Below are positions 1 through 64,000 of a stretch of DNA of 64,000 nucleotides, one piece after another. The notes beneath the pieces are model-generated. The model saw only the letters and a list, made by a program, of their open reading frames with translations. It was not told where the DNA came from and did no database searches. The DNA comes from a virus. The stretch spans positions 1 to 64,000 of IMG/VR virus record IMGVR_UViG_3300012984_000001. The stretch is one strand, 5' to 3'. Within the stretch, counting starts at the first letter, position 1, and every line of letters starts with the position of its first letter. The translations under genes and the position numbers were made by a program.

Positions 1-272
1 CAGACATTGTTACTGAGCACGTATTGGCATTTGCCGAAGAAAATCCAGAAAAATATATTGCTTACACAGAAGACCCTGGAATCAAAATGAAAGGAGTTAT
101 CAAAAGCGCGCTTGCTTCTGGAGATTTGATTTACAGCAATTATCGTTGGTTGAACGCAAATCGAGAAGTTATACTCGAAGTTTCTAAAAATCAAGATGAA
201 ATGGATGAAATGGTCAGATATTTTGAAGGAGGAATCGGAAGAACTTACTATGAGTTCCTTGTAAATAAATAA
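1..272 (+). CDS. C-terminal part of a phage protein (start lies before the window)
   Basis: Reading frame is open from the window edge to TAA at 270-272; function not recognisable. Confidence 0.6.
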   Translation, partial: DIVTEHVLAFAEENPEKYIAYTEDPGIKMKGVIKSALASGDLIYSNYRWLNANREVILEVSKNQDEMDEMVRYFEGGIGRTYYEFLVNK

Positions 273-286
273 TTTTTAAAAAACAC

Positions 287-318
287 TTGTTTCTTAAAAT
301 AAAAAATACCTATATTTG
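287..318 (+). promoter_or_regulatory. Bacteroidota sigma70-type promoter for leader 1 / tRNA block 1
   Basis: -7 element TATATTTG at 311-318 with a TTG-containing -33 region upstream. Confidence 0.7.
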
Positions 319-341
319 TAACTGAAAATAAACATTAAAAA

Positions 342-416
342 ATGCTAAGTATAAACACGATAAATATGATTGCTAGAGTTGGGGATAACTTCCCAAGCAA
401 GAGGTTTATGGTGTAA
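342..416 (+). CDS. Attenuator leader peptide 1 (MLSINTINMIARVGDNFPSKRFMV)
   Basis: 24-aa ORF with A-rich start context between promoter and terminator; codons 4-16 are all read by block-1 tRNAs; contains antiterminator strand AAGAGGTTT (399-407). Confidence 0.85.
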   Translation: MLSINTINMIARVGDNFPSKRFMV

Positions 417-438
417 ATTAAACAAATTACAAATATAT

Positions 439-475
439 AAAAGCCTCTTAATAAATTTAAGAGGCTTTTTGTTTT
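439..475 (+). terminator. Attenuator terminator 1
   Basis: AAAAGCCTCTTAA/TTAAGAGGCTTTT hairpin plus T-rich tail ending at the first base before tRNA-Ala. Confidence 0.85.
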
Positions 476-547
476 GGGAGATTCGTATAGTGGTTATTAC
501 AATAGTTTTGCAAACTATAAACACGGTTTCGATTACCGTATCCTCCA
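476..547 (+). tRNA. tRNA-Ala(TGC)
   Basis: Anticodon arm ATAGT-TTTGCAA-ACTAT, G3.U70 pair, TTCGATT T-loop. Confidence 0.85.
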
Positions 548-560
548 CAGAAATAAATAT

Positions 561-633
561 TCGTGTGTATTTCAGTTGGTAGAAAGCAATCCTGATAAGA
601 TTGTATGCGAAGGTTCAAGTCCTTCCGCACGAA
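561..633 (+). tRNA. tRNA-Ile(GAT)
   Basis: Cloverleaf; CAATC-CTGATAA-GATTG. Confidence 0.9.
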
Positions 634-639
634 CAAATT

Positions 640-711
640 GCGAGTATGGTGTAAAGGCTAACATAGGAGACTTCCAATCTTTTGATAACAGTTCGAGTCT
701 GTTTATTCGCT
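640..711 (+). tRNA. tRNA-Gly(TCC)
   Basis: Cloverleaf; GGAGA-CTTCCAA-TCTTT; U73. Confidence 0.9.
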
Positions 712-715
712 CAAT

Positions 716-787
716 GGTCTATTTGTGTAATGGTAGCAGTACTGGCTTGTCACGCCAGAGGCGAGAGTTCGATTCTCTCATAGACCG
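716..787 (+). tRNA. tRNA-Asp(GTC)
   Basis: Cloverleaf; CTGGC-TTGTCAC-GCCAG; G73. Confidence 0.9.
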
Positions 788-791
788 CAAT

Positions 792-862
792 GGCTTAGGT
801 AGTTTAATGGTAAAACACTTCTCTTGTAAAGAAGATACGGGGTTCGAATCCCACGTAAGCCT
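792..862 (+). tRNA. tRNA-Thr(TGT)
   Basis: CTTCT-CTTGTAA-AGAAG anticodon arm; imperfect T/acceptor stems. Confidence 0.8.
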
Positions 863-866
863 CAAT

Positions 867-937
867 ACCTTGTTTGCATAATGGAAGTGCCGATGTTTTA
901 CATGCATCTGGCGGTAGTTCGATTCTACCACAAGGTA
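867..937 (+). tRNA. tRNA-Val(TAC)
   Basis: Cloverleaf; GATGT-TTTACAT-GCATC. Confidence 0.9.
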
Positions 938-943
938 CAAATT

Positions 944-1016
944 GTCGGTATAGCATAAATGGAAATGCAGAACACTTCTAATGTTCCGATTGGCAGTTCG
1001 AATCTGTCTATCGACT
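944..1016 (+). tRNA. tRNA-Arg(TCT)
   Basis: Cloverleaf; GAACA-CTTCTAA-TGTTC. Confidence 0.9.
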
Positions 1017-1025
1017 CAATTAAAT

Positions 1026-1098
1026 CGCCTCGTAGCTCAATCGGTGGAGCAGCGCACTCATAATGCGAAGGTCAAGAGTTCGAAACTCTTCGAGGCAA
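1026..1098 (+). tRNA. tRNA(CAT): elongator Met or Ile2 (lysidine)
   Basis: Cloverleaf, loop CTCATAA, C1.A72 mismatch but no GGG/CCC anticodon stem; identity not resolvable by eye. Confidence 0.85.
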
Positions 1099-1103
1099 CA
1101 AAA

Positions 1104-1176
1104 GATTTCATAGCTTTAATGGTAGAGCGTCCGACTGTTAATCGGGTGGTTGAAGGTTCGAATCCTTCTGAAATCG
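1104..1176 (+). tRNA. tRNA-Asn(GTT)
   Basis: Cloverleaf; TCCGA-CTGTTAA-TCGGG; G73. Confidence 0.9.
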
Positions 1177-1185
1177 CAAAATAAA

Positions 1186-1216
1186 TTTGGTAATCCAAAA
1201 TTTTATTTTAAATTTG
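1186..1216 (+). promoter_or_regulatory. Internal promoter for tRNA-fMet / leader 2 / tRNA block 2
   Basis: TTTG (~1186) and TAAATTTG (1209-1216) match the Bacteroidota -33/-7 consensus. Confidence 0.7.
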
Positions 1217-1219
1217 CAT

Positions 1220-1292
1220 TGTGAGATAGAGCAGTTGGTAGCTCGTGTGGCTCATAACCATAAGGTCACGGGTTCGAATCCCGTTCTCGCAA
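1220..1292 (+). tRNA. tRNA-fMet-like (CAT)
   Basis: Initiator-type D-arm GAGC-AGTTGGTA-GCTC (A11-U24), TGTGG-CTCATAA-CCATA. Confidence 0.85.
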
Positions 1293-1306
1293 CTAAAAAA
1301 TACATT

Positions 1307-1378
1307 ATGAAAAATTTAAGTTTTTGTTTATCTTATTGGTTGTCGTTTAAATACGATACGGGATTTGATATGCAATAA
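1307..1378 (+). CDS. Attenuator leader peptide 2 (MKNLSFCLSYWLSFKYDTGFDMQ)
   Basis: 23-aa ORF; codons 4-14 are all read by block-2 tRNAs; antiterminator strand ACGGGATT (1358-1365). Confidence 0.88.
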   Translation: MKNLSFCLSYWLSFKYDTGFDMQ

Positions 1379-1406
1379 TTAAAAAAAATAATTGTATTTA
1401 AAATTT

Positions 1407-1437
1407 AATCCCGTTCGAAAGTTCGGGATTTTTTTTT
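1407..1437 (+). terminator. Attenuator terminator 2
   Basis: AATCCCG/CGGGATT hairpin plus long T run, 3 nt before tRNA-Tyr. Confidence 0.85.
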
Positions 1438-1440
1438 ATT

Positions 1441-1509
1441 GGGAGTAATTCTTCGGAGAAGCCAGCTCTGTAAAAGCTCAAATAGTAGGTTCGATTCCTT
1501 CTACTCCCA
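1441..1509 (+). tRNA. tRNA-Tyr(GTA), atypically short
   Basis: GGGAGTA/TACTCCC acceptor, AGCT-CTGTAAA-AGCT, tiny D-arm, no long variable arm. Confidence 0.75.
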
Positions 1510-1512
1510 CTT

Positions 1513-1585
1513 AGGCGTATGGTGAAATGGTAAGCACAACAGTTTTAAGAGCTGTCAATTGCGAGTTCGAGTCTCGCTACGCCCA
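1513..1585 (+). tRNA. tRNA-Leu(TAA), short variable loop
   Basis: ACAGT-TTTAAGA-GCTGT; GCGAG-TTCGAGT-CTCGC. Confidence 0.85.
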
Positions 1586-1591
1586 CAAAAA

Positions 1592-1678
1592 GGAAGGACA
1601 AGCCAATTGGTGGTGGCCGCAGTCTTGAAAACTGTTAGGAGTTAATGACTCGTGTGGGTTCGACTCCCACTTCTTCCG
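1592..1678 (+). tRNA. tRNA-Ser(TGA)
   Basis: GCAGT-CTTGAAA-ACTGT, long variable arm, G73. Confidence 0.9.
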
Positions 1679-1683
1679 CAAAT

Positions 1684-1766
1684 AGAAAGTGAAACACATA
1701 GGATGTGTGCCTCCCTGCTAAGGAGTGCGAGGGTAAAACCTTTAGTTTCGAATACTACTCTTTCTG
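1684..1766 (+). tRNA. tRNA-Ser(GCT)
   Basis: CTCC-CTGCTAA-GGAG, long variable arm, G73; atypical D-arm. Confidence 0.8.
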
Positions 1767-1770
1767 CAAT

Positions 1771-1841
1771 GCTTCTCAACGTAGGTTGTGTCAATCGGTC
1801 TCCAAAACCGTATTGTAAAGGTTCGAATCCTTTGAGTTGCG
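1771..1841 (+). tRNA. tRNA-Trp(CCA)
   Basis: CGGT-CTCCAAA-ACCG; good T-arm; weak acceptor and D stems. Confidence 0.75.
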
Positions 1842-1846
1842 CTATT

Positions 1847-1919
1847 GGGAATATGGCAGATAAGGTTATTGCGGAGGACTGAAAATCCTTAGGAGTTGGG
1901 TCGGTACCAACTGTTCCCA
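1847..1919 (+). tRNA. tRNA-Phe(GAA)
   Basis: GAGGA-CTGAAAA-TCCTT; non-canonical T-loop GTCGGTA. Confidence 0.85.
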
Positions 1920-1924
1920 CAAAT

Positions 1925-1995
1925 ATCAGGAATGCTGATGGTGAAGCGAATGGATTGCAAACTCATTTTTATCGGTTCGATTCCGATTCCTGATT
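1925..1995 (+). tRNA. tRNA-Cys(GCA)
   Basis: Loop TTGCAAA, U73 discriminator, ATCAGGA/TCCTGAT acceptor. Confidence 0.8.
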
Positions 1996-2004
1996 CTAAA
2001 ATAG

Positions 2005-2076
2005 TGACTCATAAGCGATTCGAACGCCTATCCTCGGATTCGTAGTCCGAAATTCTATCCATTGAAATAATGAGCC
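2005..2076 (-). tRNA. tRNA-Arg(ACG)
   Basis: Minus-strand cloverleaf; TCGGA-CTACGAA-TCCGA. Confidence 0.9.
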
Positions 2077-2079
2077 TTA

Positions 2080-2164
2080 TGGTGCGAAGTGTGGGAGTCG
2101 AACCCACAAAGCTACAATATTCTAAGTATTGCCACTATTCCTTTCGTTGTTAAGCCAACTTCGC
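2080..2164 (-). tRNA. tRNA-Leu(TAG)
   Basis: CAATA-CTTAGAA-TATTG; encoded CCA; atypical D region. Confidence 0.8.
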
Positions 2165-2169
2165 TTTAG

Positions 2170-2242
2170 GGTGTAATGTGAGAATCGAACTCACGTTTTT
2201 TGCTTCACAGGCAAACGACTTAACCGTTAGTCCAAAAACACC
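2170..2242 (-). tRNA. tRNA-His(GTG)
   Basis: TTTGC-CTGTGAA-GCAAA; G-1/C73. Confidence 0.9.
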
Positions 2243-2247
2243 ATTTG

Positions 2248-2319
2248 TAGGAGTATCAAGAATCGAACTTGAATAACTAGAGTCAAAGTCTAGTATAATA
2301 ACCATTATATCATACTCCA
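2248..2319 (-). tRNA. tRNA-Gln(TTG)
   Basis: CTAGA-CTTTGAC-TCTAG. Confidence 0.9.
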
Positions 2320-2324
2320 ATTTG

Positions 2325-2396
2325 CATTCCGTATGGGAATCGAACCCATGTCTCCTGATAGAAAGTCAGACGTGTTAACCACTTCACTAACGGAAC
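2325..2396 (-). tRNA. tRNA-Glu(TTC)
   Basis: TCTGA-CTTTCTA-TCAGG. Confidence 0.9.
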
Positions 2397-2402
2397 TTTT
2401 TG

Positions 2403-2473
2403 TCTAATAGTCAGGATTTGAACCTGAGTACTCCTCCTTCCAAGGGAGGCATGAAACCGTGCTTCGCTACTAG
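2403..2473 (-). tRNA. tRNA-Pro(TGG)
   Basis: CCTCC-CTTGGAA-GGAGG; C1-G72, A73. Confidence 0.85.
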
Positions 2474-2477
2474 AAAT

Positions 2478-2509
2478 AAAAAAAACCACTCTGATTAAGA
2501 GTGGTTTTT
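2478..2509 (-). terminator. Attenuator terminator 3
   Basis: AAAAACCACTCT/AGAGTGGTTTTT hairpin with U8 tail on the minus strand, 4 nt before tRNA-Pro. Confidence 0.85.
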
Positions 2510-2532
2510 AAGTTTTTATATTGATAACAACA

Positions 2533-2604
2533 CTATACAGAAATTCCACCCATAAGTAAATTATGTTGCGGAAGGCGTTCAATATTATTTTTAATAGTTT
2601 TCAT
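2533..2604 (-). CDS. Attenuator leader peptide 3 (MKTIKNNIERLPQHNLLMGGISV)
   Basis: 23-aa ORF; codons 9-14 GAA CGC CTT CCG CAA CAT match the six block-3 tRNAs; antiterminator strand GGGTGG (2546-2551). Confidence 0.9.
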   Translation of the reverse strand: MKTIKNNIERLPQHNLLMGGISV

Positions 2605-2608
2605 GTTG

Positions 2609-2616
2609 CAAACATA
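2609..2616 (-). promoter_or_regulatory. -7 promoter element for leader 3 / tRNA block 3
   Basis: TATGTTTG on minus strand 4 nt upstream of the leader ATG (near-leaderless transcript). Confidence 0.65.
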
Positions 2617-2670
2617 TAAAATATTTTTTATATATACACTATGATTTAAATATTATATTACATTAAACTT

Positions 2671-2700
2671 TTGTTGTTCTTTATTTTTTATCTTTGTTTT
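2671..2700 (+). promoter_or_regulatory. Promoter of tail/structural operon
   Basis: TATCTTTG at 2689-2696; TTGTTGTT...TATCTTTGTTTT also found at 52813-52840. Confidence 0.6.
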
Positions 2701-2713
2701 AAAATAATTAAAG

Positions 2714-3451
2714 ATGATTTCTATCAACAAATTCCGAAATACAATACTGTTCTTGCTTGAAAAGAATAATCGTGGTTTTTTGGGGCCACAAGTTCTTGAT
2801 TCATTTGTTGACTTGGCTCAAATTGAAATTTTTGAGAATCTATTTTTTCAATACAACAAATGGCTAAACAATCAATCAAGACATTTAGCAAATACAGAGT
2901 TTGCGGATATTCCAAAAAACATTAAAGAACAGATTGATTATTTTTCTGAATACTCAACGACAGGGAATTTCACGTATGATGCTCCAAATGATGTATGGAA
3001 ATACAACGGAACTGATATTTTATACAGAACAGAAGGATTGTCGTTGGTAAATTCTTCTGGAAAAAAAGTAGATATTGAGGAAGTTTCTAAAGGTTCCGCA
3101 TGGAATAACATGATAAACTCAAAAATAAATCCACCATCTGTGACATTTCCTATTTACACAAAAATAAAAGATGGGTACCGTGTTGCTCCAAAAGCAACTA
3201 CAGGATATAGCGTTGAATTATTTTTCATAAGAAGACCAAAGGCTCCAAAATGGACTTATATCGAAGATGCAAACGGAAATCCATTGTTTAATGCTGGAGC
3301 GTCCGATAGACAAGATATAGAATTGGATGAAAGTTTGTTTTATCCGCTTGTAATGAAAGTAATGTCGTTTTGTGGACTTTCAATACAAGAATCAGAAATA
3401 TTAACCGCTGCAGCAAATGCAGAAATAGCAATCGATCAGAAGCAATCATAA
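2714..3451 (+). CDS. Virion structural protein (tail ring/adaptor-like)
   Basis: 245 aa, first gene of the structural operon; resembles ring proteins of Bacteroidota podoviruses; assignment by recall and synteny. Confidence 0.6.
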   Translation: MISINKFRNTILFLLEKNNRGFLGPQVLDSFVDLAQIEIFENLFFQYNKWLNNQSRHLANTEFADIPKNIKEQIDYFSEYSTTGNFTYDAPNDVWKYNGTDILYRTEGLSLVNSSGKKVDIEEVSKGSAWNNMINSKINPPSVTFPIYTKIKDGYRVAPKATTGYSVELFFIRRPKAPKWTYIEDANGNPLFNAGASDRQDIELDESLFYPLVMKVMSFCGLSIQESEILTAAANAEIAIDQKQS

Positions 3452-3454
3452 GTT

Positions 3455-4378
3455 ATGAGTTCAATGAATCCTGCCGAATATTATGAAAATGAAGACAACC
3501 ATGGTAGTTATCAATACGTAAACCTAGAGGAGTTGGTTATAAATTTCTTGACTGACTGGACTGGTGACGGAAAAATTTTAAATAAAGTGTCTCGTGCAAA
3601 AGTTATAGCCAAATTCAAGCAAGGGATAAAAAAGTTTAACATGAACGCATTGCGCGCGAAAAAAACTGTAGAACTAGAACTTGGAGACACTTTAGATATT
3701 ATTATGCCCCCGGATTATCTCAATTGGGTGAGAATTTCTTATGTGAACCCAGAAACAGGTGAATTGATGGGTTTATCCAGAAATGACAAAATCCCTATGG
3801 GAAGTGCGTACTTACAAGATGATAAAGCTGATATTCTTTTCGATGATGAAGGATTTATTTTAGAAGGAACTACGTATTATGATGAATTAAATGACACAAT
3901 AAACTTAAACAAAAGAACTTTTTTAGGTTATATGGATTGTGGATGCATCGGAAATTATGTCGGATATTGGGGTGGTTACGGGTATGATTATTCGTATATG
4001 CCGACTCCTCCTCCTACAAATTTTCTTCTTGACCCGTCTCAAAATGCAAACGGTTATTTCAACATAGACCAAGAACAAGGCAGAATTCATTTTAGTTCAG
4101 ATAATGCGAGTAGAGTTATAATGCTTGACTATATCTCAGATGGTTTGCAACACGCAAAAGATACTGATGTAAAAGTGATAAAACTTGCAGAAGAGGCTCT
4201 TTATAATTTCGTTAACTACGAATTAATGAAGACTCTGAATAATGTTCATATGTATGAGAAACGAGATGCTAGAAGAGCATGGGAAGCGGAATACAAAAAT
4301 GCTAAAATAGCAATGATGGATATTAAAATTGACGACGTTATGTTGTTTTTAAACGCTAAGAATCGATGGGTACATTAA
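3455..4378 (+). CDS. Virion structural protein (tail tubular/ring-like)
   Basis: 307 aa; PPDYLNWVRIS and LDYISDG motifs; directly precedes the stabilisation protein. Confidence 0.6.
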   Translation: MSSMNPAEYYENEDNHGSYQYVNLEELVINFLTDWTGDGKILNKVSRAKVIAKFKQGIKKFNMNALRAKKTVELELGDTLDIIMPPDYLNWVRISYVNPETGELMGLSRNDKIPMGSAYLQDDKADILFDDEGFILEGTTYYDELNDTINLNKRTFLGYMDCGCIGNYVGYWGGYGYDYSYMPTPPPTNFLLDPSQNANGYFNIDQEQGRIHFSSDNASRVIMLDYISDGLQHAKDTDVKVIKLAEEALYNFVNYELMKTLNNVHMYEKRDARRAWEAEYKNAKIAMMDIKIDDVMLFLNAKNRWVH

Positions 4379-7300
4379 AATTTCAAAACTTTTTCTCTAA
4401 GGGTACCGTAAATAAAGATTCTGACGAACGTTTCGTTAGTCCTGATGAATTGATAGATGCGGAAAACTTTTTCGTTACTACGGTCGACTCTTCTGATATG
4501 GGAGTTGGAAAAAATGCATTAGGAAATGCAAAAAAATCCAATTACAACATTGTTGGGGGTAAAAACTATGGAACCGGAGTTGACAGCACCAATAATTTTA
4601 TCTACAACATCGTAAAAGGTACACTGTACGATTACATCATTGAATACAACACTGAAACTGGATTATCTGAAATTGTGTTGCAAAGCACAACCGGAACTCG
4701 ATTAAACCTAAAAGAAGGAGAACGCGTTATTAATGTTGATGTTATTTTCAGTGACAAGCCATATAATCCGGTTACTAAAGAAGGTGGAAATTTACTAAGA
4801 TTCGATGGAGATAGCAATCCTCCAAGAATCATAAATATAAATCGATCAAAAACATTTGGTATCGATGGATTTACCGCAGATGAAATAATGCTTATCAAAG
4901 CACCCCCATTATATCCTCCTACGGTTGTACAAAAAAATACATTAACGGCATACCAAAACTTTATGACGGATAAATTCATCTCATTTGCTTATAGATATAA
5001 GTACAAAGATGGATATTATTCAGCTATTTCCAGTGGACAAGAATATACGTTTACTCCTGGAAGATTTGAATTAGATTTTGCTTCTTTTGAAAATAAGGGA
5101 ATGCTGAATATATTCAATGCATGTGATATTTCGTTCAATACCGGACCACGAGAAGTTGTTGCTATAGACCTTTTATTTAGAGAAAGCAACAACACAGTTT
5201 TTTATTTAATTGACCAATATTTCAAAACGGAGGAATCTTGGGCCGACAATACTGTTCAAAGCATTCAGTTCGATAATAGCAAAGTTTATACTCCGCTTCC
5301 AGAAGACCAATTCTACAGAGTATGCGATTATATTCCTGATAATTGTGTAGCTTCTACAGTGGCTTCAAATAGAGCTTTTATTGCCAATTTTAGACAAGGA
5401 CATGATTTGATTGACAAGAATGGAGATAATGTGGTCATGGATTATACTGTTGATTTGATTTCGAATGACTTCAATTCTACAGATGCCGTTGTAACCCAAA
5501 TAAATTCAACTTCTCCTTTTGACGGCAGTACAATTGTAAAAGGACGTGTGAGATTTAATTTTACGGATGCTATTTTAACCAAAGGTTCCGTAATATTTTT
5601 GACTTTTAACATCAATTCTTCGTTTATAGCAGACGGAACTCCATATACTGATGTATTTCAAAATACGTATAATTTTATTTTAGAGGAAGATTACAGCAAT
5701 ATTGAAGATTTGATTTTAGATACTGCGAATGGATTTAAGACAAATTTGGAAGGATATTTCAGTGAATACTTAAAGACTACATCATTGCAAATTCCTGCTG
5801 ATACAATTATTCCGTTTACTTTTAATGGCTTTTTGCTTTCGGTTGTAAATGCAAATACTTTTGATGTTACATTGCCTACAGTCAGATATGAAATAGACAA
5901 ATCTCCAGACCCTAATGTATTCGCAAATGAATATTTCAAAGATGTTTCAACTGTAGGTTCGTCAAATACTATTGCAAGCAAAAAATCAATGAAATCTTAT
6001 AGAAGTTATGAGGTTTGCATGGTTTACTTGGATGATAAGAATAGGCCGACTACCGCTTTGACAAGTGCTACAAATACAGTTTTTGTGCCAATTCAAAATA
6101 GTATAAAGCAAAACATCATAAACGTACATATTCCGACAACTCAAAAACCGCCTGTAGGATTCAATACATATCGTTTTGGAATTAAGGAGAACCGAACGCC
6201 TTATGAAGAGATTTATGCAAGTGTTTTTTATAAAGACGGTATTTATAGATGGGTAAGACTAGACGGAGGCAATAAAAATAAAGCATCTGAGGGAGATATG
6301 CTTTTGGTAAAAAAAGATATATCAACTAGCATGTCAACTGTTGTTCAGACAAAAGTTTTGGAATTACGATTTCAAGAGGAAGATTTCTTGACCAACAACA
6401 AAGATGAAAATGGAAACCTTATTGTAGAGTCTGCAGGAACTTATATGAAAATAAAACCTGAGAATTTCACAATTGATTATTCTGACGGGGAGTTTATTTA
6501 TTTGGAAGATAATAGTGCTGTAAAAAATGATAGGCCAATTTCTGTTTTGGGAGGAGATGCTTTTTCTAAGCCAACAGCTACTTCTGGAGTTTTTACGGAT
6601 GTTCCTATATTGCAAGGGTCTGAATTGGTAATCAATCTTCATAGTGATTACCACAGGGAAAGCCAGCAGAATGATTATAATAAAAGCTTTATAGTTAATG
6701 ATAATTATGACAATTTTGAAGACTATTACAATGCGGAACTCGCAGGGATAGCTTTTATAGGAACTTCTGGGCAAGAATTCAATAAGTCAATAATTAGAGA
6801 CCCAGCAGGAACAGGGCAAATATTTTTAAGAATTGAAGGAACCGCTGCCGGAAATGGGACAACTAGACGAGGATTTTTAGATGCGAATTTGACTTTGCGT
6901 TCTGTGAGTGGATTTTTCGTATTTGAAACTCTCGGAAAAGAGGTAAACAACAACTTATTTTATCTGACTCCTGATGTATTTACTATAGTAGATGGAGAGC
7001 ATCAATTTGTTGACCATGTTTTGGCGAAAACTTTTAATTGCTATGCACAAGGAAATGGAGTCGAAAGCCACCAAATAAGAGATGCATTCAATGAAAAGTA
7101 TGTGAGTATCGATTTTACCCCTACAGCAGTAAATAAAGATGGATACAGGCTTGAAAATAGATATGCGGATATTACGTATTCCGGCATATTTAATTCTTCT
7201 ACAAACATAAATAGGTTGAATGAATTCAATTTATACACAGCTAATTTTAAAGACGACATTGACAAGTCTTATGGTCCTATTTATAAAATAAAAGGCATTG

Positions 7301-8385
7301 AAACTAATCTGCAAGTTTTTCAAGAAGACAAAGATTCTTTCGTGTTTTACGAAAAAGATATGCTTTACAATGCCGATGGAACATCAAATCTGTCTAAAAT
7401 AGACAAAGTTTTAGGTTCTCAAGACCTGTATTTGGGAGAATATGGTATAAGTTATCATCCCGAAAGTTTTGATATATATTCTGGAACCATATATCATACC
7501 GATACAAAAAGAGGTGTTGTTTTGAAGAAAACAAATAATGGATTATTCGAAATATCTAGCCAAAAAATGAATAATTATTGGAAGAAAATGTTCCGAAACA
7601 ATACTATCAATCAGATATTGGGTAAATACGACCAATACCACGATGTATATGTTTTGAATGTAAAATATAATTCCGATCAATACGTTACATGGATTTATTC
7701 AGATTCTGATGATGGGTGGCTTGGAAGGATTACTTTCAACCCAGAAGATATGTGTCGTGTAAATAACAAATTTTTCTCTTTCCATGAGGGGGAAATTTAT
7801 GAGCATAACCAATCTACAAATAGAAATACTTTTTACGGCATAGAATATCCTAGCAAATTCACTATAAATTTTTCTCAAAATCCTAGCGAGAGAAAAATAT
7901 ATAAAAACATTGAATTTGAAGGAACTGATGCTTGGGAAGTAGAATTATTGACTGATTTGGAAACTGGATTTATAAAACAAGATGATTTTGTGAAACAAGA
8001 AGGTGTTTTTAGGGGATATACTCGAACATCAAATACGGTAATTGATAATTCAAGTTTGTCCGTTCAAGGTATAGGAAACTGTACAATAACAGGCCTTGTT
8101 CTTAATTTTTCATTCAAACTAGAAGGAGAAATTTCTATTGGAGACAAAATAGTCAACTTGAACAATCAACTTGTTGGAACAATTCAAAACAAAACAGAAA
8201 ATTCCTTAACTTTGAACTCAATAGCAAATATTGTTTCTGGTGATTATGTGATGTGTGCTAAATCGAAAAGTTCCGAAGGAAATGGATTACTAGGTTATCA
8301 CATGCAAGTTTCTGGAACATTGACAAAAAACACCAAAACTGAATTGTACGCAGTAAACACAGAAGTAATTAAAAGTTACGTATAA
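4366..8385 (+). CDS. Tail stabilisation/muzzle protein
   Basis: 1339 aa, beta-rich; N-terminal F.KG.VNKD.DER and FAYRYKY motifs typical of this family. Confidence 0.7.
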   Translation: MGTLKFQNFFSKGTVNKDSDERFVSPDELIDAENFFVTTVDSSDMGVGKNALGNAKKSNYNIVGGKNYGTGVDSTNNFIYNIVKGTLYDYIIEYNTETGLSEIVLQSTTGTRLNLKEGERVINVDVIFSDKPYNPVTKEGGNLLRFDGDSNPPRIININRSKTFGIDGFTADEIMLIKAPPLYPPTVVQKNTLTAYQNFMTDKFISFAYRYKYKDGYYSAISSGQEYTFTPGRFELDFASFENKGMLNIFNACDISFNTGPREVVAIDLLFRESNNTVFYLIDQYFKTEESWADNTVQSIQFDNSKVYTPLPEDQFYRVCDYIPDNCVASTVASNRAFIANFRQGHDLIDKNGDNVVMDYTVDLISNDFNSTDAVVTQINSTSPFDGSTIVKGRVRFNFTDAILTKGSVIFLTFNINSSFIADGTPYTDVFQNTYNFILEEDYSNIEDLILDTANGFKTNLEGYFSEYLKTTSLQIPADTIIPFTFNGFLLSVVNANTFDVTLPTVRYEIDKSPDPNVFANEYFKDVSTVGSSNTIASKKSMKSYRSYEVCMVYLDDKNRPTTALTSATNTVFVPIQNSIKQNIINVHIPTTQKPPVGFNTYRFGIKENRTPYEEIYASVFYKDGIYRWVRLDGGNKNKASEGDMLLVKKDISTSMSTVVQTKVLELRFQEEDFLTNNKDENGNLIVESAGTYMKIKPENFTIDYSDGEFIYLEDNSAVKNDRPISVLGGDAFSKPTATSGVFTDVPILQGSELVINLHSDYHRESQQNDYNKSFIVNDNYDNFEDYYNAELAGIAFIGTSGQEFNKSIIRDPAGTGQIFLRIEGTAAGNGTTRRGFLDANLTLRSVSGFFVFETLGKEVNNNLFYLTPDVFTIVDGEHQFVDHVLAKTFNCYAQGNGVESHQIRDAFNEKYVSIDFTPTAVNKDGYRLENRYADITYSGIFNSSTNINRLNEFNLYTANFKDDIDKSYGPIYKIKGIETNLQVFQEDKDSFVFYEKDMLYNADGTSNLSKIDKVLGSQDLYLGEYGISYHPESFDIYSGTIYHTDTKRGVVLKKTNNGLFEISSQKMNNYWKKMFRNNTINQILGKYDQYHDVYVLNVKYNSDQYVTWIYSDSDDGWLGRITFNPEDMCRVNNKFFSFHEGEIYEHNQSTNRNTFYGIEYPSKFTINFSQNPSERKIYKNIEFEGTDAWEVELLTDLETGFIKQDDFVKQEGVFRGYTRTSNTVIDNSSLSVQGIGNCTITGLVLNFSFKLEGEISIGDKIVNLNNQLVGTIQNKTENSLTLNSIANIVSGDYVMCAKSKSSEGNGLLGYHMQVSGTLTKNTKTELYAVNTEVIKSYV

Positions 8386-8849
8386 TGAACAAAGAAATTT
8401 CAGATAAAGTTTTAGGAAATTCAATAGATGAACTGGAAGCGGTAATGCTGAACAACTTTCCTGTTATTGATTGTCCGGTGACTAACCGATTTACTGACGG
8501 AATGTATGTGAGAGAGATTTTTATGCCCGCTGGCGCATTAATCACTTCAAAAATTCATAAAACACAACACCAATACTTCATTCTTCAAGGAAAAGCAATA
8601 GTTTGGATAGATGGAGTAGAACAAGTTTTAGAAGCTCCGTACATTGGAGTTACAGAACCTGGAACCAGAAGAGTTCTTTATATCGTTTCTGATTGCATCT
8701 GGGCTACATCACACCCTAATCCAGACAACGAAACTTTAGAACAAATCGAAGAAAGAATTATTGAAAAGAATGATAACCCATATTTAACAGAAGATATGAA
8801 AAAGATGATTTATAAACTTCAAAATACTGATAATCAATGTCTTGGGTAG
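8385..8849 (+). CDS. Cupin-fold protein
   Basis: GMYVREIFMPAG..SKIHKTQH..G beta-barrel pattern. Confidence 0.6.
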   Translation: MNKEISDKVLGNSIDELEAVMLNNFPVIDCPVTNRFTDGMYVREIFMPAGALITSKIHKTQHQYFILQGKAIVWIDGVEQVLEAPYIGVTEPGTRRVLYIVSDCIWATSHPNPDNETLEQIEERIIEKNDNPYLTEDMKKMIYKLQNTDNQCLG

Positions 8850-9433
8850 CTGTTGGGGTTGGAGCAGCCACAGCGATAGCTGGGGGTATTCAAGCAGGAA
8901 AAGCTAAAAAGGAGAAAAAGAGAATTGCCCAAGAAGCAGCGAACATGAAAGAGGTTCCTCTGGAAAATATCGCTAATCAATTGAAGGTTTCTACTTTGGG
9001 TGCTAAAAACAGACAGGAAGGACAATCTGTATTGGAAGCCACACAAGTTGCTGCGCTTCAAAATGCAGGAACAAGAGGTATTATTGGTGGTTTAGGAAAT
9101 GTTACAGCAGGAAGTCAAGCTGTAAACAGGGATATTGCTGCGGATTTAGACCAACAACAGAAAAATATAGAAATGTTGAAAGCGGAAGACGCTTCAAGAA
9201 TTCGACAAACCAAAGAAGAAAGGCAAAGAGCAAAACTAGCTGCGCTTTCTAGTCAATACAATGCCGCTGCAGATGCACAAGCACAAGGAACTGCTAATGT
9301 TATTAGCGGATTAGGAACTGCTGCGAGTTCTGGATTAGCGGCTAAAGGCACAAGCACAAGTAAAGTGCCTAAATTTACTGGAGCTGGTTCATCTGTTCCT
9401 AGCACAATAGGATGGAAATCTAAATATTATTAA
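8837..9433 (+). CDS. Internal virion/ejection protein
   Basis: Hydrophobic Gly/Ala N-terminus, Gln/Ala-rich coiled coil; position after tail genes. Confidence 0.6.
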   Translation: MSWVAVGVGAATAIAGGIQAGKAKKEKKRIAQEAANMKEVPLENIANQLKVSTLGAKNRQEGQSVLEATQVAALQNAGTRGIIGGLGNVTAGSQAVNRDIAADLDQQQKNIEMLKAEDASRIRQTKEERQRAKLAALSSQYNAAADAQAQGTANVISGLGTAASSGLAAKGTSTSKVPKFTGAGSSVPSTIGWKSKYY

Positions 9434-9435
9434 TT

Positions 9436-11052
9436 ATGGCAGGACCAATTGGAGGCTCGGCAGGGTATTTAACTTTAGACCCGACTAAAAATTATGTTGG
9501 ACAAGCACTTAGTGATGTAAATGATACAGTCACTAGATTTCGTGCGGAAAAACTTCAAAGGGAAAGACAAAAAATAGAAGACGATCGTTACGAGCAAGAA
9601 CAAAGAAGACGTGATTTTAACGATGCACAAGATTTCAACGAAAAATATAAATATATAAGTACCGGAACTGGATTGGATTCTTCAAATAGACAATCGGTAG
9701 AAAACGCCAAGAATGCGTATATTGAAGCTCAGGAACAATATCAAAGAACCGGAGATAAAAAATATTTGGCTATTGCGGGAAATGCCATGAATAGTATCGG
9801 TAATATCAATGAGATGCCCAAAGCTTTAAACTTACTTACTGATAGTTGGATTAAAAATGAAGATAGTTACAATCCTACAAGTTTAGCGTCAAAAAAGAAA
9901 ATATTAGAAAAAATGGTTAATGGAAACATCATGCAAAGTAATGATGCAAATGGAAATGCCAGATATACTCTTATTGATAAGGACGATGATGGAAACGTAA
10001 CTAAAGTTTTGTACAAAGACTTAAACCGAAAACAATTAATGGATTTATTAACTCCAGTTGATAAATTTAATGTTTCTGGTGAAAAAGGACTAATCGACCA
10101 ATACCAAAAAAGTGTTGGAAAAGAGCGAGAAGTTAAAAGCATTGTTGGAAATAAAGAAGTTACCACAAAATATACTCCAGGAGCAGATGAACTAGCAAAA
10201 TTAATGGCAAAAGAAAGATTGTCAGACAATTCAGCTATGTACTATGGTCTTGAACAATTAGGACTTGACCCAGAAAATCCATCTAATTATTCTGACCCTG
10301 CTATTCAGCAACAAGTGTCTGACTATCTTGAAGGAGTTATGAAAAGTACTACTCCATCTACAAAATCAGAAGAAGCAGACTACAAAAAAGCAAATTATGA
10401 ATTAGCTCTTCAAAAGGAAAGAAATGATGAAGCACAAAGAAGAATAGATAATGCCAGAAAAGCGCGCGAAGAGAAACGAAAAGAACTTGAAGAAAAAGCT
10501 AAACAAGCTAAAATAGGTAGTCCAAAAACTGTTTCTAGTGATGGATATACCGAAAATGGTGTAAAAGTATCAAAAGGAGACAAGCCTATTCCTGTTTCGG
10601 ACAAAGGAACTAAAGATGAAACTGGATTCAAAAACGCTTTAAAAGAAGTTGTTGTGCATAAAGATGGTTCATTGACTTATTCTTTCGAGCAAGACAATCC
10701 AGAAGACTGGGTATTGACTGCAGAAGGAAAGGCTAAAGTAGCCAAAGACCCTAATTATAAACCAACAACAAATGATTATATTCCTCAAAAACCACGCAAG
10801 GCTAATTACAAGACAAGTGGTAAAAATGCGAAAGCGAATGAAGTTGAAGCTGGAATACTTACGATAATCAATCCAGAAACAGGAACGTTTTTCGAAAGCA
10901 CAGTAGAATCGGATGATTTCTTTAGAAGAAAAGCTGGAGTTCAAAAAACTACGACAAATGCTGTTAAACCAATACAAAAATCAAGACCAAAACAAGTCGT
11001 TCAAAATGGTATAACATATACGTGGAACGAAAAAACTCAGTCATACGAATAA
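9436..11052 (+). CDS. Internal virion/ejection protein
   Basis: 538 aa, helical and charged; synteny. Confidence 0.55.
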   Translation: MAGPIGGSAGYLTLDPTKNYVGQALSDVNDTVTRFRAEKLQRERQKIEDDRYEQEQRRRDFNDAQDFNEKYKYISTGTGLDSSNRQSVENAKNAYIEAQEQYQRTGDKKYLAIAGNAMNSIGNINEMPKALNLLTDSWIKNEDSYNPTSLASKKKILEKMVNGNIMQSNDANGNARYTLIDKDDDGNVTKVLYKDLNRKQLMDLLTPVDKFNVSGEKGLIDQYQKSVGKEREVKSIVGNKEVTTKYTPGADELAKLMAKERLSDNSAMYYGLEQLGLDPENPSNYSDPAIQQQVSDYLEGVMKSTTPSTKSEEADYKKANYELALQKERNDEAQRRIDNARKAREEKRKELEEKAKQAKIGSPKTVSSDGYTENGVKVSKGDKPIPVSDKGTKDETGFKNALKEVVVHKDGSLTYSFEQDNPEDWVLTAEGKAKVAKDPNYKPTTNDYIPQKPRKANYKTSGKNAKANEVEAGILTIINPETGTFFESTVESDDFFRRKAGVQKTTTNAVKPIQKSRPKQVVQNGITYTWNEKTQSYE

Positions 11053-11054
11053 TT

Positions 11055-14000
11055 ATGGAACAACCTAAAAAACCTAAATTCGACCCAAACAAAGCTTATG
11101 ATGTAGTGCCGGAAGAAAAACCAGCATTCAATCCTAATTTGCCTTACGATGAAGTAAAAAAAAAAGACTCTTCTACATATTCTTCTCAAAAGAAAGAGTC
11201 GGATTTGGTACAGAAAACTGGTTCTTTGGATGGACAAAATATTAGTGGTTTCCCAGAAATTAAAAGTTTTAATCCTTTAGATAAGTTTTTGCCGAAAATA
11301 ACTAATGATGGCAGAAATAAAAAAAGAAAAGAACAGCTTCAAAAGGAATTATCTATAATAAAAGTTACTCCCGAAAACATGGATATTGTCTCGTCTAAAA
11401 CAGACGAGCTTTCGGCATTACAAAAAGAAGAAGAAGCTGTTAAAAAAGCCGAAACAAATCGTAGAGTAAATACACTAGAAAATTCTTTCTATAAAGCCAC
11501 AAAAGACGATAATGATGAATTAGTTGCTGAACAAAGGCTTGATGATGCTGTGAATGTAAAAGGATTTTGGAACAACGTTAAGAATATATCTAAAAAAGCA
11601 TATAATTCAGCCTTACAGAGTGTTGCTGTTTCAAATCCAGGCGCACTCGGACTTATAAAATATTCAGCAGATACCGACCCGTTAGCTAGTGAAAAAAAGC
11701 AAGTTTTATCGGAAGCAAAACAATCAAATGAAAAATTAACTGATTCTGAAATAACAGATAGAGCTAAATCTTTATTCAAAGAAAAAGAAAAGTACAATTT
11801 GTTTGTTGATAGAGCCAATTCTTTTCTAGATAATTTAGACCCAAAAGATAAAGAAGTTTTAAGACAAGATAGGGCTTTAAAATCCGAACATCTACAGGAA
11901 GATAATTTAAAACGACTAAAAGTATCTTCTGCTATAAAATCAGTTGCGGAAAATAAAATTTCTCAATATAAAAATTTAAATTCTCAAATTGAGCAATTAA
12001 ATAGCCAAAACAAAGCTATTCCAGAAGGATTGATTCAAGAACATCAATCATTGAAAAATCAGATTATAGGATTGGGAAATGACCTTAAGAAAAATGAAGA
12101 CTATATCCAAAAGAATAGACAAGATTTAGGAACTGCCCAACAAGAACTTGATTTATTTAAACGTGAATATGGAGATGCTGAAAATATATTAGGAAATATT
12201 GGAGCAAGTGCAGGTGAATTAGGCTCAGGACTTCTTGGGTTTTTAGGATATACTGCGACTATGAGTGGAAATCCTATGAATATTGCACTTGGATTAGAAA
12301 CTTCTAAATTATCCTCGGATATTTCTAAAGGCATTGCTGAAAATAGAGAGTTTTTAAGAAAACCCGTTGAAAGTATTGAGAGTCCGGAAGGATTTGTCAA
12401 CTATGCTTCTGACTTGGTTGCTAATCAGTTGCCTATATTGGCAGTTACAGCGACTGGAGCAGGTGGATTAGCTACCATAGGCGCATCTTCTACTGGACAA
12501 AAATATACCGAAATGAATGATGAAGTGATGTCTGGAAAAGCCTCTTATTCTCCTTTTCAAATGGCTACTGCTCCGCTTTTATATGGTGGTGCGGAAGTCA
12601 TATCAGAATTACCTACCATGAATATTCTGAAAAAAGGTGGACGTGTATTTGAATCAATTGTAAAAGGAGAATCTGATTTAATAAAAAAGTCAGCATTTGA
12701 AAATGCAAAAGAGTGGGCTAAAGATTACGGTATAGATATGTCAAAAGAAATGGCGGGAGAACAATTTACAAATTTCGCTCAGAATTTCAATGACAAATAT
12801 ATTTTAGGCAAAGACGATGTAAATTTGCTTGACAACACAGGACAGGTATTCAAAGATACTTTTACTCTTACATCTATTTTAAAAGCTTCTCCTCACGTTT
12901 TTGGTGCAATTGTAAAGCCTTTTCAAACAAATACAAGTTTGAATACTTTAGATGAAAATTCTAAGAAAATAATGGAGTTTTCCGCACAATTAGAGAACGA
13001 AAATTTGACTGATACTGAGCGTCAAGTAATCCAAAAACAAATTGATAAAGCCACTATTCAAAATTCTAAAATAATGGCTAATACTATTTCGGATGTTGAC
13101 AGCATGAATCCAGAATTATACGATGAAGTAGTCAAATTAAATGGAGAAATCGGAAAAATAAAATTCCAAGCAAAAGATATTAAAGACGGGAATTTAGAAA
13201 ACAAGCAAGAACTTCTTAATGAATTAAAAGGGGAATATTCTGCATTACAGAATAAGCGTACTGACATTATTGAAGGAAAAACTACGGTTGTTGACATATT
13301 GCCATTGCCGGAGCAAGAAAAATTAAAAAGACAAGCCTTAAATGAACTTACAAAAGAATTAAACCCTACAGGAGAAAAAGACTTGACTATCGATAACGAG
13401 CAAATAACTGAGCGTGCAAATGAAATTTACAATAAATCAAAATCTGAAAAAATAAATGAAGTTGCTCCTGAGGTTACTACAGAAGAAGTCGAGTCAAAAA
13501 CCGAAATACAAAAACCAACAAATGAAACACAAGAGGTCAAAGAGGTAGTTATTCCAAATCAAAAAACTCCAAAAGGCGTATTAGAAAATAATAAATATAC
13601 ATTGAATAATGGGGAACAATATAATATAAAAATATATGATGGAATAAATGGGGAAGTAAAATCGTTTGATGATCGAAAAGATAAAGACAGACTGTCTCTT
13701 GTTGTTGCAAATGAAAAAGGTGAAAACATTGCTCACATAGCATTCTGGAAAGATATAGATGGAAAATTTTATTCTAACAACACTAATGTAAATGAAGGTT
13801 ATAGAAGAAAAGGAATTGCTACTGCAGTTTATAATTATGCGGAATCTTTAGGCATAGATATTAAGCCGTCTCAGACCCAAACAAAAATGGGGGAATCATT
13901 TTATAAAACTAGAGAAAAGAGAAAAGAAGATGCAGACTATAGTCCAGAGGATATAATAAAAGAGGAAACTTTTGATTATAAAACAGGAGAATCTGCGGTT

Positions 14001-17000
14001 ACGCTTGAAAAAAATCAAAAAAAAGTTATAGATGAAATAGACAAAGTTGTTGATTTATCTAAGCAAGAGCAGAATAAAACCATAGAAAAAATAGATGAAT
14101 CAGCACAGGAAGAAGATATTAAGGATAATGGAGGAGTTTCAGCTGGAGTTAAGCCAGTGGATGAAGTACGAGTTACCGAGCAAGAAGATACTTCAAAAGA
14201 AAGTGTTCCAAAACCCGTTGAACCTAAACCAAGTGAAGCAAAAGTTGAAGTAGAAGAAAAAACTCTTGAGAAAAAGAAAACTTTCGTAAGAGAACCCAGA
14301 AAAAGAACTCTTCTTGCTAGGATTAAAGAAGGTGGAAATGAGAAAGATATTACAGAAAGTTTAAATAGTCTAAATGATAGATACAATGTAAGAAATCAAG
14401 AAAAATCCGCACAACAAGCAGTATCTTTTGTAGATGAAGTCGGAACTGTAGAAGCCATTAATGCTTTGAGAACTCCTGATGCTATAAAAGAGACAGATAC
14501 TAGAATGCTTGTGTATAATGAAGTTTTGGATAAATTGACTAGAGATATTGATGAAGCTTCTGAAAAAAATCCAGAAGATAGAAATGAATTGATTTCAATG
14601 TTTCAAGAATTATCTAATGAATTTGATAATGAAATCAGGAGGTCAGCACAAGGACTTTCAGTGATGAATTACATTTACAATAAAAATCAATCGTTAAAAT
14701 ATAATCTATCTAAATTAATTCGTGATTACAAAGCAAATGATGCCAATGGAGAAATTCCTGCAGAAGTAAAAGCAGAATTTGAAAGATTGACAAAAGAACT
14801 TAAAGAAGTTGAATCAAAAATAAAGGATGCTGAAAAAAGAGCTATAAAAGCCGAAGAGGAATTGGCTATAAAAAATATCCAAGAAGACATTAATCGTAAA
14901 AAAGAACTAGCTTCAAGAAATAAATCAGGTCTTACAGAAACTGAACAGAAACGTAAAAAGGAACTTAAAAATAAATTCTTCGGCAGGCTTAACGATGTAA
15001 CAAGTATTGCTACAATGTTAGCCGACGGTGAATTCAGAGAATATTTAGGATTGACTTTTAAAGCGGCTAAAGGCGATTTAGCTAATTTCTCCAAACAAAT
15101 TTTAAAAGAAATTGGTGATGGAGCAAAGAAACACATGCCTAAATTATTTAGTGAGGCAGAATCTATTTACAATGATGTTTTACAAAAGTCTGAGGCTAAA
15201 AAATCTGGAGAAGTTTCTATTGGTTCCGATGGGAAAATAAAAATCCCTGCTCAATTATTTAGAAATTATGTTGAAGCCGGAGAAACTGATATTGATGTTA
15301 TTTCAAAAAAAATAAAAGAAGATATTTCGGAAGATTATCCAGATGTTGATGTTCGCGAAATTCGTGATGCATTGACAGGTTATGGCAAGCAAGTAAATCC
15401 AAATAAAGATGAAATTACAGGCAAAATGAATCGTCTAAAGGAATACGGAAGATTATTGTCTGCTTATCAAGATGTTTTAAGTAGAGAAATGCCTAAAAAA
15501 TCTGGAATAATTCGTCAAAAAACTGAACAAAAGTCAAGAGAACTTCGAAGAGAAGTAAATAGGCTTGCAAAAGAATTAGGCCTTGAAACCATAAATCTAG
15601 AAGAACAATGGGCTACAGCAATAGATAAAATAAAATCTAATTTAAAAAATCAAATTGAGGACTTAGACAAACAAATTGAAAAAGGTGAAAAAAGAAAGGT
15701 TGAACGCACTCAAACCAAGCTTGATGCCGAAGCAGAAGCCTTAAAATCAGTTCGTGATGAAAAGAAAAAAATATTAGATGATTTAGTTGGGAAACCTGAA
15801 CTGACAGAGGAACAAAAAATAGCTAGAGCAGAAAATGCATTAGAGAAATCAATCGCAAAACTACAAGAAGAAATAGATACTCAAAATATTGCATATCAAG
15901 AAAAACCAACTGCATTAAATTCAGCTAAACTTGAAAATTTAAGAGCGCAGAAAAAAGGACTTCTTGCTACAAAACAATTATTAAGAGAAGAAGCAGGATT
16001 GATTGAAGAAAAACGTCTTAAAACAGCTAAAACTAGGGTAAAAAAGCAAATTTCAGACCTAGAAGAAAGAATAACAAACAAGGATTTTGCTAAAAAAGAA
16101 GTAAAGCCAATTTTAGCCGATAGTGAATTGAATGAATTAAGAGCAGAACGCGAGGAACTTTACGAGCACTTTGAAAAACTTAAATACATTCAAGAACTAA
16201 AAGAAAGAAGTAAGGCGCGAAAGTTTTTAGATGCGTCTTTAGAGGCTTTAGGATTGCTTCGTGCATTAAAAGCATCTTTGGATTTAGGATTGATAGGTAT
16301 TCAGTTAAGAGGATTTACTTACTCTGAATTGTTTAGAAGCCGTAAAGAATTGGCTAAAAAGTTTTGGAAGCTTTTTGGTGCTATTGGTTCCCAAGCGAAA
16401 GCCGATAAAGCAATGAAGCAATTGGTAGGACATCCACTATTTCCATTAGCAAAAAAACTAGATATTGGGATTACCCAGCCGGACCTTAGACAAGAGGTTA
16501 GGGAAGAAATGGCTTCTGGAAATTTATTAAGAACAATATGGAATAGTCCTTTTATTTTGGCTAAAAAAGCCGGATTAGGAAATTTTGGAGATGCTAAAAA
16601 GAAATCTTTAGGAGATACCATAATTGATGAATACAAAAAACAATATAACAAGTTTGCTAAAAATAAATTTGATATTTCTGAAAAAGAAAAGTTTTCGAGA
16701 GCAGAACAATTTAAAAATGCAAATGTTTTTGAAGCTATAGAAAGAGGATTATCTGCTTATGGAAATCAATTAAGGTTTGAAGAATTTGTCCGAGGAGTTG
16801 AGAGGCTAAAAGCCGAAGGAAAAGATGAATTAAATCATCCAGAAGACTACAAAGCACTTGCAAGTTATATCAGAACTTTTTCTGGTCGTGCCAAACCAGC
16901 AGGATTTGAAATGAATCAGAAATTGCTGAACGTGTTTTTCTTCTCATTCAAGAATGCTGTTTCTGTATTTCAACAATTGAATCCAGTGTATTATGCTATG

Positions 17001-17717
17001 CAACACATGAGTTCTTCTGATTTTAAATCTGGTAAATATTTCAAACCATCCGTAGCTAATAAAATGGCTATGGCAACAATGCTTAAATCTCTAACATCTT
17101 CTTTAGCAACTATGATGTTTATTTTAGCCGCATATAATGCATTAAAAGACGATGATGATGAAGAAATGACTGTGGAAACTGACCCAACAAGTTCAGATTT
17201 CGGAAAAATCAGAAAAGGTGATATGAGATATGACCCGTGGGGAGGATACGTGCCATTGATTACTTTATATGCCAGATTATGGGAAGAAGAAGTAAAAAAA
17301 GCCGATGGAAGCAAGTATAAATTTGGAGAACAACCTTTTGGCATCCAAAGTAGAGGAGATGCAGCAACTAAATTTTTGGTAAACAAAGAATCTCCAGGAT
17401 TTCAAGCATTCCATCATTATATGACTTCTGTAGAAAAACCTAATCCAGAAACAGGCGAAATGGAAAGAGTGAACAAATTTGGAGAAAAATTATCCGAAGA
17501 CGAAGCATTCTCATTATATCCTATTTTCTTAGGTTCCGTTAGAGATGCTATAAAAGAAGACCCAGATGCCGTTAAATCAATATTAACTGCTTGGTCTGTA
17601 TTAGGATTAGGAAACGTTCAAAATTATAAATCCAGTGGTGGTTCTAAAAAAGAATCAGGAGGAAAAGGTTCTGGCCCGAAATTGCCTTCTCCACCAAAAC
17701 CTCCTACTCCAAACTAA
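11055..17717 (+). CDS. Giant internal virion (polyvalent) protein with embedded GNAT acetyltransferase-like domain
   Basis: ~2220 aa (ATG at 11055 preferred); coiled coils; VNEGYRRKGIA acetyl-CoA motif near 13788-13820. Confidence 0.65.
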   Translation: MEQPKKPKFDPNKAYDVVPEEKPAFNPNLPYDEVKKKDSSTYSSQKKESDLVQKTGSLDGQNISGFPEIKSFNPLDKFLPKITNDGRNKKRKEQLQKELSIIKVTPENMDIVSSKTDELSALQKEEEAVKKAETNRRVNTLENSFYKATKDDNDELVAEQRLDDAVNVKGFWNNVKNISKKAYNSALQSVAVSNPGALGLIKYSADTDPLASEKKQVLSEAKQSNEKLTDSEITDRAKSLFKEKEKYNLFVDRANSFLDNLDPKDKEVLRQDRALKSEHLQEDNLKRLKVSSAIKSVAENKISQYKNLNSQIEQLNSQNKAIPEGLIQEHQSLKNQIIGLGNDLKKNEDYIQKNRQDLGTAQQELDLFKREYGDAENILGNIGASAGELGSGLLGFLGYTATMSGNPMNIALGLETSKLSSDISKGIAENREFLRKPVESIESPEGFVNYASDLVANQLPILAVTATGAGGLATIGASSTGQKYTEMNDEVMSGKASYSPFQMATAPLLYGGAEVISELPTMNILKKGGRVFESIVKGESDLIKKSAFENAKEWAKDYGIDMSKEMAGEQFTNFAQNFNDKYILGKDDVNLLDNTGQVFKDTFTLTSILKASPHVFGAIVKPFQTNTSLNTLDENSKKIMEFSAQLENENLTDTERQVIQKQIDKATIQNSKIMANTISDVDSMNPELYDEVVKLNGEIGKIKFQAKDIKDGNLENKQELLNELKGEYSALQNKRTDIIEGKTTVVDILPLPEQEKLKRQALNELTKELNPTGEKDLTIDNEQITERANEIYNKSKSEKINEVAPEVTTEEVESKTEIQKPTNETQEVKEVVIPNQKTPKGVLENNKYTLNNGEQYNIKIYDGINGEVKSFDDRKDKDRLSLVVANEKGENIAHIAFWKDIDGKFYSNNTNVNEGYRRKGIATAVYNYAESLGIDIKPSQTQTKMGESFYKTREKRKEDADYSPEDIIKEETFDYKTGESAVTLEKNQKKVIDEIDKVVDLSKQEQNKTIEKIDESAQEEDIKDNGGVSAGVKPVDEVRVTEQEDTSKESVPKPVEPKPSEAKVEVEEKTLEKKKTFVREPRKRTLLARIKEGGNEKDITESLNSLNDRYNVRNQEKSAQQAVSFVDEVGTVEAINALRTPDAIKETDTRMLVYNEVLDKLTRDIDEASEKNPEDRNELISMFQELSNEFDNEIRRSAQGLSVMNYIYNKNQSLKYNLSKLIRDYKANDANGEIPAEVKAEFERLTKELKEVESKIKDAEKRAIKAEEELAIKNIQEDINRKKELASRNKSGLTETEQKRKKELKNKFFGRLNDVTSIATMLADGEFREYLGLTFKAAKGDLANFSKQILKEIGDGAKKHMPKLFSEAESIYNDVLQKSEAKKSGEVSIGSDGKIKIPAQLFRNYVEAGETDIDVISKKIKEDISEDYPDVDVREIRDALTGYGKQVNPNKDEITGKMNRLKEYGRLLSAYQDVLSREMPKKSGIIRQKTEQKSRELRREVNRLAKELGLETINLEEQWATAIDKIKSNLKNQIEDLDKQIEKGEKRKVERTQTKLDAEAEALKSVRDEKKKILDDLVGKPELTEEQKIARAENALEKSIAKLQEEIDTQNIAYQEKPTALNSAKLENLRAQKKGLLATKQLLREEAGLIEEKRLKTAKTRVKKQISDLEERITNKDFAKKEVKPILADSELNELRAEREELYEHFEKLKYIQELKERSKARKFLDASLEALGLLRALKASLDLGLIGIQLRGFTYSELFRSRKELAKKFWKLFGAIGSQAKADKAMKQLVGHPLFPLAKKLDIGITQPDLRQEVREEMASGNLLRTIWNSPFILAKKAGLGNFGDAKKKSLGDTIIDEYKKQYNKFAKNKFDISEKEKFSRAEQFKNANVFEAIERGLSAYGNQLRFEEFVRGVERLKAEGKDELNHPEDYKALASYIRTFSGRAKPAGFEMNQKLLNVFFFSFKNAVSVFQQLNPVYYAMQHMSSSDFKSGKYFKPSVANKMAMATMLKSLTSSLATMMFILAAYNALKDDDDEEMTVETDPTSSDFGKIRKGDMRYDPWGGYVPLITLYARLWEEEVKKADGSKYKFGEQPFGIQSRGDAATKFLVNKESPGFQAFHHYMTSVEKPNPETGEMERVNKFGEKLSEDEAFSLYPIFLGSVRDAIKEDPDAVKSILTAWSVLGLGNVQNYKSSGGSKKESGGKGSGPKLPSPPKPPTPN

Positions 17718-17722
17718 ATTAT

Positions 17723-17755
17723 AATAACACCCTAGTAAAATACTAGGGTGTTATT
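17723..17755. terminator. Hairpin between convergent operons
   Basis: Perfect 15-bp inverted repeat AATAACACCCTAGTA/TACTAGGGTGTTATT. Confidence 0.75.
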
Positions 17756-18444
17756 GATTTAAGATATTCTTCAAAATCTCTAAACAAGGTCAATCCCATT
17801 ATGTCTTGTCTGGAAGCCTCAAAAGCAATTTTCAAATCTTCTTGGGAATATATTTTTCTTTTTTCGACAGGAATTTCGTTGAGTACTTTTGCATTGAAGT
17901 ATTTTGACATTTCTTTCACTTCTTCCAAAAACCTTTCCTGTTCGTCTTCTCGACTTCTTCCAAGATATTCTACAACATATTTTAGTACAGGATTTGCTTT
18001 AGGTTGAGTAATACTTTTCAAGTCTTCTTTCGTCAATCCTGTAGATTTATCATTATATGCTTTCTCTATTGACTCAATTACTTCTGGAGTAACTTTTATT
18101 TTAGGAAAATCGAGATTTGCTATGCGTCTATTTATAGGTGTATTTTTAACTTTACACACTCCATCTTTAAAAATTAAATATTCAGAATCTATTGAATCGA
18201 CTCCTGTTCCTAAATTTGAAGGGTTAGATTCTTTACATAAATTAGGGAATAATGTAAAAAACTCTATCGCTTTAGGGTCTGAGGTTTTAAAAGTTCCATC
18301 GTTAAAAGCGATAGTATTATTTTCTTCGAAAAAATCCACTTCCAATTGATTCAAGAAGCAATCCATTAAGAAATTCTTTTTTGCTTCTGTGTCTTCTAGC
18401 GAGTTTAGATAAGCGATTTGCTCTTTGTTTATTTTTATTTTCAT
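17743..18444 (-). CDS. Hypothetical protein
   Basis: 233-aa ORF in the minus-strand operon. Confidence 0.6.
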   Translation of the reverse strand: MKIKINKEQIAYLNSLEDTEAKKNFLMDCFLNQLEVDFFEENNTIAFNDGTFKTSDPKAIEFFTLFPNLCKESNPSNLGTGVDSIDSEYLIFKDGVCKVKNTPINRRIANLDFPKIKVTPEVIESIEKAYNDKSTGLTKEDLKSITQPKANPVLKYVVEYLGRSREDEQERFLEEVKEMSKYFNAKVLNEIPVEKRKIYSQEDLKIAFEASRQDIMGLTLFRDFEEYLKSITP

Positions 18445-18449
18445 AAATT

Positions 18450-19225
18450 TTATTTTTTAGGATTTTTTATAGGTAGCCAAGATGAAAAAATATAAAATGA
18501 GTGTTCACTTTTAATTTCACGATAGCCGGATATGTACTCTTCTCCTCCATCTCTTGACCAAATTGGCTCGGACTTTGAAGTTGGAGGAATTTCTTCTATT
18601 TTAAAATTAACTCCTTGGTTTTTCAACATAGTTTCAATTCTGCTAGGATATTCCTTAGAGACTAAACCAACAGTTTGTTGATTGTTTATTTTCTCCGCAA
18701 TTTCCAAAACCATAGCAAGAGTCATTCCTTTTCTTCTAGGTTGTATTTCCGTTATTTGTGTTTTTTGCTTCATGTTGATAACATATTCTTAAAAATTCGT
18801 TTTCCACTTCTTCGGGAATGGTTCCGATATTGATGCTAAAACCTAGCGGACGGAGTTCCCTCCATTCTATTGAAGAATTGTTTCGGAGGAAGTTTCTCAT
18901 GTCTTTTTGACGCTGTAGTAGTTCTGGAGTTACCGGAACCTTATCCATTGCTTTACGAGGCACTTATTTTATATTTTTCCATAACTACAATCCACGTAGA
19001 ATAATATTCACCATCATTAGTTCCAGATACTTGTTTTAATATCCAACCCTCTTTCATTTTACCCATAATAAATTTTGATACATTTCCTGCATCTGATTCA
19101 GAATAAAAATATTTCACAATAAACGTTTTTGGAGTAGATGGCTTAACAGTCATTATGCTAACAGTTGTGGCAGAAACTAAGGTTATTAAGATAATTCCTA
19201 ATGTAAAATAAAATAAGTTTTTCAT
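18450..19225 (-). other. Three small hypothetical genes (18450-18773, 18736-18963, 18953-19225)
   Basis: Tightly packed co-directional ORFs; the last has an N-terminal TM/signal segment. Confidence 0.55.
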
Positions 19226-19244
19226 AATTTATATAGTTTAGTTT

Positions 19245-19460
19245 TTAAAATAAATCAATTTGAACATTTGTTTGTTTTTTACTCTCGATAACTTCTATTC
19301 TTTCAGGATAAACTCGAATGTAATTATTGATGTTTATAACGAGTTGGCCTGTGAAGTTTTCACCATCAAGGCCAATATCCAGAAACTTTAGAATTTGGTT
19401 TCCGTCTTCATTGTAAAGAATGTTTTTCTTTCGATGATAGGTTTGTTCTGGATTTAACAT
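19245..19460 (-). CDS. Small protein ending in clamp-binding-like motif QIDLF
   Basis: C-terminal QxxLF; immediately downstream of the clamp gene. Confidence 0.55.
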   Translation of the reverse strand: MLNPEQTYHRKKNILYNEDGNQILKFLDIGLDGENFTGQLVININNYIRVYPERIEVIESKKQTNVQIDLF

Positions 19461-19462
19461 CT

Positions 19463-20548
19463 CTAAGAAACTATCATTGGAGAAAGCAAAACTCTAGTAT
19501 GAGTTTCTTCTAATAAAGCAGGAGTTTTTGAGGTGTTGAAATACATTACAATATCCTCTTCCAAAGTAGCTGAAATATTTCTCAATTGATTAATATTCAA
19601 TCCAATTCTAATTTCGTTTCCTTCGTACTCAAAATCTGTTACATTCTCTTTTGCTGTGTGTTTCAGAAAATCATTTTCATAGGATAAAATCATTTTTTCT
19701 TTAGAAATTTCCATAATCAAAGACTTGCTGTCCTTATCAGAAATAGCTGAAAATCGCTTAATACAAGCAAAAAACAATTCTTTGTTTATTTTAAGGCAAG
19801 ACTCTTTTTTGATGGAGTTCAGCAATTTTCCATAGTCTGGGGAGTTTACTGATAACTGCAAAGTTTCTATCGAAATATTATCAAAATAAACACAAAAGAA
19901 ATTGCTATTGTATTTCAGTGTTACGTCTGAATCGACATTGATAGTTTGGCTGATAAATTTTGCCGATTCCGTTGTAAGCAAAATCTCTACATCATCTCCA
20001 TTGTAGTCGAATTTCTTTTCATAGATAGCGTTTTTACTTATTCCAGCAATATTTAGTTTTCCTTCTTTTGATTTTACTACAACACGATTAAGATTATCTG
20101 TCAAAGCATCTACATACGGAATTGCTTTTCTGATTCCATCAACAAAAAGTTCTGAATCTACTTTGAATGATTCCAAGTTTCCTAAATTTGGACTTTCTGG
20201 AAAAATTATCGCTTCTTCTGTAGGCAGTTTGTAATCTCCAAGTTTTGATGAAATTTCAAGTGTATTCTTTTCAAAACTAAGCGACAAATCAATATTAGGC
20301 AAACTAGACAAAATGTTTTGCAAAAGCGATTTTGATACGCAAAAAGCGAAAGATTCAGTGCTGTCCACCTTCATGGTTATGCTTGTCCTAGTTTCTTGAT
20401 TGTAGGCTGTTATTTTAAGCTCAGTTTCCTTCACTTCAATAAGTAGGTTGGTCAAAATAGGTAGTGTGGTCCTTTCTTTTACAACCGGAGAAACTACATT
20501 CATAGATTTTAAAAACTCTATGCTGTTTACTGTTATCGTTTTTTTCAT
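19463..20548 (-). CDS. dnaN: DNA polymerase III beta sliding clamp
   Basis: 361 aa; TLPILTNLLI N-terminal motif, PDY, and C-terminal LLSPM as in DnaN. Confidence 0.9.
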   Translation of the reverse strand: MKKTITVNSIEFLKSMNVVSPVVKERTTLPILTNLLIEVKETELKITAYNQETRTSITMKVDSTESFAFCVSKSLLQNILSSLPNIDLSLSFEKNTLEISSKLGDYKLPTEEAIIFPESPNLGNLESFKVDSELFVDGIRKAIPYVDALTDNLNRVVVKSKEGKLNIAGISKNAIYEKKFDYNGDDVEILLTTESAKFISQTINVDSDVTLKYNSNFFCVYFDNISIETLQLSVNSPDYGKLLNSIKKESCLKINKELFFACIKRFSAISDKDSKSLIMEISKEKMILSYENDFLKHTAKENVTDFEYEGNEIRIGLNINQLRNISATLEEDIVMYFNTSKTPALLEETHTRVLLSPMIVS

Positions 20549-20862
20549 TATGATATTTGTTTGTCGATGAATTTTTCTAGTTTGTCTAATCCAATTAAAG
20601 ATAAATTATCAAATAGTTTCTCTAAAACTAGGTCACTAACGATGCTTCTATTGTAGCCAGCAGGATATTCAAAACGAACTTCTGATTCTGTTTCTTGTAT
20701 TGTTTCGATCAAAGCTAATTTTTCTTCTTTTAAATCGTCAATTTTACTTTCAAGCATTGCTATAGAATCTGATTGCTCTTCGACGAACTCTATAATTGAT
20801 TCTGTGTCAACATCAAATTCATCATGAATATAATTTAATTGCTCTAATACTTGGTCTTTCAT
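20548..20862 (-). CDS. Hypothetical acidic coiled-coil protein
   Basis: 104-aa ORF, translationally coupled. Confidence 0.55.
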   Translation of the reverse strand: MKDQVLEQLNYIHDEFDVDTESIIEFVEEQSDSIAMLESKIDDLKEEKLALIETIQETESEVRFEYPAGYNRSIVSDLVLEKLFDNLSLIGLDKLEKFIDKQIS

Positions 20863-20867
20863 TTTAT

Positions 20868-21158
20868 TTAGTTTTTTATGTTAGTTAATTTTGAGTATAA
20901 GTCAATCGCTTTTTGTTTCTCTTCTTCTGGAAGTTTATGAAGAGTATAGGTGTAGGTATTTCCGAATTTATTTTGCTCAGTCTTAAATTCTTTTTCAAGA
21001 CCTATTCCATGTGTTAAAACTAATTCAGAAACTCTTGTCCGATACCCTGCTAAATATGGAAATGTAAAAAGTGATATTTCGCCATATAAAATAAGTTGAA
21101 GAAGTACTTCTTGAGTATTTGTTTTCGGTGCGGTATAACCTTGTATTTGTGGTTTCAT
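20868..21158 (-). CDS. Putative winged-HTH protein
   Basis: RTRVSEL..HG helix followed by a beta-hairpin. Confidence 0.45.
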   Translation of the reverse strand: MKPQIQGYTAPKTNTQEVLLQLILYGEISLFTFPYLAGYRTRVSELVLTHGIGLEKEFKTEQNKFGNTYTYTLHKLPEEEKQKAIDLYSKLTNIKN

Positions 21159-21161
21159 AAT

Positions 21162-21653
21162 TTAGTAAGTTATAGTTAATTCTATTCTAGCATCAAATAA
21201 TTCTTTTATTTCTACAAATCGACAAGTTTTTTCTTTTATGAATTGAACAGTATCTTGTTTAATCACATTATCTAAAACTAAAGTGTCATTTCCTATTTTG
21301 GTCCATAAATCGGCTAGGTTATCTAAATCCCAAGATGGAGAATAATCTTTTTTTGGTGGGTTCCAAGATATTCCATTTTTAGTTCTCCTCACGTCTCCAT
21401 GATTAAGAACTGTATGAAATTCATAAAGAAGTTTTATGTTTCTGGAATCAATATTCAAACCTTTAAATTTAGGCTCAATATTATCCGAGAAATGTTCATG
21501 CAAATATTCAACAACTATTGCCCTAGAAAAATGATTCAAATTTCCATTGTAAATGGCTTGATTGTTTATTTTCATGTATTTGTCAGACTTTATTTTGTTT
21601 TTAGTCTTTCGCACATGAGTCAATAACGGAATTATTAGTTTTATTTCATTCAT
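21162..21653 (-). CDS. RusA-like Holliday junction resolvase
   Basis: DLDN....K...D.L.....I.QD catalytic pattern. Confidence 0.7.
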   Translation of the reverse strand: MNEIKLIIPLLTHVRKTKNKIKSDKYMKINNQAIYNGNLNHFSRAIVVEYLHEHFSDNIEPKFKGLNIDSRNIKLLYEFHTVLNHGDVRRTKNGISWNPPKKDYSPSWDLDNLADLWTKIGNDTLVLDNVIKQDTVQFIKEKTCRFVEIKELFDARIELTITY

Positions 21654-22053
21654 TTGATAGTCTGTTTAGTGAATAACCATTTTCTTTTGCCCACTCAGGA
21701 TGCTCTTCGACATATTTATGCCCTTCACGAGACAAAGCAACCCAATACCGTTCATCTAAGAATAAAGAACCAATGCGGCCCTTTTTATGATGTATGTCAG
21801 TTGTTGGCTTTTTTGTTATAGGGCAAATTTTGTTTTCTGGCTTTCCAAGAAAAATAATTCTCTGTGATTGGTATTTTAAATTTTCTAAAGTCCGTTTATC
21901 TGAAACCTTTTTAATAGGAGTTGGCTTAAAAACCCTCTTTTTAGATTCAAGGCTTAGATATACTTTTTCAGCTTGTTTACACTCTGTTTCATTGCAATAT
22001 TTCTGCAGAAAAAAGCTTGGAGTGAATTTTTGTTTACAATTCAAGCAACGCAT
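21646..22053 (-). CDS. NinG/Rap-like recombination nuclease (Zn finger plus HNH-like)
   Basis: RCLNCKQKFTP..QKYC..EC and DIHH..H motifs. Confidence 0.65.
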   Translation of the reverse strand: MRCLNCKQKFTPSFFLQKYCNETECKQAEKVYLSLESKKRVFKPTPIKKVSDKRTLENLKYQSQRIIFLGKPENKICPITKKPTTDIHHKKGRIGSLFLDERYWVALSREGHKYVEEHPEWAKENGYSLNRLSNE

Positions 22054-22594
22054 ATTGGTCTTCGATTTTAGTTTTTGGAAAGAAAAATTGAGTATTGAAA
22101 ATAGTTTCTCGTGTGTAACCTTTTTGCATTTGCAGAACTACGGTTTGTATTCTTGCATAGTCAAAAGTTTTTCTCGGAAGCGGAGTTACTGATATCAGAC
22201 CAAACTGTTTCAATTTACGCATACGAGCATCGGAATCTGAAATTGTAAACCACGGCATCAGCATAATTAAATTATCCGACATTTCCATACACTCATTCAA
22301 AATGTGATAACCAACTGCCATTCCTTTTCTTGGAATAGTTTGCGGAGCATTAGTTAAATCCGCTGATTTTGCACTAAACGGTGGATTTCCTACAATAGCA
22401 TCATAACGATTATTTTTGTCATGTAAAAAATAGTCATTTGGTTCATAAACAGTATATCCTTTATCAACAAGGATGCTTGATATTTGCCGAAGACCTGGAG
22501 TTGGTTCCAGAACACTACTTACCCAATCTGGGAGTAATGATACCATGTATTCTCCAACAAAACTAGGAGTTTGAAAATTAGAGTCTATTATCAT
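22034..22594 (-). CDS. N6-adenine/N4-cytosine DNA methyltransferase
   Basis: LEPTPG motif I and IVGNPPF motif IV. Confidence 0.8.
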   Translation of the reverse strand: MIIDSNFQTPSFVGEYMVSLLPDWVSSVLEPTPGLRQISSILVDKGYTVYEPNDYFLHDKNNRYDAIVGNPPFSAKSADLTNAPQTIPRKGMAVGYHILNECMEMSDNLIMLMPWFTISDSDARMRKLKQFGLISVTPLPRKTFDYARIQTVVLQMQKGYTRETIFNTQFFFPKTKIEDQYALLEL

Positions 22595-22595
22595 A

Positions 22596-23829
22596 TTAAA
22601 CGGTTATTAATTCTTCTTCTAAAACTTCTTTTGAAATCCACGATAATAGATTATCCGCAAATTTAGTATCTAGCTTTCTAAATTTTGTAGAGATAAAAAC
22701 TTGGTCATTTCCATCATCTTCAAATAAATACTCTTCTAACCCCAAAAACAGTACTCCTTCATCAAACTCAAAATAATTAATAGTGACTATTTCATTTAAT
22801 TTTGGTATGTTTGTTCCTTCAAAAACACCTATGCAAACTACTTTTTCTCCTACTTCAAACATGGCTCTACATTTATACCATTAATACTAATTAATTTTAT
22901 TCCGAAAACCCACTTTCTTATTTCTTTGACTTGAAGAAATGCGCCGGATTCTGTTTTGTCTTTTATTTTTACTTTGGCGAATTCTTTTTCAAATTCTCCA
23001 TGCCTGTACCAATATTCAAATTCGTATTCGTTCATAATTAACTATAATTTTCTTCACTATATCCAACAAATAACTCATACTCCAAATTAATGGTAAAACG
23101 CCACCCATATCCCCAATAATCATCTCCATTTTCTGTAGCGTTATTCCCTCCGATACTCCATTCTACAACTACAGTATCTTTTCCAATGTCAACATAATCT
23201 AAAAAACACCCCATATCAGAGTTTGGAACTTCTGCTTCATCAGGAATATTGTCAAATCTAGCGTACATTTCTAAAACATAATCAAAAGGTTCTTCATTTG
23301 ATTTAAGATATTCTATGTAGTCTTCCGCTGTAGGGTAATATTTTAAATGCTCTTTTTTAATTGCTTCGTAAATACCCGAAAAATCAATGTAGTTTATTAA
23401 ATCCATTTTTTTATTTTTTACTTGATAAGTAGTCATTAATAATTTTATTCGCTTTGTATTCGCTTATTTCAAATTCTTTGGCTATCAGCGAAACTCGATT
23501 GTCTTTACTGAATTTCCATCTATCAATTATTTCTTGAATAGTCTTTTCAGTTAAAAAATAAGACTTTGAACCGATTATTGGTCTTTTAGCCATTTTGATT
23601 TTATTTTGTATTTACGAAACTCAACATAAGCATGCTGTTTTTCTCTGCTCATTCTGTTTATCTGCATTATTCGCAACTTCAAAAACTGAATTTCATCCAA
23701 TAACTTAAAAGTCATAACTTGAACTTCAAAATTAGAAAGATACGGGTCATTTTTTATTGTTGGCAGATAATCAATATAACTGTCCATTTGCTTCTGCAAC
23801 TCTGAACCATAATTTAGCCAATTCATCAC
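22596..23829 (-). other. Five small hypothetical genes (22596-22862, 22850-23035, 23038-23436, 23411-23593, 23575-23829)
   Basis: Overlapping or abutting co-directional ORFs. Confidence 0.55.
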
Positions 23830-23841
23830 ATAATGTTTTAT

Positions 23842-24690
23842 TTACTTTCTGAATGAATTCCCCTTGAATTCGATTATGTTAAACATATCGAACATTCTGT
23901 CGTAAACTCGATTGCCATACTTTTCGCCAAATTCTTCAATTGCTATATCAACATCTCCTTCAAATCCTTCTTTGAAATTACAAGTAGCATGAGTAATCAA
24001 TTTTCGGCTGTAGCGTTCTTCAAATATTTCTTTGAATAAATTAACTTTTCCGTAGTTACTAGCAATCTTTTCCGTCTTAACATCATCGAAAAATCGTTTT
24101 CCACGCCACATTCTAGCCTCAAATTCATCTCGATCAATATCGGAGTTGCATTTCTCAAACATATTCACAACTTCATTAGCCGAATAACCTTTGAAAGTAG
24201 TTGATTCTATCTCTTTGAATATATGCTCAAAAACTCGCATGGTCGAAGTTTTTCCGTTTCCGTATGTTCCAACAAGCAAAATACCTTTATCGAAGCTAGG
24301 AACGCTTATTTTTGATAAATTTTCGCATCCAAAGAATCTTTCATCTTTAGAAAAATAATAAATCAAAGGTTCTAAGTTTTTAATAGTAACATTTTCAACT
24401 TTGATAAATGGCCTTTTGTTGATGGTATGAAAATTAAGTTTAAATAAATCATACAGATGTTTTGCAGATATTTTAAACTCAACATCTTCTTTAGGCTGTT
24501 GAATCTTATCAAAATAGTCAAAATTAGCTTTAATCTGTTCTGGAGTAGCCTGAGTAGATTTAGCTTCATAAGATTCAATCTGTTGCTTTTGTTCATCACT
24601 TAAACTTTCTGGCTTCAAACTTTTCAAATGATTATATTTATTTACCCCTATGATTGACGAATTTTGTGGTTGTATTGCTTCCTGTGCCAT
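23842..24690 (-). CDS. P-loop ATPase, DnaC/helicase-loader-like
   Basis: Walker A GTYGNGKTS, Walker B FFDD, YG.RV.DR..M and G.SFRK end. Confidence 0.8.
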   Translation of the reverse strand: MAQEAIQPQNSSIIGVNKYNHLKSLKPESLSDEQKQQIESYEAKSTQATPEQIKANFDYFDKIQQPKEDVEFKISAKHLYDLFKLNFHTINKRPFIKVENVTIKNLEPLIYYFSKDERFFGCENLSKISVPSFDKGILLVGTYGNGKTSTMRVFEHIFKEIESTTFKGYSANEVVNMFEKCNSDIDRDEFEARMWRGKRFFDDVKTEKIASNYGKVNLFKEIFEERYSRKLITHATCNFKEGFEGDVDIAIEEFGEKYGNRVYDRMFDMFNIIEFKGNSFRK

Positions 24691-25435
24691 TTGATTTTGC
24701 TTTATTAATATTATCTACCCATTCTAATTTGAATCCTACCCAATTCTTGTCAAGAGAAATTTTGAGTGCTTCTTCAATAGAGAACTTTCTTTTACCGCAT
24801 TCTTCTACTAACGAATCAAAAGCAGTTTTTCCTAAAGATGCATTTTTTGATATTCGGTGGTTAACAAAATCATTCACCAAAACTTTGTTTGAAACTAATT
24901 TCAGTAATTCACTTTTATAATCAAATTCATTATCATCTTTAATTTCAATTACATCTTCATTTGCATTTTCAATTGCTAAATGCTTAAGCAAGGCTTTAAG
25001 CGAATCTTTAGCACAAACAAGATTTTTAGTTAATTCATAAACTTCTAATACAGTTTTAGATTTTAAAGAATTTCTTAAACTTATATAATCTGAATCATCA
25101 AGAATTGCTTTTGATTTTTTCCAAAACTGCCCTACAGTGCCGTTTACAGATTGTTTTTTAGCATATTCAAGCCTTTCCAGACTAATAGTTTTTAATTTAT
25201 CATTAATCCACCCATTCTCTACTTGCTTAAATTTCGCTTCAAGGGTAGTTTTAAGGGTAGCTTCTGAAATTCCGTTACAATAAAGCAATACTCTTCTTAA
25301 ATCCAAAGGAATTATATCGTTTTGATGCTGATAAATTAAAAGGTCAATGTAACAAGCTCTTTCCTCAGGCAACATAGTTCTCGTGCCTTCATAAAAATCT
25401 TTAGAATAAAATAAAAAAGCGGGGTCTTTACTCAT
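24638..25435 (-). CDS. Replication initiator (YdaU/DUF1376-like)
   Basis: PAFLFYSKDF...EERACYIDLL N-terminus; paired with the loader ATPase. Confidence 0.75.
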   Translation of the reverse strand: MSKDPAFLFYSKDFYEGTRTMLPEERACYIDLLIYQHQNDIIPLDLRRVLLYCNGISEATLKTTLEAKFKQVENGWINDKLKTISLERLEYAKKQSVNGTVGQFWKKSKAILDDSDYISLRNSLKSKTVLEVYELTKNLVCAKDSLKALLKHLAIENANEDVIEIKDDNEFDYKSELLKLVSNKVLVNDFVNHRISKNASLGKTAFDSLVEECGKRKFSIEEALKISLDKNWVGFKLEWVDNINKAKSNGTGSNTTTKFVNHRGK

Positions 25436-25482
25436 TATTCACCATCCTTTCTGTGATTAGTTTTTTTTGCATAGTTTTTATT

Positions 25483-25995
25483 TTAAACTGTTAACTTTTT
25501 TCCACATGTTGCGTTTGGCTTGTCGGTTTTTGTTAAGTTTAGCCTGTTGTTGAGAGCTAATTTCACTTTTTCGCTTATTGGCAATGTTCCAGATAATTCA
25601 TTGCATTTTCGATGCATTAAAACCATATTGTCCAAAGAATTTTTTCCACCAGAAGCCAAAGCTATTAGATGCTCAATAGTTATATCTTCAAACAATTTTA
25701 ATCCACATAAGAAACAAATGTCTCCGTCTCGTTCTAGTAGTTTTCTTTTTTCTTTTCTATATGTAGTTTGTCTTAATTCTTTAATTGGTGCGCCATCCCA
25801 TTTTTCAGAAGGATTTGAAAAACAAAAAAATGCATGTCTTGTATATTGATTAGAAGTTTTTCCCGACGAATAAACTACTCCGGTCTCTTTTCCTTTAAAT
25901 CTGAGTAATTCATACTCGTTTGTGACAGGAAATATTTCGCACCCTCTAGCTTCGAGCCATTTTTTAAAAGATTGTATTTTTGAAGTTGCAATCAT
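25483..25995 (-). CDS. HNH endonuclease
   Basis: CFLCG..TIEHLI..SGG.N..DN.VL.H..CN. Confidence 0.85.
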   Translation of the reverse strand: MIATSKIQSFKKWLEARGCEIFPVTNEYELLRFKGKETGVVYSSGKTSNQYTRHAFFCFSNPSEKWDGAPIKELRQTTYRKEKRKLLERDGDICFLCGLKLFEDITIEHLIALASGGKNSLDNMVLMHRKCNELSGTLPISEKVKLALNNRLNLTKTDKPNATCGKKLTV

Positions 25996-26016
25996 AGTTT
26001 AATATTTTAAATGAAT

Positions 26017-26120
26017 AAACCCTTAAAAGTTTCGAGGTGGTGGCTCTACTCCTTTTAAGGGTTTGAAAAGAATGTCGTTAAATGTAACAAATCCACCACA
26101 GATATTACGTAACAAATATA
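26017..26120 (-). promoter_or_regulatory. Promoter plus structured 5' leader of the replication operon
   Basis: TATATTTG (26113-26120); 13-bp hairpin whose loop CCACCAC is complementary to upstream GTGGTGG. Confidence 0.6.
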
Positions 26121-26158
26121 CATCTAAATTATGTAATACAAAAACATAATTGTGTAAA

Positions 26159-26572
26159 TCATATTAATCTTCTTAATTCGCTTAAAATTTTGTCCTTATT
26201 TTTTTGATATAACGCATAGTTTCTTTTAGAAGGATGTATTAAAAAAGTAATGGGTTTTTCAATTTTCATAAGAGACAAATACTCCTTAGCGACATTACCT
26301 AAAACGATAATTGATTTACAATTTTCTACTTTTTCTTTTAAAGAAAGAGTCCAATACTCTACAAACATTTCCCAACTAGGTTTTTTATGTCCTCCGTTTT
26401 TATCGAATCCTGGAAATTGGTCTGTTACAGCATCAAAAGTAAATAGTTCCTGTGCTTTTTCTTTTGAAATTCCTATTTCTGAAAACCATTCATAAAGCAT
26501 TGTTGTATCGTATGGTAATTTTTGCTGTACTGCAGGAGGGGCTTGTCCTATAATTAAAATTTTAGTGTTCAT
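26159..26572 (-). CDS. Uracil-DNA glycosylase superfamily protein
   Basis: ILIIGQAPP and LIHPS..N motifs. Confidence 0.75.
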   Translation of the reverse strand: MNTKILIIGQAPPAVQQKLPYDTTMLYEWFSEIGISKEKAQELFTFDAVTDQFPGFDKNGGHKKPSWEMFVEYWTLSLKEKVENCKSIIVLGNVAKEYLSLMKIEKPITFLIHPSKRNYALYQKNKDKILSELRRLI

Positions 26573-27512
26573 TTATCAAGTCTTTTTTATATTTAGATTC
26601 TCCGATTTTAACCGAATGCGTTCTCCAAGTTTTTACATTATGCTCTTTAACTGGTAAAACTAATATTTTTATCTTGTTACTAGTTTTCATTTCTTTTATT
26701 AGTTCGGTTAAATCATTCAGCGTTAATTCAATCCCTACTCTTCCAGATGGTAAATCTAATAGATTTCCATATCCAATATATCGTTCTGTGTTATCCATTT
26801 TTAAATGTAGTTTTTGCACCTTCTAAAACAGTTGGCTCGTAGCCTAATCTTTTTTTAGTGGATTTGAAACAAGCAACCCAAATATTATCTAAAAAATCTT
26901 CTTTTATAAATTCTACAGAAGCATGTGCTAAATGTAAAACTCCTTTAAAACCCACTTTTATATATTGTTTTTTAGGTAGTTTTACACAAAACAATAATTC
27001 TGAATTCGGAGCCTGTCTAGTTTTAACATGACTTTCTGGTCCAAAATATTGAACCCAACTCACTCCGTTTTCACCTTTGTATCTTAATCCAGTTGACTCT
27101 TTAGAAGTAATATCTAAATACATTCCGTTTTCTAATGCCCAATTTAAAACTTCTTCTTTTGATTTATTTTCAAAAACATAAGAAACTATAAAAGCATTTT
27201 CTGGAATAATTAGTTTTTCTGGATTAAAAACCCTCCTCCATCCAACTCTGTCAGGATTTTTCGCCATTATAGAAGCAAAAACACACCCAGTTTTTCCAGA
27301 CTTTATGAATTTTAAATTTTTATCTTCCATTATTGAGTTAATTTAGTTAGTTCTAGTTTCAAATCTAGCGCACCACGTTTTATCGCGCCAGTTTCTTTAC
27401 AGCCTCTGAGTATCCAATCACCATCGACTTCTATTCTTTGCTTTAAAAGTTTCAGTCGTTTTTCGAATCTTTTTATTTCGAATTCTACGTCAAGTATGTC
27501 TTCTAGTGTCAT
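26562..27512 (-). other. Three hypothetical genes (26562-26819, 26791-27330, 27330-27512)
   Basis: Coupled ORFs; 26791-27330 has a CVFA motif. Confidence 0.55.
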
Positions 27513-27517
27513 AATTC

Positions 27518-27865
27518 CTAGTTTTCAGAGTGAATATTACCTATTACTTCAATATCATTTCCTAATTCATCTAGGAATAATTCTTCGCCATCTTCTGGAT
27601 GTTTATAAATTGACATAAAAGCACCTTCTTTAAACTCAATATAAGAACAGTATCCAGGAGCACTTCTAATCCAATCTCCTTCGTAAATTTCAGTTCCGTT
27701 TTTATCTTTTAAGCCTATGAATTGTCCAATAGTTTCTGGAATTGCAAAATAAGTGTCTTGACCGTCCTCAGTAGTTATATAATAAGTACCCGAAAAGTCT
27801 TTTGATAAATATCCTTTATTCCATTGTCCGGTTTTATCTTTTGCTCTAAATTTAATTTCTCTCAT
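27518..27865 (-). CDS. YopX family protein
   Basis: MREIKFRA, GQFIGLKDKNG.EIYEGD, IEVIGNIH; true start at 27865. Confidence 0.9.
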   Translation of the reverse strand: MREIKFRAKDKTGQWNKGYLSKDFSGTYYITTEDGQDTYFAIPETIGQFIGLKDKNGTEIYEGDWIRSAPGYCSYIEFKEGAFMSIYKHPEDGEELFLDELGNDIEVIGNIHSEN

Positions 27866-27875
27866 ATTTTTAGTT

Positions 27876-28301
27876 TTAATCGTTACTTGAATAATCACTA
27901 CTGCTTCCAGAATCATAGCTTGATGAATCTGAACTCCCCCAATCTCCACCGGAACCGCCTCCAGAATAACCTCCACCGCCAAAACCTCCATCAAATCCAT
28001 TTGAATGAGAGTGACTGTCTGAATCGTATGAATCAATTCCAGAAATATGCGACTGCGAAGGAGAATCATCAAAAATCGTACTTGCAATACCAGCGGTTAT
28101 TATATCGTCGATAATTGTAGAATCTATTCGTCTTACTCTTTCTACTTCATCGTGAGGAGATTCGTAAGGAGGTAGTTTTCTAATAATTCTGCCTTTACTT
28201 TTTTCCAATGCTTTTTGATAACTTGGATGTAATACATCAGACGTAATTTGTGTTGTTTCTTTTTTAGATTTAAAGAATGGAAACCATTTAAATATATTCA
28301 T
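27876..28301 (-). CDS. Protein with Gly/Ser/Asp-rich low-complexity C-terminus
   Basis: FGGGGYSGGGSGGDW tail. Confidence 0.65.
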   Translation of the reverse strand: MNIFKWFPFFKSKKETTQITSDVLHPSYQKALEKSKGRIIRKLPPYESPHDEVERVRRIDSTIIDDIITAGIASTIFDDSPSQSHISGIDSYDSDSHSHSNGFDGGFGGGGYSGGGSGGDWGSSDSSSYDSGSSSDYSSND

Positions 28302-28312
28302 AGCTTCAAGTT

Positions 28313-29194
28313 TTAGTTATTACCATTTAAAGTGATTGTTTTGTAATATTCTCTAGCGAGTTTTACTGCCTCTTTCATTTCCTTCATTTTTTCAGCATCA
28401 CGATAGAAAATAAAAGTTTTGACTCTTTCTTCTTTAGTGAATCTATTTCCTTCTGAATAAACCAAATTTAGGTCTATTTGATTATATATGGGTTGCATCA
28501 TTGTTTCCAGATTTGCTTGTTCTTCTTCATTCATGGTATCTGAAAAATATTTTCGCCATGCAAACTCTTTTTCTTTGGCGACTAAATGAGGAGGACAATC
28601 AACTAAACAATATCTTAGATGAAACTCGTCAGCATCCCAAAGTTCCATATAGATTCTCCCTTGCCATTCGTAATTTGCATTTGATGTGGCACACATGAAA
28701 GTTTCGGCATCCCAACTACATTTTACATCGTGAACAATTTTTTTATGCCCTAAATCCTTGAAAATATCACATTCTCCTTCATGGTCTTCATTTCTTCTGC
28801 GTTCTTCGTTTTTAGAATAGTGCAATCCGTCCACGTCAGAAATCAAAGCAATTGCATCTTCTTCATTGAAAACTCCCTTATCAAGAAATTTGGACTTTAT
28901 TTCTTTTACGATTTGCTTTTCATTTTTAAGCCAAACTTTACGAACAAATGCCTTGGCAGTTTCAGAAAGTTCTGGTGGAGCATCACGTTTAGCAATTAAT
29001 TCAGCTAATTCGTCAGGTTTTTTAGTACCTACCCATTTAACCTTATTGCCATTAATATTAACTCCAAAATCTCTTTCGTTTTCTAACTCAGTTATTCTTT
29101 CTAGTTGATTTTCAGTAATTCCTGCTCCTTGTTTCTTTACAACTAGAGCCCCGCTTCCGGAGGCTCTAAATAATACTTCTTCAATAGGTGTCAT
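28313..29194 (-). CDS. YqaJ/lambda-exonuclease-like PD-(D/E)xK nuclease
   Basis: GECD..DVK..Y.WQ...YM pattern; near the annealing protein. Confidence 0.75.
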   Translation of the reverse strand: MTPIEEVLFRASGSGALVVKKQGAGITENQLERITELENERDFGVNINGNKVKWVGTKKPDELAELIAKRDAPPELSETAKAFVRKVWLKNEKQIVKEIKSKFLDKGVFNEEDAIALISDVDGLHYSKNEERRRNEDHEGECDIFKDLGHKKIVHDVKCSWDAETFMCATSNANYEWQGRIYMELWDADEFHLRYCLVDCPPHLVAKEKEFAWRKYFSDTMNEEEQANLETMMQPIYNQIDLNLVYSEGNRFTKEERVKTFIFYRDAEKMKEMKEAVKLAREYYKTITLNGNN

Positions 29195-29197
29195 AAG

Positions 29198-30382
29198 CTA
29201 TAGTTTTTCTATTTCTGATTTAGCCCATTTTTTGAATGCTTCGAACTTCTCAGTAATTAAAGTGGAAGTTTCGTTTCCTGTGATTGGATTATCAGAGATA
29301 CTAAAACTATCAACCCAAACAGTTAATTGTTTTTTAATAGGTGCTTTAGCTAGTTTTTCAGCTTCCAATTTCGCTTGTCTTTCCTTTTCTAAGCGTTCTG
29401 CTTTCGTCTTTTCTTCGGCTTCTTGTTTTGCTTTTAATTCTGACTCAAGTTTTGCCTTTGCTTCTTGTTCAGTTTTTAAAATAGCGTCTTGTTTTTCTTT
29501 TTCTTCGCGCGCTTTTTTATCTGCTTCTTCTTGAATGGCTTTTTGCTTTTCTTCCGCTTCGGCACGTTCTTTTTGCAATTGAGATTCTTTTGCTTCGGCT
29601 TCTTGTTTTAGCCTTTCATTTTCCAAACGTTGTGCTTCAATTTCTTTTTCAGATTCTTCTTTTGCTTTGTTTAGTTGGTTTAATATTTCTTGAAACTCCT
29701 CTTCTGAAAACTTAGAGTATCTAAAATCACCATTAACATCAATTATATTTGCAGAATAAGCAGACAAAGCAGATATTTCTTTCCATCTTTTGAAATGAAG
29801 GTCATTTTCCTTTTCTTTTTCGATACGTTCGTTCTCTACTCTTTCTGCTTCGATTCTGTCCGCTTCGATTTTATCTTCAAAAGCTTTCTTTTTTGACTCA
29901 AAATAAGGAATCCAAACATCTTCCGGCATATTAGAGAAATCTAGGTTTCCTAAGTCTTCGATGTAAGGTTTGATTGCTGTTTTTCGGTCTTCATTTAGTT
30001 TGACTAGACGCTCTTTCTCCTGGTTCTCGAAAAACTTCTCGGCTTCAAGCAGTTTTTCTTCCATTTGTTCGTTGACTAAACTTTCTTTACGTTTAATTGC
30101 ATCAACAAATTGACCTCCTTTCAAATAAAAATCTTTATTGACTTTGTGCCATTGGTCGATTCCTTTTGTTCGATTATCACGAATTTTAAGACGTAATTCT
30201 TTGAATTTTGGAATATTTTCTGGAGTTACTTCAAGTGCTAAAACTTGCTTGTATGACTTTTCTAGTTCTTCTCTTTCGGAAAGAATAGTTGTAAGCCCAG
30301 AAGTGATTTCTTTTGCCTTTTTTGGCTCAATTCCAAATTCAGCGGAATCAATAATTTGTAATTCTGTTGTTTCTTTTTTCAT
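29198..30382 (-). CDS. Coiled-coil protein of the recombination module
   Basis: 394 aa, E/K/A-rich. Confidence 0.6.
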   Translation of the reverse strand: MKKETTELQIIDSAEFGIEPKKAKEITSGLTTILSEREELEKSYKQVLALEVTPENIPKFKELRLKIRDNRTKGIDQWHKVNKDFYLKGGQFVDAIKRKESLVNEQMEEKLLEAEKFFENQEKERLVKLNEDRKTAIKPYIEDLGNLDFSNMPEDVWIPYFESKKKAFEDKIEADRIEAERVENERIEKEKENDLHFKRWKEISALSAYSANIIDVNGDFRYSKFSEEEFQEILNQLNKAKEESEKEIEAQRLENERLKQEAEAKESQLQKERAEAEEKQKAIQEEADKKAREEKEKQDAILKTEQEAKAKLESELKAKQEAEEKTKAERLEKERQAKLEAEKLAKAPIKKQLTVWVDSFSISDNPITGNETSTLITEKFEAFKKWAKSEIEKL

Positions 30383-30385
30383 AAA

Positions 30386-31129
30386 TTAAAGTTTTTGTAA
30401 ATAATCTAAAGTTCTTTGATAAGCCTTTTTCTGTTTCTTTTCGATTACATTTTTAATGCTGTCGAAATCATCTGCAGGAATTACATCCTTCTTTTCTTCG
30501 TACAAATCGAATAGTTTTTTTTCAAAATCTTCGGTTTTTGCCATTACGTCTTTGTTGAACACAACAACGCTATCCATTTCTTCATCCCTATTGAGATTTG
30601 CTCCGAACATCTTGCCAAGTTTTTTCGCTGCATTTTTTATGGAACGGCTATAAGCAATACCTACTCCAAGTTCTAGTGCGTTGGCTTTCATGGTTGCGTT
30701 GAAATTAAGTATTGTTGACCCAGCATCTTGTTGCAATGCTTTTGCTCCGATTCCATCGATTTTTCGGTATTCCTGAGAAATAGGACATTTGTACTTCAAA
30801 CGAGAAACCACAATAAAGCTGTTTAAGTCGCGATAAGATTGCTTTATGATGAAATCTATCTGTCTAAAAAATACTTGACGCAAAGCTTCTTCAATTACCC
30901 CTACAGGAATGTATTCGTAGTCTTGTGCTTTGCTTGCGTTAATGCCTTTCTTTTTCATTTCCTCCATCATGTTTTTTATAACTAATGGTTCTTGTCTAAG
31001 AGCATAGTTAAGAATGGAAACTTTTTTCGATAAAGATTCAGCGTCTTCGATTTTGGATAAAAATGCTAGTCCATCAAATACCGGAAACTCAATATTTGAT
31101 TCGTCGTTTATTATTGCTATTTCTGACAT
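30386..31129 (-). CDS. Rad52/Sak-like ssDNA annealing protein
   Basis: YIP...IE..L..VF and SIKNAA..LG..FG..L motifs. Confidence 0.65.
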   Translation of the reverse strand: MSEIAIINDESNIEFPVFDGLAFLSKIEDAESLSKKVSILNYALRQEPLVIKNMMEEMKKKGINASKAQDYEYIPVGVIEEALRQVFFRQIDFIIKQSYRDLNSFIVVSRLKYKCPISQEYRKIDGIGAKALQQDAGSTILNFNATMKANALELGVGIAYSRSIKNAAKKLGKMFGANLNRDEEMDSVVVFNKDVMAKTEDFEKKLFDLYEEKKDVIPADDFDSIKNVIEKKQKKAYQRTLDYLQKL

Positions 31130-31133
31130 ATTA

Positions 31134-31355
31134 TTAAGATAAACGGGTTATAAATCCTTTAATTGATCTGAAAGTTTTGTCAGGAAAATTCTTTTTAGAA
31201 TGAGTAAATATCACATCAAATGACCTACAGATGTAGTAATCATAGTCCTCCCAATTCTCTAAAATAAATTCCTTTTTACTGAAACTGTCTCCAATTTCCA
31301 TTGAAGACAACTTATCAGAGACAATGCCCTGATAAGTTACTTTGTGTTTTCCCAT
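31134..31355 (-). CDS. Hypothetical protein
   Basis: 73-aa ORF in operon. Confidence 0.5.
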   Translation of the reverse strand: MGKHKVTYQGIVSDKLSSMEIGDSFSKKEFILENWEDYDYYICRSFDVIFTHSKKNFPDKTFRSIKGFITRLS

Positions 31356-31360
31356 AACTG

Positions 31361-32416
31361 TTATTTTTCTTCTTTATTAAAGTAACATAAGTAATAATAC
31401 ATCTGCTTTTGGTCGTCCCAACCCTTCTCGAAGAACTTTTCAGCACTTTCCGGATTAACAAAGTCAAGTTTTATTGTCATGCCGGTATCAAGAGAAATAG
31501 TTCCTTTCCATTTACGTCTAGCATCGGTTACTGCAGAGTTTGAAATAGGGAAACTTGAAATATCTTCGATGGAGTATTTTTCACCTTTATCTACTTTATA
31601 GTTTTTGAATTCTGAAATTAAATCAGGATTGTCAAGCACTTCATTTAAGTAGCTAGTTTCTTCAAATTCGTCATTTTTAGCAAAGTAGTTCATGGAACGA
31701 TTCATGAACATGACCTCTTCTTTTTTATCCTCGGCAGGAGCAACTACTTCTTTAGCAAAATCCTGAGCAAATTTTAGATATTTTTTAGTCAAGAAATTTT
31801 CGTCATGGAAAGCATCAACACCAAGAAAATGTTCCAACCAGTATCTGGCATCATATCGGTTACTGTCGATAGAAAGCACCTTATATCCTTCTTCTTTTTT
31901 GTAATTGAAAATCAAAACTCCTTTGTCAAGTTTGTCTAAGGAAATTCCTTGTTTGAAATTCATTTTCAAGTTATTGTCGTTTTCGTCAATCTCCAAGAAA
32001 TCAGCTTGAATCTCACTTTTGAATACACCAATCGCGTCAACCACGTTATTATCAATACTTAAGTTTGTTAAGTAAGTCACATAAACTTCACCCGATTTGA
32101 TATGCGGATGATTTGAAACCTCATACAAATGCTTTGTAATTTGTTTTGATGCATCCACAATGCAATTTGGATTATCAAAAATCTGTGAAGCATATTTGTA
32201 CATTTCGTTGTAGTCCAAATCTACTTCATGTGCAAACTGATAATAATTTTCTTCTTTTTCTCTGAATGGTTTAAAAAAGAACTCTTTAATTAATGGCTGA
32301 ACTTCATCTTCTAAACGATAAGTTTCGTTTGATAGAAAAATAGGTTCGTTTCGGCTTTTGTTCCCAATCTTGTGGAGAACTAAATCATTGATTTGTAAAT
32401 TAAATAGATTTATCAT
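31361..32416 (-). CDS. Nucleoid-associated protein (NdpA/YejK-like, flavobacterial type)
   Basis: LHKIGNKSRNE, HPHIKSGEVYV, KLDKG.LIFN and YW...FL motifs. Confidence 0.8.
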   Translation of the reverse strand: MINLFNLQINDLVLHKIGNKSRNEPIFLSNETYRLEDEVQPLIKEFFFKPFREKEENYYQFAHEVDLDYNEMYKYASQIFDNPNCIVDASKQITKHLYEVSNHPHIKSGEVYVTYLTNLSIDNNVVDAIGVFKSEIQADFLEIDENDNNLKMNFKQGISLDKLDKGVLIFNYKKEEGYKVLSIDSNRYDARYWLEHFLGVDAFHDENFLTKKYLKFAQDFAKEVVAPAEDKKEEVMFMNRSMNYFAKNDEFEETSYLNEVLDNPDLISEFKNYKVDKGEKYSIEDISSFPISNSAVTDARRKWKGTISLDTGMTIKLDFVNPESAEKFFEKGWDDQKQMYYYLCYFNKEEK

Positions 32417-32432
32417 TTGTTAAATTTAAAGA

Positions 32433-33344
32433 TTAAACAGGTTCTTGATTTTCGGGTTCTTCATATTCATTAAAAACACGGTCTATGATTGTGTTTAAAT
32501 GGTGGCTATTTAGTTTTTCTGGTTTAATGCCTCTAAGAATATCTATTAATACCGCAAAATAAGCAACATCAACTCCAATTAATTGTTCTTCTAAAACTTC
32601 TGGATTTCTTAAATCCAAGTCGCTTACTTGAAACATCATCTTAAGCATTTCCCCGGCATTGATTGTCCAACCTCGATGAATGAATTTTTTAAGACGGATA
32701 ATTGATGTAAGAGGATAAAGACTGCCTTGATATTTTAGAGTTTTTGTCAAAATCGATTCCAGGGCCAATTTATTTGTCACAAGTCCTTCATCAAAAGTAA
32801 AATAGTTTGTAGCATGGATGAAATCGAATGTTTTGTGAATTTGTTCAGAATCACCGTGAAATCTTAAAACAATCTGAATATCGTCAGTAAGAGAAATAGC
32901 GTTTTGAGAAAGAAATGATACTTGATATTTTAAAGGCTTTCCCTCTGAATCATTTTTCAAGTCTTTTCTCTCTCCAATAGATTGGATATTTAGTTTTACT
33001 TGGTCTTCTTTCAAAGTCTTAAGACGTACTCCCATTTCGGAATTATCATCTTCTATATTGTAGGCAGAATTTTCACTGTGATTTTCAATATATTTATCAC
33101 GTTTTCTACCATCCAATATTTCTTCATCACGAACATAATATTTTGCTAGTCTAATCAAAACATTCATGTCTTTTATGTAAATATCATAATCGTTCACAGG
33201 AATGTTTAACAGCATAGAAGTTATAGAACCTCCCGATACAAGAAGATTGTTTTTAACGTCTTTACGTAAATCAGAATCAGTAATTGACTCTAGCCAATCT
33301 TCTAGTTTTGTAACTAGAATTTTTTTAATAGTTTTTAATTGCAT
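32433..33344 (-). CDS. Nucleotidyltransferase (CCA-adding/poly(A) polymerase head-like)
   Basis: SGG.I..ML....VNDYDIY (hG[GS]..DxD), FDF, R..KF..RGW. Confidence 0.65.
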   Translation of the reverse strand: MQLKTIKKILVTKLEDWLESITDSDLRKDVKNNLLVSGGSITSMLLNIPVNDYDIYIKDMNVLIRLAKYYVRDEEILDGRKRDKYIENHSENSAYNIEDDNSEMGVRLKTLKEDQVKLNIQSIGERKDLKNDSEGKPLKYQVSFLSQNAISLTDDIQIVLRFHGDSEQIHKTFDFIHATNYFTFDEGLVTNKLALESILTKTLKYQGSLYPLTSIIRLKKFIHRGWTINAGEMLKMMFQVSDLDLRNPEVLEEQLIGVDVAYFAVLIDILRGIKPEKLNSHHLNTIIDRVFNEYEEPENQEPV

Positions 33345-33359
33345 TTGTGTTTGATTAAG

Positions 33360-34607
33360 TTAAATTGAATTCCATTTTTTATGCAGAGTTTCTGCGTGTT
33401 CTTGTTTGCTAACCTTATTGTAGTGGAGTAACATTTTACTGTCTTTGCTCCATCCCATAATTGTGGAAAGCACAGAGTCTTCTACTTTTCCGTAATTTAA
33501 AGTTGCGAATGATTTTCTTCCGACATGAGAACTGATTAATAAGTATTTCTTGTAGTATCCAAACTTTTTGCGCTTAAGTTTATTATCAAACAGTTTCCCA
33601 TACATCATATTATCTATTCCGGCTAATTGGCAGACTATTTTTATATTGATGTTAAATTCAGTTTTGCTGATTTTTGGTGGCAAGTTCCCGAAATTAGAAT
33701 CAAGTATGTTTTGAATTACAGAATGAACGGGTATGACTACTTTTGCTCCGGTTTTCTGTGTTTTAATTTTGATAAAACCATCTGAAATGTTCGAAGTATC
33801 TAGTTTTAGAAAATCTGACGCGCGCAATCCAGTGTATGCTGATATCAGAAAGTTTTGCTTAGTAATATCCAATTCATAGTGTTCCGAAAAGTCGTAATCG
33901 ATAATTTTTTGAATTTCGGCTTCCGATAAATAAACTCCTTCTAAATCATCATCTTTATCAAAATAGATTCTTTGTGTAAACGATTTATCTACTTCGATAT
34001 TGTGTTCAAGCGCGCGATTAAGGAAAAAGCGGAACCGGCCAATGTGTCTTTCGATTGTAGATACTTGGTAAAACTCAGTTTCCAGATAGTCGGCAAACGA
34101 CTTTAAATCATTAATACGGATATTTCTTAGCTGTAGTTTTTCTCCGATTACTGCTTCATACTCCGAAACTATCTGCATAAACTTTTTGTACTGATTTTGA
34201 AGCGGAATACCCATTTTCTTTTTAGCGGAAACATTCCAATTATCAGCCTCGTTTTCGAGCCACCACAATGCAAAATCACATAGATAAATAGTGTGATTTG
34301 GATTGAATAGATTTGCTTCTTCTTTTGGGCGATTAAAGCTGTTTTTGATAACTTTTTCAAGCCACGCTTTGTCGGTCAAAATGCCTTTGCAAAAATCAGT
34401 ATTGTATGCTTTAAGAATATCAGTTTTAAGTTGCTGAATAGAAATATTCACTTCTGGATTATCTATTACACTTTGATTTTCCGCATCCCATTCCGAATCA
34501 TGTAACATAATATTTGTGCTACATGAAATGTCCAAACGAGAAAAACGTATTCTTACAAGGAGTTTCTTCACCTCCTTTCTGCCTTGTAAACTATATGTTA
34601 TGTTCAT
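33360..34607 (-). CDS. Tyrosine integrase/recombinase
   Basis: TGLRASD, K, HVGRKSFAT and Y catalytic set; arm-binding and SAM-like N-terminal domains. Confidence 0.9.
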   Translation of the reverse strand: MNITYSLQGRKEVKKLLVRIRFSRLDISCSTNIMLHDSEWDAENQSVIDNPEVNISIQQLKTDILKAYNTDFCKGILTDKAWLEKVIKNSFNRPKEEANLFNPNHTIYLCDFALWWLENEADNWNVSAKKKMGIPLQNQYKKFMQIVSEYEAVIGEKLQLRNIRINDLKSFADYLETEFYQVSTIERHIGRFRFFLNRALEHNIEVDKSFTQRIYFDKDDDLEGVYLSEAEIQKIIDYDFSEHYELDITKQNFLISAYTGLRASDFLKLDTSNISDGFIKIKTQKTGAKVVIPVHSVIQNILDSNFGNLPPKISKTEFNINIKIVCQLAGIDNMMYGKLFDNKLKRKKFGYYKKYLLISSHVGRKSFATLNYGKVEDSVLSTIMGWSKDSKMLLHYNKVSKQEHAETLHKKWNSI

Positions 34608-34620
34608 GGTGACTAGTTTT

Positions 34621-35275
34621 TTAGTTTGTACTTAAATCTGTTACAGAATAATCTTGAATTAATTCCTTAGTTTTAAGATAATGTAAAAGTTGTTTTTCAG
34701 AAGAAAAATAAGCTGATTCCAAGAAACCAGAATCCCAACCTAAAGTTTCGAGATAATCTTTTCTTTCTTTTTCGGTTAATGGGTTATTATTAACTAATTC
34801 TGAAAGAAAATCATGTAACAAAACAGTCGTATATTCTTCTGTATTATCCCAATTTCGAACATTTCTAAAAATAGCTTCTTCCAAGAAGAATCTATCTGCT
34901 AATTGTTGTTTTTTAATTTCAGAAATCACATCATTATAAATTTCAACATCGTTTTCAATGAAAAATCTTGTGGTTTTTCCAATCGCATTATCCTGTGCTA
35001 TTTCGTCAAGAACTAAATCCCTTTTGTTTTCTATGATTTTCAATAAATTACTCATTTTTCTACTATTTAGGCTCGTTACTAATTAATTCCTTCAAAACTT
35101 TTAAATTATTTCCGGCAATAGAGCCAGGAATAACACCAGATTTTCTCCACGAAATAAGTCCGTGGGTCATTATCTTTTTATTTGCTAGTTTCAAGCAAAG
35201 TTTCTGAAACATTGGAGCTAGTTTTTTGTATGCTTCCGTTGCCTCGATATTGGCATTCGTTACAATAGTTTCCAT
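34621..35275 (-). other. Two hypothetical genes (34621-35055, 35063-35275)
   Basis: Co-directional ORFs. Confidence 0.55.
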
Positions 35276-35279
35276 AAGT

Positions 35280-35525
35280 TTATTTGTTTTTTGAGTGAGA
35301 AGAAATGAGTTTCAATAAATCAATGTCCATAGCGGAAAGAATGGCGCAAACTTTGCTAAATCTAACTTCTTTATGAAACCCATTTTCTATTTTTGAAATC
35401 AATCCACTTAAATTAGTATTACCTGACATTTCTATAGATAAATCTTTTTGTGTCAGCTTTTTGTTTTTTCGTATTTCTTTTAGAATTGCGCCAATCTGTG
35501 ATGCAGTATTTTTTTCTTTAATCAT
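35280..35525 (-). CDS. XRE-family HTH regulator
   Basis: LKEIRKNKKLTQKDLS...ISKIENG. Confidence 0.85.
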   Translation of the reverse strand: MIKEKNTASQIGAILKEIRKNKKLTQKDLSIEMSGNTNLSGLISKIENGFHKEVRFSKVCAILSAMDIDLLKLISSHSKNK

Positions 35526-35529
35526 ATTT

Positions 35530-36309
35530 TTATTGATTAATATTAAAGAATTTTGCAAATTCTGAACTACCGTAATTGCCTTTAGTGAGCGTGCAAATTT
35601 CGATAACAGAAAGTTGTTTTCTTTTTATCTCTTTGCTCTCAATGAAATTACGCGTGCCAGTTGCGCAAGCCCCTGTAATAACACGGTACATTTCAATACA
35701 TTTTTCAAAAGAATGTTTTTGATTCACGTCAATTCCTTCAAACTCGGATTTGTCTCTATTTGAGATTTTGTAAATCAAATCTTCTTTGGCTTCTTTTATT
35801 GTTTCGCCATGTGCAAACTTCCCATTGCCATCACTAACCAGATAATAAGAGTTGTTTTTATTTACATCTTTAAGTTTATAGATATTCCCTTTTACAATTA
35901 CTACTTCTGAAAATCTACTATCGCAAAAGATATATTCCTTACCATTTTTTTTCCACTTCAATAATTTTAAAGATGGAGTATTTTGATATTCAAAACTTGA
36001 TTTGTTGAATCCATCAGGAATTGAAGTCAGGCTTCCGAGGTCAAGATAATATCCGACAGTCGGGTTGAATCCATCAGGAATTGAAGTCAGACTTCCGAGG
36101 TAAAGAGAACCTCCGACAGTCAGGTTGAATCCATCAGGAATTGAAGTCAGGCTTCCGAGGTCAAGATAATCTCCGACAGTCGGGTTGAATCCATCAGGAA
36201 TTGAAGTCAGGCTTCCGAGGTCAAGAGAACCGCCCACGGGTTCAATACCATAAAATTGCTGTTCTGTAATGTTTGCGTATTTCAAAAAATCTAATATTTC
36301 TTTTTTCAT
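35530..36309 (-). CDS. Protein with 20-aa LRR-like solenoid repeats
   Basis: Four copies of VGxxLxLGSLTSIPDGFN. Confidence 0.8.
   Translation of the reverse strand: MKKEILDFLKYANITEQQFYGIEPVGGSLDLGSLTSIPDGFNPTVGDYLDLGSLTSIPDGFNLTVGGSLYLGSLTSIPDGFNPTVGYYLDLGSLTSIPDGFNKSSFEYQNTPSLKLLKWKKNGKEYIFCDSRFSEVVIVKGNIYKLKDVNKNNSYYLVSDGNGKFAHGETIKEAKEDLIYKISNRDKSEFEGIDVNQKHSFEKCIEMYRVITGACATGTRNFIESKEIKRKQLSVIEICTLTKGNYGSSEFAKFFNINQ
36004..36237. repeat. 60-bp tandem repeat, ~4 copies, coding
   Basis: GTTGAATCCATCAGGAATTGAAGTCAG recurs at 36004, 36064, 36124 and 36184. Confidence 0.95.
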
Positions 36310-36449
36310 GATTTATATTTTTAAGTTTAAAATTTAGGCATAAATGATTTACCATTGCTCAAAGTTTCTGTAATAGTATCAGAGAGCAAATAAAGTGTTC
36401 CAAAGAACAAAAATAGTCCGATAATAGTGAGTGTTGTTATCATGGCTTT

Positions 36450-38034
36450 TTAGTTTGTTGATTCTAATTGATGAATAATTTTTACAGGTTTTTCAGTTGG
36501 ATAAACTTCTTCTATTTTAAAACAAATAGCAGAATATTCCGTTCTAGTTTTTCGCATTACATCACCTAATTGCCTATTTAATGCCTCGCTAACTTCTAAT
36601 GTGTGTTTAACATCTGATTTGAAAAGCATATATTTTAAAATGGCTTCGGCTTCTTGTTCTGCAGTTAGTTTTTCATTTGTGAAATGATTAACCAATTTCA
36701 CAAAGTATAGCAATAATTTTTTCATAATTAAAGTAAATTACAAGTACAAAAAGTACGATTAGTAAAACAATGAAGTTGTATTTGTGTTCTGCTTCATTTT
36801 CGTAGTCTGGTCTTTCGAATTTCATAAGATAGGTTAGTTTGCTAGTTCTACAAAATTGGCAAAAACTTTACTCGAAATAGTGCCTAATCTTTTGCGTGTT
36901 TTAGGCGAATAAACATGATGCATTTCGCGAATCTGTTCAGCGTAAATTTCATCTGTTTCAATAATTAAAACTCTCTCTAATAAAGAGAATGACTGAGATA
37001 CTTTATATTTTTTCATGGTATTTGATTTTAAGTGTTAGTTAATTGTTTATATGTAATATATTGCCAATAATAAGGTGATTCTTTCGAATAGAAAAATTGT
37101 TCATCGGGAATGCTTTTAGCATACTCTTTTAGCTGATTTTTTATTTTTAAAATCGCTTTACGTGTTTTCTTAGATTGCTTAGACATAACTAATCTAGTTT
37201 TGTTGAATTAATAAATTTACTCCTGTTAGAAAAACTATTAAATCATAATGACTCAAAAAATGTCTTTCATAACTTCCAAAATCTAGGGTGTAAAACCCGT
37301 CTTTAAATATTGGTTTCATAACTATTTACGTTTTTTAGATTTCTTTAAATGAGTGTTTTTCTTTCTAGTTTTGCCCGTATTAGGCAAATTTTCTAAAACA
37401 TGTCGTTGTAGTGGGTTTGCCGTTACTATTTTTTTATCTTCGATTTTGGAAGAATAAGAATCGCCATCGTACCAATAACCATAATAGCACTTTGAATTAC
37501 TTTTGATTTGCATAATTTTAGTTTAAAGTTGTGTTTCCCCGAATATAATAATCTCAATGTCCTGAACTTCGAAAGTGGTTTTATCCTGCTTTAAAACCTC
37601 CTTTGCTCTCTCTAAATAGAGCATTTGACAATACGCATAACCGCCCACAAAACCGAGGGCGATTACAAAAATATAAACCGATAATGCTATTATTAATTTT
37701 TTCATGACTTGTTATTTTTTAGTTTTCTTCTTCTTAGTAAATCTTTCCCGTGACGTGAAAGCATATATTTGCCATCGGTATTTATAGAAAATTTTCCATA
37801 CATACCACCAACTCTAGTAATGGTAAATGAATTGTAAAGATTTTTCAAATTCATACCGTTCCACTTGCTATTTCGTACAACAAAGAAGTGTTTATACTTA
37901 CCTTTGAAGTTATTTGGTAATTTTATTGAAGTAGGCAGTTTTATTTTTACCTCGTCGGGTTTGTTTATTTGCCTACTTACTTGTTTTTCAAATCCTTTGT
38001 GTAATTTGGATTTGTGTTTTATATCCATTTTCAT
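36450..38034 (-). other. Cluster of small early hypothetical genes
   Basis: ORFs 36450-36725, 36834-37016, 37322-37513, 37523-37705, 37702-38034 plus shorter ones with AT-rich starts. Confidence 0.5.
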
Positions 38035-38053
38035 AATATTGGATTTTTTAGTT

Positions 38054-38458
38054 CTAATCTTCTATTTCTTCACTCTCAATTTCTTCTAACAATTCAGTGA
38101 AGAAATCATTTATTTCGTTTTCTAAATCTGCAAATTCTGAACTTGCATTTTGTGAAGCAAGCAAACTTGCTAATATTTCGCTACTTAAAGATTTAGGAGT
38201 ATATCCCATTTCCTCGGCAATCTCTAAAGATTCTTTTAACGACGGGTCGTTTTCCTGCAAATATTTAATTGCAGTAGAATAGTAAATGATTTCAATATCA
38301 AAGCCGTTGTTATCTTGTAACATTTCAAAAATGGAATCGTATGCGTTATCAAAATCAATATTGTCTAAATCTACATGATCCATAATTGATACCTCAGTAG
38401 GTAACCCGTTTAAGAATTCAGTAATTTTTTCGATTGTCGTATTTGTTAAATTGTTCAT
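38054..38458 (-). CDS. Highly acidic protein, candidate Ocr-like DNA mimic
   Basis: About 33 Asp/Glu vs 4 Lys and no Arg in 134 aa; IIYY motif; early-region position. Confidence 0.5.
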   Translation of the reverse strand: MNNLTNTTIEKITEFLNGLPTEVSIMDHVDLDNIDFDNAYDSIFEMLQDNNGFDIEIIYYSTAIKYLQENDPSLKESLEIAEEMGYTPKSLSSEILASLLASQNASSEFADLENEINDFFTELLEEIESEEIED

Positions 38459-38499
38459 GATAATAAGTATTAATGATTAATGTTATTTGATTGGCTAGT

Positions 38500-40050
38500 T
38501 TAGTTGATAAAACTAGCCGTAAAAAGTTTCTTTTGAATAATAGTTTTAGGCAGAAAGTTCCACCACATCAAATCAAACTCGTAAACTTGTTTTACTGCTG
38601 ATTCTGGAGCGCAATAAAGAGCGCAAAAGTTCTTAATTGCAACATCAAAACTACTTGCATTCGTTTTTAAAAAATGCTTGCCGTTATCGCTTTGGGTTTC
38701 TAGTAAAAAGTATTTCATGATATTGAGTATTAGAATTAATGTTTATTTTTAATATGATTCATCTGCTTTTATGCCGTCTATTCTGTTATATTCTTCCATA
38801 ATGCTTTTAAGATAGTCACAAACTTGTTTTTTAGTACGAAATTCTTTTTCCGTACCTTCTGCATAATTATGCACAGTTAATTCCTCACAACCGTATATCT
38901 CTACTCTGTGAAATGATAACTTTGACAATAACTTTTGTATTTTTTTCATAATGTTAGATTTAAAGATAAACTCGATTGGATTCTCTATAATAACCTTTAT
39001 TTTTTAAAGTATCTGAAATAAGCATTTTAGCCGATGGAACAGATTTATTACAATATCCGCTATCAACTACATAATTAATTAAGTCAATTGTAGGAGTTGA
39101 GTAATTAAGGATTATATACTTCTTTAAGTCCTCAGTACTTTTGTGGATATTATTAAGTTTTTTTTCGTGCATAATCGCATCAAATAAATTTTTCATAATA
39201 AGTATATTTAAAGATTAATAAAAAATGCTCGTCTTTCCGAGCCGTCAGTCTTATTGTAATTTGCAAGCTGTTCATCTTTATGCACCTGTCAAAGCTTGCT
39301 TTGAATCAATCATTACAACTAGCAACCTTACCGACAAGTAAAGAGAGTATGAAATTTGACAGGCTGGAAACGAAGGTCGCACCTCGTATCTTTTAAATTA
39401 GTTCCTCGATTCCGTTTCAAACGTAGCCTTATAGACAAATCGAGGTTTGTATTATATTAGTTTTCTTAATTGTTGCCCTAATAATGGGTAAGGGCGAAAT
39501 CCTTTAGTTAGTACACGCCCACTTGAATCTATAGGAAATTCATTATTTTCATATACAATAGAATATCCTGATAGTTTTTGTTCTTTTATTTGAATACAAA
39601 CATCGTTAAATTCTAAAAGTCCGTGTATTTCTCCTATTGTTTCATTATTTAAAACTATCAGCGAAATAGGTTCTGTTATTCTGTTTATTTTTATCATTTT
39701 AGTTTTTCTTTTAGTCGTTTAAAAAAAGGTAGTTCATAAATATTCAAAACACCACTTAAGCATTCATAATCATAATATAAATCATTTATTTTTAAAAACA
39801 TATGATAATATGAACTGTAATTAAATTTAGGTATATCTTGTTGAATTTCTTCAAAATATTCTGTACTATCGCAAATAATACAGTCTTTTATAGTTTCAGC
39901 GTAATGGTATGCAAAAGCAGTACAACAACCGTTGTTAAATTCTACAGGATTTGCAATAGCCTTTTTGAACTCTTCAATTGTGTAATTCTCTTCATTATTA
40001 GCAATAATAAAAATAGAGTCAATATCATTATTGGTTATTTGAATAGTCAT
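38500..40050 (-). other. Small early hypothetical genes (38500-38718, 38749-38949, 38960-39196, 39452-39697, 39694-40050)
   Basis: Co-directional short ORFs interspersed with structured intergenic segments. Confidence 0.5.
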
Positions 40051-40389
40051 AAGTGTGATATTTATAATTAGTGCCGTTCCTAGTCTCGCTTTAGGATGCT
40101 AGTCATTAACTATCAAACGGCTTGTTTTAGTTTCCCGCATTTCACCGACAGAAACTAATATTATAATTGTATCTCTAATAAATAGAGTAAATGTAATCTC
40201 GATAAATTAAGCGTGTAGCCTTTCGCGCACCCTGTACTGCTTGTCTAAATTAATAGTAAGTTTCTAAGATACTCCTAACACCGCTTTTCAATATTTCAAA
40301 GAGTTCGCTAAGCTCATTTAGTTATCATTTGTGTACTTTCACTAAATCCTTTTGCTATAATTTGTATTAGTTGTTGTTCTAACACATGG

Positions 40390-40420
40390 CAATATTACGT
40401 CAATAATTTGTGACTTGCAA
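40390..40420 (-). promoter_or_regulatory. Leftward promoter TTGCA-N13-TGACGTAATATTG
   Basis: Same motif and spacing at 46439-46469 (+). Confidence 0.6.
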
Positions 40421-41557
40421 CAATTTTTGTAATTATTTTTAATATTTATTCGATATTAAACGTTTGTTGTCGGATACGGAAACCAAAACCCAGCAAAACC
40501 ATGCATTCACGAAAACACGCATAAATGAATAAAAATCACTAAATAGAGAATCAAACATTATACATTGGTCCAAAATCAGTTTATAACGCGGACCAAACAA
40601 CCAAACTCTATACATATAAAGATGCTCATATATAGAAATAACCAGATAGATATACATATGATTGCAACAATTCCAGGAATCACCAATCAGAAACAACCAA
40701 AACACATCGAATTGAATAGATCACATATAAGACATTAAAACATAACCCGACAATAAAAACACCGCAACCAAAATAATCATTAACCCTGCGCCAAACAATC
40801 GCCCAAACTAAACAAGTAAGAAAGCTCAATTATATACTAAGAAACACAGAGGGAATTATGACCAATTTTCACACAACTATAAACCTATCGCATAACTAGG
40901 GTAATAGGTCAGTCTCTACTCGATACCAACGTAGTGTTGACACGGGATTACGTGAAATGAGAATCGTAATTTAGTGTTGATTCTGGAAATTAGTTTATAA
41001 ACTCGGAGTAATTAAGAGTATGAAATACGTAATTGATTGTAAATCAGTCATGTAATATTAGTTTATGCTAATCATGCTAAGATTAACTTTGAGTTGAATA
41101 GAGTTAGTTTTAGCCACAATTCTAGTTTAGTTTATGTATTGAACCCAATCAGAGCAAGGGAAGCCGATTTCAAACGATTCGGAAAAGCAAAACCAAAAAG
41201 AAGACCCGCCCCCTCGAGAAAAAGTGTTTTCGGTGGCGCGCCAGGCCCCGCCAGTCGAAGGGGAGTCTCCACGCCCTACTTGCCTAACTACTTTCTGGAG
41301 TACCTGTAAATGCTGAGGTACGTCGGAGTTTGGGTGGAATGTTCTGGGTTAGTTTTGGCGGGATTCAGTGGTTATTAATCCTCTGGAGGGCATTCTGTGT
41401 AGGTGTGGTAGTTTTTGTTGATTACAAGGCTTTATTTGACTTCGAACGGTTTTTGGCGTTTATATATTAGTAGTTTTTATAAGTGTTATATGAAATAATA
41501 TTATAAATATGTTGTGAGATAATATTTAATGTATTACATTTGTTTAAAATTAATCAC

Positions 41558-41950
41558 ATGAAAGATAGTAAAAGGAGTAGATTATATATCTACGGGGAGA
41601 AAACGGAGGTTCTGACCATTCAGGTTCCGGGTTCTAAGAAAGAAGAAATCAGGGGCAAGTTTTATGAATTGTTGAAAGGGTATGAAAATCCAGCAAAGTT
41701 GTCATTAAACAATGAACCTTCGGATAAAAAAGTCATATCTGATATTGTCGAAGAGCAAAAAGATAATTCAGAGCAGTGTTTTGGGGTTGCTATTTCGGCT
41801 CTTCCTAAAGACAAGAAGCAGATTTCGGTCGGATTGTACTCTTCGGGAGGCAAATTTTACACCAATAAGATTGTTTCTAATCAATTGGTTATTTTAGAAT
41901 GGGGCGACTTGGACTCGGCTAAATTGTACTTAGACAACTTGAAAAAGTAG
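41558..41950 (+). CDS. Hypothetical protein
   Basis: First rightward ORF; TACATTTG element at 41535-41542. Confidence 0.55.
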   Translation: MKDSKRSRLYIYGEKTEVLTIQVPGSKKEEIRGKFYELLKGYENPAKLSLNNEPSDKKVISDIVEEQKDNSEQCFGVAISALPKDKKQISVGLYSSGGKFYTNKIVSNQLVILEWGDLDSAKLYLDNLKK

Positions 41951-41952
41951 CC

Positions 41953-42576
41953 ATGGTCGGAATTTATAAAATAACAAATCCGATCGGTCAGATTTATATT
42001 GGCCAGAGCAAGGATATTGAAGCGAGGTTTATGCAACATAAAACCGGAGTCGCTTCAAAAAAGGATGATTTGCTTAAAAAATCATTTGTTACGTACGGAG
42101 TCGAAAGTCACATATTTGAAGCGATTAACTACTGTTATGAGGAAAATCTTTTGGAATACGAAAGGTATTGGCAGGAAAGATACGATGCTATCGGGCCGAA
42201 TGGGCTAAATATGGAACTCACAAAAACTGATGATAAGCCTAGAGTGCTTAGGAATAAACATGTCATGGAGGGCAAAATGTGGACTTCCGGTTCGAAAATC
42301 ACGCCTTTGCAGGTTTTGGCTATTCGAAGACTCAACAGAATGAATCCAAATTTTAAGAAAAGCAAAGTTGCAAAGAAGTTAGGAGTTGCACATTCGGCTA
42401 TATCATTTATTGTGAACAACAAAACTTGGATAGATTTACAGCTTAATAAACCAATTGATATTGAAAAATACGGAAATATATGGGCTAAAAAACCAAAAAC
42501 GTGCGACCATGACTATTCGTACACTGGTTTTTCTTTTAAATGTAAAAAATGTAATGACTATTTTTATTCTTATTAA
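41953..42576 (+). CDS. GIY-YIG endonuclease (homing-type) with C-terminal HTH
   Basis: GIYKITN...IYIGQS..R...H; E..W..G.N. Confidence 0.85.
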   Translation: MVGIYKITNPIGQIYIGQSKDIEARFMQHKTGVASKKDDLLKKSFVTYGVESHIFEAINYCYEENLLEYERYWQERYDAIGPNGLNMELTKTDDKPRVLRNKHVMEGKMWTSGSKITPLQVLAIRRLNRMNPNFKKSKVAKKLGVAHSAISFIVNNKTWIDLQLNKPIDIEKYGNIWAKKPKTCDHDYSYTGFSFKCKKCNDYFYSY

Positions 42577-42826
42577 CCCCTAAAAACTAAAAAAAATGAC
42601 AAAACAAAATAGTAACAATAAAAAATTAGGTTATGGAATGTAATCATATATTAAAAACACTTTATCAATATAGAAATCCGGAAGGTAAATTGTGCCAAAC
42701 TACGAAATGTATTGTTTGCGGATTAATAAGAACTGAAAGGTATATTCTAACACCAAGACTGCATGTATAACCAAAAACCACGAGATTATCGCAATATCTC
42801 ACATTATTAACTAAAAACTAAAAGGG

Positions 42827-43054
42827 ATGAAAACGTATAAAAAAGGAGATAAAATTGTAATGAACTTTCATTGTGCAGGAGTTGTAAGTCAAGAAACTTT
42901 AAAAGTTATAAAGTTTGAAAATGATGTGATTTATACTAATGAAACTTTTGATAATGAAACAGGAGAAGAAAATCGTAAATTTTGTTCTAAAACTGGGAAA
43001 TGCTTAAACGATAGCAATTATTTTGGGGCATGGAGAACTATAGACATAAACTAA
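42827..43054 (+). CDS. Hypothetical protein
   Basis: 75-aa ORF. Confidence 0.5.
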   Translation: MKTYKKGDKIVMNFHCAGVVSQETLKVIKFENDVIYTNETFDNETGEENRKFCSKTGKCLNDSNYFGAWRTIDIN

Positions 43055-43071
43055 CCCTTAAACCACATAAC

Positions 43072-43464
43072 ATGACTAAACAAGAAAAAATAAAAGAGGC
43101 TTATGGTGAATATTACGAACACTTCAAACCGTATTTACAAGAAAATGGCGAATTAGCATTAAGTAATATTGATTCTGAATTATGGGAAATTGTCGACGAA
43201 TTAGATTTTGTAAGTTTTAGAAATGGATACAGTACTTTGAAATCCTTACAAGGCATAGAAGACAACAACGGTTGGATTAAAATTGAAAGTGAAGAGGATT
43301 TGCCTAAAAATGTCATAGATTGCTGGTTTAAAACTGATTCAGATTATATACTTTTAGGCTATTTTTCTACACGTAATTTTTTTGTAAATGATGGTAATGA
43401 TGTAGAATTAAGATTTGTAACCCACTACCAACCAATAGAAAAACCACAACCGCCGATTTACTAA
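43072..43464 (+). CDS. DUF551-like protein
   Basis: WIKI....LP and VTHYQPI..P. Confidence 0.65.
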   Translation: MTKQEKIKEAYGEYYEHFKPYLQENGELALSNIDSELWEIVDELDFVSFRNGYSTLKSLQGIEDNNGWIKIESEEDLPKNVIDCWFKTDSDYILLGYFSTRNFFVNDGNDVELRFVTHYQPIEKPQPPIY

Positions 43465-44064
43465 CCAACTTGTAAGGAATACTTGCAAGTTAAAAAAAAT
43501 GAAAAAATAAAGGATAACCTGCACTGTATGGTGTTTATTAAATAACTGAAAATTATGAGTAAAGAAATCGGGAATTTCTGGGAATGCAATAAGGAAATAG
43601 AAGTAAATATATGCTGTAATCAATATGATTGTGGCTGTCAAGGATTGCCAACAGAGCCACCATTTTGCAGTAACGAATGTTATGAAAAGTGGATGAGCGA
43701 AAGAGTTTAAAATAACATATTAATATAATTAAAACAAAATATGAAAACACTATTCAAACTAATTCAAAACTTCTTTTACGGAACCAAAAGCAATATTGCT
43801 CCTAAAGAAACTAAATGGTAGAAATGACTGTTATTCTCCGTTTTTGGCGCGACATGCCGAAAGAGGAAAAGCAAGAAATGAAAACAAAGTACGAAATCCG
43901 AACCATAACGTATTCGGATATACAGTTAATTTATAAATCAGAGAAAAAATGAGAGATTTTTTAAATGCAATGCACGACTATCCAGACGAAAGTGCGACTA
44001 TTCTAGCCACATTTGTAGTTGTAGTTTGGCTGATTATAATGTATAAATTATATAACGACAAACT

Positions 44065-44277
44065 ATGAAATCAAAGCAATCACCATTAGCCAGAATAAAC
44101 AGAGTTATGACTTTCTACAAAAATCGTGGAATAAACTCGGAACGCGTAAATAAGGTTTACAGAAACATACTTTCAACCAAAACAATAGTTGATACTCCAA
44201 AGGGAAAATGCTGGTTTGACGTAAAATCATGGCAGAACGAAAAAAAATTTATGGATGAAAAAATGAATGGAAAATAA
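44065..44277 (+). CDS. Hypothetical protein
   Basis: 70-aa ORF coupled to the methyltransferase. Confidence 0.5.
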   Translation: MKSKQSPLARINRVMTFYKNRGINSERVNKVYRNILSTKTIVDTPKGKCWFDVKSWQNEKKFMDEKMNGK

Positions 44278-44280
44278 ATT

Positions 44281-45849
44281 ATGAAATTAAAAGTAGGAAC
44301 AGATTTTTCAGGAGTCGGAAGCTTTGACCAAGCTCTTCAAAGGATAGGGGTTGATTATGAAACAGTTTTCGCGTGCGACATGGACAAATACGCAAGACAT
44401 ACATATCTCCTAAACTTTGGAACTGATGCCGACATGGAACTTCTGAAAACCAAAGAAGTAAAAAAGATTGATGATATTTACTACCGCGGACTCGTGAACA
44501 CAAAACTAAAACCTCCGACAGAAGAAGAATGGCAGTTTGTGAAGGATAATGAGGAGAGAGTGGCACGCTTATTCAGTTTTTACTATCCGTGGAATGTGTA
44601 CAGCAGAGTTATTCCGGAGGAAAGTTTGGATGTTTCTGTACACACATGCCCATGCCAGGCGTTTTCGCTGGCCGGCAAAAGAAAAGGAGAAGAAGACAGA
44701 AGAGGAATCCTATTTTACAATTCACACGAGTTCATAGCCAAAAACTTGCCAAAATCCTTCATATTCGAGAATGTAAAAGGACTTTTGAGTGATGATAAAG
44801 GAAAAACTTTCGGAAGATGGATTGATTTGCTTGGTGGAAAATCAGTGAATGGACAGCCAGTTTTGATGCCTCACGTAGAATCTGTTCCGTATCATATTTA
44901 TTACAAAGTATTGAATGCAAAGGAACACGGTGTTCCTCAAAATCGTGAAAGAATTTTTATTATTGGAATCCGTGATGATGAAGATGATATTTTTAGTTTC
45001 CCAAATCCTATTCCACTAGAAAAACGTTTAAAAGATGTTTTGGAAAAACCGGAAGATTTTGAAAGTTTTGAGGTCTATAGCGAATACATGGAAAAGTATT
45101 TTTTAAGTGAAAATATGATAGAATGTTTGTTAGCAACAAACATAAAACACGAAGCAAAAGGAAACGGGTTTAAATTTGAATGTAAAAGTTTTAATGATAT
45201 TGCAAATTCAGTAACAACGAAAGCAGGGCAAAGAGGAACAGACAATTTTATTTCAGAAGAAATAATACAACTAAATGACCCTATTCATTCAAACGATAGA
45301 GTTTATTCAGAAGAAGGAATTTCGCCAACGCTAAACACAATGCAGGGAGGCAATCGACAGCCTTTTGTTCAAGTTTCAGATGAATACAAAATACTTGGAT
45401 ATACCCGAGATTCAAAAGGAAAAGTTGTTTCAAGACATGAAAAAGAGTTTGCAGGAACTATAACTACATCTTCTGGGGGTGGAGGAAGTACGGACCAATT
45501 CATAGTAATAAATTCAAACACTAAAAAAGGTTTTGAAACTGCAGAAGAAGAAGAAGAAGATTCTATAAACTTTTCAGTTCCGACCTCAAAAACAAGACGT
45601 GGCCGAGTAGGAAAACAAGTTTCGCAGACTTTAGATACTCAATGCAATCAAGGCATTTATACGAGAAAAAGAATCCGTCGATTAACAGAAAGAGAGTGCT
45701 TCAATCTTATGGACTTCAACAAAGATATTCCAGGTGTTCCAGATTTCAAATGGGAAGTTTCTTCAACTCAGGCTTACAAACAAGCTGGTAATTCTGTAGT
45801 AGTGAAGCATTTCGTCGATTTAATAGAAAATTTAGGTCTTAAAAAGTAA
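44281..45849 (+). CDS. DNA (cytosine-5) methyltransferase
   Basis: FSGVG, PCQAFS, FENVKG, PQNRER and QAGNSV motifs. Confidence 0.92.
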   Translation: MKLKVGTDFSGVGSFDQALQRIGVDYETVFACDMDKYARHTYLLNFGTDADMELLKTKEVKKIDDIYYRGLVNTKLKPPTEEEWQFVKDNEERVARLFSFYYPWNVYSRVIPEESLDVSVHTCPCQAFSLAGKRKGEEDRRGILFYNSHEFIAKNLPKSFIFENVKGLLSDDKGKTFGRWIDLLGGKSVNGQPVLMPHVESVPYHIYYKVLNAKEHGVPQNRERIFIIGIRDDEDDIFSFPNPIPLEKRLKDVLEKPEDFESFEVYSEYMEKYFLSENMIECLLATNIKHEAKGNGFKFECKSFNDIANSVTTKAGQRGTDNFISEEIIQLNDPIHSNDRVYSEEGISPTLNTMQGGNRQPFVQVSDEYKILGYTRDSKGKVVSRHEKEFAGTITTSSGGGGSTDQFIVINSNTKKGFETAEEEEEDSINFSVPTSKTRRGRVGKQVSQTLDTQCNQGIYTRKRIRRLTERECFNLMDFNKDIPGVPDFKWEVSSTQAYKQAGNSVVVKHFVDLIENLGLKK

Positions 45850-45852
45850 AAT

Positions 45853-46426
45853 ATGAACAGAGATAAAGTAGCATTCCATGAATGGAGAGCGTTCAAAAAG
45901 CATTTCGGAATAAAAAATTCTGATATTGCCTTGGTTTTAGGCATTGACCGAAAGTCGGTCCAAAATGCAACAGCTCCATCATTTAAAGGTCATTTTCCTG
46001 CATGGGCTAAACTCGCTATTTGGGTTTGGAAGAAAACATCGGATAGTGAAACTCTGCTAAAAGCCGAAATAGTAAAATTAAAACAACAAATTAGTCAATA
46101 TGATAGTAAAAACAATTAAAATTCCGATTTATTGTGGAGAACTAACAATAATTCTCGATAAAGATTTAAAATATGTCGAGAAAAAATACAAAACTACTTC
46201 ATTGGAAAATTTTGGAGCAGTTACTTTAAAAGATAAGTCTAAATATAGACATTATGTTGTGGCTTTTTCAGACAGAAATCACTTAAGTAATATTGCACAC
46301 GAAATAGTACACATTAAAAATCATATTTTCTTGGATTGTGCAATGGAATTAGACAGATATAATGATGAACCAGAAGCTTATTTAACAGGATGGTTATTCG
46401 ATCAAATACATAATGTAATAAAATAA
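45853..46426 (+). other. Two genes: putative HTH protein (45853-46119) and HExxH metallopeptidase-like protein (46100-46426)
   Basis: SDIA..LGIDRKSV HTH; AHEIVH...EPEAY. Confidence 0.5.
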
Positions 46427-46438
46427 TTTACAATTTAC

Positions 46439-46469
46439 TTGCATAATTAAATATTATGACGTAATATTG
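46439..46469 (+). promoter_or_regulatory. Promoter of second RNA cluster
   Basis: TTGCA-N13-TGACGTAATATTG. Confidence 0.6.
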
Positions 46470-46473
46470 TCTT

Positions 46474-46660
46474 ATTAATACTTGTCAAAATAATAACAGC
46501 AACAAAGACGGTGAAATCCCGCATACAGTGATCGGCATAATGCTGTGCAAAAGTAAATTGTCGTGAGTAATTCCAAGATTACGATGTTTGTTTTTGAATC
46601 GGAGCGTAAAGAACATAGGAACCACTCCCGATTGCAACTTGGAAATGCAGAAGTATTGAT
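46474..46660 (+). ncRNA. Unassigned structured RNA
   Basis: Closing stem ATTAATACTT/AAGTATTGAT, internal hairpins, complementary loops TCCAAG/CTTGGA. Confidence 0.5.
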
Positions 46661-46663
46661 GTT

Positions 46664-46748
46664 AGATTTGTGGCTGAGCGATTGAAAGCAGTTGCGGGAA
46701 ACGTGACGGGAAGTAGCTACCCCGAGGGTTCGAATCCCTCCAAATCTT
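46664..46748 (+). tRNA. Ser-type tRNA-like RNA with aberrant anticodon loop
   Basis: AGATTTG/CAAATCT acceptor, Ser-like D-loop and long variable arm, perfect T-arm; loop GGGAAAC lacks U33. Confidence 0.65.
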
Positions 46749-46763
46749 CGAGGTTATGTTTAG

Positions 46764-46864
46764 ATGTTGTTAACGAGCCTTACAATTCGTAGTCCAACAT
46801 AGTAGTTTAAAGCGGTCATCTACTTAAAATAATGACGAAAGTGTGAGTTAAGGCGTTCCTCATA
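46764..46864 (+). ncRNA. Unassigned structured RNA
   Basis: Three hairpins; loops GCCTTA/TAAGGC are complementary. Confidence 0.45.
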
Positions 46865-46899
46865 GTGTAAAGTACTTATCAGCCAAATCTTTACAAAAC

Positions 46900-46972
46900 T
46901 TCCACATAGCTCAGTCGGTAGAGCAAATGACTCATAATCATTAGGTCACAGGTTCAATCCCTGTTGTGGAAA
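46900..46972 (+). tRNA. tRNA(CAT): Met or Ile2
   Basis: Cloverleaf; AATGA-CTCATAA-TCATT. Confidence 0.88.
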
Positions 46973-46973
46973 C

Positions 46974-47272
46974 AATTAAGTTGTTAAGTTCTTTAATTTT
47001 TTGTTTGGACGGGAGTTCGACTCTCCCCGACTCCACGAATCGAGTCCGTGTAAAGTGTTCGATGGTTTGGCACACCGATATACAAAGTGCTATTTTTGGG
47101 GTCGCCTGGTTTTGACAGCAAAGCGAATTAGAAGAAATAGACTTAATTAAAAATAACTGCAAAAGTTATAAACCTTTTTGGAAACGAAGCAAAACTTGCT
47201 GCGTAATCAACGAAATTTGTGATAGCGAAAATATCACTAAACAGCCGGAGGAGATTACTTCAAATCCGGTTT
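46974..47272 (+). ncRNA. ssrA: Circularly permuted (two-piece) tmRNA
   Basis: T-arm plus 3' acceptor strand CGACTCC-A (47011-47035) lies upstream of 5' strand GGGGTCG (47098); G3.U70; tag frame 47159-47206 AKVINLFGNEAKLAA*. Confidence 0.88.
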
Positions 47273-47300
47273 AATTAAAAACAAAAAAACTACCAAAACT

Positions 47301-47501
47301 ATGAGTAAAACTTATTACAAATGTGAGGAATGCGGAAATAGTTTTCCGGAAGACAAATTAGTTATGACAGAAAAACTCGAACTAAACTGTTTGGAATGCA
47401 TTGAAGAAGCCAAAAAGGACAAACGAATTCGAAACATGACTCTTTTGATGTGTGCTATAATTGCGGGTGCTCTTTTTTGGTTAATCTATAAATTTGTTTG
47501 A
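47301..47501 (+). CDS. Zn-ribbon membrane protein
   Basis: Two CxxC pairs and a C-terminal TM helix. Confidence 0.55.
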   Translation: MSKTYYKCEECGNSFPEDKLVMTEKLELNCLECIEEAKKDKRIRNMTLLMCAIIAGALFWLIYKFV

Positions 47502-47654
47502 AATCATGAAAAAACATAAAGAATATTTTTATGGAATCGGAATTTTCGCTCTCCATGTTTTATTTGGAATCGCTACAAAAGAAATTTGGATTTTCTCTAT
47601 AAGCGGATTTTCGTTGGCGGTTATCACTACTTATGTACTTTGTAAATTAAAATA

Positions 47655-47978
47655 ATGGTAGAAAGACGAATAAGAAAAGACGGAACATTAGACTTTATTG
47701 TAAAAGCAAAAAATGGTCATATAGTTTTTTATGGTGAACACGCTTATACAGAAATAGCAAGAGAAAACGGAATAATGTCTATGAGAATTAGCTGTAAAAA
47801 GGATGAATCTTATGATATGAAAGAGTCAGATAATGGTAAACTATATTTCAATTTAAAAGCATATAATGGACATATTATAGGACACAGTCCAATGTATGAA
47901 AGCATTTCTGCAAGAGAAAATGGAGTTCAATCATTAAAAATAAATTCAGCTAATGATTTAAATTATTTTGAATATTAA
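47655..47978 (+). CDS. YegP/DUF1508 family protein
   Basis: Tandem KA.NGHI...Y....ARENG repeats. Confidence 0.85.
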   Translation: MVERRIRKDGTLDFIVKAKNGHIVFYGEHAYTEIARENGIMSMRISCKKDESYDMKESDNGKLYFNLKAYNGHIIGHSPMYESISARENGVQSLKINSANDLNYFEY

Positions 47979-47994
47979 ATAAATATAAATATAT

Positions 47995-48300
47995 ATGATG
48001 CGTTTAGATATTATCGGACATTTGGGTGCCGATGCAGAAATAAAAGATTTTAGCAGTAATCAAGTAATAAACTTTACAGTTGCTGTTTCAGAAACTTTTA
48101 CTAGAAACAATGAAAAAGTAACCGAAACCACTTGGTTTGAATGCCAAAAATGGGGAAATAATACTCAGATTGCACAGCATTTGAAAAAAGGAGGCCAAGT
48201 TTACGTAACTGGAAAGCCAAATAATCGAAGTTATATTAATAATGAAGGAAATGCAGTTGTGGTAAATGGGATTAATGTAATGCAAATACAACTATTATAA
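47995..48300 (+). CDS. ssb: Single-stranded DNA-binding protein (no acidic tail)
   Basis: IIGHLGADAE, F.VAVSE, TTWF, LKKG.QVYV.G. Confidence 0.9.
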   Translation: MMRLDIIGHLGADAEIKDFSSNQVINFTVAVSETFTRNNEKVTETTWFECQKWGNNTQIAQHLKKGGQVYVTGKPNNRSYINNEGNAVVVNGINVMQIQLL

Positions 48301-48310
48301 AATAATAAAA

Positions 48311-49807
48311 ATGGACCCAAAGAAACTCATAAGCTATAGGCATGTGTCGGAAGTTTTAACCGGAAACAAGCAAACTGTTCGAGCGGACCGCCCAAACGCA
48401 ACACATTCTGTTGCTATAGGCGAACTTCTTGACTTTGTTGAAAAATGGATAGAGAAAAACTCAATATCTAAAGAAGCAAAAATTACAATCAAAACCAAGT
48501 CTTAATATTTTGACCTATGGGTAAGAATAAGTCCAAAAAACAGTTGAGACAGGAAAAGCGAGACAAGAAAATAACTATTGTGTTCTGCGCTGAGAACTCA
48601 TTGAGACAGATAGTTTCAGTACTTCGTTTTTACAACAACAGTGTTCTTTGGACTAAAAGCAAGTATGATTGGACATTACCCGAATGGAATGAATATTTTG
48701 AACTTAAAAATAAAATAAATAATGCTTGACAAAACTACATTCTGTGAAGTAATAGAACTTTTGCGTCAGCAGATTTTGTTTGATAACGAATCTGCTGAAA
48801 ACATGAAAGATATGTTCGGTGTTGTTCAAAAATGCCGATATAAAAATGATTTAGTCATAAAATCTCTGATGAAACTTCTACATTTTCACTTTCCACAAGA
48901 AGAGGAAGGTTTCTGCAGAATAGAACATTATTGTTTCATTATCGAGTTTGGGAAAGATGAAAATGAGTTTATTACTCCAGAAGAACTTTATGATTCACTT
49001 ATAAATAAAAAATAATTCATGCCAAGAGAAAAATCTACTCGTTTATCTGGGATGAAAAAAAATCCTTATGCCAAGCCAAAGAAAAAAGTAAAAGCAAAAA
49101 CTTATAAGGGTCGAATAATTCGTGGCGTAACTAAAAAACAGCGAGAGATTGTTTCAGAATTTTTCAAAGTTCGTGAAGGTGAAACTCAGGAGCAATGGAA
49201 GAAAAGAACAGATGTAAACCGACTTTCCGAGGTAAACAAAGAGGAGGAAAACCGAATTTACAAAAAAATGTACATCTATTACAAAACGAAAGACAAGAAA
49301 GAGTATGAGATGCATAACGCATATCTAAAAATACAACAAATACCTCGTGCTTTCGATTTTATGCGTTATTATGGTGTTGTCATAAACTTTTTCTCGATAA
49401 AATACAATGTTCGAGTTGAAGACTATCAAATGGGTTTTTATTTTTACACAAATATCCCATTTACAAAACAAAGATTTGAAAATGCATGTGTTTTGCACTT
49501 CGGAACCAAGCATAATAAATTCAATTATTTCATAAAATCAGGATATTTAGAAGAAGTTACTCACACTATCAGATTGTACGACCAAGACAATGTTGTTCAA
49601 AAAACAAATCTCTATAGGCTTACTAGGGGATTCCTTAGAAGACTGACTGAGATTTACAAAGTTATATCCAAAATGAATACTCTAAGAACCGAGCAATCTC
49701 ATTTAGAAAACATGAGTCCAGAAATAGAGCAAATAATATTTGATATGAATGACGAAATAATGGATATTCAAACTGGAAGAGTTCCGGTATCAGATTTAAA
49801 TACTTAA
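48311..49807 (+). other. Four hypothetical genes (48311-48505, 48517-48729, 48722-49015, 49019-49807)
   Basis: Co-directional packed ORFs. Confidence 0.55.
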
Positions 49808-49831
49808 TAACTAAAACAATAATTTAAAATT

Positions 49832-50548
49832 ATGAACAAAGAACAATTGATTGCAAAAAATGTTAAGCATGCGTTTAACGGAAAAGAAACTTTATTCTCG
49901 GTTGAGAGTTTAGAAAAACATTTCGATGGATTGGTGATTCACGAATCTGACATTCTTACAGATGAATTTGAAGACCAAGACGAAGGATATGTAAGAGCGG
50001 GTGATGTTAACTTTGATTCAGCAATTCCGAAAGAAGTTTTGGAACCAGAAGAAGATGTTGTGGAAGAATCAACAGGAATGAGTTTTGAAGAAGCGGACAA
50101 ATTAGCGAAAGAAGGATTTTTAATAGCATTGCCGGAGTGGGAAGGTTTTTGGTTCAGAAATGTAACTAAAGATAACGGATTATTAGTTTTTACTAAAGAC
50201 GGTGAAATTTTAGATACGCCTGACGAAAAATATAAAGAAAGGGAAGATTGGATTGAAGTTAAAGCAAGTGTAGAGCAATGGGCAAAACTTACTGAGTATT
50301 TTGACAATGAAACAGCAAAAGAAATTACAGTTAAGGGTTCTGTTGTCGAATCACCAGACCCTAAAGCCGTTAAAGAAGAATCTGGAAAAACTCTTATGGA
50401 TAAATTAGTAGAATTTCAAGACAAAACAAATATCGAGGAGTTAAAAGTACAACAAATATTGTTAGGTGAAAAACCAGAAGGAAAATCAATCAATATTGAA
50501 GATTTAAAAGAGGAACCAACAAAAGAATCTAAATCAATTAAAAAATAA
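49832..50548 (+). CDS. Protein with central Tad2/DUF2829-like domain
   Basis: MSFEEA..LAKEG..I....W.G.W ... EDW. Confidence 0.55.
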   Translation: MNKEQLIAKNVKHAFNGKETLFSVESLEKHFDGLVIHESDILTDEFEDQDEGYVRAGDVNFDSAIPKEVLEPEEDVVEESTGMSFEEADKLAKEGFLIALPEWEGFWFRNVTKDNGLLVFTKDGEILDTPDEKYKEREDWIEVKASVEQWAKLTEYFDNETAKEITVKGSVVESPDPKAVKEESGKTLMDKLVEFQDKTNIEELKVQQILLGEKPEGKSINIEDLKEEPTKESKSIKK

Positions 50549-50553
50549 TTATT

Positions 50554-50796
50554 ATGTCAGAAACAGTTCAAGAATTAAGTTTAGGAGAAAAAAGAGTGCG
50601 TTCAGCGTTTAATCCATCTGGAGCAGGAAATGTGAATTTTATCAAAGAAAAAACTGCGGAACTTATAAATGTCCTGGAGGATTTCAAAAACGATGAAAGA
50701 AACAATTTAGACGAAGAAGCAAAAAGATTAGTTTCTTTGGCACAGACAACTTTTGAGGAAGCCGCAATGTGGGGAGTAAAAGCCGTAACTTCATAA
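50554..50796 (+). CDS. Acb2/Tad1-like helical-hairpin protein (candidate nucleotide-signal sponge)
   Basis: FNPS...IK...A.LI...RLVSLAQT.FEEAAMWGVKAV. Confidence 0.6.
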   Translation: MSETVQELSLGEKRVRSAFNPSGAGNVNFIKEKTAELINVLEDFKNDERNNLDEEAKRLVSLAQTTFEEAAMWGVKAVTS

Positions 50797-50817
50797 AACC
50801 ATAAATCCATTAAATCA

Positions 50818-50855
50818 AAAATCCCGATCTTCGTATTTAAACGAGTCGGGATTTT
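50818..50855. terminator. Bidirectional terminator
   Basis: AAAATCCCGA/TCGGGATTTT between convergent genes. Confidence 0.75.
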
Positions 50856-50878
50856 CTCTATTAATTAACCAAATTAAA

Positions 50879-51211
50879 CTATTTTCCTGTCCAAATCAAA
50901 TCTCGGTAAAAAACCAAAAGATAAGGATTGCCATTTTGGGTCATTGCAGTAGCTTTAAATTTATCAAAAATAACCTCGCTTCCTACTTCTATAGTGTACC
51001 TGTTTTTTCCACCAAATATCCTTGAAAAAAAACTTTGAGGCTTTCTAGGGCACTCAGTTCCAATAGACCTAATTATTCCTCGTTTCTGCTTCTCGTTCGC
51101 ATCAACTATACCACTAATATCAATTCCTGATTTAGTTTTGTTCTCGTGGAAAATTTCTTCAACAACAACTATTTGATTAAGCGCTTGTCCTTTGAATTTA
51201 TTTGGTGTCAT
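50879..51211 (-). CDS. groES: Co-chaperonin GroES-like
   Basis: KTKSGI mobile loop, G.I..IG, VG.EVIF.KF; overlaps the groEL end. Confidence 0.8.
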   Translation of the reverse strand: MTPNKFKGQALNQIVVVEEIFHENKTKSGIDISGIVDANEKQKRGIIRSIGTECPRKPQSFFSRIFGGKNRYTIEVGSEVIFDKFKATAMTQNGNPYLLVFYRDLIWTGK

Positions 51212-52745
51212 GAGCAAATCTTTTAAGTGTAACAACGTTGTTGGTTCTAAGTAAGTTATTTGAAGCGGATGCTGCGTTTACAAGAGCTGTTTTAACTCCT
51301 TTCGCAGTATCAAGTATTCCGGCTTCGAACATATCTACTTCTTTATAGCCTTTCACATCGTACCCCATAGGATATTTGCCTAATTCTGGCACAGAAACTC
51401 CTGCGTTTGAATGTATTTTTAAGATTGGCGCTTGTATAACTGTTTTTGTTACTTCATCTATATCTAAATCTATAGCTGATAGTAAAGCGATTCCTCCTCC
51501 GGCAACAACTCCTCCATCTTTGGAAGCGCGTACAGCGCAACAAGCATCATCCACTCTAGCTATTTTTTCTTCAACTTCACTTGGAGTTACACCTCCAACG
51601 AAAATAGTAGAAATGCCACCAGATAATTTAGAGATTCTTTCACGAAGATAGTTTTTCTCACCTTCATTTGTTTGAAGTGTAATTTGAGAGTTTAACTCAT
51701 TAATTTTAGCGGTGACTTTTGTTTTGTCGAATTCTGGATTAAGCGTGATAACCGTGTCTTTTTTACCGATTTCAATTCTGTCGCAAGTTCCAAGATAAAC
51801 TGCTTCTTTTCCTTCGTAATTTGTTCTTGAAATACCTTCCAAAAGTTCACAATCTAAAATCAATGACAAATCTCGCATTGTTTCACGATTCTTTTTTCCT
51901 TGATATGGTGGTTTTATAATTGCGAATGGATATTTGTGTTTAATGACATTTTCTAAAATCATACTAGAAATGTCGTGAGACATATCTGATATTATAACAA
52001 TAGGACGCCCGTTGTGTGCAGCATAATCCAAGAAAGGCGTGATTTCATTATGTGTTTGAAAATTAATCAGTGAACATAAAACTAATGGATTGTCGAAGAT
52101 TACGGATTGAGATTCCGGAACATTCACAAATCCTTCGTTTAAATATCCGGCATCAATTGGATTTCCGGCAATGTGTTTAATGAAAGTTTCGTCTGTAAAA
52201 CTACGTTTGTGAGATACTATTCCGAATTCTCCTGACTTGATAAACGCTTCTTGGACAATTTTAGCTATTTCAGAATCTCCATGAGCAGAAGTTTTAGCAA
52301 TATCGAACATTAATTTTTCATTTACAGGAACCGAAATGGAATCGATATATTCAGACACTTTTGATACAGATTCTTCAATTTTGTTTTTGATTTCAATTGA
52401 AGACGTTCCTTTTTTAAGTTCATCCAATGAATATTTGAAAAATGCCTGAGTCAAAACACATACTAGGGTAGTTCCATCCCCAACCACTTCAAATTGTTTT
52501 TTAGAGGCTTCTTTTACTATTTCGCAAGCAATATGTTCGATGCTATTTTCCCAATAAAGATTATGTAATACATCGTGACCGTCTGCAGTTATATTAGGTA
52601 ATCCTCCTGTAGTTTCGAAAAGGACATTTTGTCCACGATACCCCATTGTGCTCGAAACTATGTCACAACACTTGTTTATCCCGTCAAGTAATTGTGATTT
52701 TGCATCTTCTCCACTGACTAGATGCCTTAAAATTGTGTTACTCAT
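51198..52745 (-). CDS. groEL: Chaperonin GroEL
   Basis: IT.DG, GDGTT, RERISKLSGG, GVVAGGG.ALL, GILD.AK. Confidence 0.92.
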   Translation of the reverse strand: MSNTILRHLVSGEDAKSQLLDGINKCCDIVSSTMGYRGQNVLFETTGGLPNITADGHDVLHNLYWENSIEHIACEIVKEASKKQFEVVGDGTTLVCVLTQAFFKYSLDELKKGTSSIEIKNKIEESVSKVSEYIDSISVPVNEKLMFDIAKTSAHGDSEIAKIVQEAFIKSGEFGIVSHKRSFTDETFIKHIAGNPIDAGYLNEGFVNVPESQSVIFDNPLVLCSLINFQTHNEITPFLDYAAHNGRPIVIISDMSHDISSMILENVIKHKYPFAIIKPPYQGKKNRETMRDLSLILDCELLEGISRTNYEGKEAVYLGTCDRIEIGKKDTVITLNPEFDKTKVTAKINELNSQITLQTNEGEKNYLRERISKLSGGISTIFVGGVTPSEVEEKIARVDDACCAVRASKDGGVVAGGGIALLSAIDLDIDEVTKTVIQAPILKIHSNAGVSVPELGKYPMGYDVKGYKEVDMFEAGILDTAKGVKTALVNAASASNNLLRTNNVVTLKRFAHDTK

Positions 52746-52861
52746 ATAATTAAATTTAATTTGATTAATAGAAAACAAAAGTACTAATTTTAAAAAAGAC
52801 AACAAACATTTCTTGTTGTTTTAATTTATATCTTTGTTTTCAATAAAAAGTATCTAATGTT

Positions 52862-55525
52862 ATGACTAAAATAAAAAGATATTCTACAGTAACCCCAACT
52901 GCATCCGACATTGTTATTGGTACAGATAAAGAAAATCAAGAATTAACCAAAAACTTTAAGATTGGAGATATACTAGATTTGCTGAACTCACTTAACGGAA
53001 ACGAAGTTATTGCATATACTTTTGTCGAAAGTCCAATCGGAGAGTTAGATGAAAATGGCTCAGGATATTTTATCTCAGAAAACAACCTGACAAATCCAGC
53101 TGACGTAACAAAACTGATATTCAGTAAAAAATTAAAATCAGGAAACGACTTATCAGACTTGTTCAATTTCATAGACGCACATAAAAGCAGTTTTAAATTA
53201 CAGATAAGAAACATATCAGACCCAAACAATATAGTTTATTTTGATATAAATGAAATAACGGAGGAAGACTTTCAGTTTTCAGTGTCTGTAAGCGTATATA
53301 ATACTGATTTTTATATCGGTGAACTTGAATATTCTAAAATATATAGCGTTTATTGGGATTATTCTGTAGGCTCAGGAGGAGGTGAATCCAATAAGTTAAC
53401 AGGAAATGCAATAGATTTAAGCAATCCTTTGGTGAATTATTATAATATGGATGATGCAGACAACCATTCGTATAGTAATTATACTATTTCGGACTTAGCA
53501 AATGGAGGAAAAGCAAGACTATTAGTGACAACATCATTATTGCCTACAATTACAGGAGCAACAAACATTAAAGGGGATGAATTTCAGCCTAATACCCCTA
53601 TTTATTTAGAAGTAGAAAACAGCGGTGGAAGAATAGAATATTGGGTAAAACAAATATATATAAATGCTTTTATAGATATTACAGCATTGCCTTTTGGTGG
53701 AAAATACTATGAGTCACCAACTCCTTTGACTGAATTTGCAGGAACCCCAAGTATATTAAAAACATCAACTGGGAGGTTATTGCTAGGAACTGATTATTGG
53801 CAATATGCCAACACCACCAGTAATACTACCGGAATTTATGAATATATAGGTAATACTTTTGTAAAGATAGCCGATATTGTAAACATGTTTTGGGCTCAAT
53901 TTTTTGAATATTCGGGTGTCATATATCTTATTGGTGTTGATAAATGGAAAACAGGAAACATAATGATTTCTAAAAGTACTGACTTTGGGAGTACTTGGAC
54001 TGATCCTGTTAAAATAGTAGATAAGTTGACTGGGCAAGGATGGCAAACTTCCGCTTGTTCATTGTTGATAAAAGACGGACATATAGTTAAACCTGTTTTG
54101 GACAGTGGAACTCCAGTTATCACAGGAGACACTTATAGAATAGCCTTTATAATAGCCAATTTATCTACCGACCTTACTGTTGCGGCAAATTGGACAACAT
54201 CTAATATAATGCCGTTCAACAAAACATTGATTCCAATAAAAATATCTACACAGGCTAACGGAATTGTCAATCCTTATAATCCAACGAATACGCATTCAAA
54301 GTTTGTTTTAGAACCAAATGCTATAGAAGTAGCAGGACAGGTAAGGTTGCTATGTAGATTAGAAGTTCAGCCAAACAGTAATTATGCAATGTATTATACT
54401 GTTGCATGGAACAGCGGAAGTCCAAAACTAAGTACAATAAACGCAACTCCTAACTATATAGAAATGTATGGTGGAAATGTTAAGTTTAAAGTACTATATG
54501 ATTCAGTTAGTGCTAAATATATTTCTATTGTAAATCCTTGCAAATACAAATATATGAACGACTTTAGAACCGAGTCACACCTAATTACATCGTCAGATTG
54601 CATTACTTGGACATTAAAAAACAGGGTTGCAGGATACGATGTAACAAATAACTGGGAGGCTATAATTGCCCAGTATGGAATTCAATACGCAGACTTTATA
54701 ATAGATGGGAACGATTTATTGGTTTCTTATAGGGTTGCTGATGCTAATGCTGCAACTTTTCACGATAGCAATATCACTTCTTTAATGAAAATACCTAATT
54801 TTAGGAGTATTCCCGATGAAACTTTTGCAAGTGGAAATATAAGTTTACTTATCAATGAAAACTCAGAAAGATTTGAAACTGCTGACGGTATTGGTGTTAT
54901 AAAAGACCAATCGAAATATTATAATAGTCCTTTTATGTTGAATGTCAACAACTCTATAAAACCTAATTGGGTTTCAGGAGGCATTCAATTCAATGAAGCG
55001 GAATACTTAAGGGTAGTTCATAACGAATATTTAAACATCAATAATGGTTTTTCTATTTTTGCTGTTGTAGAAAACCTACAAAATACCTTTAATAGAATTG
55101 TATCTAAAAGCAGTGGTTCTGGAGGTTCGGATTTGCAAGTAAATAATTATTCTTTTAGTTTCGTTGGTGGATTATCCGTAGAAAATGGATATGGACAATA
55201 TGCGGATTATTCAATAGGAAACAATTATATTTTATCTGCATCTTATGATAATGTGAATAATGATATTTACAATTATTTAAATGGTGCGAATAGAGGAACG
55301 CCATCAAGTCTTTCGAATGCAACATTCGTAACAAATAGAGTACATTTAACTACGGCATACACAACTGGAAACACTGCTGAAATGTGGATAGGAGCAAGAC
55401 AAGTTCCAACAACCGGAAAACTAAATGGAAAAATAAAGGCCCTCCATATTTTTCCAAGCTATATGAATCCAACCCAAATGCTAGCATACATAAATTCCTT
55501 AAATGCTATTTACAATATATATTAA
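52862..55525 (+). CDS. Tail fibre/spike with Asp-box (sialidase-like) propeller and LamG-like C-terminal domain
   Basis: SKSTDFGSTW and SSDCITW Asp-boxes; YLNG...WIG....G.I LamG pattern. Confidence 0.65.
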   Translation: MTKIKRYSTVTPTASDIVIGTDKENQELTKNFKIGDILDLLNSLNGNEVIAYTFVESPIGELDENGSGYFISENNLTNPADVTKLIFSKKLKSGNDLSDLFNFIDAHKSSFKLQIRNISDPNNIVYFDINEITEEDFQFSVSVSVYNTDFYIGELEYSKIYSVYWDYSVGSGGGESNKLTGNAIDLSNPLVNYYNMDDADNHSYSNYTISDLANGGKARLLVTTSLLPTITGATNIKGDEFQPNTPIYLEVENSGGRIEYWVKQIYINAFIDITALPFGGKYYESPTPLTEFAGTPSILKTSTGRLLLGTDYWQYANTTSNTTGIYEYIGNTFVKIADIVNMFWAQFFEYSGVIYLIGVDKWKTGNIMISKSTDFGSTWTDPVKIVDKLTGQGWQTSACSLLIKDGHIVKPVLDSGTPVITGDTYRIAFIIANLSTDLTVAANWTTSNIMPFNKTLIPIKISTQANGIVNPYNPTNTHSKFVLEPNAIEVAGQVRLLCRLEVQPNSNYAMYYTVAWNSGSPKLSTINATPNYIEMYGGNVKFKVLYDSVSAKYISIVNPCKYKYMNDFRTESHLITSSDCITWTLKNRVAGYDVTNNWEAIIAQYGIQYADFIIDGNDLLVSYRVADANAATFHDSNITSLMKIPNFRSIPDETFASGNISLLINENSERFETADGIGVIKDQSKYYNSPFMLNVNNSIKPNWVSGGIQFNEAEYLRVVHNEYLNINNGFSIFAVVENLQNTFNRIVSKSSGSGGSDLQVNNYSFSFVGGLSVENGYGQYADYSIGNNYILSASYDNVNNDIYNYLNGANRGTPSSLSNATFVTNRVHLTTAYTTGNTAEMWIGARQVPTTGKLNGKIKALHIFPSYMNPTQMLAYINSLNAIYNIY

Positions 55526-55549
55526 CAAACTAAACAGAAAATATAAAAC

Positions 55550-55798
55550 ATGAAAAACTGGAAAACAACATTAGTAGGAATTGCGTTATCGGCTTATCCT
55601 ATATTTGATGCAATAAATCAAGCTTATGCATCAGGATATTTTACAGGAAAAACTGGACTTCAATTATGGTTTGGTATTGCAGTAATTACTTTAGGAGTAT
55701 GGGCTAGAGATAAAAACCCTACTACTGCGCCTAAAAATCTTCAAGCCAATGATGAAGACGATGAAACAATAGTTGGAACACACCCAAAAGACAGATAA
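55550..55798 (+). CDS. Putative holin
   Basis: KNWKTTLVG start, two TM segments, in the lysis cluster. Confidence 0.55.
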   Translation: MKNWKTTLVGIALSAYPIFDAINQAYASGYFTGKTGLQLWFGIAVITLGVWARDKNPTTAPKNLQANDEDDETIVGTHPKDR

Positions 55799-56130
55799 TG
55801 AAAAAAATAACAAGCTACATATTTGCAATATTATCACGAAAAGAAATGCTATATGTAGCTTTGTTTTTGTCGATAATAACATATTCTTTTTGGACTTATT
55901 TTTCGAAAGGTTTTTTTTACAAAGGCAACGCTTTGTTTTTGTTGATTTTTGTTTCGTATCTTTATGCCAACGAAAGAACTTCATTCATAAAGTACTTGAT
56001 ATTTAACCTGTCATTAAATTATGTTTTTAAAGAGTTTTTTTTAGATGCAGGTAAGTTGTATTTTTATGAAGCAATAGCAGTAGTATTAATCCCATTAATG
56101 TGGTATATAAAACATGGTAAGTTTAATTGA
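55798..56130 (+). CDS. Membrane protein
   Basis: Several hydrophobic helices. Confidence 0.55.
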   Translation: MKKITSYIFAILSRKEMLYVALFLSIITYSFWTYFSKGFFYKGNALFLLIFVSYLYANERTSFIKYLIFNLSLNYVFKEFFLDAGKLYFYEAIAVVLIPLMWYIKHGKFN

Positions 56131-56464
56131 GTACTGGAGAGAATTAGGCTTAACTATAGGCGCAATAGTAACTTTTCTAGCAGGGCGAAAAAGTACTAAA
56201 TTACAAGAAAAAAAACAGACTGTAGATGCTATTGATGCAATGCAGAAGACTTATGATGTTTTTTTGAAACATTATGAAGACAATTACAACAAGCTCTTAG
56301 CAAGATTAGATAATCTTGAATTAAGGAATACAATTTTGACAGAATCGTCACAAGCTTGGGAAAAAAAATTCAAAGACTTGGCAAAAGAATACGAATCATT
56401 TAAAAAAGAACATGAGTCGTTGAAAAACGCATTTGAGTCGTACAAAAAAAATCATAACAAATAA
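56114..56464 (+). CDS. TM plus coiled-coil lysis-associated protein
   Basis: N-terminal TM, coiled coil, precedes the endolysin. Confidence 0.5.
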   Translation: MVSLIEYWRELGLTIGAIVTFLAGRKSTKLQEKKQTVDAIDAMQKTYDVFLKHYEDNYNKLLARLDNLELRNTILTESSQAWEKKFKDLAKEYESFKKEHESLKNAFESYKKNHNK

Positions 56465-56475
56465 ATCTAATTAAA

Positions 56476-56916
56476 ATGAATGAAATAATAAGAATTGCAG
56501 AAAAAGAAATTGGACAAACTGAAAAACCAGCAAACTCAAATAAAACAAAGTACGGAAAATGGTTTGGCTTCGATGGTGTTGCGTGGTGCGGTATATTTGT
56601 TTCATGGTGTTATGCACAAGCAGGATTTCCATTGCCTAAGATTGGTTTTACAAAAGGATATGCTGGGTGTCAAACTGCAGTCGCATTTTTTAAAAAATCA
56701 AATCAAGTTACATCGAAACCTGTAGAAGGAGATATTGTATTTTTTGATTGGAATGCAGATGGAAGATACGATCACACTGGATTATTCGTGAAATGGGTTA
56801 ATGATAAAGAATTCGAGACTATTGAAGGGAATACTGCTGTTGGAAATGACAGCAATGGAGGAAATGTTATGAGACGTGTCAGAAAAAATAAAAATGTAAT
56901 ATTTGTGCATCCATGA
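56476..56916 (+). CDS. CHAP-domain endolysin
   Basis: AWCGIFVSW, GDIVFF, HTGL, TIEGNT. Confidence 0.9.
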   Translation: MNEIIRIAEKEIGQTEKPANSNKTKYGKWFGFDGVAWCGIFVSWCYAQAGFPLPKIGFTKGYAGCQTAVAFFKKSNQVTSKPVEGDIVFFDWNADGRYDHTGLFVKWVNDKEFETIEGNTAVGNDSNGGNVMRRVRKNKNVIFVHP

Positions 56917-57647
56917 TACAGATAGATTTAATAAAAACTTGGGAACGGATAAAAGTTTGGTTTCCTTATGTGTTATCGCTTGTGTTTGCGATATTGTTGT
57001 TTTTTAAATATAATTCAACTTCTGGGCTGGAATCTGAAAACAAGGGCTTAAAAAATGAAGTTTTAAGAAGTGAGATTTTATCTAAGGGTTACTTGAATTT
57101 AGTTTCGGAGAAAAATAAAATAATTGCTAGTCACGAAAAAAAAATAGATAGTTTAAAAAATGAAATAGTTGTCTCAAAAAGTAAAACTATTGAAATAAAA
57201 AAGGAATCAGAGAAAAAAATCAAAGAGGTCTATTTGTTAACCACTAAACAAATTGTTGATTCTTGGAAAAGTAGATATAGTCCTAAAGAAGATATTCAAT
57301 ATGTTGGAAAAGATGTGGCGGTTACAGATACTGTGGCGAAACAGATTGAATCAGATTTGGTGAAAAAAGATTATTTATCTTTGGAATTAAATCAAACTAA
57401 AAAAACTCTATCATTGACAGAATCTGCTTCTGCAGAAAAAGATACGGTAATTAGTGATTTAAAAGACCAAAAGAAGAATTTGTTCATGGTTGTTGAGGAA
57501 GATAAAAAAACAAAAGAATCACAAAAACAAATAATCAAGAACACTGAAAAAGAGCTATCTTCTGAAAAAAATAAAAAAACTTTTTGGAAAGCAACTGCTA
57601 TCGGAGTAGGAACTGTAATTATTGTGAAATCAATATTGAAAAAATGA
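56913..57647 (+). CDS. Spanin-like membrane-anchored coiled-coil protein
   Basis: N- and C-terminal hydrophobic segments; follows the endolysin. Confidence 0.5.
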
Positions 57648-58513
57648 CAAAAATAGCTACATATACAAGCGATACAGAAATAACCGATGTTGATTTAATC
57701 ATCGGAACAGATGGTGATACTACAAACAAAGAAACCAAAAACTTTTATCTTGGAGCCATAAAAGATTATGTTCTTGCTGGACTATCTCCAGAAACTGGCG
57801 GTATCTTAAAGATTACAGAAATAAAATATACTGGGGATGATTACACTACTCCAGAAGACTTTATAAACTCACTTGACCCCCCATATACTGTAGAAAGATA
57901 CCATTTTGTAATTGTGAATATGACGGATGGAAAATATATTTTTAAATTGCAAGACAGAGTTATTGGATTCAACCAAACTCCTGTAGTTTCAACAGATTTT
58001 ATAAATATACAAGGGTTGAAAGGAGATAAAGGCGATACAGGAGACACCGGACCACAAGGTATTCAAGGAATACAAGGTGTAAAAGGTGACACAGGAAATA
58101 CCGGAGCACAAGGTCCGCAAGGAATACAGGGACCACAAGGCATTCAAGGTCCGATTGGTCCACAAGGTCCTGCTGGAACAAACGGTATAAATGCATCCAA
58201 CAATCAGCAAAGAATACTTGTAATAGGAGATTTTACAGCTAACAATTATACTATACAGGAATCCGACAACAATTGCGAACTTATAATTCAAAATGGCGCA
58301 ACAGATGTGACAATAACAATTCCTACAGGGCTTTCTACAGCTCATTTTGTTGGATATGTTAGGGAAGGTAGTGGAGAAGTTTCTTTTGTGCCGTCTGGAA
58401 CAACTCTTAAAACGGCTGTTGGATTAAAAATAAATGCTGTTAACGACCCTGCTTGCTCGGTTCAAAATGGAACAACAAATACATTTCATATTCACGGAAA
58501 TTTAAAGGTATGA
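57644..58513 (+). CDS. Collagen-repeat tail fibre protein
   Basis: Gly-X-Y run at ~58010-58195; N-terminus homologous to the 52862 protein. Confidence 0.75.
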
Positions 58514-59078
58514 TAAGTTTTCAAAGAAATATTTTTAAGCTACGTCGCGCGGACATTATTCCTCCTGTCGGAGATTGCTTCGCAATGAACATTTATATAT
58601 CTCCTATAGATGCAGAAGATGCAGATGATGGAACCGTTATATTAACTTATACGGCATGCGGAGGAACCATAACAGAAATACCTTTTCCAGATGCAGGAAA
58701 TTACACAAATGTAGCATGTGCTGATGTGGGTTCTGGATTTGCTTTCCACTATATAAAAGGAGGTGCTTCATTTAATGCGGGAAATTCTGGTTTTACAGGA
58801 TTTGGAGACGCTTGCACAATTTAAAACCAATTATTATGAATGATAAAAGAATAAGATTATTGTCGGTTGAAATATTCAACAGAGAACCCATGGTTTATGT
58901 GTGCGATAAACCGCGTCCATTCAACATAAATGGAAAAATTGAACAAAGGACTATTAAAGGTATTGTTTACATAAAAGAGAATGAGGTTTATGAAATATGG
59001 CTTGCTGATGGAGAAACCATAAGACATTGGAAAGATATTCCGAAAAACAATAGCGTAACCGTTGAATACTACATATAA
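58510..59078 (+). other. Two small hypothetical genes (58510-58824, 58836-59078)
   Basis: Coupled ORFs. Confidence 0.5.
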
Positions 59079-59079
59079 T

Positions 59080-59676
59080 ATGATTGCAATGCATGACAGA
59101 TTCATCATAACTCCTCTGAATGATGAAAAATTTATTACTGAAAAACAAATTGGTGATAGAAAAATGATAATAAACACTTCTATTGAACACGCTGAGGACG
59201 TGAATAGAATAGGAGTTATAGTTTCGTTACCACTAGATTATGATGGTGTAGCTATGGTTGGTGACCATGTAGTTGTACAGCATAATGTATTCAGAACTTA
59301 TTTTGATGGTCAAGGATTGACTCGTGAATCTGATTCACATATTTATGATAACTTATTTCAAGTTATGCCAGAACTTATTTATTTAATAATAAGAGGCGAA
59401 GAGATAATTTCTGTAGATGATTATTGTTTTGTAAAACCAATTGTAGAAATGAAAAAATGGATTGGAGAAGTTGAAGTACAGCATCAAGGGTTCATAAAAT
59501 ATTCTAATGATTATCTAAAATCTATAGGTATAGAATCTGGAAACAAAATTGCTTTTGAGACAGACTCGGAATATGAATTCAATATTCTAGGAGAGAAACT
59601 ATACAGAATGAGAAACGAATGCATACTAGCTAAATTAAATAACGATGATAATTTGTTATTAGTCAATAATTCATAA
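59080..59676 (+). CDS. Tandem GroES-fold co-chaperonin-like protein
   Basis: Two GroES-like units (G.IV..P..VGD.V and D.CFVKP..G.I..G..I.F..G.KLY.M). Confidence 0.55.
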   Translation: MIAMHDRFIITPLNDEKFITEKQIGDRKMIINTSIEHAEDVNRIGVIVSLPLDYDGVAMVGDHVVVQHNVFRTYFDGQGLTRESDSHIYDNLFQVMPELIYLIIRGEEIISVDDYCFVKPIVEMKKWIGEVEVQHQGFIKYSNDYLKSIGIESGNKIAFETDSEYEFNILGEKLYRMRNECILAKLNNDDNLLLVNNS

Positions 59677-59705
59677 ATTTGAATAAATTTAAAACATAAA
59701 CAATT

Positions 59706-60239
59706 ATGCCAACTCCAAAATATATTTTTACCGCATCAAATGGACAATTAAATGTTGTTTTAGATAATACTGGGAATGTTTTTGCTCAAAATCAAAGTTT
59801 TGAATATCGTTCAGCCTCTGCGGATTTGTATGATACAAAAAAAATATTATTGAGGGATTACGGAAATATTGTCATGGAATATGGGTTTCAAAATATTGGA
59901 ACTATTGGGGGTGTAACGCCAACAGATATATCAAACGCATATGAATTAATTTTAGCGTTGATTCCCTCAGAGGGGGAAAATATTGTTCAGGATTTACAAA
60001 AAACAGGAACCACTAATATTGTTTTTAATGGAACAGATACAGTATTTAATATTCCTCATGGTTTGGGAGTTTTGCCCGGCTCTTTTAGTATTTCTTTTGG
60101 AGATGCAAGTAATCTGAATTTCGTACAATCTCATAGGAGTTTGACAAGTACAAACATTGTAATAGAATGCGACAGTCCTCCAGTAGCAGGAGAGCAGGAT
60201 GTGTTTTGGCAAGTATGGAAAAACAACGATTCAATTTAA
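59706..60239 (+). CDS. Putative structural/tail-associated protein
   Basis: FNIPHGLG..P beta-sandwich pattern. Confidence 0.45.
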   Translation: MPTPKYIFTASNGQLNVVLDNTGNVFAQNQSFEYRSASADLYDTKKILLRDYGNIVMEYGFQNIGTIGGVTPTDISNAYELILALIPSEGENIVQDLQKTGTTNIVFNGTDTVFNIPHGLGVLPGSFSISFGDASNLNFVQSHRSLTSTNIVIECDSPPVAGEQDVFWQVWKNNDSI

Positions 60240-60247
60240 AAAAAGCC

Positions 60248-61471
60248 ATGAAAAAAATATTTTTACTTTTATTATTAGCCCAATCGATAGTTTATTCTCA
60301 GTACCGTGGAACGCGTCAAAATGGGTCTGCTGTAAGGACAGAAGATTATGTTACAAATAGTCCTGGAAATTCCATTTCTAACAGCAAATTGATTGCGTAT
60401 TATAAAGATAGTACTGCAATTGCATTTAATTATCCATCCGTTCAATTTTGGAATTTCAAAAATAATCGAAATGATGGAAATCCAACTAGCATATTATGGG
60501 TTGATAATGATGGATATATGAAAAGGTCTCCAATTCCTGCATTTATTACTACTGAAACTGACCCTGTTTGGAATTTAGAAAAGGTTAATTATTATGATAA
60601 AACCGCTTCTGATGCTAGGTATCTGCAATGTTTTATAGAGTCAGACCCTATATGGAGCTCAGTAGCTCCTTCATATAGAACTCATGCGCAAAATTTATTA
60701 TTATTTGAACCTATATTTATTAAGAATACAGCGTTTAATAAAAACTTTGGAACAGCATCTGGAGATGTGGCGCAAGGTAATGACAGCAGAATTAATAATG
60801 GACAAACTGCTTTTGGCTGGGGCAATCATGCGTTAGTTGGGTATTTATTGGCTAGTGTTGCTGCAAGCACTTATCAGCCTATTGGTAATTATGTGAATAC
60901 AAGTAGAACCATAACTATTAATGGAGTTACTTTTGATTTATCCGCAAATAGAACATTTTCTGTCGGAACAGTAACAAGCGTTACTGCAGGAACCGGATTG
61001 TCAGGAGGAACAATTACAAGTTCTGGAACTATTTCAATTCCAAATAGCGGTGTAACAGCAGGAACTTATGAATATATTACGGTAAATAGTTTAGGAATCG
61101 TTACAGCGGGATATAATTCTGTTATAAGTGATTTATCTGCAAGAACTAGCGGAACAGCATATCAAGCATCAAATACAAGTAGAATATATGATTTAGATTT
61201 TACCATTACAATAAATATAGGAGCTGGTTTGATTAGCGCGTCAGATGCACAGGTAGTTTTGGAAACATCAGCCAATGGAACTACAGGCTGGAGCGAGTAT
61301 GCTAGGTCAAGAAATGCAAATGCAGGAGTTTTGGCAGCTCAAAATATTCAAACAGCATATATTGAAGCTAAATCTATTCCGGCTGGATATTACTACAGAT
61401 TAGTTTATACAAATACATCAGGAACAACATCTTGGACTTACGTAAAAGGACATGAAATATTAAGAAGATAA
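60248..61471 (+). CDS. Tail fibre-like protein with signal-peptide-like N-terminus
   Basis: ETDP repeats, GWGNHA, GTVTSVTAGTGLSGG. Confidence 0.55.
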   Translation: MKKIFLLLLLAQSIVYSQYRGTRQNGSAVRTEDYVTNSPGNSISNSKLIAYYKDSTAIAFNYPSVQFWNFKNNRNDGNPTSILWVDNDGYMKRSPIPAFITTETDPVWNLEKVNYYDKTASDARYLQCFIESDPIWSSVAPSYRTHAQNLLLFEPIFIKNTAFNKNFGTASGDVAQGNDSRINNGQTAFGWGNHALVGYLLASVAASTYQPIGNYVNTSRTITINGVTFDLSANRTFSVGTVTSVTAGTGLSGGTITSSGTISIPNSGVTAGTYEYITVNSLGIVTAGYNSVISDLSARTSGTAYQASNTSRIYDLDFTITINIGAGLISASDAQVVLETSANGTTGWSEYARSRNANAGVLAAQNIQTAYIEAKSIPAGYYYRLVYTNTSGTTSWTYVKGHEILRR

Positions 61472-61479
61472 TACAATAA

Positions 61480-64000
61480 ATGCGAGGACTTAGCGAAGAA
61501 ATAGAATCTGCCATTCAGAATGCACTGACAGGAATGACAAAGGGAGTTGACCTTTCTGAGTTCAGTGATGAAAAACTGTCTAGTTTGGTTAAATCCCGTA
61601 TTGATTCTTTTTCCGCGATTAAAGAACTTTTGGTTACATGGCAAAACTCGCCAAATTGTCCAAGTCATGAAAAATTCAAAGATTATGTTGTGAGATTAGT
61701 AGAGGCCGGAGAAAACTCCGTTTCAGTGCTCAGAAAAGCTTTGACTAAGAAAATTGATTTTGAAGAGCTTGACATTGACAAATATGGTGGAGCAATTCGT
61801 TCAAAACCAATAATTTTGAAAGCCATATCCGACATAACTACTGGAAACATTGAACTTAGAAATCAAATTGATGCTGACAAATTTGATTTACAAGAAAGAG
61901 AATTCAAAAGAGGTTATCCAGAAAAATTTGCAAACCAAGAGTTTTATCCATTAAAAAACTATCACAAAGAATGGTACGATAAAGAAACTGATAGTGTAAT
62001 GATTTGTCCTTTGGGTACAAAGGGGGAGGTTATTACTCTCGATGGATTAAATATCATGCTACCTAAAAAACCGAAAAGAAAAGATATTCTTTTTGAAAAA
62101 TACGCAAAAGAAGACCAATATTGGAGAAGAACAGAACTTCCAAAAGGACTTACTCCTGATACGCAAGATGCTTTTACAGCATTCATAATGCAGGAATTCA
62201 AACGCAGAAGAGAAGGCGTTTGGTTTATGAATAATGGAGAAGCTGTGTATTTGACGGGTTCACATTATTTTGCGTTAAATTGGTGCATTCTTAAAGATGA
62301 AAGGTTTGTTGGGTATATGGGTTACAGAGAGGCTCAAAAACTAATGTTTTATCACACGGAGGCTTGTGTGTTAGATCAAAGATGTATTGGTCAATTTTTT
62401 GTTAAGTCAAGAAGAACCGGATATACTTATGAAAAATTGTTCAGAATGCTTAATGAGTTTACTTCTACAAATAAAGCCAATTTTGGACTTACATCTAAAT
62501 CAGACGAAGATGCTAAAAAAGCATTTAAAAAACTATCTTACGCATTTCTTAACCTACCGTTCTTCTTTCGACCAATTGTAAAAGGAAAAGAAGATAGTGA
62601 TGTTAGGTTGGAATTTGCAAAACCTTCTAATAATTCTAATGCTTCTAAAAAAAATAGGGATACCAGCACCAAAGATTATCTTAACTCTACTTTTGATTAT
62701 GAGCCAACCAAAGAAGATGCTTATGACGGTCAAGCAATGTTTAGATATTTGGCTGACGAGGCTTCTAAATGGAAAAGAGGATTGAATTTCCTAAAACACT
62801 GGGGAGAGGTTGCGCCTACAATGGATGAGGGAGGAGATATTGTTGGAAAAGCATTTGTCGGCTCTACTGTTGCCGCAATGAAGGACGGTGGAGAAGCATT
62901 TCTAAGCCTGCATGCACAATCTCAAATAAAATTAAGAGATAAAATTACAGAAAGAACACCTAGTGGATTATATTCATATTTTCTTCCAGCACATAAAAAC
63001 ATGGCTGATTATACGGACAAATACGGAGTATGTCATGAAGTTTTAGAACCAGGAGAAAGTTTTGTAAACACAAAAGGAAAAGTTAAAACTATTGGTGCGG
63101 TTCAATTCTTGAATGCAAGAAGAGCTGCCAAAAAGAAGGAAAGTGATATTGAGTACAATAATGAACTTAGGGCATTTCCAATGACTCTAAAGGATGCATT
63201 TAGAGATGAAATAACTTCAACAATATTTAATATTGAAAAAATAAACGAACAATTAGATTACAATGAGTTATATGATGTTAGAAAAACTTTAGTTAGAGGA
63301 AATTTTTCATGGGAAAATAATATTCCTGATACTAGGGTAATATGGACTCCAACCGAAAAAGGTCGATTTTTAGTGGCTTGGATACCTCCAGCGGAAATGC
63401 AAAATAAATGGATTGAAAAAAGAAATGAATTTGGACTTGTTTGTAAGCACCCTCAAAATGACGATATAGGAGCTTTTGGAGTAGATACTTATGACCAAGA
63501 TTCTACGCAAGGAAGTAAATTAGAGAATACTGAAAACGGATCGGAATACAATGGTGGTTCTAAAGGAGCGATGCTAGGACTTACTGGCACTAGCTTAAAA
63601 GATGTTCCTAATAATTTTTTCTTTCTTGAATATATAACAAGGCCACAAACTGCGGAAATATTTTTTGAAGATTGCTTAATGGCTTGTGTTTTTTATGGAA
63701 TGCCAGCGCTTATTGAGAGTAATAAGATACGATTTCTTCTTCATTTTAGAAATAGAGGATATAGAGGTTATTCCATAAATCGTTTTGATAAGGCAATGAG
63801 TAAATTAACTCAGACTGAAAGAGATTTGGGAGGAATTCCAAGTGCTGGAGATGAAAATATTACTGCTCACTGGACAGGAATAGAAAGTTATATTGATAAA
63901 TACGTAGGATATTATCAACAAGGACAAAATACTTTTGCTATTAGAGAGGAAGGAGAAATGGGAAGTATGCCGTTTGACAGAACTTTGCGAGACTGGTCGC
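61480..64000 (+). CDS. terL: Terminase large subunit (truncated by window end) with long N-terminal extension
   Basis: Open frame from ATG 61480, missing from the ORF track; Walker A KSRRTGYT (~62404), Walker B YLADE (~62746), nuclease GAFGVDTYD (~63469). Confidence 0.88.
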   Translation, partial: MRGLSEEIESAIQNALTGMTKGVDLSEFSDEKLSSLVKSRIDSFSAIKELLVTWQNSPNCPSHEKFKDYVVRLVEAGENSVSVLRKALTKKIDFEELDIDKYGGAIRSKPIILKAISDITTGNIELRNQIDADKFDLQEREFKRGYPEKFANQEFYPLKNYHKEWYDKETDSVMICPLGTKGEVITLDGLNIMLPKKPKRKDILFEKYAKEDQYWRRTELPKGLTPDTQDAFTAFIMQEFKRRREGVWFMNNGEAVYLTGSHYFALNWCILKDERFVGYMGYREAQKLMFYHTEACVLDQRCIGQFFVKSRRTGYTYEKLFRMLNEFTSTNKANFGLTSKSDEDAKKAFKKLSYAFLNLPFFFRPIVKGKEDSDVRLEFAKPSNNSNASKKNRDTSTKDYLNSTFDYEPTKEDAYDGQAMFRYLADEASKWKRGLNFLKHWGEVAPTMDEGGDIVGKAFVGSTVAAMKDGGEAFLSLHAQSQIKLRDKITERTPSGLYSYFLPAHKNMADYTDKYGVCHEVLEPGESFVNTKGKVKTIGAVQFLNARRAAKKKESDIEYNNELRAFPMTLKDAFRDEITSTIFNIEKINEQLDYNELYDVRKTLVRGNFSWENNIPDTRVIWTPTEKGRFLVAWIPPAEMQNKWIEKRNEFGLVCKHPQNDDIGAFGVDTYDQDSTQGSKLENTENGSEYNGGSKGAMLGLTGTSLKDVPNNFFFLEYITRPQTAEIFFEDCLMACVFYGMPALIESNKIRFLLHFRNRGYRGYSINRFDKAMSKLTQTERDLGGIPSAGDENITAHWTGIESYIDKYVGYYQQGQNTFAIREEGEMGSMPFDRTLRDWS

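Follow-up and report, generated by a model that had tools for sequence, protein, structure and literature searches.

The closest described systems to the locus reported here are the enterobacterial leader-peptide attenuators thrL (Thr/Ile), ilvL (Ile/Leu/Val), trpL, hisL, pheL and leuL. They likewise combine a short codon-rich leader with an intrinsic terminator, place an antiterminator strand just past the regulatory codons where it overlaps the terminator 5′ arm, carry a sequestering upstream hairpin of the kind predicted for our leaders 1 and 3, and favour termination once the ribosome reaches the stop codon, as predicted here. They differ in controlling biosynthetic genes, whereas the phage attenuators would control tRNA genes, and in using tandem repeats for one to three amino acids, while the phage runs hold 6–9 codon classes, mostly present once or twice. 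Unlike the enterobacterial systems, the phage ones are phage-borne, their products would feed back directly on the sensor, and their mRNAs appear to be leaderless or free of a Shine-Dalgarno sequence and to start from Bacteroidota-type promoters. Rfam leader models scored 31.2 bits (Phe_leader) and 21.1 bits (Thr_leader) at leader 3, below the 55-bit cut-off. T-box riboswitches also sense tRNA status and switch between terminator and antiterminator, but they bind one uncharged tRNA via a specifier codon without translation and control synthetase or amino-acid genes, in contrast to the many specificities per ORF of the phage leaders; the T-box covariance model gave no match at E values up to 1 within window positions 1–3000. 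Many clustered tRNA genes with small ORFs and promoters between them are also found in the lytic phages T5 and T4, and older T5 papers reportedly discuss small ORFs among the tRNA genes. T5 differs in that the same pipeline found no codon-matched leaders in its tRNA region. The trn operon of Anabaena sp. PCC 7120 resembles the phage locus in being an accessory, horizontally mobile and stress-induced long array of tRNA genes, normally silent and switched on when translation is impaired. It is, however, a bacterial megaplasmid locus whose promoter is under the control of direct repeats together with the repressor TrcR, and neither a leader peptide nor an attenuator is mentioned in two papers on it (PMC8421152, PMC10272220).

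The window, which is the whole 64,000-nucleotide stretch of phage DNA analysed, carries 23 tRNA genes between positions 287 and 2616, a lowered ARAGORN threshold being required for four of them and Leu-UAG being identified by eye from its anticodon loop CTTAGAA (Rfam 38.9 bits). The earlier note had described 22 elongator-type tRNAs in three blocks; the blocks of nine, seven and six stand, but one extra CAU tRNA raises the total. The features of the locus are as follows.

287–318, plus strand: promoter 1, read from the sequence; TTG (287–289), 21-nt spacer, Bacteroidota -7 box TATATTTG (311–318)
342–416, plus strand: leader ORF 1, 24 codons plus stop
351–389, plus strand: codon run 1 (codons 4–16), Ile Asn Thr Ile Asn Met Ile Ala Arg(AGA) Val Gly Asp Asn
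398–407, plus strand: antiterminator strand 1 (codons 19–22), complementary to the terminator 5′ arm GCCTCTT
439–475, plus strand: intrinsic terminator 1, 13-bp stem, 5-nt loop, T tract, adjoining tRNA-Ala; scan tool (439–469) and folding
476–1177, plus strand: tRNA block 1, Ala-UGC, Ile-GAU, Gly-UCC, Asp-GUC, Thr-UGU, Val-UAC, Arg-UCU, CAU, Asn-GUU
1187–1216, plus strand: putative promoter-like element TTG-N19-TAAATTTG, its end 3 nt upstream of the CAU tRNA
1220–1293, plus strand: CAU tRNA resembling elongator Met, located before attenuator 2; 67.4 bits
1307–1378, plus strand: leader ORF 2, 23 codons plus stop
1316–1348, plus strand: codon run 2 (codons 4–14), Leu(TTA) Ser(AGT) Phe Cys Leu Ser(TCT) Tyr Trp Leu(TTG) Ser(TCG) Phe
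1357–1366, plus strand: antiterminator strand 2 (codons 17–20, core CGGGA)
1407–1437, plus strand: intrinsic terminator 2, AATCCCG / CGGGATT stem followed by T9; found by folding (1407–1430 plus U9)
1441–1996, plus strand: tRNA block 2, Tyr-GUA, Leu-UAA, Ser-UGA, Ser-GCU, Trp-CCA, Phe-GAA, Cys-GCA
2004–2476, minus strand: tRNA block 3, Pro-UGG, Glu-UUC, Gln-UUG, His-GUG, Leu-UAG, Arg-ACG
2477–2509, minus strand: intrinsic terminator 3, 12-bp stem, 5-nt loop, T tract; scan tool (2509–2481) and folding
2533–2604, minus strand: leader ORF 3, 23 codons plus stop
2545–2553, minus strand: antiterminator strand 3 (codons 18–20, GGGTGG); 0 of 300 shuffles
2563–2580, minus strand: codon run 3 (codons 9–14), Glu Arg(CGC) Leu(CTT) Pro Gln His
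2609–2616, minus strand: promoter 3, -7 box TATGTTTG, its end 4 nt upstream of the ATG

Only tRNA genes lie downstream of the leaders, with no amino-acid biosynthesis, transport or synthetase genes among them. The consecutive codons of each leader spell out the specificities of its own block, as the earlier note had proposed: 9/9, 7/7 and 6/6 tRNAs are covered in blocks 1, 2 and 3, with one codon each in run 3, provided that U34 tRNAs decode entire four-codon boxes (GCT, GTT, CTT, TCT). Run 2 is taken as codons 4–14 because codon 15 of leader 2 specifies Lys, for which the phage carries no tRNA. Isoacceptors sort correctly as well: Arg AGA accompanies tRNA-UCU in block 1 and CGC accompanies ACG in block 3, Leu TTA/TTG is found with UAA in block 2 and CTT with UAG in block 3, and within leader 2 AGT matches Ser-GCU and TCT/TCG match Ser-UGA. 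Run 1 contains both ATA and ATG; the CAU tRNAs are candidates for Met, Ile2 or initiator-like identity, and the one at 1026 carries a C1×A72 mismatch. Among the six-frame maximal runs of the 75,694-bp genome, full coverage is reached by a single run for block 1 (1/34,281), block 2 (1/30,484) and block 3 (1/23,268), each time the cognate leader directly upstream of its block. The codon-to-tRNA match is thus real and far beyond chance.

The match extends to relatives. ORFs of 20–30 codons occupy the equivalent site in 20 leader-block pairs from related and unrelated flavobacterial phages, among them cultured Cellulophaga and Tenacibaculum phages of three families. The design is seen in the cultured Cellulophaga phages phi38:1, phi10:1, phi19:1 and Calle_1 and in Tenacibaculum phage Gundel_1. 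In the 20 pairs 125/127 block tRNAs are named by their own leader, whereas 20,000 shuffled leader-block pairings averaged 78.6 and never exceeded 107; the permutation test suggested earlier came out in favour of co-variation. Where block content changes, leader content changes too. In relatives L009 and L010 the block has Leu-UAG and lacks Trp, and the leader has CTA/CTT and lacks TGG; in phi38:1 and Calle_1 Asn joins the Tyr/Ser/Trp/Phe/Cys block, whose leader carries four Asn codons; and in L032 Trp is found in a block with Ile/Asn/Asp/Ala, the leader of that block carrying Trp. Runs in L032 reach up to 13 codon classes. Leader 3 of L002 uses the same six codon classes in a changed order. 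Two observations count against attenuation: leader 1 of L002 names seven tRNAs absent from its block (its locus is a mosaic in which the region of window 557–1650 is replaced), and some relatives' runs include a few non-cognate codons. Long ORFs matching the same promoter pattern, used as a control, lacked downstream tRNAs. The assignment to a Flavobacterium host implied by the earlier note holds approximately only, the nearest cultured relatives being Flavobacterium podophages with 37.5% identity in one structural protein.

A promoter, a leader ORF and a terminator had been claimed to precede each block. ORFs and terminators are present ahead of all three, the terminators abutting the first tRNA in each case, and terminator 2 was seen by folding only because its loop exceeds the length allowed by the scan tool; promoters were found for leaders 1 and 3. 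Promoter 1 is followed by an A-rich 5′ UTR of about 20 nt, while the mRNA of leader 3 is probably leaderless, a geometry of promoter 3 that recurs in relatives, whose leaders also have a TAnnTTTG box upstream. Against attenuation, leader 2 has no promoter of its own; the box precedes the CAU tRNA at 1220, and just 13 nt separate this tRNA from the leader 2 ATG. Transcription of block 2 by read-through from block 1 is possible.

A strand complementary to the terminator 5′ arm was likewise found in all three leaders, though at codons 19–22, 17–20 and 18–20 rather than uniformly at codons 18–22. The antiterminator duplexes of -9.1, -9.6 and -9.4 kcal/mol are similar in energy to the terminator cores of -11.9, -8.1 and -8.6 kcal/mol for leaders 1, 2 and 3, respectively, and strand 3 may pair alternatively with codons 11–12 or with the terminator 5′ arm. 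The strand lies 2–6 codons before the stop in 14/14 leaders tested, and the stop-to-hairpin spacer measures 25–30 nt in these, except for two phi38:1 leaders with 6 and 50 nt. Across relatives, the leader strand and both terminator arms co-vary, and leader frame, start and stop spacing are conserved. On the other side, the antiterminators are short (6–9 bp) and the terminator is usually favoured in full-length minimum-energy folds, so that the attenuation model rests on co-transcriptional kinetics.

We folded transcripts cut before the terminator 3′ arm with a ribosome mask. The antiterminator was predicted only with A-site codons 2–16, 2–14 and 7–15 in leaders 1, 2 and 3, to be compared with runs at codons 4–16, 4–14 and 9–14, and never with the ribosome at later codons or the stop. 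This stall-window pattern was repeated in 19/20 leaders; over all 20, block-cognate codons make up 159/232 positions inside the predicted ON window versus 52/211 outside. Without a ribosome, folding left the terminator arm free in leaders 1 and 3. The internal upstream hairpin ascribed to every leader is predicted in these two but missing from leader 2, where, against attenuation, the antiterminator is predicted to form in the absence of both a ribosome and an anti-antiterminator hairpin.

Parts, geometry, codon-to-tRNA match and co-variation in relatives are thus all evident in silico. The trp/ilv-type architecture recognised in the earlier note is supported, since its sequence-level requirements are present apart from the upstream hairpin in leader 2, the geometry fits quantitatively and relatives co-vary. 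The locus most likely comprises three ribosome-mediated, leader-peptide attenuators, one per tRNA block, under negative feedback by the block's own products. As each leader is spelled in the codons of its block and followed by a switchable terminator, a block is probably made only when its codons are read slowly. From the sequence we infer that the leaders are translated, that read-through depends on stalling and what sets it off in nature, as follows. Transcription would begin at a Bacteroidota-type promoter and a ribosome would translate the 23–24 codon leader. If the run is decoded quickly, the ribosome would reach the last codons or the stop and cover the codon 17–22 strand, allowing the terminator hairpin to form and RNA polymerase to halt before the first tRNA. 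If the tRNA for a run codon is scarce, the ribosome would stall within the run, melt the upstream hairpin and leave the codon 17–22 strand free for the terminator 5′ arm, and with this antiterminator pairing the polymerase could enter the block encoding the missing tRNA. The new tRNAs would relieve the stall, placing each block in negative feedback from its own products. Candidate triggers are a host tRNA pool poorly matched to what the phage needs, loss of host tRNAs at a late stage of infection, and tRNA cleavage by host anticodon nucleases. Most run codons are present just once or twice and would therefore make a weak sensor of mild shortage, which weighs against attenuation.

That same scarcity of codons may suit catastrophic loss more than graded starvation, and it is possible, if somewhat doubtful, that the attenuators are real and were selected specifically for counter-defence: anticodon nucleases such as PrrC, RloC, PARIS or retron-type effectors would cut tRNAs, the stall would report the loss and the block would be replaced. 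Work on T5 and mycobacteriophages has established that phage tRNAs rescue infection from tRNA-cleaving defences. No sequence feature links the system to nucleases, however, no RtcB, RNA ligase or other tRNA-repair genes were found in the phage, and the 22 tRNAs for 19 amino acids sensed go far beyond the targets of any known nuclease; general supply-and-demand control accounts for the same facts. The counter-defence explanation, which the earlier note had put forward, is a narrower version of the attenuation explanation.

It is improbable that decoding speed, sensed through translation of the leaders, acts on the processing or stability of tRNA precursors instead of on termination, or that the terminators are only constitutive insulators. 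The terminator hairpins do directly adjoin the 5′ end of the first tRNA, from which RNase P must remove them in read-through transcripts, but processing needs neither a position-conserved strand complementary to the terminator 5′ arm that co-varies with both arms nor a predicted ON window that ends where the run ends. Less probable still is an untranslated RNA that senses tRNAs directly in a T-box-like manner, or a function of the small peptides themselves, for which nothing speaks except the codons for the tRNAs. No T-box or other riboswitch matched at E values up to 1, one specifier loop cannot read the 6–13 specificities of a run, and frame, start and stop spacing are conserved; a functional peptide, moreover, is at odds with a codon composition that is kept while its order is not (Glu-Arg-Leu-Pro-Gln-His in the window, but His-Leu-Arg-Gln-Gln-Gln-Glu-Pro in L002). 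A match arising by chance or from the base composition of T-rich or C-rich stretches, conceivable as the blocks split the code by first codon letter (block 2 takes T-starting codons plus AGY, block 3 C-starting codons plus GAR, and leader 2 is T-rich), was rejected, since the genome itself, real sequence of that same composition, yields no further run with full coverage in six frames, and differently composed blocks in relatives have leaders that differ accordingly (0/20,000 shuffled pairings).

What is new about the attenuators compared to known leader-peptide systems is that the regulated genes are tRNA genes. In line with the earlier note, our literature search found no published account of leader-peptide attenuation of tRNA genes. 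These would be the first tRNA genes under such attenuation and the first case of direct ribosome-mediated autoregulation of tRNA supply, and they would widen the range of classical attenuation to include Bacteroidota, on mRNAs that are leaderless or lack a Shine-Dalgarno sequence. Attenuation is directly testable, as the same design is found in cultured phages with laboratory hosts, and RNA-seq of phi38:1 infection exists (PMC5335546). The leaders may also provide compact multi-codon tRNA-availability sensors for synthetic biology. Why phages carry tRNA genes and how these are expressed is a long-standing question, and here the regulatory logic is legible in the sequence. As a tentative extension, sensor and tRNA cassette might form a modular unit, horizontally mobile in many Bacteroidota phages, that couples each tRNA block to the charged-tRNA pool by autonomous negative feedback and generally counters whatever process, of host or phage, removes tRNAs, anticodon-nuclease defences included. 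If this were true, the leaders would be natural, readable records of the tRNAs that each phage expects to lose.

The record represents a complete virus of 75,694 bp with direct terminal repeats, of which the window covers the first 64 kb. ARAGORN and Rfam place 23 tRNA genes within 476-2476, four of the 23 being called only at a reduced ARAGORN threshold. The identity of Leu-UAG was assigned by inspecting its anticodon stem-loop by eye, at an Rfam score of 38.9 bits. Coverage of 19 amino acids, as claimed in the earlier note, could be confirmed, Lys being the one tRNA not among the 23. The genes form three blocks, each with a short leader ORF upstream, and each leader holds a run of codons read by the tRNAs of the block that follows:

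342-416, plus strand: leader 1 ORF, 24 codons; run 1 at codons 4-16, Ile Asn Thr Ile Asn Met Ile Ala Arg(AGA) Val Gly Asp Asn
476-1177, plus strand: block 1, Ala-UGC, Ile-GAU, Gly-UCC, Asp-GUC, Thr-UGU, Val-UAC, Arg-UCU, CAU, Asn-GUU (ARAGORN, Rfam)
1220-1293: extra CAU tRNA between blocks 1 and 2 (ARAGORN, Rfam)
1307-1378, plus strand: leader 2 ORF, 23 codons; run 2 at codons 4-14, Leu(TTA) Ser(AGT) Phe Cys Leu Ser(TCT) Tyr Trp Leu(TTG) Ser(TCG) Phe
1441-1996, plus strand: block 2, Tyr-GUA, Leu-UAA, Ser-UGA, Ser-GCU, Trp-CCA, Phe-GAA, Cys-GCA
2604-2533, minus strand: leader 3 ORF, 23 codons; run 3 at codons 9-14, Glu Arg(CGC) Leu(CTT) Pro Gln His
2476-2004, minus strand: block 3, Pro-UGG, Glu-UUC, Gln-UUG, His-GUG, Leu-UAG, Arg-ACG

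As proposed from the sequence alone, every run names all tRNAs of its downstream block and none of the other blocks, presuming full-box decoding by U34 tRNAs. The proposed sorting of isoacceptors holds at the level of codon boxes for AGA versus CGC and TTR versus CTT, and extends to AGT versus TCN. BLAST against phage records does not separate Met from Ile2 among the CAU tRNAs, but as leader 1 contains both ATG and ATA, the match holds whichever of the two a CAU tRNA represents. To estimate how often such a match arises by chance, all codons of the 75,694-bp genome were read in six frames and maximal runs decoded by the tRNAs of a single block were collected. Full coverage was reached by 1 of 34,281 runs for block 1, 1 of 30,484 for block 2 and 1 of 23,268 for block 3, and each sole full-coverage run is the leader immediately upstream of its own block. 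Real sequence of the same composition is an important control here, because the blocks split the code according to the first letter of the codon. Codons starting with T, plus AGY, fall to block 2, those starting with C, plus GAR, to block 3, and those starting with A or G to block 1, a split that matches position-37 modification classes such as the MiaA set for UNN codons. Dependence of a block's tRNAs on one and the same modification could slow the decoding of its codons together; the split is a tendency and no rule, as tRNAs are grouped otherwise in relatives.

A G+C-rich hairpin followed by a T tract lies 26–30 nt past each leader stop, the T tract abutting the first tRNA. The best pairing partners of the terminator 5' arm within the leader are codons 19-22, 17-20 and 18-20 of leaders 1, 2 and 3, with duplex energies of -9.1, -9.6 and -9.4 kcal/mol, respectively, close to those of the terminator cores. 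With a ribosome mask on full-length transcripts, minimum-energy folds mostly retained the terminator and were uninformative, so transcripts ending just before the terminator 3' arm were folded instead, while a 29-nt ribosome mask was moved codon by codon. The antiterminator is predicted to form with the ribosomal A site at codons 2-16 of leader 1, 2-14 of leader 2 and 7-15 of leader 3, and in none of the three leaders with the ribosome at later codons or at the stop. Compared with the runs at codons 4-16, 4-14 and 9-14, these ON windows suggest that the end of each run marks the limit of productive stalling. Run 3 starts only past the positions at which stalling would spare the sequestering hairpin. 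In the absence of a ribosome, leaders 1 and 3 are predicted to pair the run with the antiterminator strand, leaving the terminator arm free; the atypical leader 2 does not show this fold. The antiterminators are short, and in this model their action depends on kinetics. The best non-tRNA Rfam matches in the region, at 2476-2606 on the minus strand, are Phe_leader (31.2 bits) and Thr_leader (21.1 bits), both leader-peptide attenuator families and both far under their gathering scores.

A Bacteroidota-type -7 box (TAnnTTTG) is found 24 nt upstream of the leader 1 ATG and another only 4 nt upstream of the leader 3 ATG, the latter implying a leaderless mRNA for leader 3. A promoter directly before every block, as described earlier, does not apply to leader 2: the further box lies 3 nt upstream of the CAU tRNA at 1220, whose 3' end is 13 nt before ATG 2, so that block 2 would be reached from there or via read-through of block 1. 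A scan for sigma-70 promoters, a model unsuited to Bacteroidota, returned 11 candidates against 9.4 expected from shuffles and was discarded. Blocks 2 and 3 converge with ends 7 nt apart (1996-2004) and no terminator between them, and convergent ends also occur in the related DNA L002 (5279/5288). Read-through would here yield antisense tRNA transcripts, and the blocks might therefore interfere with each other.

Several tRNAs are unusual. Tyr-GUA (1441-1510, 70 nt) and Leu-UAA (1513-1586, 74 nt) have no long variable arm, although bacterial tRNAs of these two kinds would be expected to carry one, the Tyr tRNA of relative L009 measuring 82 nt; Leu-UAG (2080-2164) has an oversized D arm, and the tRNA at 1026 shows an initiator-like C1xA72 mismatch. 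A third CAU tRNA at 46900-46972 (Rfam, 73.6 bits) adjoins a permuted two-piece tmRNA at 46987-47206 (RF04321, 63.7 bits versus a cut-off of 47 bits), whose tag as read by ARAGORN ends Ala-Lys-Leu-Ala-Ala. A phage with predicted sensing of stalled ribosomes also encodes a ribosome-rescue RNA.

Relatives were sought via the adjoining structural gene and via the promoter-plus-start pattern. With the whole region as DNA query, GenBank phages gave only tRNA-sized matches and no close relative. In most IMG/VR relatives found through the structural gene no tRNAs lie beside it, which marks the module as accessory. When the pattern precedes an ORF of 20–29 codons, a terminator and a tRNA block follow in 17 of 17 cases, mostly 54–64 nt from stop to block (138 nt in Gundel_1), whereas long ORFs matching the same pattern are not accompanied by tRNAs. 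The design is present in the cultured Cellulophaga phages phi38:1 and Calle_1 (Pervagoviridae) and phi19:1 and phi10:1 (Assiduviridae), as well as in the Tenacibaculum phage Gundel_1 (Pachyviridae). Matched leaders were not found in phage T5 with the same pipeline, and the crAss-like phage cr60_1, whose matched locus contains just two tRNAs, is uninformative. In phi38:1 (L021), a promoter module of about 45 nt, near-identical in its three leaders (about 2195-2238, 3655-3699 and 4898-4942), ends in TATATTTACAAT right before the ATG. The annotation lists leaders A and C simply as hypothetical proteins (gp066, gp070).

The suggestion that leader codons should track block content in related phages was borne out. 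The L009/L010 block has Leu-UAG and no Trp, its leader CTA/CTT and no TGG; in L034, Phe, Cys and Trp are missing from block and leader alike; the L038 block of Tyr, Asn, Gln, Glu and Phe follows a leader in which codons for these amino acids predominate. L032 combines an eight-tRNA mixed block with a fourteen-tRNA block (Trp with Ile, Asn and Asp), and the leader of each names every tRNA of its block. In phi38:1, Asn sits within the Tyr/Ser/Trp/Phe/Cys block, and the corresponding leader carries four Asn codons and a run without Leu. Leader 3 of L002 holds the six codon classes of the window in another order; composition, and not the peptide, is what is conserved. The 20 leader-block pairs comprise 127 block tRNAs, of which 125 are named by the leader of their own block. 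Codons cognate to the block occupy 159 of 232 positions inside predicted ON windows versus 52 of 211 outside; as the leaders are interrelated, these counts do not represent independent events. The two unnamed tRNAs are spurious low-threshold calls. In the permutation test called for earlier, 20,000 shuffled pairings averaged 78.6 named tRNAs and never exceeded 107, against the real 125. Leader strand and both terminator arms co-vary in five leader 3 homologues, GGGTGG accompanying CCAC.../...GTGG, and GAGGA or GGGGAG accompanying CCTCCTC/GGGAGG.

One exception is leader 1 of L002, which names seven tRNAs absent from its block. BLAST reveals a mosaic in which window positions 557-1650 are replaced by about 290 nt with a truncated copy of a leader start, and we read the mismatch as a recent rearrangement. 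At 4640-4710, L002 also contains a nine-codon mini-ORF (four Lys codons, one Ile) whose start shares 95% identity with that of window leader 3. A hairpin lacking a T tract comes next, and then Lys-UUU and Ile-GAU; the mini-ORF could be a leader remnant or a minimal leader.

Leader-peptide control of tRNA genes, or attenuators before them, were not found in the full-text literature searched, a body with few subscription journals and with older T5 work outside its scope. The nearest published system, the stress-induced tRNA array of Anabaena, relies for its control on promoter repeats and the TrcR repressor; an attenuator is mentioned in neither paper (PMC8421152, PMC10272220). Control of phage tRNAs is not a topic of the phi38:1 transcriptome paper (PMC5335546). 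The mechanism class is already known; its target, tRNA genes, and its codon-inventory form are not known from the literature searched. No link to anticodon nucleases was seen in this analysis, and the phage encodes no member of the RtcB or RNA-ligase families.

The anatomy is shared with trp/thr/ilv-type attenuation, with the difference that the phage targets are the tRNAs reading the leader's own codons. We consider it probable, judging from sequence, that the blocks are controlled by attenuation of this type, with negative feedback predicted for each. Each block would thereby constitute a negative-feedback loop on its own decoding capacity.

Follow-up and report, generated by a model that had tools for sequence, protein, structure and literature searches.

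The window analysed here, 64,000 nucleotides in length, stems from the 75,694-bp (75.7 kb) genome of a soil phage that carries three blocks of tRNA genes, sorted by first codon base. Block 1 (476-1177, plus strand), as delineated using ARAGORN and Rfam, comprises nine genes, all on the plus strand, i.e. Ala-TGC (476-548), Ile-GAT (561-634), Gly-TCC (640-712), Asp-GTC (716-788), Thr-TGT (792-863), Val-TAC (867-938), Arg-TCT (944-1017), an Ile2-like CAT tRNA (1026-1099) and Asn-GTT (1104-1177), the same set (Ala, Ile-GAU, Gly, Asp, Thr, Val, Arg-UCU, CAU and Asn) that had been listed in an earlier sequence-only reading of this DNA. Upstream of this array, an ORF of 24 codons, predicted to be translated, extends from ATG to TAA at positions 342-416 (plus strand), placed between a candidate promoter box and the tRNA genes. 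The promoter candidate is a Bacteroidota-type -7 box (TAnnTTTG, 311-318, plus strand), assigned by motif match and located 23 nt before the leader ATG. The box is kept in all four homologues of this leader-block unit, here Module 1, as judged from their alignment (A4). The TAnnTTTG motif is without enrichment across the window (110 found versus 98 expected), and the box is therefore consistent with a promoter without proving one; a sigma-70 promoter scan is not meaningful for a Bacteroidota-type host group. The ORF is followed by a predicted intrinsic terminator (439-475, plus strand), consisting of a 13-bp stem (439-451/457-469), a loop (452-456) and a T-run to position 475, directly after which tRNA-Ala begins. 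Length, frame and stop position of the ORF are identical in the relatives L019, L020 and L004, and the indels among the four aligned homologues are confined to the 5' UTR and the spacer after the stop.

Codons 4-16 of the ORF (351-389, plus strand) form a run of 13 codons that specifies all nine amino acids of block 1 and no others. They read exactly as quoted in the sequence-only reading, and its claim that the run covers all nine block-1 tRNAs is borne out, the regulatory codons being cognate to every specificity that the operon supplies. Codons 2-3 are unserved by block 1. The match extends to the isoacceptor, as the AGA codon of the run corresponds to Arg-TCT of block 1 and not to Arg-ACG of block 3. 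A scan of the entire 75,694-bp genome in six frames (~151,000 codon positions) yielded a single run that contains each of the nine amino acids and no other, just upstream of its own block. The block-3-matching run is likewise single in the genome and sits upstream of block 3, and four block-2-matching runs are present, one of which is located upstream of block 2. In 150 Markov-simulated genomes a block-1-type run arose 5 times, and the simulations give 3e-5, 1.6e-3 and 8e-4 as the numbers of runs expected in the upstream regions of blocks 1, 2 and 3, respectively, with the block-1 value counted within 150 nt upstream of the block and on the right strand. Each sensed codon is present only 1-3 times in the run, while classical leaders often carry longer runs of regulatory codons, and the sensitivity to a mild shortage may hence be low.

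The other two tRNA blocks of the window share this layout. Module 2 (1307-1996, plus strand) is composed of a leader ORF (1307-1378, run 1316-1348), a terminator (1407-1440) and genes for tRNAs Tyr, Leu-TAA, Ser-TGA, Ser-GCT, Trp, Phe and Cys (1441-1996, plus strand). Module 3 lies on the minus strand (2616-2004), with a -7 box at 2616-2609, a leader ORF at 2604-2533 (run 2580-2563), a terminator at 2509-2481 and tRNAs Pro, Glu, Gln, His, Leu-TAG and Arg-ACG at 2476-2004; the Leu-TAG anticodon was read directly from the sequence at 2083-2164, as relaxed ARAGORN miscalled it. Again the codons agree with the isoacceptors, since leader 2 contains TTA/TTG, AGT and TCT/TCG alongside Leu-TAA, Ser-GCT and Ser-TGA in its block, and leader 3 holds CGC alongside Arg-ACG. 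We note that leader 3 of the window and of L004 contains Asn-Asn without a tRNA-Asn in the block.

The RNA of Module 1 can be divided into four segments with alternative pairings. In minimum free energy (MFE) folds without a ribosome, segment 1 (355-374, plus strand) pairs with 396-414 in a trp-like 1:2 helix of -21.4 kcal/mol, inner hairpin included. On A4, 82% of the cells of this helix are paired and two pairs show compensatory change, compared to at most 52% pairing in slid registers. The inner hairpin (379-396, plus strand, codons 13-18; -6.7 kcal/mol) is the TTGGGGA/TTCCCAA element noticed earlier, and consists of 7 bp formed by arms 379-385 and 390-396. It is 100% paired in the four homologues, with one U:A to U:G change, and possibly serves as a pause hairpin for RNA polymerase. 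The 5' half of the antiterminator, within segment 2, is AAGAGGTTT at 399-407 (plus strand), complementary to AAGCCTCTT at 441-449; the sequence-only reading had proposed this pairing, and both elements were recovered where it placed them, the latter inside the terminator stem. The pairing is maintained in 88.6% of cells on A4 versus at most 73% in slid registers, and the antiterminator fold (2:3, 397-451) amounts to -10.7 kcal/mol. Its 6-bp core is invariant among the four homologues and accordingly displays no co-variation. The terminator (3:4) reaches -16.2 kcal/mol, and the Module-1 homologues each form their own terminator with altered stem bases. The order of helix energies, 1:2, then 3:4, then 2:3, is that of the E. 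coli trp leader. More generally, all 24 leaders examined possess a hairpin and T-run directly before the first tRNA, the stem being canonical and rich in G+C in every case, with four or more T behind it.

When a ribosome footprint is included in the folding, the switch falls at the end of the run. In the model, the 5' arm of the Module 1 terminator is paired upstream with P ~0.6 when the A site is located at codons 2-16, and this upstream pairing falls to 0.1-0.3 from codon 17 to the stop; most of the 24 leaders show such a step where the run ends. In 22/22 leaders, antiterminator pairing is above the average of shuffles matched in composition, while Module 1 of the window taken alone is statistically weak, with 11/100 shuffles equalling its pairing. 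The untranslated state is not conserved, as the modelled antiterminator probability without ribosome varies from 0.01 to 0.95 among leaders. In full-length equilibrium folds the terminator is favoured (P at least 0.9) at any ribosome position, as it is in classical attenuators, and read-through must consequently rest on kinetic trapping in this model. The competition between antiterminator and terminator anticipated by the sequence-only reading is thus seen in part: 399-407:441-449 is available for A-site codons 2-16 and lost from codon 17 onwards, but the terminator wins at equilibrium. For Module 1, then, the geometry of a mutually exclusive antiterminator fits the footprint model, set against the shuffles that match it, the core without co-variation and the equilibrium preference.

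The same layout was detected in seven relatives and in cultured marine phages of Flavobacteriia, namely the Cellulophaga phages phi38:1/Calle_1, phi4:1, phi10:1 and phi19:1, the Tenacibaculum phage Gundel_1 and the Maribacter phage Panino. The Module-1-type leader of phi38:1 (KC821614, region around 35.2-39 kb) has 99.4% identity with its Calle_1 counterpart. Across these genomes, leader and block change together. L019, L020 and L004 have tRNA-Lys in the block and AAA in the run, and the window is without either. The tRNA-Asn gene belongs to block 1 in the window, Calle_1 and phi4:1 have it in block 2 and Gundel_1 has it in block 3, with the Asn codons mostly following. L011 and L012 are devoid of both tRNA-Trp and a Trp codon, and possess Leu-TAG together with CTA/CTT; phi19:1 has no tRNA-Glu and no Glu codon in the run; and in Calle_1, phi4:1 and Panino Leu-TAA in block 3 is accompanied by TTA in leader 3. 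Overall, for Arg and Leu the codon family used mostly agrees with the isoacceptor that the block carries. In 17 modules from 9 phages, the share of codons 3-16 that the own block can decode is 0.75, versus 0.13 for blocks of another class, and none of 100,000 shuffled leader-block pairings reaches the score of the real one. The real pairing is also optimal in permutations within each class, with ties (2/24, 2/720 and 12/5040) that are caused by identical blocks. The permutation test left out L020_1 (part of the block degenerate), L004_1 (block truncated or chimeric), L012_2 and L019_2 (near-duplicates of L011_2 and of Module 2 of the window), L020_2 (block cut by the contig end) and Panino. 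L004 retains the full leader 1 though most of its block 1 is absent. In relatives, tRNA-Lys is preceded by a Lys-rich mini-ORF, and the hairpin behind this mini-ORF lacks a clear T-run. A metagenome pattern scan for further Module-1 homologues yielded none, and a search with the upstream protein returned only the L004 lineage. L032, picked up by a looser viral pattern, was rejected as a false positive inside a coding region.

The run of leader 1 holds both ATA and ATG, and block 1 has a single CAU tRNA, for which the sequence-only reading had suggested an Ile2 (lysidine) identity. The suggestion is partly supported: the nearest annotated relative of this tRNA (1026-1099) is the RefSeq 'tRNA-Ile2' of IAS virus (83% over positions 8-64), with which it has in common an anticodon-arm pattern with a G27.A43 mismatch, also present in a CAT tRNA of phi4:1, and ATA is kept in all four Module-1 leaders. 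In addition, a CAT tRNA is part of the Gundel_1 block whose leader, leader 3, has ATA but lacks an internal ATG in the run. However, ATG is likewise kept in all four leaders, and the tRNA carries an unusual C1.A72 mismatch, a hallmark of initiator tRNAs, so that the tRNA is no more than a candidate Ile2. With E. coli genomes as the BLAST target, 1026-1099 hit nothing beyond unspecific D-arm similarity to tRNA-Thr, and alignment to the CAT tRNA of a T4-like phage was uninformative on identity. The phage possesses two other CAT tRNAs, an elongator-like one at 46900 and an initiator-like one at 1220-1293 (plus strand; A11:U24, G30:C40/G31:C39). The latter is without its own leader and is preceded by a -7 box (1209-1216, plus strand, motif match), and it has near full-length matches in 291 phage records, some of them annotated as tRNA-fMet.

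Based on the observed anatomy, codon match and co-variation combined with the modelled folding, we propose, with a probability of roughly 77%, that Module 1 is a multivalent leader-peptide transcription attenuator of the trp type that gates the nine-gene tRNA operon. The model implied by the sequence-only reading, i.e. a leader peptide and an antiterminator opposed to a terminator that together regulate the tRNA block, thereby gains support from the codon match, its recurrence, the co-variation and the footprint folding. Transcription would start near position 325, and a ribosome would translate the 24-codon leader. If all 13 run codons are decoded fast, the ribosome would move on to codons 17-24 and the stop, covering segment 2 (397-414); the terminator (439-469) could then form, and RNA polymerase would stop before tRNA-Ala. 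If any matching charged tRNA is scarce, the ribosome would instead stall with its A site on codons 4-16, covering segment 1 and leaving segment 2 free to pair with the emerging 5' arm of the terminator, and the polymerase, likely through kinetic trapping, would read into the block. The outcome would be negative feedback, with the tRNA set made on demand, and Modules 2 and 3 would act likewise on their own blocks. Host tRNA loss late in infection or a tRNA-cleaving defence are candidate triggers. Among sequencing runs listed for positions 280-2650 none is of RNA, and the single run that contains this region in full is DNA from a soil metagenome, possibly its source. To our knowledge, coupling of transcription and translation is not established in Bacteroidota.

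Alternatively, the leader may be translated and codon-matched, with stalling acting via RNase processing or decay of the precursor rather than via intrinsic termination, or the hairpin and T-run may chiefly signal pausing, or processing of the first tRNA at its 5' end. The terminator adjoins the RNase P site of tRNA-Ala, it is never removed in the equilibrium folds, and the hairpin behind the Lys-rich mini-ORF of the relatives manages without a clear T-run, all of which fits such a role. Termination nevertheless better accommodates that 24/24 leaders have the canonical stem and T-run and that each also has, suitably spaced from the run, a stretch able to pair with the terminator's 5' arm, and we regard processing as improbable, if the strongest of the competitors. 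Sensing of amino-acid supply, i.e. of charging rather than of tRNA abundance, which would couple phage tRNA synthesis to host nutrition, draws on the established property of attenuation that a stalled ribosome cannot distinguish a missing from an uncharged tRNA. Yet extra tRNA gives no relief of amino-acid starvation, and the codons agree with individual isoacceptors, Arg being represented by AGA or CGC and Leu by TTR or CTN in line with how the tRNAs are divided among the blocks, a division that an amino-acid sensor would have no reason to make; we consider this explanation quite unlikely. Lower still ranks the idea that the short ORFs encode functional micro-proteins with the codon match as a by-product. 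Some leader ORFs are annotated as hypothetical proteins, and conservation across four phages is seen in the C-terminal third of leader 1, but this conserved part coincides with the RNA helices, the composition of the peptide tracks the tRNA block, and the order of residues in the run is scrambled between relatives with the composition kept, as in leader 3 of the window, L004 and L019. Coincidence, in which a small ORF without any connection and a terminator belonging to the upstream gene merely lie ahead of a tRNA block, has next to no credibility. Short ORFs are many in A+T-rich DNA and the promoter motif lacks enrichment, but the expectation for such runs at that position is ~3e-5, the design occurs three times in the window and recurs across 9 phages, with leader and block co-varying, and the upstream gene of L004 has a separate terminator of its own before the leader promoter.

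The attenuator proposed here resembles the known leader-peptide attenuators, such as trpL, hisL, pheL and leuL, the multivalent thrL (Thr and Ile) and ilvL (Ile, Leu and Val), and pheM of pheST. In common are the short ORF with regulatory codons, translation being predicted for the phage, and the four-segment RNA with 1:2 pairing, a 2:3 antiterminator and a 3:4 intrinsic terminator, in which, according to the model, a stalled ribosome would free segment 2 and a ribosome near the stop would cover it; as in the thr and ilv leaders, a single leader would answer to several amino acids. In contrast, the phage modules would regulate tRNAs and not enzymes or synthetases, so that what is sensed and what is made would both be tRNA, a direct feedback. 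The phage leaders further differ in that they have up to 9-10 codon families, each 1-3 times, in place of one-codon runs, in that codon choice follows isoacceptors, and in their phage-encoded, Bacteroidota setting, without a Shine-Dalgarno sequence and with some leaders that look leaderless. No match to the Rfam leader families (Phe_leader, His_leader, Trp_leader and others) was obtained at gathering score; candidate memberships in Phe_leader at 2476-2546 (minus strand; 31.2 bits versus a cut-off of 55) and in the trpB motif at 357-476 (28.1 bits versus a cut-off of 59) were rejected. T-box riboswitches likewise respond to the state of one particular tRNA by forming either a terminator or an antiterminator upstream of translation-related genes. 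However, they bind uncharged tRNA directly, without ribosome or ORF, are each specific for one tRNA, and control synthetase and amino-acid genes; no T-box match was found at E up to 1 within positions 1-4000. The trn operon of Anabaena PCC 7120 is a normally silent extra tRNA set that is switched on when translation is impaired (PMC8421152), with control at the promoter level through direct repeats and the repressor TrcR (PMC8421152, PMC10272220); the terms 'leader peptide', 'attenuat' and 'terminator' are absent from the main text of the former. That array is bacterial and promoter-controlled, while the present one is carried by a phage with a proposed attenuator. In the full-text literature, with most subscription journals outside the coverage, we encountered no account of leader-peptide control of tRNA genes.

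A wider and more tentative idea, which we deem possible though somewhat doubtful, is that phages keep their tRNA blocks as spare parts that can be induced, with a separate codon-resolved ribosome sensor turning on each block once any one of its isoacceptors becomes scarce, be it through a host anticodon-nuclease defence or through phage-driven loss of host tRNAs. If so, the leader's codon list would document the decoding capacity of each tRNA, with ATA in the run, for example, identifying the CAU tRNA as Ile2, and after a tRNA had moved from one block to another the leaders would be rewritten. As the design is present in cultured phage-host pairs, and an RNA-seq time series of phi38:1 infection is published (PMC5335546), the idea is directly testable. 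Why phages carry tRNA genes, and when these are used, is an old question that such a sensor would address. If the attenuator is real, leader-peptide attenuation would extend to RNA genes and to phages of Bacteroidota, the agreement of leader codons with block anticodons would provide a signature for annotating tRNA arrays and ambiguous tRNAs, and phage tRNAs would represent a regulated, demand-driven supply rather than a constitutive patch for codon bias.

We propose, on the strength of codon matches, co-variation across phages and predicted RNA folds, that Module 1 of this phage, i.e. a leader ORF and a hairpin/T-run terminator preceding the nine tRNA genes of block 1 on the plus strand, probably acts as a translation-sensing attenuator gating the tRNA block, with a likelihood of roughly three in four (0.77). 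The leader ORF (342-416, 24 codons) contains the thirteen codons at 351-389 exactly as quoted in the sequence-only reading, and the nine tRNAs (476-1177), the inner hairpin (379-396) and the complementary 9-mers (399-407 and 441-449) that it described are all present. The one correction to it concerns the terminator stem, whose arms are 439-451 and 457-469; the T-run behind the stem reaches the first base of tRNA-Ala. Its interpretation of Module 1 as an attenuator is supported in silico.

The phage genome, an IMG/VR entry, is complete at 75,694 bp with direct terminal repeats, the window being its first 64 kb; the single sequencing run containing the whole stretch is a soil metagenome, and the nearest likeness of the tRNA genes is to those of Cellulophaga and Tenacibaculum phages. 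At 280-2620, 23 tRNA genes are arranged as three blocks plus one solitary tRNA, and the blocks (476-2476) are grouped by first codon base, with A- and G-starting codons in block 1, U-starting codons and Ser-AGY in block 2, and C-starting codons and Glu in block 3. Cultured phages show the same three block classes, with individual tRNAs (Asn, Leu-TAA, Lys) shifting between them. Blocks 2 (plus strand) and 3 (minus strand) are convergent, with 7 nt and no terminator between their final tRNAs (1996-2004), and read-through from either block into the other would yield antisense tRNA transcripts.

When all six frames of the whole genome were searched for runs confined to the amino-acid set of a block and covering the whole set, exactly one run qualified for the nine amino acids of block 1, namely the leader at 351, and exactly one for block 3, at 2580 on the minus strand immediately upstream of that block; four runs qualified for block 2, one of which (1316) lies immediately upstream of it. 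Block-1-type runs occurred 5 times over 150 simulated genomes of the same first-order composition, and the simulated expectation for such a run at most 150 nt upstream and on the right strand is about 3e-5, the corresponding values being 1.6e-3 for block 2 and 8e-4 for block 3. With three matched runs at one locus and expectations this low, coincidence cannot be the explanation. At the level of isoacceptors, AGA in leader 1 corresponds to Arg-TCT in block 1, CGC and CTT in leader 3 to Arg-ACG and Leu-TAG in block 3, and TTA/TTG, AGT and TCT/TCG in leader 2 to Leu-TAA, Ser-GCT and Ser-TGA in block 2.

Relatives were found through a search with a neighbouring protein and a pattern search for the leader DNA. 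Among these viral contigs, the Module-1 leader occurs with its tRNA block in L019 and L020 and with a truncated block in L004; L011 and L012 hold a unit of the Module-2 type. All four Module-1 leaders (window, L019, L020 and L004) have 24 codons and an identical stop position, and their indels are confined to the 5' UTR and the spacer behind the ORF. Codon 13 onwards, the region of the RNA helices, is almost invariant at the nucleotide level up to the stop codon; codons 2-12 are freely variable, yet remain within the set of the block. The sole tRNA difference among these blocks is Lys: tRNA-Lys-TTT in the block goes together with AAA in the run in L019, L020 and L004, and both are absent from the window. 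In leader 3, the window, L004 and L019 share one set of six amino acids, each in an order of its own, and L011 and L012, with neither tRNA-Trp nor a Trp codon, have a Leu-TAG tRNA in the block together with CTA/CTT leader codons.

Between tRNA-Ala and tRNA-Lys of the three relatives lies a mini-ORF of 9 codons including four Lys (L019:5731-5790, minus strand; L004:4647-4705; L020:2160-2222), with a 7-bp hairpin, lacking a clear T-run, directly behind it and tRNA-Lys next. This mini-ORF, missing from the window along with tRNA-Lys, may be a nested Lys-specific element that arrived with the tRNA-Lys insertion. In L004 (4560-5280), Ile-GAT is fused directly to Ser-TGA, and Gly to Asn, the CAT tRNAs, leader 2, Tyr and Leu-TAA are gone; leader 1 still encodes Asn, Thr, Val, Gly, Asp and Arg and is mismatched to the downstream tRNAs, the one clear break of the rule. 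The junction stems either from a chimeric assembly or from a recent deletion spanning from one tRNA 3' end to another. At the Arg-TCT, CAT and Asn positions of L020 (2700-2960), tRNA-like genes with inserted stretches, missed by ARAGORN, may be degenerate copies or unusual structures.

The same architecture, i.e. a −7 box (TAnnTTTG, Bacteroidota-type), a short ORF, a hairpin with T-run and a tRNA block, is also present in six cultured phages, assigned by their records to several families: Tenacibaculum phage Gundel_1, Cellulophaga phages phi19:1, phi10:1, Calle_1 and phi4:1, and Maribacter phage Panino. Calle_1 is 99.4% identical to phi38:1 across the Module-1-type leader region. tRNA-Asn is located in block 1 of the window, in block 2 of Calle_1 and phi4:1 and in block 3 of Gundel_1, and runs of Asn codons occur in the leaders of whichever block holds it. 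Block 3 of Calle_1, phi4:1 and Panino contains Leu-TAA, and their leader 3 contains TTA codons; phi19:1 and Gundel_1 have neither tRNA-Glu in the corresponding block nor a Glu codon in the run.

For 17 modules of 9 phages, the decodable fraction of codons 3-16 is 0.75 with the module's own block and 0.13 with blocks of other classes. When these modules were subjected to permutation tests, which are inflated by the relatedness of the phages and involve few independent events, none of 100,000 shuffled leader-block pairings reached the observed total. Within classes, no permutation beats the real pairing; 2 of 24, 2 of 720 and 12 of 5040 equal it, in every case because blocks are identical. The independent changes number roughly one for Lys, two or three for Asn, one for Trp and two each for Leu and Glu, all in the expected direction. 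Exceptions are an early Asn-Asn in leader 3 of the window and L004, where the block has no tRNA-Asn, one Asn codon in leader 1 of Calle_1, TTG in leader 3 of L004 and AGA in leader 3 of Calle_1. In Gundel_1, an inserted HNH endonuclease gene (L024:3746-4252), which carries a promoter box of its own, lies after the leader-3 terminator and before the tRNA block, and the putative sensor is thus separated from the tRNA genes under its proposed control. Leader ORFs have been deposited as 'hypothetical protein' in phi4:1 (gp075, L030:851-970) and Panino (CDS0063, L033:2377-2472), both annotations being lengthened at the 5' end to a TTG start that overlaps with the promoter box.

According to the predicted folds, Module 1 RNA shows the four-segment layout of trp-type attenuators. 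Without a ribosome, the 1:2 helix pairs 355-374 with 396-414 around the inner hairpin (-21.4 kcal/mol); in the antiterminator alternative, 397-414 pairs with the 5' arm of the terminator (core 399-407:441-449, -10.7 kcal/mol), and the terminator has a free energy of -16.2 kcal/mol. Stalling was modelled by ending the transcript just before the terminator 3' arm and forcing the ribosome footprint, which reached 17 nt to the 5' side and 11 nt to the 3' side of the first A-site base, to be single-stranded. With the A site on codons 2-16, the terminator 5' arm is predicted to be paired upstream with P ~0.6, dropping to 0.1-0.3 from codon 17 to the stop; in this model, the end of the run is exactly the last codon at which a stall would be productive. 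Most of the 24 leaders folded in this manner display the same step at, or a few codons from, the end of the matched run. Terminator sequences vary among the phages and the antiterminator varies with them, as in Module 3, where GGGTGG pairs with CCACTC in the window and GGAGG with CCTCC in L019. When the segment separating ribosome and terminator was shuffled with dinucleotides preserved, the shuffled mean lay below the real antiterminator pairing in 22/22 leaders, and in 12 of them the real pairing fell in the top 5%; Module 1 of the window reached only the top 11%. The four-sequence alignment contains two compensatory pairs in the 1:2 helix, an inner hairpin that is always paired and an antiterminator core free of variation. 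Equilibrium folds of the full-length leader contain the terminator in every case, as they do for classical attenuators, and we infer that the choice between antiterminator and terminator would therefore have to be kinetic.

The phage has three CAT tRNAs (1026-1099, 1220-1293 and 46900-46973), and the suggestion, drawn from the ATA codons, that the first of them, in block 1, is Ile2 holds up in part. It is closest to the RefSeq 'tRNA-Ile2' of IAS virus and to one CAT tRNA of phi4:1, and the three have in common an anticodon arm with a G27.A43 mismatch, which supports a putative Ile2 identity. Against it stand ATG beside ATA in all Module-1 leaders and a C1.A72 mismatch atop the acceptor stem, kept in L019 (5102-5175). 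Mismatches of this type are a hallmark of bacterial initiator tRNAs; despite it, the D stem and the anticodon stem are of the elongator type. Initiator features of the solitary tRNA at 1220-1293 are the D-stem pair A11:U24 and two of the three anticodon-stem G:C pairs; it also has a weak U1:A72, matches CAT tRNAs in 291 phage records, part of them annotated as tRNA-fMet, and is equipped with its own TAnnTTTG box and no leader. The third looks like an ordinary elongator and adjoins a permuted tmRNA (46987-47206; Rfam RF04321, 63.7 bits). An annotated tmRNA is also found within the tRNA cluster of Panino (L033:4628-4960); ribosome-rescue RNA and putative stall-sensing leaders co-occur in these phages.

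Exactly 4 nt separate the TAnnTTTG box from the ATG in leader 3 of the window (2604-2616, minus strand) and in most leaders of classes 2 and 3 among relatives and cultured phages (e.g. L024:2871-2893 and 3527-3543, L031:552-568 and L033:2378-2394), which suggests leaderless mRNAs starting at or beside the start codon. The ATG of leader 2 lies 14 nt past the solitary tRNA with no promoter box in between (1209-1320), and hence leader 2 would be a tRNA-mRNA co-transcript, whose mRNA would begin only once the tRNA is cleaved off.

Known leader-peptide attenuators include the multivalent thr and ilv leaders and, from the translation apparatus, pheM-pheST, and the mechanism proposed for Module 1 is a leader-peptide attenuator closest to these. 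In an Rfam search, Module 1 matches no leader family and no T-box family. The nearest published system found is the stress-induced trn tRNA array of Anabaena, which is controlled at the promoter level by the repressor TrcR (PMC8421152, PMC10272220); the main text of PMC8421152 does not mention a leader peptide or terminator. Full-text literature searches returned no description of leader-peptide control of tRNA genes, and how phage tRNAs are regulated is not a topic of the phi38:1 transcriptome paper. What is new here is tRNA genes as the target, a many-codon run matched to isoacceptors, and the phage and Bacteroidota setting. The attenuator idea is directly testable in cultured flavobacterial phages.

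Follow-up and report, generated by a model that had tools for sequence, protein, structure and literature searches.

Why phages carry tRNA genes is an open question; in current ideas they compensate for codon usage, replace a host pool that has been degraded or help the phage to evade anticodon nucleases. We know of no dedicated control of phage tRNA-gene expression. An uncultured virus in which a short open reading frame (ORF) lies on the same strand as, and 62 nt upstream of, a block of seven tRNA genes raises the question of whether such a block is regulated, and by what signal. We consider it very likely that this ORF belongs to a ribosome-mediated transcription attenuator (module 2), which senses a shortage of the tRNA species encoded in its own block. 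Neither translation of the ORF nor read-through into the block has been shown. The preliminary description had proposed a codon-matched leader-peptide attenuator for this block, and the proposal is supported by the statistics of the codon match, by a layout of alternative hairpins (1:2, 2:3 and 3:4) and by a comparison of 26 modules, although there are no RNA data.

We investigated the record IMGVR_UViG_3300012984_000001, which is 75,694 bp long with 33% GC and has direct terminal repeats of 123 bp at the genome ends. The window covers the first 64 kb of this record. Among sequencing runs, the best DNA match comes from a soil metagenome, which may be the source sample, and no RNA run was listed as containing the stretch. 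A blastn search of window positions 1-8000 against GenBank phages found no close relative, only weak structural-gene matches to Flavobacterium podophages. The genome has 23 tRNA genes in three blocks at 476-2476, and the virion structural genes are directly downstream. Block 2 (1441-1996, + strand; ARAGORN and Rfam) consists of tRNA-Tyr-GUA (1441-1510), tRNA-Leu-UAA (1513-1586), tRNA-Ser-UGA (1592-1679), tRNA-Ser-GCU (1684-1767), tRNA-Trp-CCA (1771-1841), tRNA-Phe-GAA (1847-1920) and tRNA-Cys-GCA (1925-1996), all on the + strand. Default ARAGORN recovered three of the seven (Leu-UAA, Ser-UGA and Phe), while the relaxed settings recovered all seven, in agreement with the gene list given earlier from the sequence alone. 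Among the four that required the relaxed settings, Rfam scores are above the threshold for tRNA-Tyr (32.7 bits) and tRNA-Cys (37.1 bits) and slightly below the 29-bit cut-off for tRNA-Trp (26.4 bits). The tRNA-Ser-GCU was found by relaxed ARAGORN only, and the cultured phage Gundel_1 has a homologue under the annotation tRNA-Ser(GCT).

Two sister modules flank module 2 and share its layout. Module 1 (342-1177, + strand) comprises a leader ORF (342-416), a terminator (439-469) and block 1 (476-1177), which encodes Ala, Ile, Gly, Asp, Thr, Val, Arg-UCU, CAU and Asn tRNAs. Module 3 lies on the - strand (2004-2616) and comprises a promoter motif (2616-2609), a leader ORF (2604-2533), a terminator (2509-2481) and block 3 (2476-2004), with Pro, Glu, Gln, His, Leu-UAG and Arg-ACG tRNAs; the anticodon of the Leu-UAG tRNA was identified by eye in the relaxed ARAGORN output.

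We then examined the leader ORF of module 2. This ORF (1307-1378, + strand) has 23 sense codons followed by TAA. Its codons 4-14 (1316-1348) are TTA AGT TTT TGT TTA TCT TAT TGG TTG TCG TTT and would encode L S F C L S Y W L S F. These positions, first reported in the preliminary description, were confirmed. All 11 codons of this sensor run fall within the 15-codon set read by the block-2 tRNAs, and every one of the seven tRNAs is represented. Both Ser codon families are present, as originally claimed, with AGT corresponding to Ser-GCU, and TCT and TCG to Ser-UGA. The chance that an 11-codon window is fully contained in the block-2 set and also covers seven tRNAs is about 1e-7 per position from trinucleotide frequencies; from the phage codon usage the chance is 2e-9 per position. 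No equivalent window exists among the 145,924 positions in six frames of the remainder of the genome, and the equivalent properties for blocks 1 and 3 are likewise absent there in six frames. The run of own-set codons is restricted to the ORF frame, where it has 11 codons vs 2 and 3 in the other two frames. The 13 nt 5' of the ATG are A-rich and contain no Shine-Dalgarno sequence. The lack of a Shine-Dalgarno sequence is expected in Bacteroidota. Translation of the ORF is an inference.

The sister leaders have the same property. In module 1, a 13-codon run (351-389) covers nine of the nine block-1 tRNAs. In module 3, the run E R L P Q H (2580-2563) has six consecutive codons for six tRNAs, each appearing once. 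When every leader is compared with every block, the longest runs for modules 1, 2 and 3 with their own blocks are 13, 11 and 6 codons, and no off-diagonal run exceeds 4; the module-2 leader has longest runs of only 3 and 1 codons with the codon sets of the other two blocks.

To compare this match between viruses, relatives were fetched by a neighbouring structural protein, by two conserved tRNA words and by the module-1 pattern. This yielded 26 non-redundant modules, which represent related and unrelated uncultured Bacteroidota-type phages. They derive from at least 10 viral records that range in length from 4.7 to 203 kb. Metagenome contigs contained no match to the module-1 pattern; a protein search of them with ORF 2714-3448 gave five loci without an array, and the 5' word of tRNA-Tyr gave seven chance matches in genome contigs, again without arrays. 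The automatic anticodon finder made partial calls in array gaps, and nine anticodon types were curated by eye. Tests with strict ARAGORN-only tRNA sets gave the same statistical outcome as those with the curated sets.

A tRNA present in a block has a codon in its leader in 167 of 170 cases, whereas an absent tRNA does so in 189 of 454 (Fisher p = 6e-46). All block tRNAs are matched in the leader in 25 of the 26 modules, with one spurious ARAGORN call in L049 excluded. When leaders and blocks were re-paired, none of 20,000 trials reached the observed match; 306 own-set codons were observed vs a mean of 164 after re-pairing, and the summed runs were 236 vs 90. Fisher tests within module types gave p = 6e-5, 4e-7 and 4e-3. 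The modules are related by descent, and the Fisher p-values thus overstate independence.

The contents of leader and block were observed to vary jointly for Trp, Cys, Lys, Asn, Leu-UAG and Ile-UAU. The leader L021:9088-9153 has no TGG and its block has no tRNA-Trp, while CTA and CTT are present together with tRNA-Leu-UAG. In the module-1 run, Lys codons are confined to those modules that have a Lys tRNA (L032, L055 and L006 vs the window). ATA codons accompany tRNA-Ile-UAU in L049:6524-6574 (- strand) and L054:491-541, and a 20-codon run in L054:1041-1115 covers 11 of 11 tRNAs. N, Q, Y, F and E codons abound in the leader L044:4097-4168, which is followed by a block of Tyr, Asn, Gln, Glu and Phe tRNAs. 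Similarly, the K- and Y-rich leader L042:6573-6665 is followed by Lys, Lys and Tyr tRNAs. Two array gaps of L044 (89 nt and 97 nt) contain no tRNA according to Infernal, and the Ser and His codons of its leader were accordingly left unmatched and uncounted. The match is not absolute. Module 1 of L006 retains a leader of the block-1 type, but the genes from Gly through Asn have been deleted from its array. The leader L054:2545-2604 includes codons for Cys, Trp and Phe, for which its block has no tRNAs, and L034-A and L048 have TTA codons without a tRNA-Leu-UAA. These exceptional leaders look like ones that lag behind recent gene loss.

The order of residues, unlike their composition, is not kept. 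The peptide of module 3 is ERLPQH in the window, whereas L006 has LHLRQQQEP and L032 has QRLQEPE. Since the order is scrambled between lineages and the composition is retained, these comparisons point to selection on the codons rather than on a peptide, so far as sequences can tell. This bears on the possibility that the product of the ORF is a small hydrophobic peptide with a function of its own, that the hairpin merely ends the upstream tRNA unit and that the codon match is incidental. The sequence L S F C L S Y W L S F is indeed hydrophobic, and a T-rich sequence in a genome with 33% GC favours such codons. Nevertheless, we find this explanation scarcely credible, because it would leave unexplained not only the low chance of the codon match and the tracking of tRNA content by leaders of scrambled order, but also the same property in the two sister leaders of the window, which are chemically different. 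A natural variant, the one informative variant that the DNA contigs supplied, is also difficult to reconcile with it. In two DNA contigs (X4 and X5), the sole substitution within the ORF is A>G at 1358, which alters the peptide but retains G.U pairing in both of the alternative helices described below. A chance ORF beside an ordinary terminator was also considered and rejected.

The codon run lies within an ATG-initiated frame in 25 of the 26 modules. The leader ATG is located 103-162 nt before the first tRNA in all modules except L034-B, in which an HNH gene is inserted between the two. A terminator with a U-run is found in 26 of 26 modules (dG -9.7 to -19.2 kcal/mol) and starts 19-31 nt past the leader stop codon. 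In 24 of the 26, the sequence that best complements the terminator's 5' arm is in the final ~20 nt of the ORF or just 3' of the stop codon. The strongest support for an attenuator is, in our reading of these sequences, comparative: leader codons follow the tRNA content, and the predicted terminator and antiterminator positions remain constant.

These constraints also bear on a sensor that would work without translation, in which the codon run pairs directly with tRNA anticodons like a T-box with multiple specifiers and bound tRNA stabilises one of the structures. T-box elements demonstrate that codon-anticodon sensing without ribosomes exists, and the presence in the leader of codons for the downstream tRNAs would suit such a sensor. 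It would have no need for a run that is in frame with an ATG in nearly every module or for an in-frame stop codon at a fixed distance from the terminator. Moreover, the T-box covariance model (RF00230) has no match in window positions 1-3000 even at E<=1, and there is no conserved T-box-like or specifier-loop-like sequence across the modules, the leaders being too diverged for alignment. A direct anticodon sensor is thus very improbable, and we retain the ribosome-mediated attenuator.

We then investigated the promoter of module 2. The promoter-like motifs in the window are of the Bacteroidota type, TAnnTTTG, and such a motif is found upstream of 26 of the 26 modules. In 13 of the 26, the ATG begins 4 nt past the motif, which, from the promoter geometry of Bacteroidota, suggests that these 13 leader mRNAs are leaderless. 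Going upstream from module 2, the first promoter-like element is a match to the Bacteroidota-type -7 motif, TAAATTTG (1208-1215, + strand), 90 nt upstream of the ATG; its function as a promoter is inferred. A tRNA-CAU gene (1220-1293, + strand; ARAGORN, Rfam 67.4 bits) lies between this motif and the leader ORF, and the order of motif, tRNA-CAU and leader is common to the relatives L032 and L055. Because the nearest motif precedes tRNA-CAU, the module-2 transcript probably begins with this tRNA. The tRNA-CAU sits upstream of the attenuator and is thus outside the gating of module 2. Read by eye, its acceptor stem shows complete pairing (U1-A72), and in this it does not resemble a bacterial initiator. 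With its promoter motif this far upstream and a tRNA between, module 2 is not leaderless as many of the others are, which is a point against an attenuator, and its leader may need processing or internal initiation.

The RNA of module 2 was folded with ViennaRNA, and the alternative structures described here are computed. Segment 1:2 is a hairpin (1319-1380, + strand) in which the sensor codons at 1319-1346 pair with 1353-1380 (dG -14.5 kcal/mol). The antiterminator 2:3 (1354-1417, + strand) pairs 1354-1380 with 1387-1417 (dG -18.0 kcal/mol). The intrinsic terminator 3:4 (1407-1437, + strand) has a stem of 1407-1413 and 1424-1430 with a C-GAAA-G cap, followed by U7 at 1431-1437; the dG of 1407-1430 is about -10 to -11 kcal/mol, and the U-run ends 3 nt before tRNA-Tyr (1441). 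Three helices noticed in the preliminary description are all present in these folds. The 8-bp pairing of 1358-1365 with 1407-1414 is the core of the antiterminator and consumes the 5' arm of the terminator, the 7-bp pairing of 1370-1376 with 1391-1397 (one G.U) is its inner stem, and the 6-bp hairpin of 1341-1346 and 1353-1358 (one G.U) lies within the 1:2 hairpin. The whole leader folds better than its shuffles (z = -3.07).

Without a ribosome, 1319-1346 is paired with 1353-1380 and the terminator stem (1407-1413/1424-1430) is formed. Ribosomes were mimicked by masking the RNA up to 1351, which corresponds to TGG in the A site, or up to 1391, which corresponds to a ribosome at the stop codon (1376). 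With the former mask, the minimum free energy structure is the antiterminator (1354-1380/1387-1417); with the latter, the terminator alone remains. Module 2 therefore has the classical four-segment layout of an attenuator, in that the antiterminator is exclusive with the terminator and can be occluded by a ribosome at the stop codon, though by computation only.

It is also possible that leader translation regulates the block through Rho-dependent termination, RNase processing or transcript stability rather than through the computed switch. In that case, the hairpin and U-run would signal processing or act constitutively as a partial terminator. The codon matching implies that translation matters and leaves the manner undetermined. 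The antiterminator duplexes of the 26 modules are only moderately better than their shuffles (median z -2.6; 15 of 26 below -2), and the leader of module 2, being preceded by a tRNA, must undergo processing. Still, this alternative does not require a complement of the terminator arm at the end of the ORF, nor does it call for the constant spacing between stop codon and terminator that an occlusion switch needs, and the masked leader folds as a switch predicts. We regard it as unlikely, and the scheme outlined below is that of the attenuator.

In this scheme, transcription would probably start at 1208-1215, cross the ungated tRNA-CAU and then enter the 23-codon leader ORF. If the block-2 codons are decoded promptly, a ribosome would reach the stop codon at 1376 and cover segment 2 (about 1354-1380). 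With segment 2 covered, the terminator at 1407-1430 and its U-run would form, and RNA polymerase would halt 3 nt before tRNA-Tyr; termination itself is inferred. If a cognate aminoacyl-tRNA is scarce, the ribosome would stall on any of the 11 sensor codons and hold segment 1. Segment 2 would then be free to pair with 1387-1417, blocking the terminator, so that the polymerase could proceed into the Tyr, Leu, Ser, Ser, Trp, Phe and Cys genes. In the complete absence of translation, 1:2 and 3:4 would both form, which would also result in termination. The classical polarity of this response is inferred from the location of segment 2 at the 3' end of the ORF, and the codon-specific response is likewise inferred. 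The leader would act as an OR gate over the tRNA species that the block supplies, with the products of the block closing a negative feedback loop. Each tRNA is represented by just one to three codons, which can be held against an attenuator. Since a stalled ribosome reports on charged tRNA, the gate would open under amino-acid starvation as well, and additional tRNA would then be of no help.

The biological purpose can only be inferred. The phage may top up tRNAs that are poorly supplied by the host, or replace those depleted or cleaved in infection. More generally, it is likely that phage tRNA blocks are closed-loop homeostats, in which a shortage of any one species opens the block and the new tRNAs shut it again. 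The shortage might arise from a mismatch with the host tRNA pool, from host shut-off or from cleavage by anticodon nucleases. A leader that lists the codons of its own block implies that the phage gauges the decoding speed of those codons and makes tRNAs on demand.

Codon-matched leader modules are also present in cultured phages. One is Tenacibaculum phage Gundel_1 (NC_062747.1, Pachyviridae); the IMG/VR record that contains L034 (78,833 bases) was taken as the Gundel_1 genome since its tRNAs are at identical record coordinates. Cellulophaga phage Calle_1 (NC_062744.1, Pervagoviridae) has three modules. In Calle_1, the tRNA-Asn gene lies in the T block, which is unique in containing it, and the T-type leader (L064:2233-2322) has four Asn codons. 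The leader ORFs are unannotated in both GenBank records, indicating that annotation pipelines overlook such leaders, and the paper that reported the isolation of these phages merely counted the tRNAs (PMC8776804). Gundel_1 with Tenacibaculum and Calle_1 with Cellulophaga are thus cultured phage-host pairs that carry the modules and are open to direct testing. If the closed-loop reading holds true, it would explain the timing and dosing of phage tRNA arsenals; the system appears in several families of phages infecting Bacteroidota, including cultured ones. The attenuator would also provide a compact natural part that senses many tRNA species at once.

Finally, we compared module 2 with known systems. 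No Rfam leader family (Phe_leader RF01859, Thr_leader RF00506 and others) matches module 2. Module 3 scores 31.2 bits with Phe_leader and 21.1 bits with Thr_leader, both sub-threshold (GA 55), and module 1 scores 28.1 bits with trpB, also sub-threshold (GA 59). Module 2 would work like the curated leader families and is a member of none. A full-text literature search revealed no report of tRNA genes under the control of a leader peptide. The attenuator class is known from trp, his, thr and ilv, and what would be new is its application to tRNA genes. If true, tRNA genes would for the first time be shown to be controlled by ribosome-mediated attenuation. Leader-peptide attenuation would thereby be extended to phages, to genes for RNA and to Bacteroidota, in which leaders of this kind are often leaderless mRNAs.

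Among enterobacterial leaders, which also include trpL, hisL, pheL and leuL, those of thr (Thr and Ile) and ilvGMEDA (Ile, Leu and Val) are multivalent attenuators. The phage modules resemble them in having a short ORF with regulatory codons, exclusive 1:2, 2:3 and 3:4 hairpins (computed for 1307-1437), an intrinsic terminator just 5' of the regulated genes and several amino acids per leader. Unlike them, the phage modules would control tRNA genes and not biosynthetic enzymes, and their leaders list up to 11 tRNA species, mostly with one or two codons each and all encoded by the block. They are also phage-borne, with Bacteroidota-type promoters, and often apparently leaderless. Classical attenuators often have longer homopolymeric codon runs than module 2, with its few codons per tRNA. 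In the pheST operon of E. coli, a leader peptide controls the genes of an aminoacyl-tRNA synthetase. Here, as proposed for the phage modules, leader-peptide attenuation acts on a component of the translation apparatus rather than on amino-acid synthesis; pheST has one amino acid and a protein product, whereas the phage modules would produce the decoding tRNAs themselves and sense the tRNA supply directly. T-box riboswitches share with the proposed phage attenuators the sensing of tRNA status by codon-anticodon recognition and the switch between terminator and antiterminator. However, T-box riboswitches are ribosome-free and use one specifier codon with a conserved stem I and T-box motifs, while the phage leaders have an in-frame ORF.

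The nearest published case is the trn operon of Anabaena sp. PCC 7120, a supernumerary, horizontally mobile tRNA array that is silent and is induced by impaired translation (PMC8421152). Its control depends on direct repeats in the promoter and the repressor TrcR, unlike that proposed for the phage leaders (PMC8421152, PMC10272220), and the terms 'leader peptide' and 'attenuat' are absent from both of these papers. In mycobacteria, leaderless polycysteine short ORFs are reported to be Cys-responsive attenuators (bioRxiv 10.1101/834739). They resemble the phage leaders in placing a leaderless sensor ORF at the 5' end of an operon transcript, and they differ in sensing a single amino acid, in controlling protein-coding operons and in being bacterial rather than phage elements.

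In the virus window, the tRNA array (476-2476) is divided into blocks that are sorted according to codon class. Block 1 (476-1177) serves the A- and G-first codon families, block 2 (1441-1996, plus strand) all U-first families together with AGY, and block 3 (2476-2004, minus strand) the C-first families and Glu. Two tRNAs with a CAU anticodon are found in this array. The one at 1026-1099 has a C1xA72 mismatch, giving it an initiator-like look, while the acceptor stem of the other (1220-1293) is paired throughout. Because the block-1 leader contains two ATA codons, one of these two species may be a lysidine-type tRNAIle. The equivalent place in related blocks is occupied by a tRNAIle with a UAU anticodon.

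This phage has neither a tRNALys nor the associated mini-ORF that we found in three relatives carrying tRNALys. In these phage loci (L032:5755-5784, minus strand; L006:4646-4675; L055:516-545), a nine-codon ORF with four Lys codons lies within block 1, between tRNAAla and tRNALys, and is accompanied by a short hairpin without a U-run. The mini-ORF may be a Lys-specific mini-sensor that was acquired along with the tRNALys.

The T-type module terminators of otherwise diverged phages share a loop motif, TTCGAAAGTT, which is a C-GAAA-G cap flanked by TT/TT. It occurs in the terminators at 1407-1430 of the window and at L021:9178-9209, and in those of the phage loci L048 and L042. ARAGORN at low stringency called a tRNA in the region of such a terminator, which we regard as a miscall. 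Blocks 2 and 3 converge with their ends only 7 nt apart (1996-2004), and no terminator-like hairpin was found between them. Far from the main array, ARAGORN also reported an 86-nt tRNAPhe-like gene, a tRNA with a CAU anticodon and a permuted tmRNA (46664-47297).

The array of the phage locus L044 contains two internal gaps of 89 nt (4377-4465) and 97 nt (4616-4712), the ends of which pair in an acceptor-like manner; its leader has Ser and His codons without any other match. Infernal called no tRNA in either gap. In the L006 array (4424-5279), the genes from tRNAGly to tRNALeu (UAA) have been deleted internally, and the module-2 leader was lost with them. The module-1 leader is now upstream of the Ala, Lys and Ile tRNAs followed by block-2 tRNAs. 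In no other module do leader and block disagree.

The arrays of three phage loci are interrupted by HNH-endonuclease-like ORFs, some of which separate an attenuator from its tRNAs. Such ORFs lie at about 1907-2436 and 3178-3803 in L050, at about 1939-2397 in L054 and at 7731-8230 in L034. These insertions suggest that homing elements preferentially target these arrays. We regard L034 as belonging to the genome of Tenacibaculum phage Gundel_1 (NC_062747.1), and the Gundel_1 annotation lists the L034 ORF as an HNH endonuclease.

Follow-up and report, generated by a model that had tools for sequence, protein, structure and literature searches.

The DNA analysed here, referred to below as the window, is a stretch of 64,000 nt from a virus. 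Close to one end, its minus strand carries a short leader ORF, an intrinsic terminator and a block of six tRNA genes, together termed module 3; two sister modules lie on the plus strand. The features of module 3, the RNA regions by which its folds are described and the sister modules are as follows.

2609..2616, minus strand: Bacteroidota-type sigma-A -7 box TATGTTTG; the pattern TANNTTTGNNNNATG matches at 2616-2602
2533..2604, minus strand: leader ORF of 23 codons, peptide MKTIKNNIERLPQHNLLMGGISV
2563..2580, minus strand: sensor run GAA CGC CTT CCG CAA CAT, codons 9-14, one codon per block tRNA
2561..2573, minus strand: region 1, 5' strand of the anti-antiterminator hairpin (UUCCGC..CAUAA) in minimum-free-energy (MFE) folds, overlapping sensor codons 11-14
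2544..2555, minus strand: region 2, UUAUG-GGUGGAA, whose partner is either region 1 or, via GGGUGG at 2551-2546, the 5' arm of the terminator (antiterminator)
2481..2509, minus strand: regions 3 and 4, intrinsic terminator with a 12-bp stem and a 5-nt loop, U-tract to 2477, -13.0 kcal/mol
2402..2476, minus strand: tRNA-Pro (UGG), ARAGORN and Infernal, 35.3 bits
2324..2396, minus strand: tRNA-Glu (UUC), ARAGORN and Infernal, 64.2 bits
2247..2319, minus strand: tRNA-Gln (UUG), ARAGORN and Infernal, 59.4 bits
2169..2241, minus strand: tRNA-His (GUG), ARAGORN and Infernal, 59.5 bits
2083..2164, minus strand: tRNA-Leu (UAG) with enlarged D-loop and short variable region, Infernal, 38.9 bits (cut-off 29)
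2004..2076, minus strand: tRNA-Arg (ACG), ARAGORN and Infernal, 54.8 bits
342..469, plus strand: sister module 1, leader MLSINTINMIARVGDNFPSKRFMV at 342-416, terminator at 439-469, 9/9 tRNA species covered
1307..1430, plus strand: sister module 2, leader MKNLSFCLSYWLSFKYDTGFDMQ at 1307-1378, terminator at 1407-1430, 7/7 tRNA species covered

The tRNA block of module 3 spans 2476-2004 on the minus strand. Five of its six genes (Arg-ACG, His-GUG, Gln-UUG, Glu-UUC and Pro-UGG) are found by ARAGORN, which misses the sixth at default settings and labels it Ala-GGC at relaxed ones. Because the Infernal alignment has CUUAGAA in the anticodon loop, this gene is read as Leu-UAG with a 12-nt insert in the D-loop. 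The 'Ala-GGC' label was rejected on the basis of that alignment and a reading of the anticodon stem; on the same grounds, the label 'Arg-CCU' in two relatives (L079 and L108) was replaced by Leu-UAG. The block of sister module 1 (476-1177) holds Ala, Ile, Gly, Asp, Thr, Val, Arg-UCU, CAU and Asn tRNAs, and that of sister module 2 (1441-1996) holds Tyr, Leu-UAA, Ser-UGA, Ser-GCU, Trp, Phe and Cys tRNAs. One design extends across all three blocks, with every tRNA species covered in each (9/9, 7/7 and 6/6).

The stop codon of the module 3 leader (2604-2533, minus strand) is 56 nt from tRNA-Pro, and the short ORF stands directly upstream of the genes that it is proposed to regulate. Frame, length and MKT start are kept in the homologous leaders of two relatives, L080 and L002. 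The -7 box sits 4 nt upstream of the leader ATG; identical spacing is found in L002, L009, L079, L080, L082, L094, L108 and L131, a set chosen by the search pattern itself. In Flavobacterium psychrophilum, the -7 box lies at -12 to -5 relative to the transcription start, and leaderless mRNAs make up only 5.5% (PMC9723704). Since the box in module 3 is only 4 nt before the ATG, the transcript is predicted to start at A2604 and the leader mRNA to be leaderless; this mode of initiation is a prediction from promoter spacing only.

The first-pass annotation had proposed that six consecutive codons, E-R-L-P-Q-H, equal the six tRNAs of the antisense block, once each. This is confirmed: the six codons are read at 2580-2563, the six tRNAs are identified, and the sensor covers 6/6 tRNA species of the block, i.e. 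the regulatory codons correspond to the regulated molecules. The match is one of codon boxes and is not Watson-Crick throughout; CUU, CCG and CAU are read by wobble, and CGC by I34. Among 127,966 six-codon windows in the six frames of the 64 kb, the run is the sole permutation of {Glu, Arg-CGN, Leu-CUN, Pro, Gln, His}. By chance, one would expect 0.10 such permutations in the window as a whole; for the 130 nt that precede the block, the figure is about 1e-4. The module leaders include non-block codons too, in a MKTIKNNI head and in the tail.

For comparison, relatives were gathered by protein search with the neighbouring structural gene and by a promoter-plus-MKT pattern. Another pattern, TTTTTTTATTTCTAG, proved too unspecific, with at least 118 matching stretches; the sole useful one among the matches listed was L166. 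No full-length DNA relatives were found by blastn against 50,697 phage records, which gave tRNA-sized matches only. The resulting 18 leader/tRNA-block pairs (18-19 in all) come from the window phage, from uncultured relatives and from phages of Cellulophaga and Tenacibaculum that are in culture; they represent at least three phage families and are not phylogenetically independent. For the statistics, tRNA blocks were curated manually, as were the anticodons of odd tRNAs, and a tRNA-like gene of L080 with a non-canonical anticodon loop, which remains unresolved, was excluded. In all 18 pairs the short ORF is likewise directly upstream of the tRNA block.

Each of the 127 block tRNA species in these pairs (127/127) has its cognate codon box in its own leader (Fisher p = 1e-30). 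Coverage is 1.0 as against 0.62 in shuffled pairings (maximum 0.85), and the longest cognate run averages 10.7 as against 3.6; in neither case does any of 20,000 permutations reach the observed value (0/20,000). The signal is specific to the reading frame: coverage falls from 1.0 in frame to about 0.47 in the other two frames and 0.62 on the antisense strand, and the run from 10.4 to about 1.7 and to 2.2, respectively. Sensor codons lean towards rare, wobble-read ones, with CCG at 8/11, TCG at 8/18 and CGC at 6/8, compared with 11-17% in the phage's own genes.

Gains and losses of tRNA genes are mirrored in the leaders. Phage phi19:1 has no Glu tRNA and no Glu codon in its sensor run; L131 lacks Phe and Cys tRNAs as well as the matching codons; L094 and phi40:1 have an extra Leu-UAA tRNA and UUA codons in their leaders; Asn is added in L082 and in block 2 of phi40:1; and in L108 the Trp and His codons have shifted to a second leader along with the tRNAs. 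Sensors of the module 3 type read ERLPQH in the window, QRLPEH in L080, LHLRQQQEP in L002, RLHLEQLEQP in L094, LHTEQRLQEP in L166 and LLHQEPLEQLRLP in phi40:1. Among relatives, the order of residues is permuted while composition is kept; the sensors of the window and L080 differ by only two reciprocal G/C changes, which swap Glu and Gln. One exception is module 1 of L002, in which Asn, Thr, Ile, Val, Gly, Asp and Arg codons are kept and only tRNA-Ala directly follows the terminator. A tRNA-Ile comes further on, past a second hairpin, and no tRNAs were found for the remaining six leader codons of this module; the codon-tRNA match can therefore decay. Nor is the design universal among phage tRNA arrays, since in those of crAss-like phage cr112_1 and Gordonia phage GMA2 no ORF-plus-terminator with a matched run was found. 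Two of the leaders of phi40:1 are annotated as hypothetical proteins in GenBank.

These data bear on whether the short ORF is a sensor at all. It could be a chance ORF within a spacer or encode a functional micropeptide, as the GenBank entries for phi40:1 might simply be taken to mean, with the terminator serving as a constitutive insulator or as the 3' end of convergent transcripts; the terminator looks functional on the plus strand too and could there end read-through from the convergent block 2. For a functional peptide, a permuted order with conserved composition is the opposite of what would be expected. The run is unique in the window, the match is frame-specific and not reached by any permutation, and, as described below, the antiterminator co-varies with the terminator. 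The chance and micropeptide readings were rejected as very unlikely on frame specificity, permutations, order shuffling and co-variation; at the level of sequence comparison with relatives, chance is ruled out as the source of the leader-tRNA match.

The terminator of module 3 (2509-2481) falls between the ORF and the first tRNA; read on the plus strand, it is terminator-like as well. The leader folds with -33.9 kcal/mol (z = -4.1), and 0/200 shuffles are as stable. In addition to the sensor codons, the first-pass annotation had suggested that GGGTGG either pairs with CCACTC of the terminator or is sequestered in a hairpin over the sensor codons. Both alternatives are borne out by calculation. 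Pairing of GGGUGG with CCACUC (2504-2499) yields -9.4 kcal/mol, compared with -4.1 +/- 1.5 kcal/mol for shuffled upstream sequence, and 0/300 shuffles match it; the hairpin UUCCGC..CAUAA/UUAUG..GUGGAA (2573-2544) is present in the MFE fold, where the 1:2 helix over codons 11-14 pairs U32-C37 with G56-A61 and C40-A44 with U50-G54. In the predicted folds of untranslated module 3 RNA, the sensor region sequesters region 2 and the terminator forms. With a ribosome placed on codon 11, the remaining RNA is predicted to pair region 2 with CCACUC (-12.6 kcal/mol). The 3' part of the leader and the 5' arm of the terminator can hence form a mutually exclusive antiterminator, by predicted folds only. This antiterminator is short (6 bp plus three flanking pairs) and weaker than the terminator (-9.4 vs -13.0 kcal/mol), so that it must win kinetically.

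The same architecture is found among the relatives. In each pair, an intrinsic terminator separates the stop codon from the first tRNA; it starts 24-29 nt past the stop codon in most pairs. The antiterminator strand follows the sensor by a median of 7 nt and precedes the stop codon by a median of 11 nt. With a ribosome placed mid-sensor, the antiterminator is predicted to fold in 18/18 leaders. The strand co-varies with the terminator arm: cognate combinations average -10.25 kcal/mol vs -7.14 kcal/mol for non-cognate ones, and 0/50,000 permutations reach the observed mean. The sequence anatomy, its statistical non-randomness and the co-variation of both leader codons and antiterminator strand across phages are matters of observation.

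The direction of the switch is inferred from predicted folds only, and the logic might be reversed, with stalling favouring termination and efficient translation being required for readthrough, so that tRNAs would be made only in healthy translation. A ribosome stalled on the last sensor codons may have a footprint that reaches the GGGUGG strand, as the gap is only 11 nt, and may partly cover the antiterminator strand. In 18/18 leaders, however, the strand complementary to the 5' arm of the terminator is downstream of the sensor, a median of 11 nt before the stop codon; it would therefore be freed by a stall in mid-sensor and masked by a ribosome at the stop codon. The sequestered region 2 and the formed terminator in untranslated RNA also speak against reversal, and the topology is that of the classical trp and his systems. 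A reversed switch is decidedly unlikely.

Taken together, the short ORF, the sensor codons, the 1:2, 2:3 and 3:4 helices and the strong comparative evidence support, at the level of sequence, the first-pass reading of the locus as a ribosome-mediated attenuator. The reading of module 3 as a multivalent leader-peptide transcription attenuator with six phage tRNA genes under its control is the best explanation and has a probability of about 80%; translation and stall-dependent readthrough are inferred. There are no expression, ribosome-profiling or termination data behind leader translation, switch direction or physiological trigger, all of which are inferences. No RNA sequencing run was listed as containing this DNA, which is neutral as to expression.

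In the proposed mechanism, the host RNA polymerase would start at the Bacteroidota-type promoter, probably right at the leader AUG, and a ribosome would translate the leader as the polymerase nears the strong intrinsic terminator about 25 nt beyond the stop codon. If codons for all six (Glu, Arg-CGN, Leu-CUN, Pro, Gln and His) are decoded fast, the ribosome would reach the stop codon, where it masks GGGUGG, or GGGUGG would re-pair with the sensor region behind it; the terminator would then form and the tRNA genes stay off. If any one of the six charged tRNAs is scarce, the ribosome would stall on the sensor run and cover region 1. The freed GGGUGG could then pair with CCACUC before the 3' arm of the terminator is made, allowing readthrough into Pro, Glu, Gln, His, Leu and Arg. 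Once made, these tRNAs would end the stall, and each block would thus be self-regulating, through a negative feedback loop that acts on decoding speed. The circuit might be set off when host tRNAs are depleted or cleaved in infection, or when demand from late genes rises. Host tRNAs presumably read all six sensor codons too (CUU, CCG and CAU by wobble), so that the sensor would see the total pool and not phage tRNAs alone. The Cellulophaga phage phi38:1, whose genome is listed next to that of phi40:1 by blastn, has no RNA polymerase of its own and relies on the host enzyme (PMC5335546). In flavobacteria, there are strong indications that operons for amino-acid biosynthesis are preceded by leader-peptide attenuators (PMC9723704).

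The same hardware could also report something less specific, namely general translation capacity or amino-acid supply (charging), with the block induced by any slowdown of translation, in the way that translation inhibitors induce the Anabaena trn array. Any stall in the leader, even on non-block codons or with uncharged tRNA, would free region 2, and an extra tRNA array in Anabaena is induced by translational stress (PMC8421152, PMC10272220). Yet a general sensor needs neither the box-by-box tracking of codons (127/127, including the split Leu, Ser and Arg boxes) nor the gain and loss of codons alongside tRNA genes, and three separately gated blocks per phage argue for specific readouts. A general signal is unlikely. 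The Anabaena case, the trn L-array of Anabaena sp. PCC 7120, is a silent, horizontally mobile extra tRNA operon that is induced by impaired translation (PMC8421152). It resembles the phage blocks in that extra tRNA genes are off and are induced when translation is impaired, which on the phage side is inferred. Its repressor, the ribbon-helix-helix protein TrcR, acts on repeats over the -10 box and transcription start (PMC10272220); the control element is thus at the promoter, whereas the conserved, co-varying element of the phages is the leader plus terminator. Unlike the phage modules, the Anabaena system is not codon-specific, and its accounts mention no leader peptide, attenuator or terminator (PMC8421152, PMC10272220).

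A further possibility is that tRNAs bind the leader RNA directly, without a ribosome, at several specifiers, as in a T-box; the codons complementary to the block anticodons are indeed clustered in a structured 5' region. Both T-box riboswitches and the phage modules sense tRNA status and place a terminator/antiterminator switch upstream of translation-related genes. T-boxes, however, bind uncharged tRNA and have a Stem I, a specifier loop and a T-box sequence, while the phage readout depends on a reading frame. An Rfam search of positions 1-3000 on both strands matched no T-box or other riboswitch family at E <= 1, and neither Stem I nor the other T-box features are present. The signal requires the ATG-to-stop frame and vanishes in other frames, and several codons match by wobble only. 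T-box-like binding is extremely unlikely, and was rejected for want of a family match and because the signal depends on frame.

Leader-peptide attenuation itself is a textbook mechanism, whose known targets are genes of amino-acid biosynthesis and a few that encode synthetases. Enterobacterial attenuators (thrL for Thr and Ile; ilvL of ilvGMEDA for Leu, Val and Ile; trpL, hisL, leuL and pheL) share with the phage modules a short ORF in which regulatory codons form a run, a set of three helices that overlap (1:2, 2:3, 3:4), an intrinsic terminator and the logic of ribosome position; sensing of more than one amino acid is possible in both. Resemblance to Rfam models is weak and below threshold, with Phe_leader at 31.2 bits (cut-off 55) and also Thr_leader. 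The differences are substantial: enterobacterial attenuators regulate biosynthetic enzymes through a long run of codons for one to three amino acids, whereas the phage modules regulate tRNA genes through one or two codons for each of 5-13 tRNAs, and their product tRNA is inferred to relieve the stall directly. The phage modules are also phage-borne, have a predicted leaderless mRNA from a Bacteroidota promoter and show no sequence homology to the enterobacterial systems. In E. coli pheST (pheM leader), attenuation controls a component of the translation apparatus by the decoding speed of cognate codons. That system is cellular, encodes a synthetase and senses one amino acid, while in the phage modules the tRNAs themselves are the output.

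Phage tRNA arrays seen as compensation for codon usage or as counter-defence against tRNA depletion likewise comprise large sets beside late or structural genes. To our knowledge, published views on such arrays concern the purpose of the tRNAs. No published account of leader-peptide control of tRNA genes was found in a full-text literature search, which mostly did not cover subscription journals, and an RNA-seq study of phi38:1 does not discuss the regulation of phage tRNAs (PMC5335546).

The design occurs in at least the Assiduviridae, Pachyviridae and Pervagoviridae, and in uncultured soil and freshwater relatives. What sets it apart is that attenuation logic is coupled to tRNA genes and that each tRNA of the operon is represented in the sensor. 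The findings tend to favour a view in which Bacteroidota phages divide their tRNA genes into self-limiting modules, each with a gate of its own that opens only when the codons of that module are decoded slowly. Such an on-demand circuit would recognise a depletion of host tRNAs, caused for example by anticodon nucleases or host shut-off, and make good the loss one codon box at a time. It would also be the first known leader-peptide attenuation to have tRNA genes as its sensed quantity as well as its output. As an annotation aid, the leaders predict odd tRNAs that are missed or mislabelled by finders, such as Leu-UAG with an enlarged D-loop, and they could act as compact, programmable sensors of tRNA availability. 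If the modules work as inferred, they would account for the way in which tRNA array expression is timed and limited in phages, report tRNA shortage in infected cells directly and at codon resolution, and make the idea that phage tRNAs stand in for depleted host ones testable in the cultured Cellulophaga phages phi38:1, phi40:1, phi19:1 and phi10:1 and in Tenacibaculum phage Gundel_1.

The virus record is complete (75,694 bp, with direct terminal repeats), and the window is its first 64 kb. The sole sequencing run found to contain the whole window is a soil metagenome, its possible source. The window is AT-rich, and a dense tRNA array occupies its first 2.5 kb, with virion structural genes directly downstream (PHROG matches). 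A Flavobacteriia host is indicated both by promoter motifs and by the cultured phages most closely related. Module 3, comprising a leader ORF, a terminator and the tRNA genes of block 3, satisfies all sequence-level criteria for a leader-peptide attenuator.

Elements of module 3
2616-2609, minus: −7 box TATGTTTG, four bases before the leader ATG
2604-2533, minus: leader ORF of 23 codons, MKTIKNNIERLPQHNLLMGGISV, from the ORF listing
2580-2563, minus: sensor (codons 9-14 of the leader ORF), GAA CGC CTT CCG CAA CAT
2509-2481, minus: intrinsic terminator, 12 bp plus U-tract, 24 nt past the leader stop codon and 5 nt before tRNA-Pro
2164-2083, minus: tRNA-Leu (UAG) with a 12-nt D-loop insert (Infernal 38.9 bits, cut-off 29)

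Block 3 consists of six tRNA genes downstream of the leader ORF, on the same strand. ARAGORN identifies Pro-UGG, Glu-UUC, Gln-UUG, His-GUG and Arg-ACG; the sixth is missed, or wrongly called Ala-GGC at relaxed settings. Its anticodon loop in the Infernal alignment, CUUAGAA, identifies it as Leu-UAG. The six sensor codons correspond to the six tRNAs, one each, at the level of codon boxes, a match that the first-pass annotation had claimed. Not all matches are direct: CUU, CCG and CAU involve wobble, and CGC involves inosine at position 34. This six-codon composition is found once among 127,966 windows (all six frames, 64 kb), the expected count being 0.10 in the whole window and about 1e-4 in the 130 nt upstream of block 3. 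A leader responding to translation stress or amino acids in general is less consistent with the data, as it fits poorly with a codon-box-level match to the block's own tRNAs.

The free leader RNA has a predicted folding energy of −33.9 kcal/mol (z = −4.1), equalled by none of 200 shuffles. This fold contains the terminator together with pairing of U32-C37 and C40-A44 (sensor codons 11-14) to U50-G54 and G56-A61. The terminator 5' arm includes CCACUC (2504-2499), to which GGGUGG (2551-2546) can pair at −9.4 kcal/mol; shuffled upstream sequence gives −4.1 ± 1.5 kcal/mol, and 0/300 shuffles equal the observed value. With a simulated ribosome on codon 11 and the terminator 3' arm unmade, the free RNA is predicted to fold into the GGGUGG/CCACUC antiterminator. 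Both proposed roles of GGGTGG, pairing with CCACTC of the terminator and sequestration in a hairpin over the sensor codons, are borne out by the predicted folds; the earlier sequence description was right in all details.

The proposed mode of action of module 3 is that of the thr and ilvGMEDA leaders. If any sensor codon is decoded slowly, the ribosome would stall on region 1 (the sensor-side strand) and free region 2 (the antiterminator strand), which would capture region 3 (the terminator 5' arm), allowing polymerase to continue into the tRNA genes. With fast decoding, the ribosome would reach the stop codon, the terminator would form and the block would be off. Since the output is the tRNAs that decode the sensor, each block would constitute a negative-feedback loop on decoding speed. 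Reversed switch logic, with stalling favouring termination, is less consistent because it fits poorly with the helix topology. The −7 box of Flavobacterium psychrophilum spans −12 to −5 (PMC9723704); this position and the four-base gap to the ATG place the predicted transcript start at the A of AUG, so that the leader mRNA is predicted to be leaderless.

Both other tRNA blocks of this phage share this design.

Sister modules
342-1177, plus: module 1, leader MLSINTINMIARVGDNFPSKRFMV ahead of Ala, Ile, Gly, Asp, Thr, Val, Arg-UCU, CAU and Asn tRNAs
1307-1996, plus: module 2, leader MKNLSFCLSYWLSFKYDTGFDMQ ahead of Tyr, Leu-UAA, Ser-UGA, Ser-GCU, Trp, Phe and Cys tRNAs

A tRNA with CAU anticodon (1220-1293), upstream of leader 2, has its own TAAATTTG box; it is the sole array tRNA without a terminator ahead, and would share a transcript with leader 2. 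Between the convergent blocks 2 and 3, whose ends (1996, 2004) are 7 nt apart, there is no terminator. The one in module 3 (2481-2509) is terminator-like on the plus strand too, and may thus have a second role, stopping transcripts from block 2 that continue antisense across block 3.

Uncultured relatives were found by searching with the neighbouring structural protein, and more through the promoter+MKT pattern; cultured phages were reached via blastn matches to the window tRNAs. In module-3-type blocks the residue set of the sensor is kept, its order is not.

Sensor runs and leaders in the window phage and relatives (L numbers, related phage stretches)
Window: ERLPQH
L080: QRLPEH
L002: LHLRQQQEP
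L094: RLHLEQLEQP, with UUA and CUN codons; Leu-UAA and Leu-UAG both in block
L166: LHTEQRLQEP
Cellulophaga phage phi40:1 (L134) / Calle_1: LLHQEPLEQLRLP
phi19:1: HIQRLPQP; Glu codon absent from the run, Glu tRNA absent
L009: leader SLYLSFCYSLIS ahead of Tyr, Phe, Leu-UAA, Ser, Ser, Cys, Leu-UAG
L131: leader LYLSLSYSLLS ahead of Tyr, Leu, Ser, Ser, Leu

Only two reciprocal G/C changes, swapping Glu and Gln, separate the window and L080 sensors. Blocks that divide up the tRNAs differently, L009 and L131 among them, follow the same rule. In L131, Phe and Cys are absent both as leader codons and as tRNAs; L082 and phi40:1 block 2 have gained Asn codons along with an Asn tRNA, and the second leader of L108, IRTHKNNAVIIDWRTGG, covers 13/13 species of its own block. 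Across 18 curated pairs of a leader and its block, for 127/127 tRNA species the leader of the same block contains a cognate codon box (Fisher p = 1e-30). Coverage is 1.0, versus 0.62 in shuffled pairings (maximum 0.85), and the mean longest cognate run is 10.7 versus 3.6; 0/20,000 shuffles reach the observed values. The pairs are not phylogenetically independent, and blocks and several odd anticodons were hand-curated. At the sequence level, permuted orders and matching gains and losses are hard to explain from shared descent alone, and the permuted residue orders fit poorly with a chance ORF or a micropeptide, which is thus less consistent. The match is confined to the leader ORF's own frame, a dependence that makes a T-box-like RNA less consistent; T-box identity was rejected on this ground and because an Rfam search gave no T-box match.

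The switch itself co-varies. An intrinsic terminator lies between leader stop codon and first tRNA in every pair, and a strand complementary to its 5' arm lies within the last codons of each leader and changes along with the terminator.

Antiterminator strand and terminator arm
Window: GGGUGG/CCACUC
L080: GAGGAAG/CCUCCUC
Tenacibaculum phage Gundel_1 (L133): GGAAGGAUU/AAUCCUUCC

The mean duplex energy is −10.25 kcal/mol for cognate and −7.14 for non-cognate combinations (0/50,000 permutations reach the cognate mean). Predicted folds contain the antiterminator in 18/18 leaders with a ribosome parked mid-sensor, and the sensor-sequestering hairpin plus terminator in 18/18 free leaders. Leader geometry is regular: the sensor core frequently ends at nt 42, a median of 7 nt separates the sensor from the antiterminator strand, the stop codon lies 11 nt beyond that strand, a distance that fits inside the terminating ribosome's footprint, and in most pairs 24-29 nt lie between the stop codon and the terminator. 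Sensors favour rare wobble-read codons (CCG 8/11, TCG 8/18, CGC 6/8; 11-17% in window phage genes), which would raise responsiveness.

The modules' anatomy, non-randomness and co-variation are established. The attenuator interpretation made in the first-pass annotation draws support, in sequence and comparative terms, from anatomy, codon/tRNA match and antiterminator co-variation; that module 3 is a multivalent leader-peptide attenuator is given a probability of about 0.8, with leader translation, leaderless start, switch direction and natural trigger inferred.

In L002 (4424-4720), leader MLNMNTIKANTIVGDRFPSKRRMV retains Asn, Thr, Ile, Val, Gly, Asp and Arg codons with only tRNA-Ala after the terminator, then a 9-codon ORF (MKTIKKYKR) and hairpin precede Lys, Ile, Ser, Ser, Trp, Phe and Cys tRNAs; the sequence suggests a module that has decayed or been rearranged. 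In Gundel_1 (MT732474, 3041-3813), an HNH endonuclease gene (3246-3752) separates the second attenuator, leader MKTNNLHIQQNNLPVFLEGFLYM plus terminator, from its block (Pro, Gln, CAU, Asn, Leu-UAG); an ATA codon in this leader points to Ile2 (lysidine) identity for the CAU tRNA. GenBank annotates the phi40:1 (KC821612) leaders at 710-817 and 3427-3531 as "hypothetical protein" (gp066 and gp070); for the middle leader (2200-2289) it has no annotation, and opposite-strand CDS gp067 is called across it. In the large tRNA arrays of cr112_1 (crAss-like, L135) and Gordonia phage GMA2 (L138), no ORF-plus-terminator with a matched codon run was found, so not all phage tRNA arrays share the design.

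The group's tRNA-Leu(UAG) has a D-loop enlarged by ~12 nt and a short variable region.

tRNA-Leu(UAG) genes of this type
Window: 2083-2164, minus
L079: 1229-1310
L108: 1872-1953
L134: 3994-4077

ARAGORN misses these genes or labels them Ala-GGC or Arg-CCU, and in GenBank that of Calle_1 is 'tRNA-OTHER Undet'; leader CUN codons correctly predict their identity. Bacterial class II tRNAs usually have a long variable arm; the window's tRNA-Tyr (1441-1510, ~70 nt) and tRNA-Leu(UAA) (1513-1586, 74 nt) are without one. The phage has a second translation-rescue element, a tmRNA with no leader ahead (tag peptide per ARAGORN, AKVINLFGNEAKLAA).

tmRNA region of the window
46664-46748: tRNA-like gene near the tmRNA
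46900-46972: CAU-anticodon tRNA adjoining the tmRNA (73.6 bits)
46987-47206, plus: permuted tmRNA (Rfam RF04321, 63.7 bits, cut-off 47)

The nearest published regulated extra tRNA array found is the Anabaena trn array, which is induced by translation inhibitors and, unlike the leader-based design here, is controlled by the repressor TrcR at the promoter (PMC8421152, PMC10272220). Leader peptides, attenuators and terminators go unmentioned in both papers. In the full-text literature, no report of tRNA genes under leader-peptide attenuation was found; subscription journals are thinly covered and absence is unproven. What is new is that classical attenuation would act on tRNA genes, through a sensor spelling out the tRNAs of its own operon. 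Judged by sequence, Flavobacteriia phages of at least three families carry the design, and the mechanism is open to testing in cultured phage systems.
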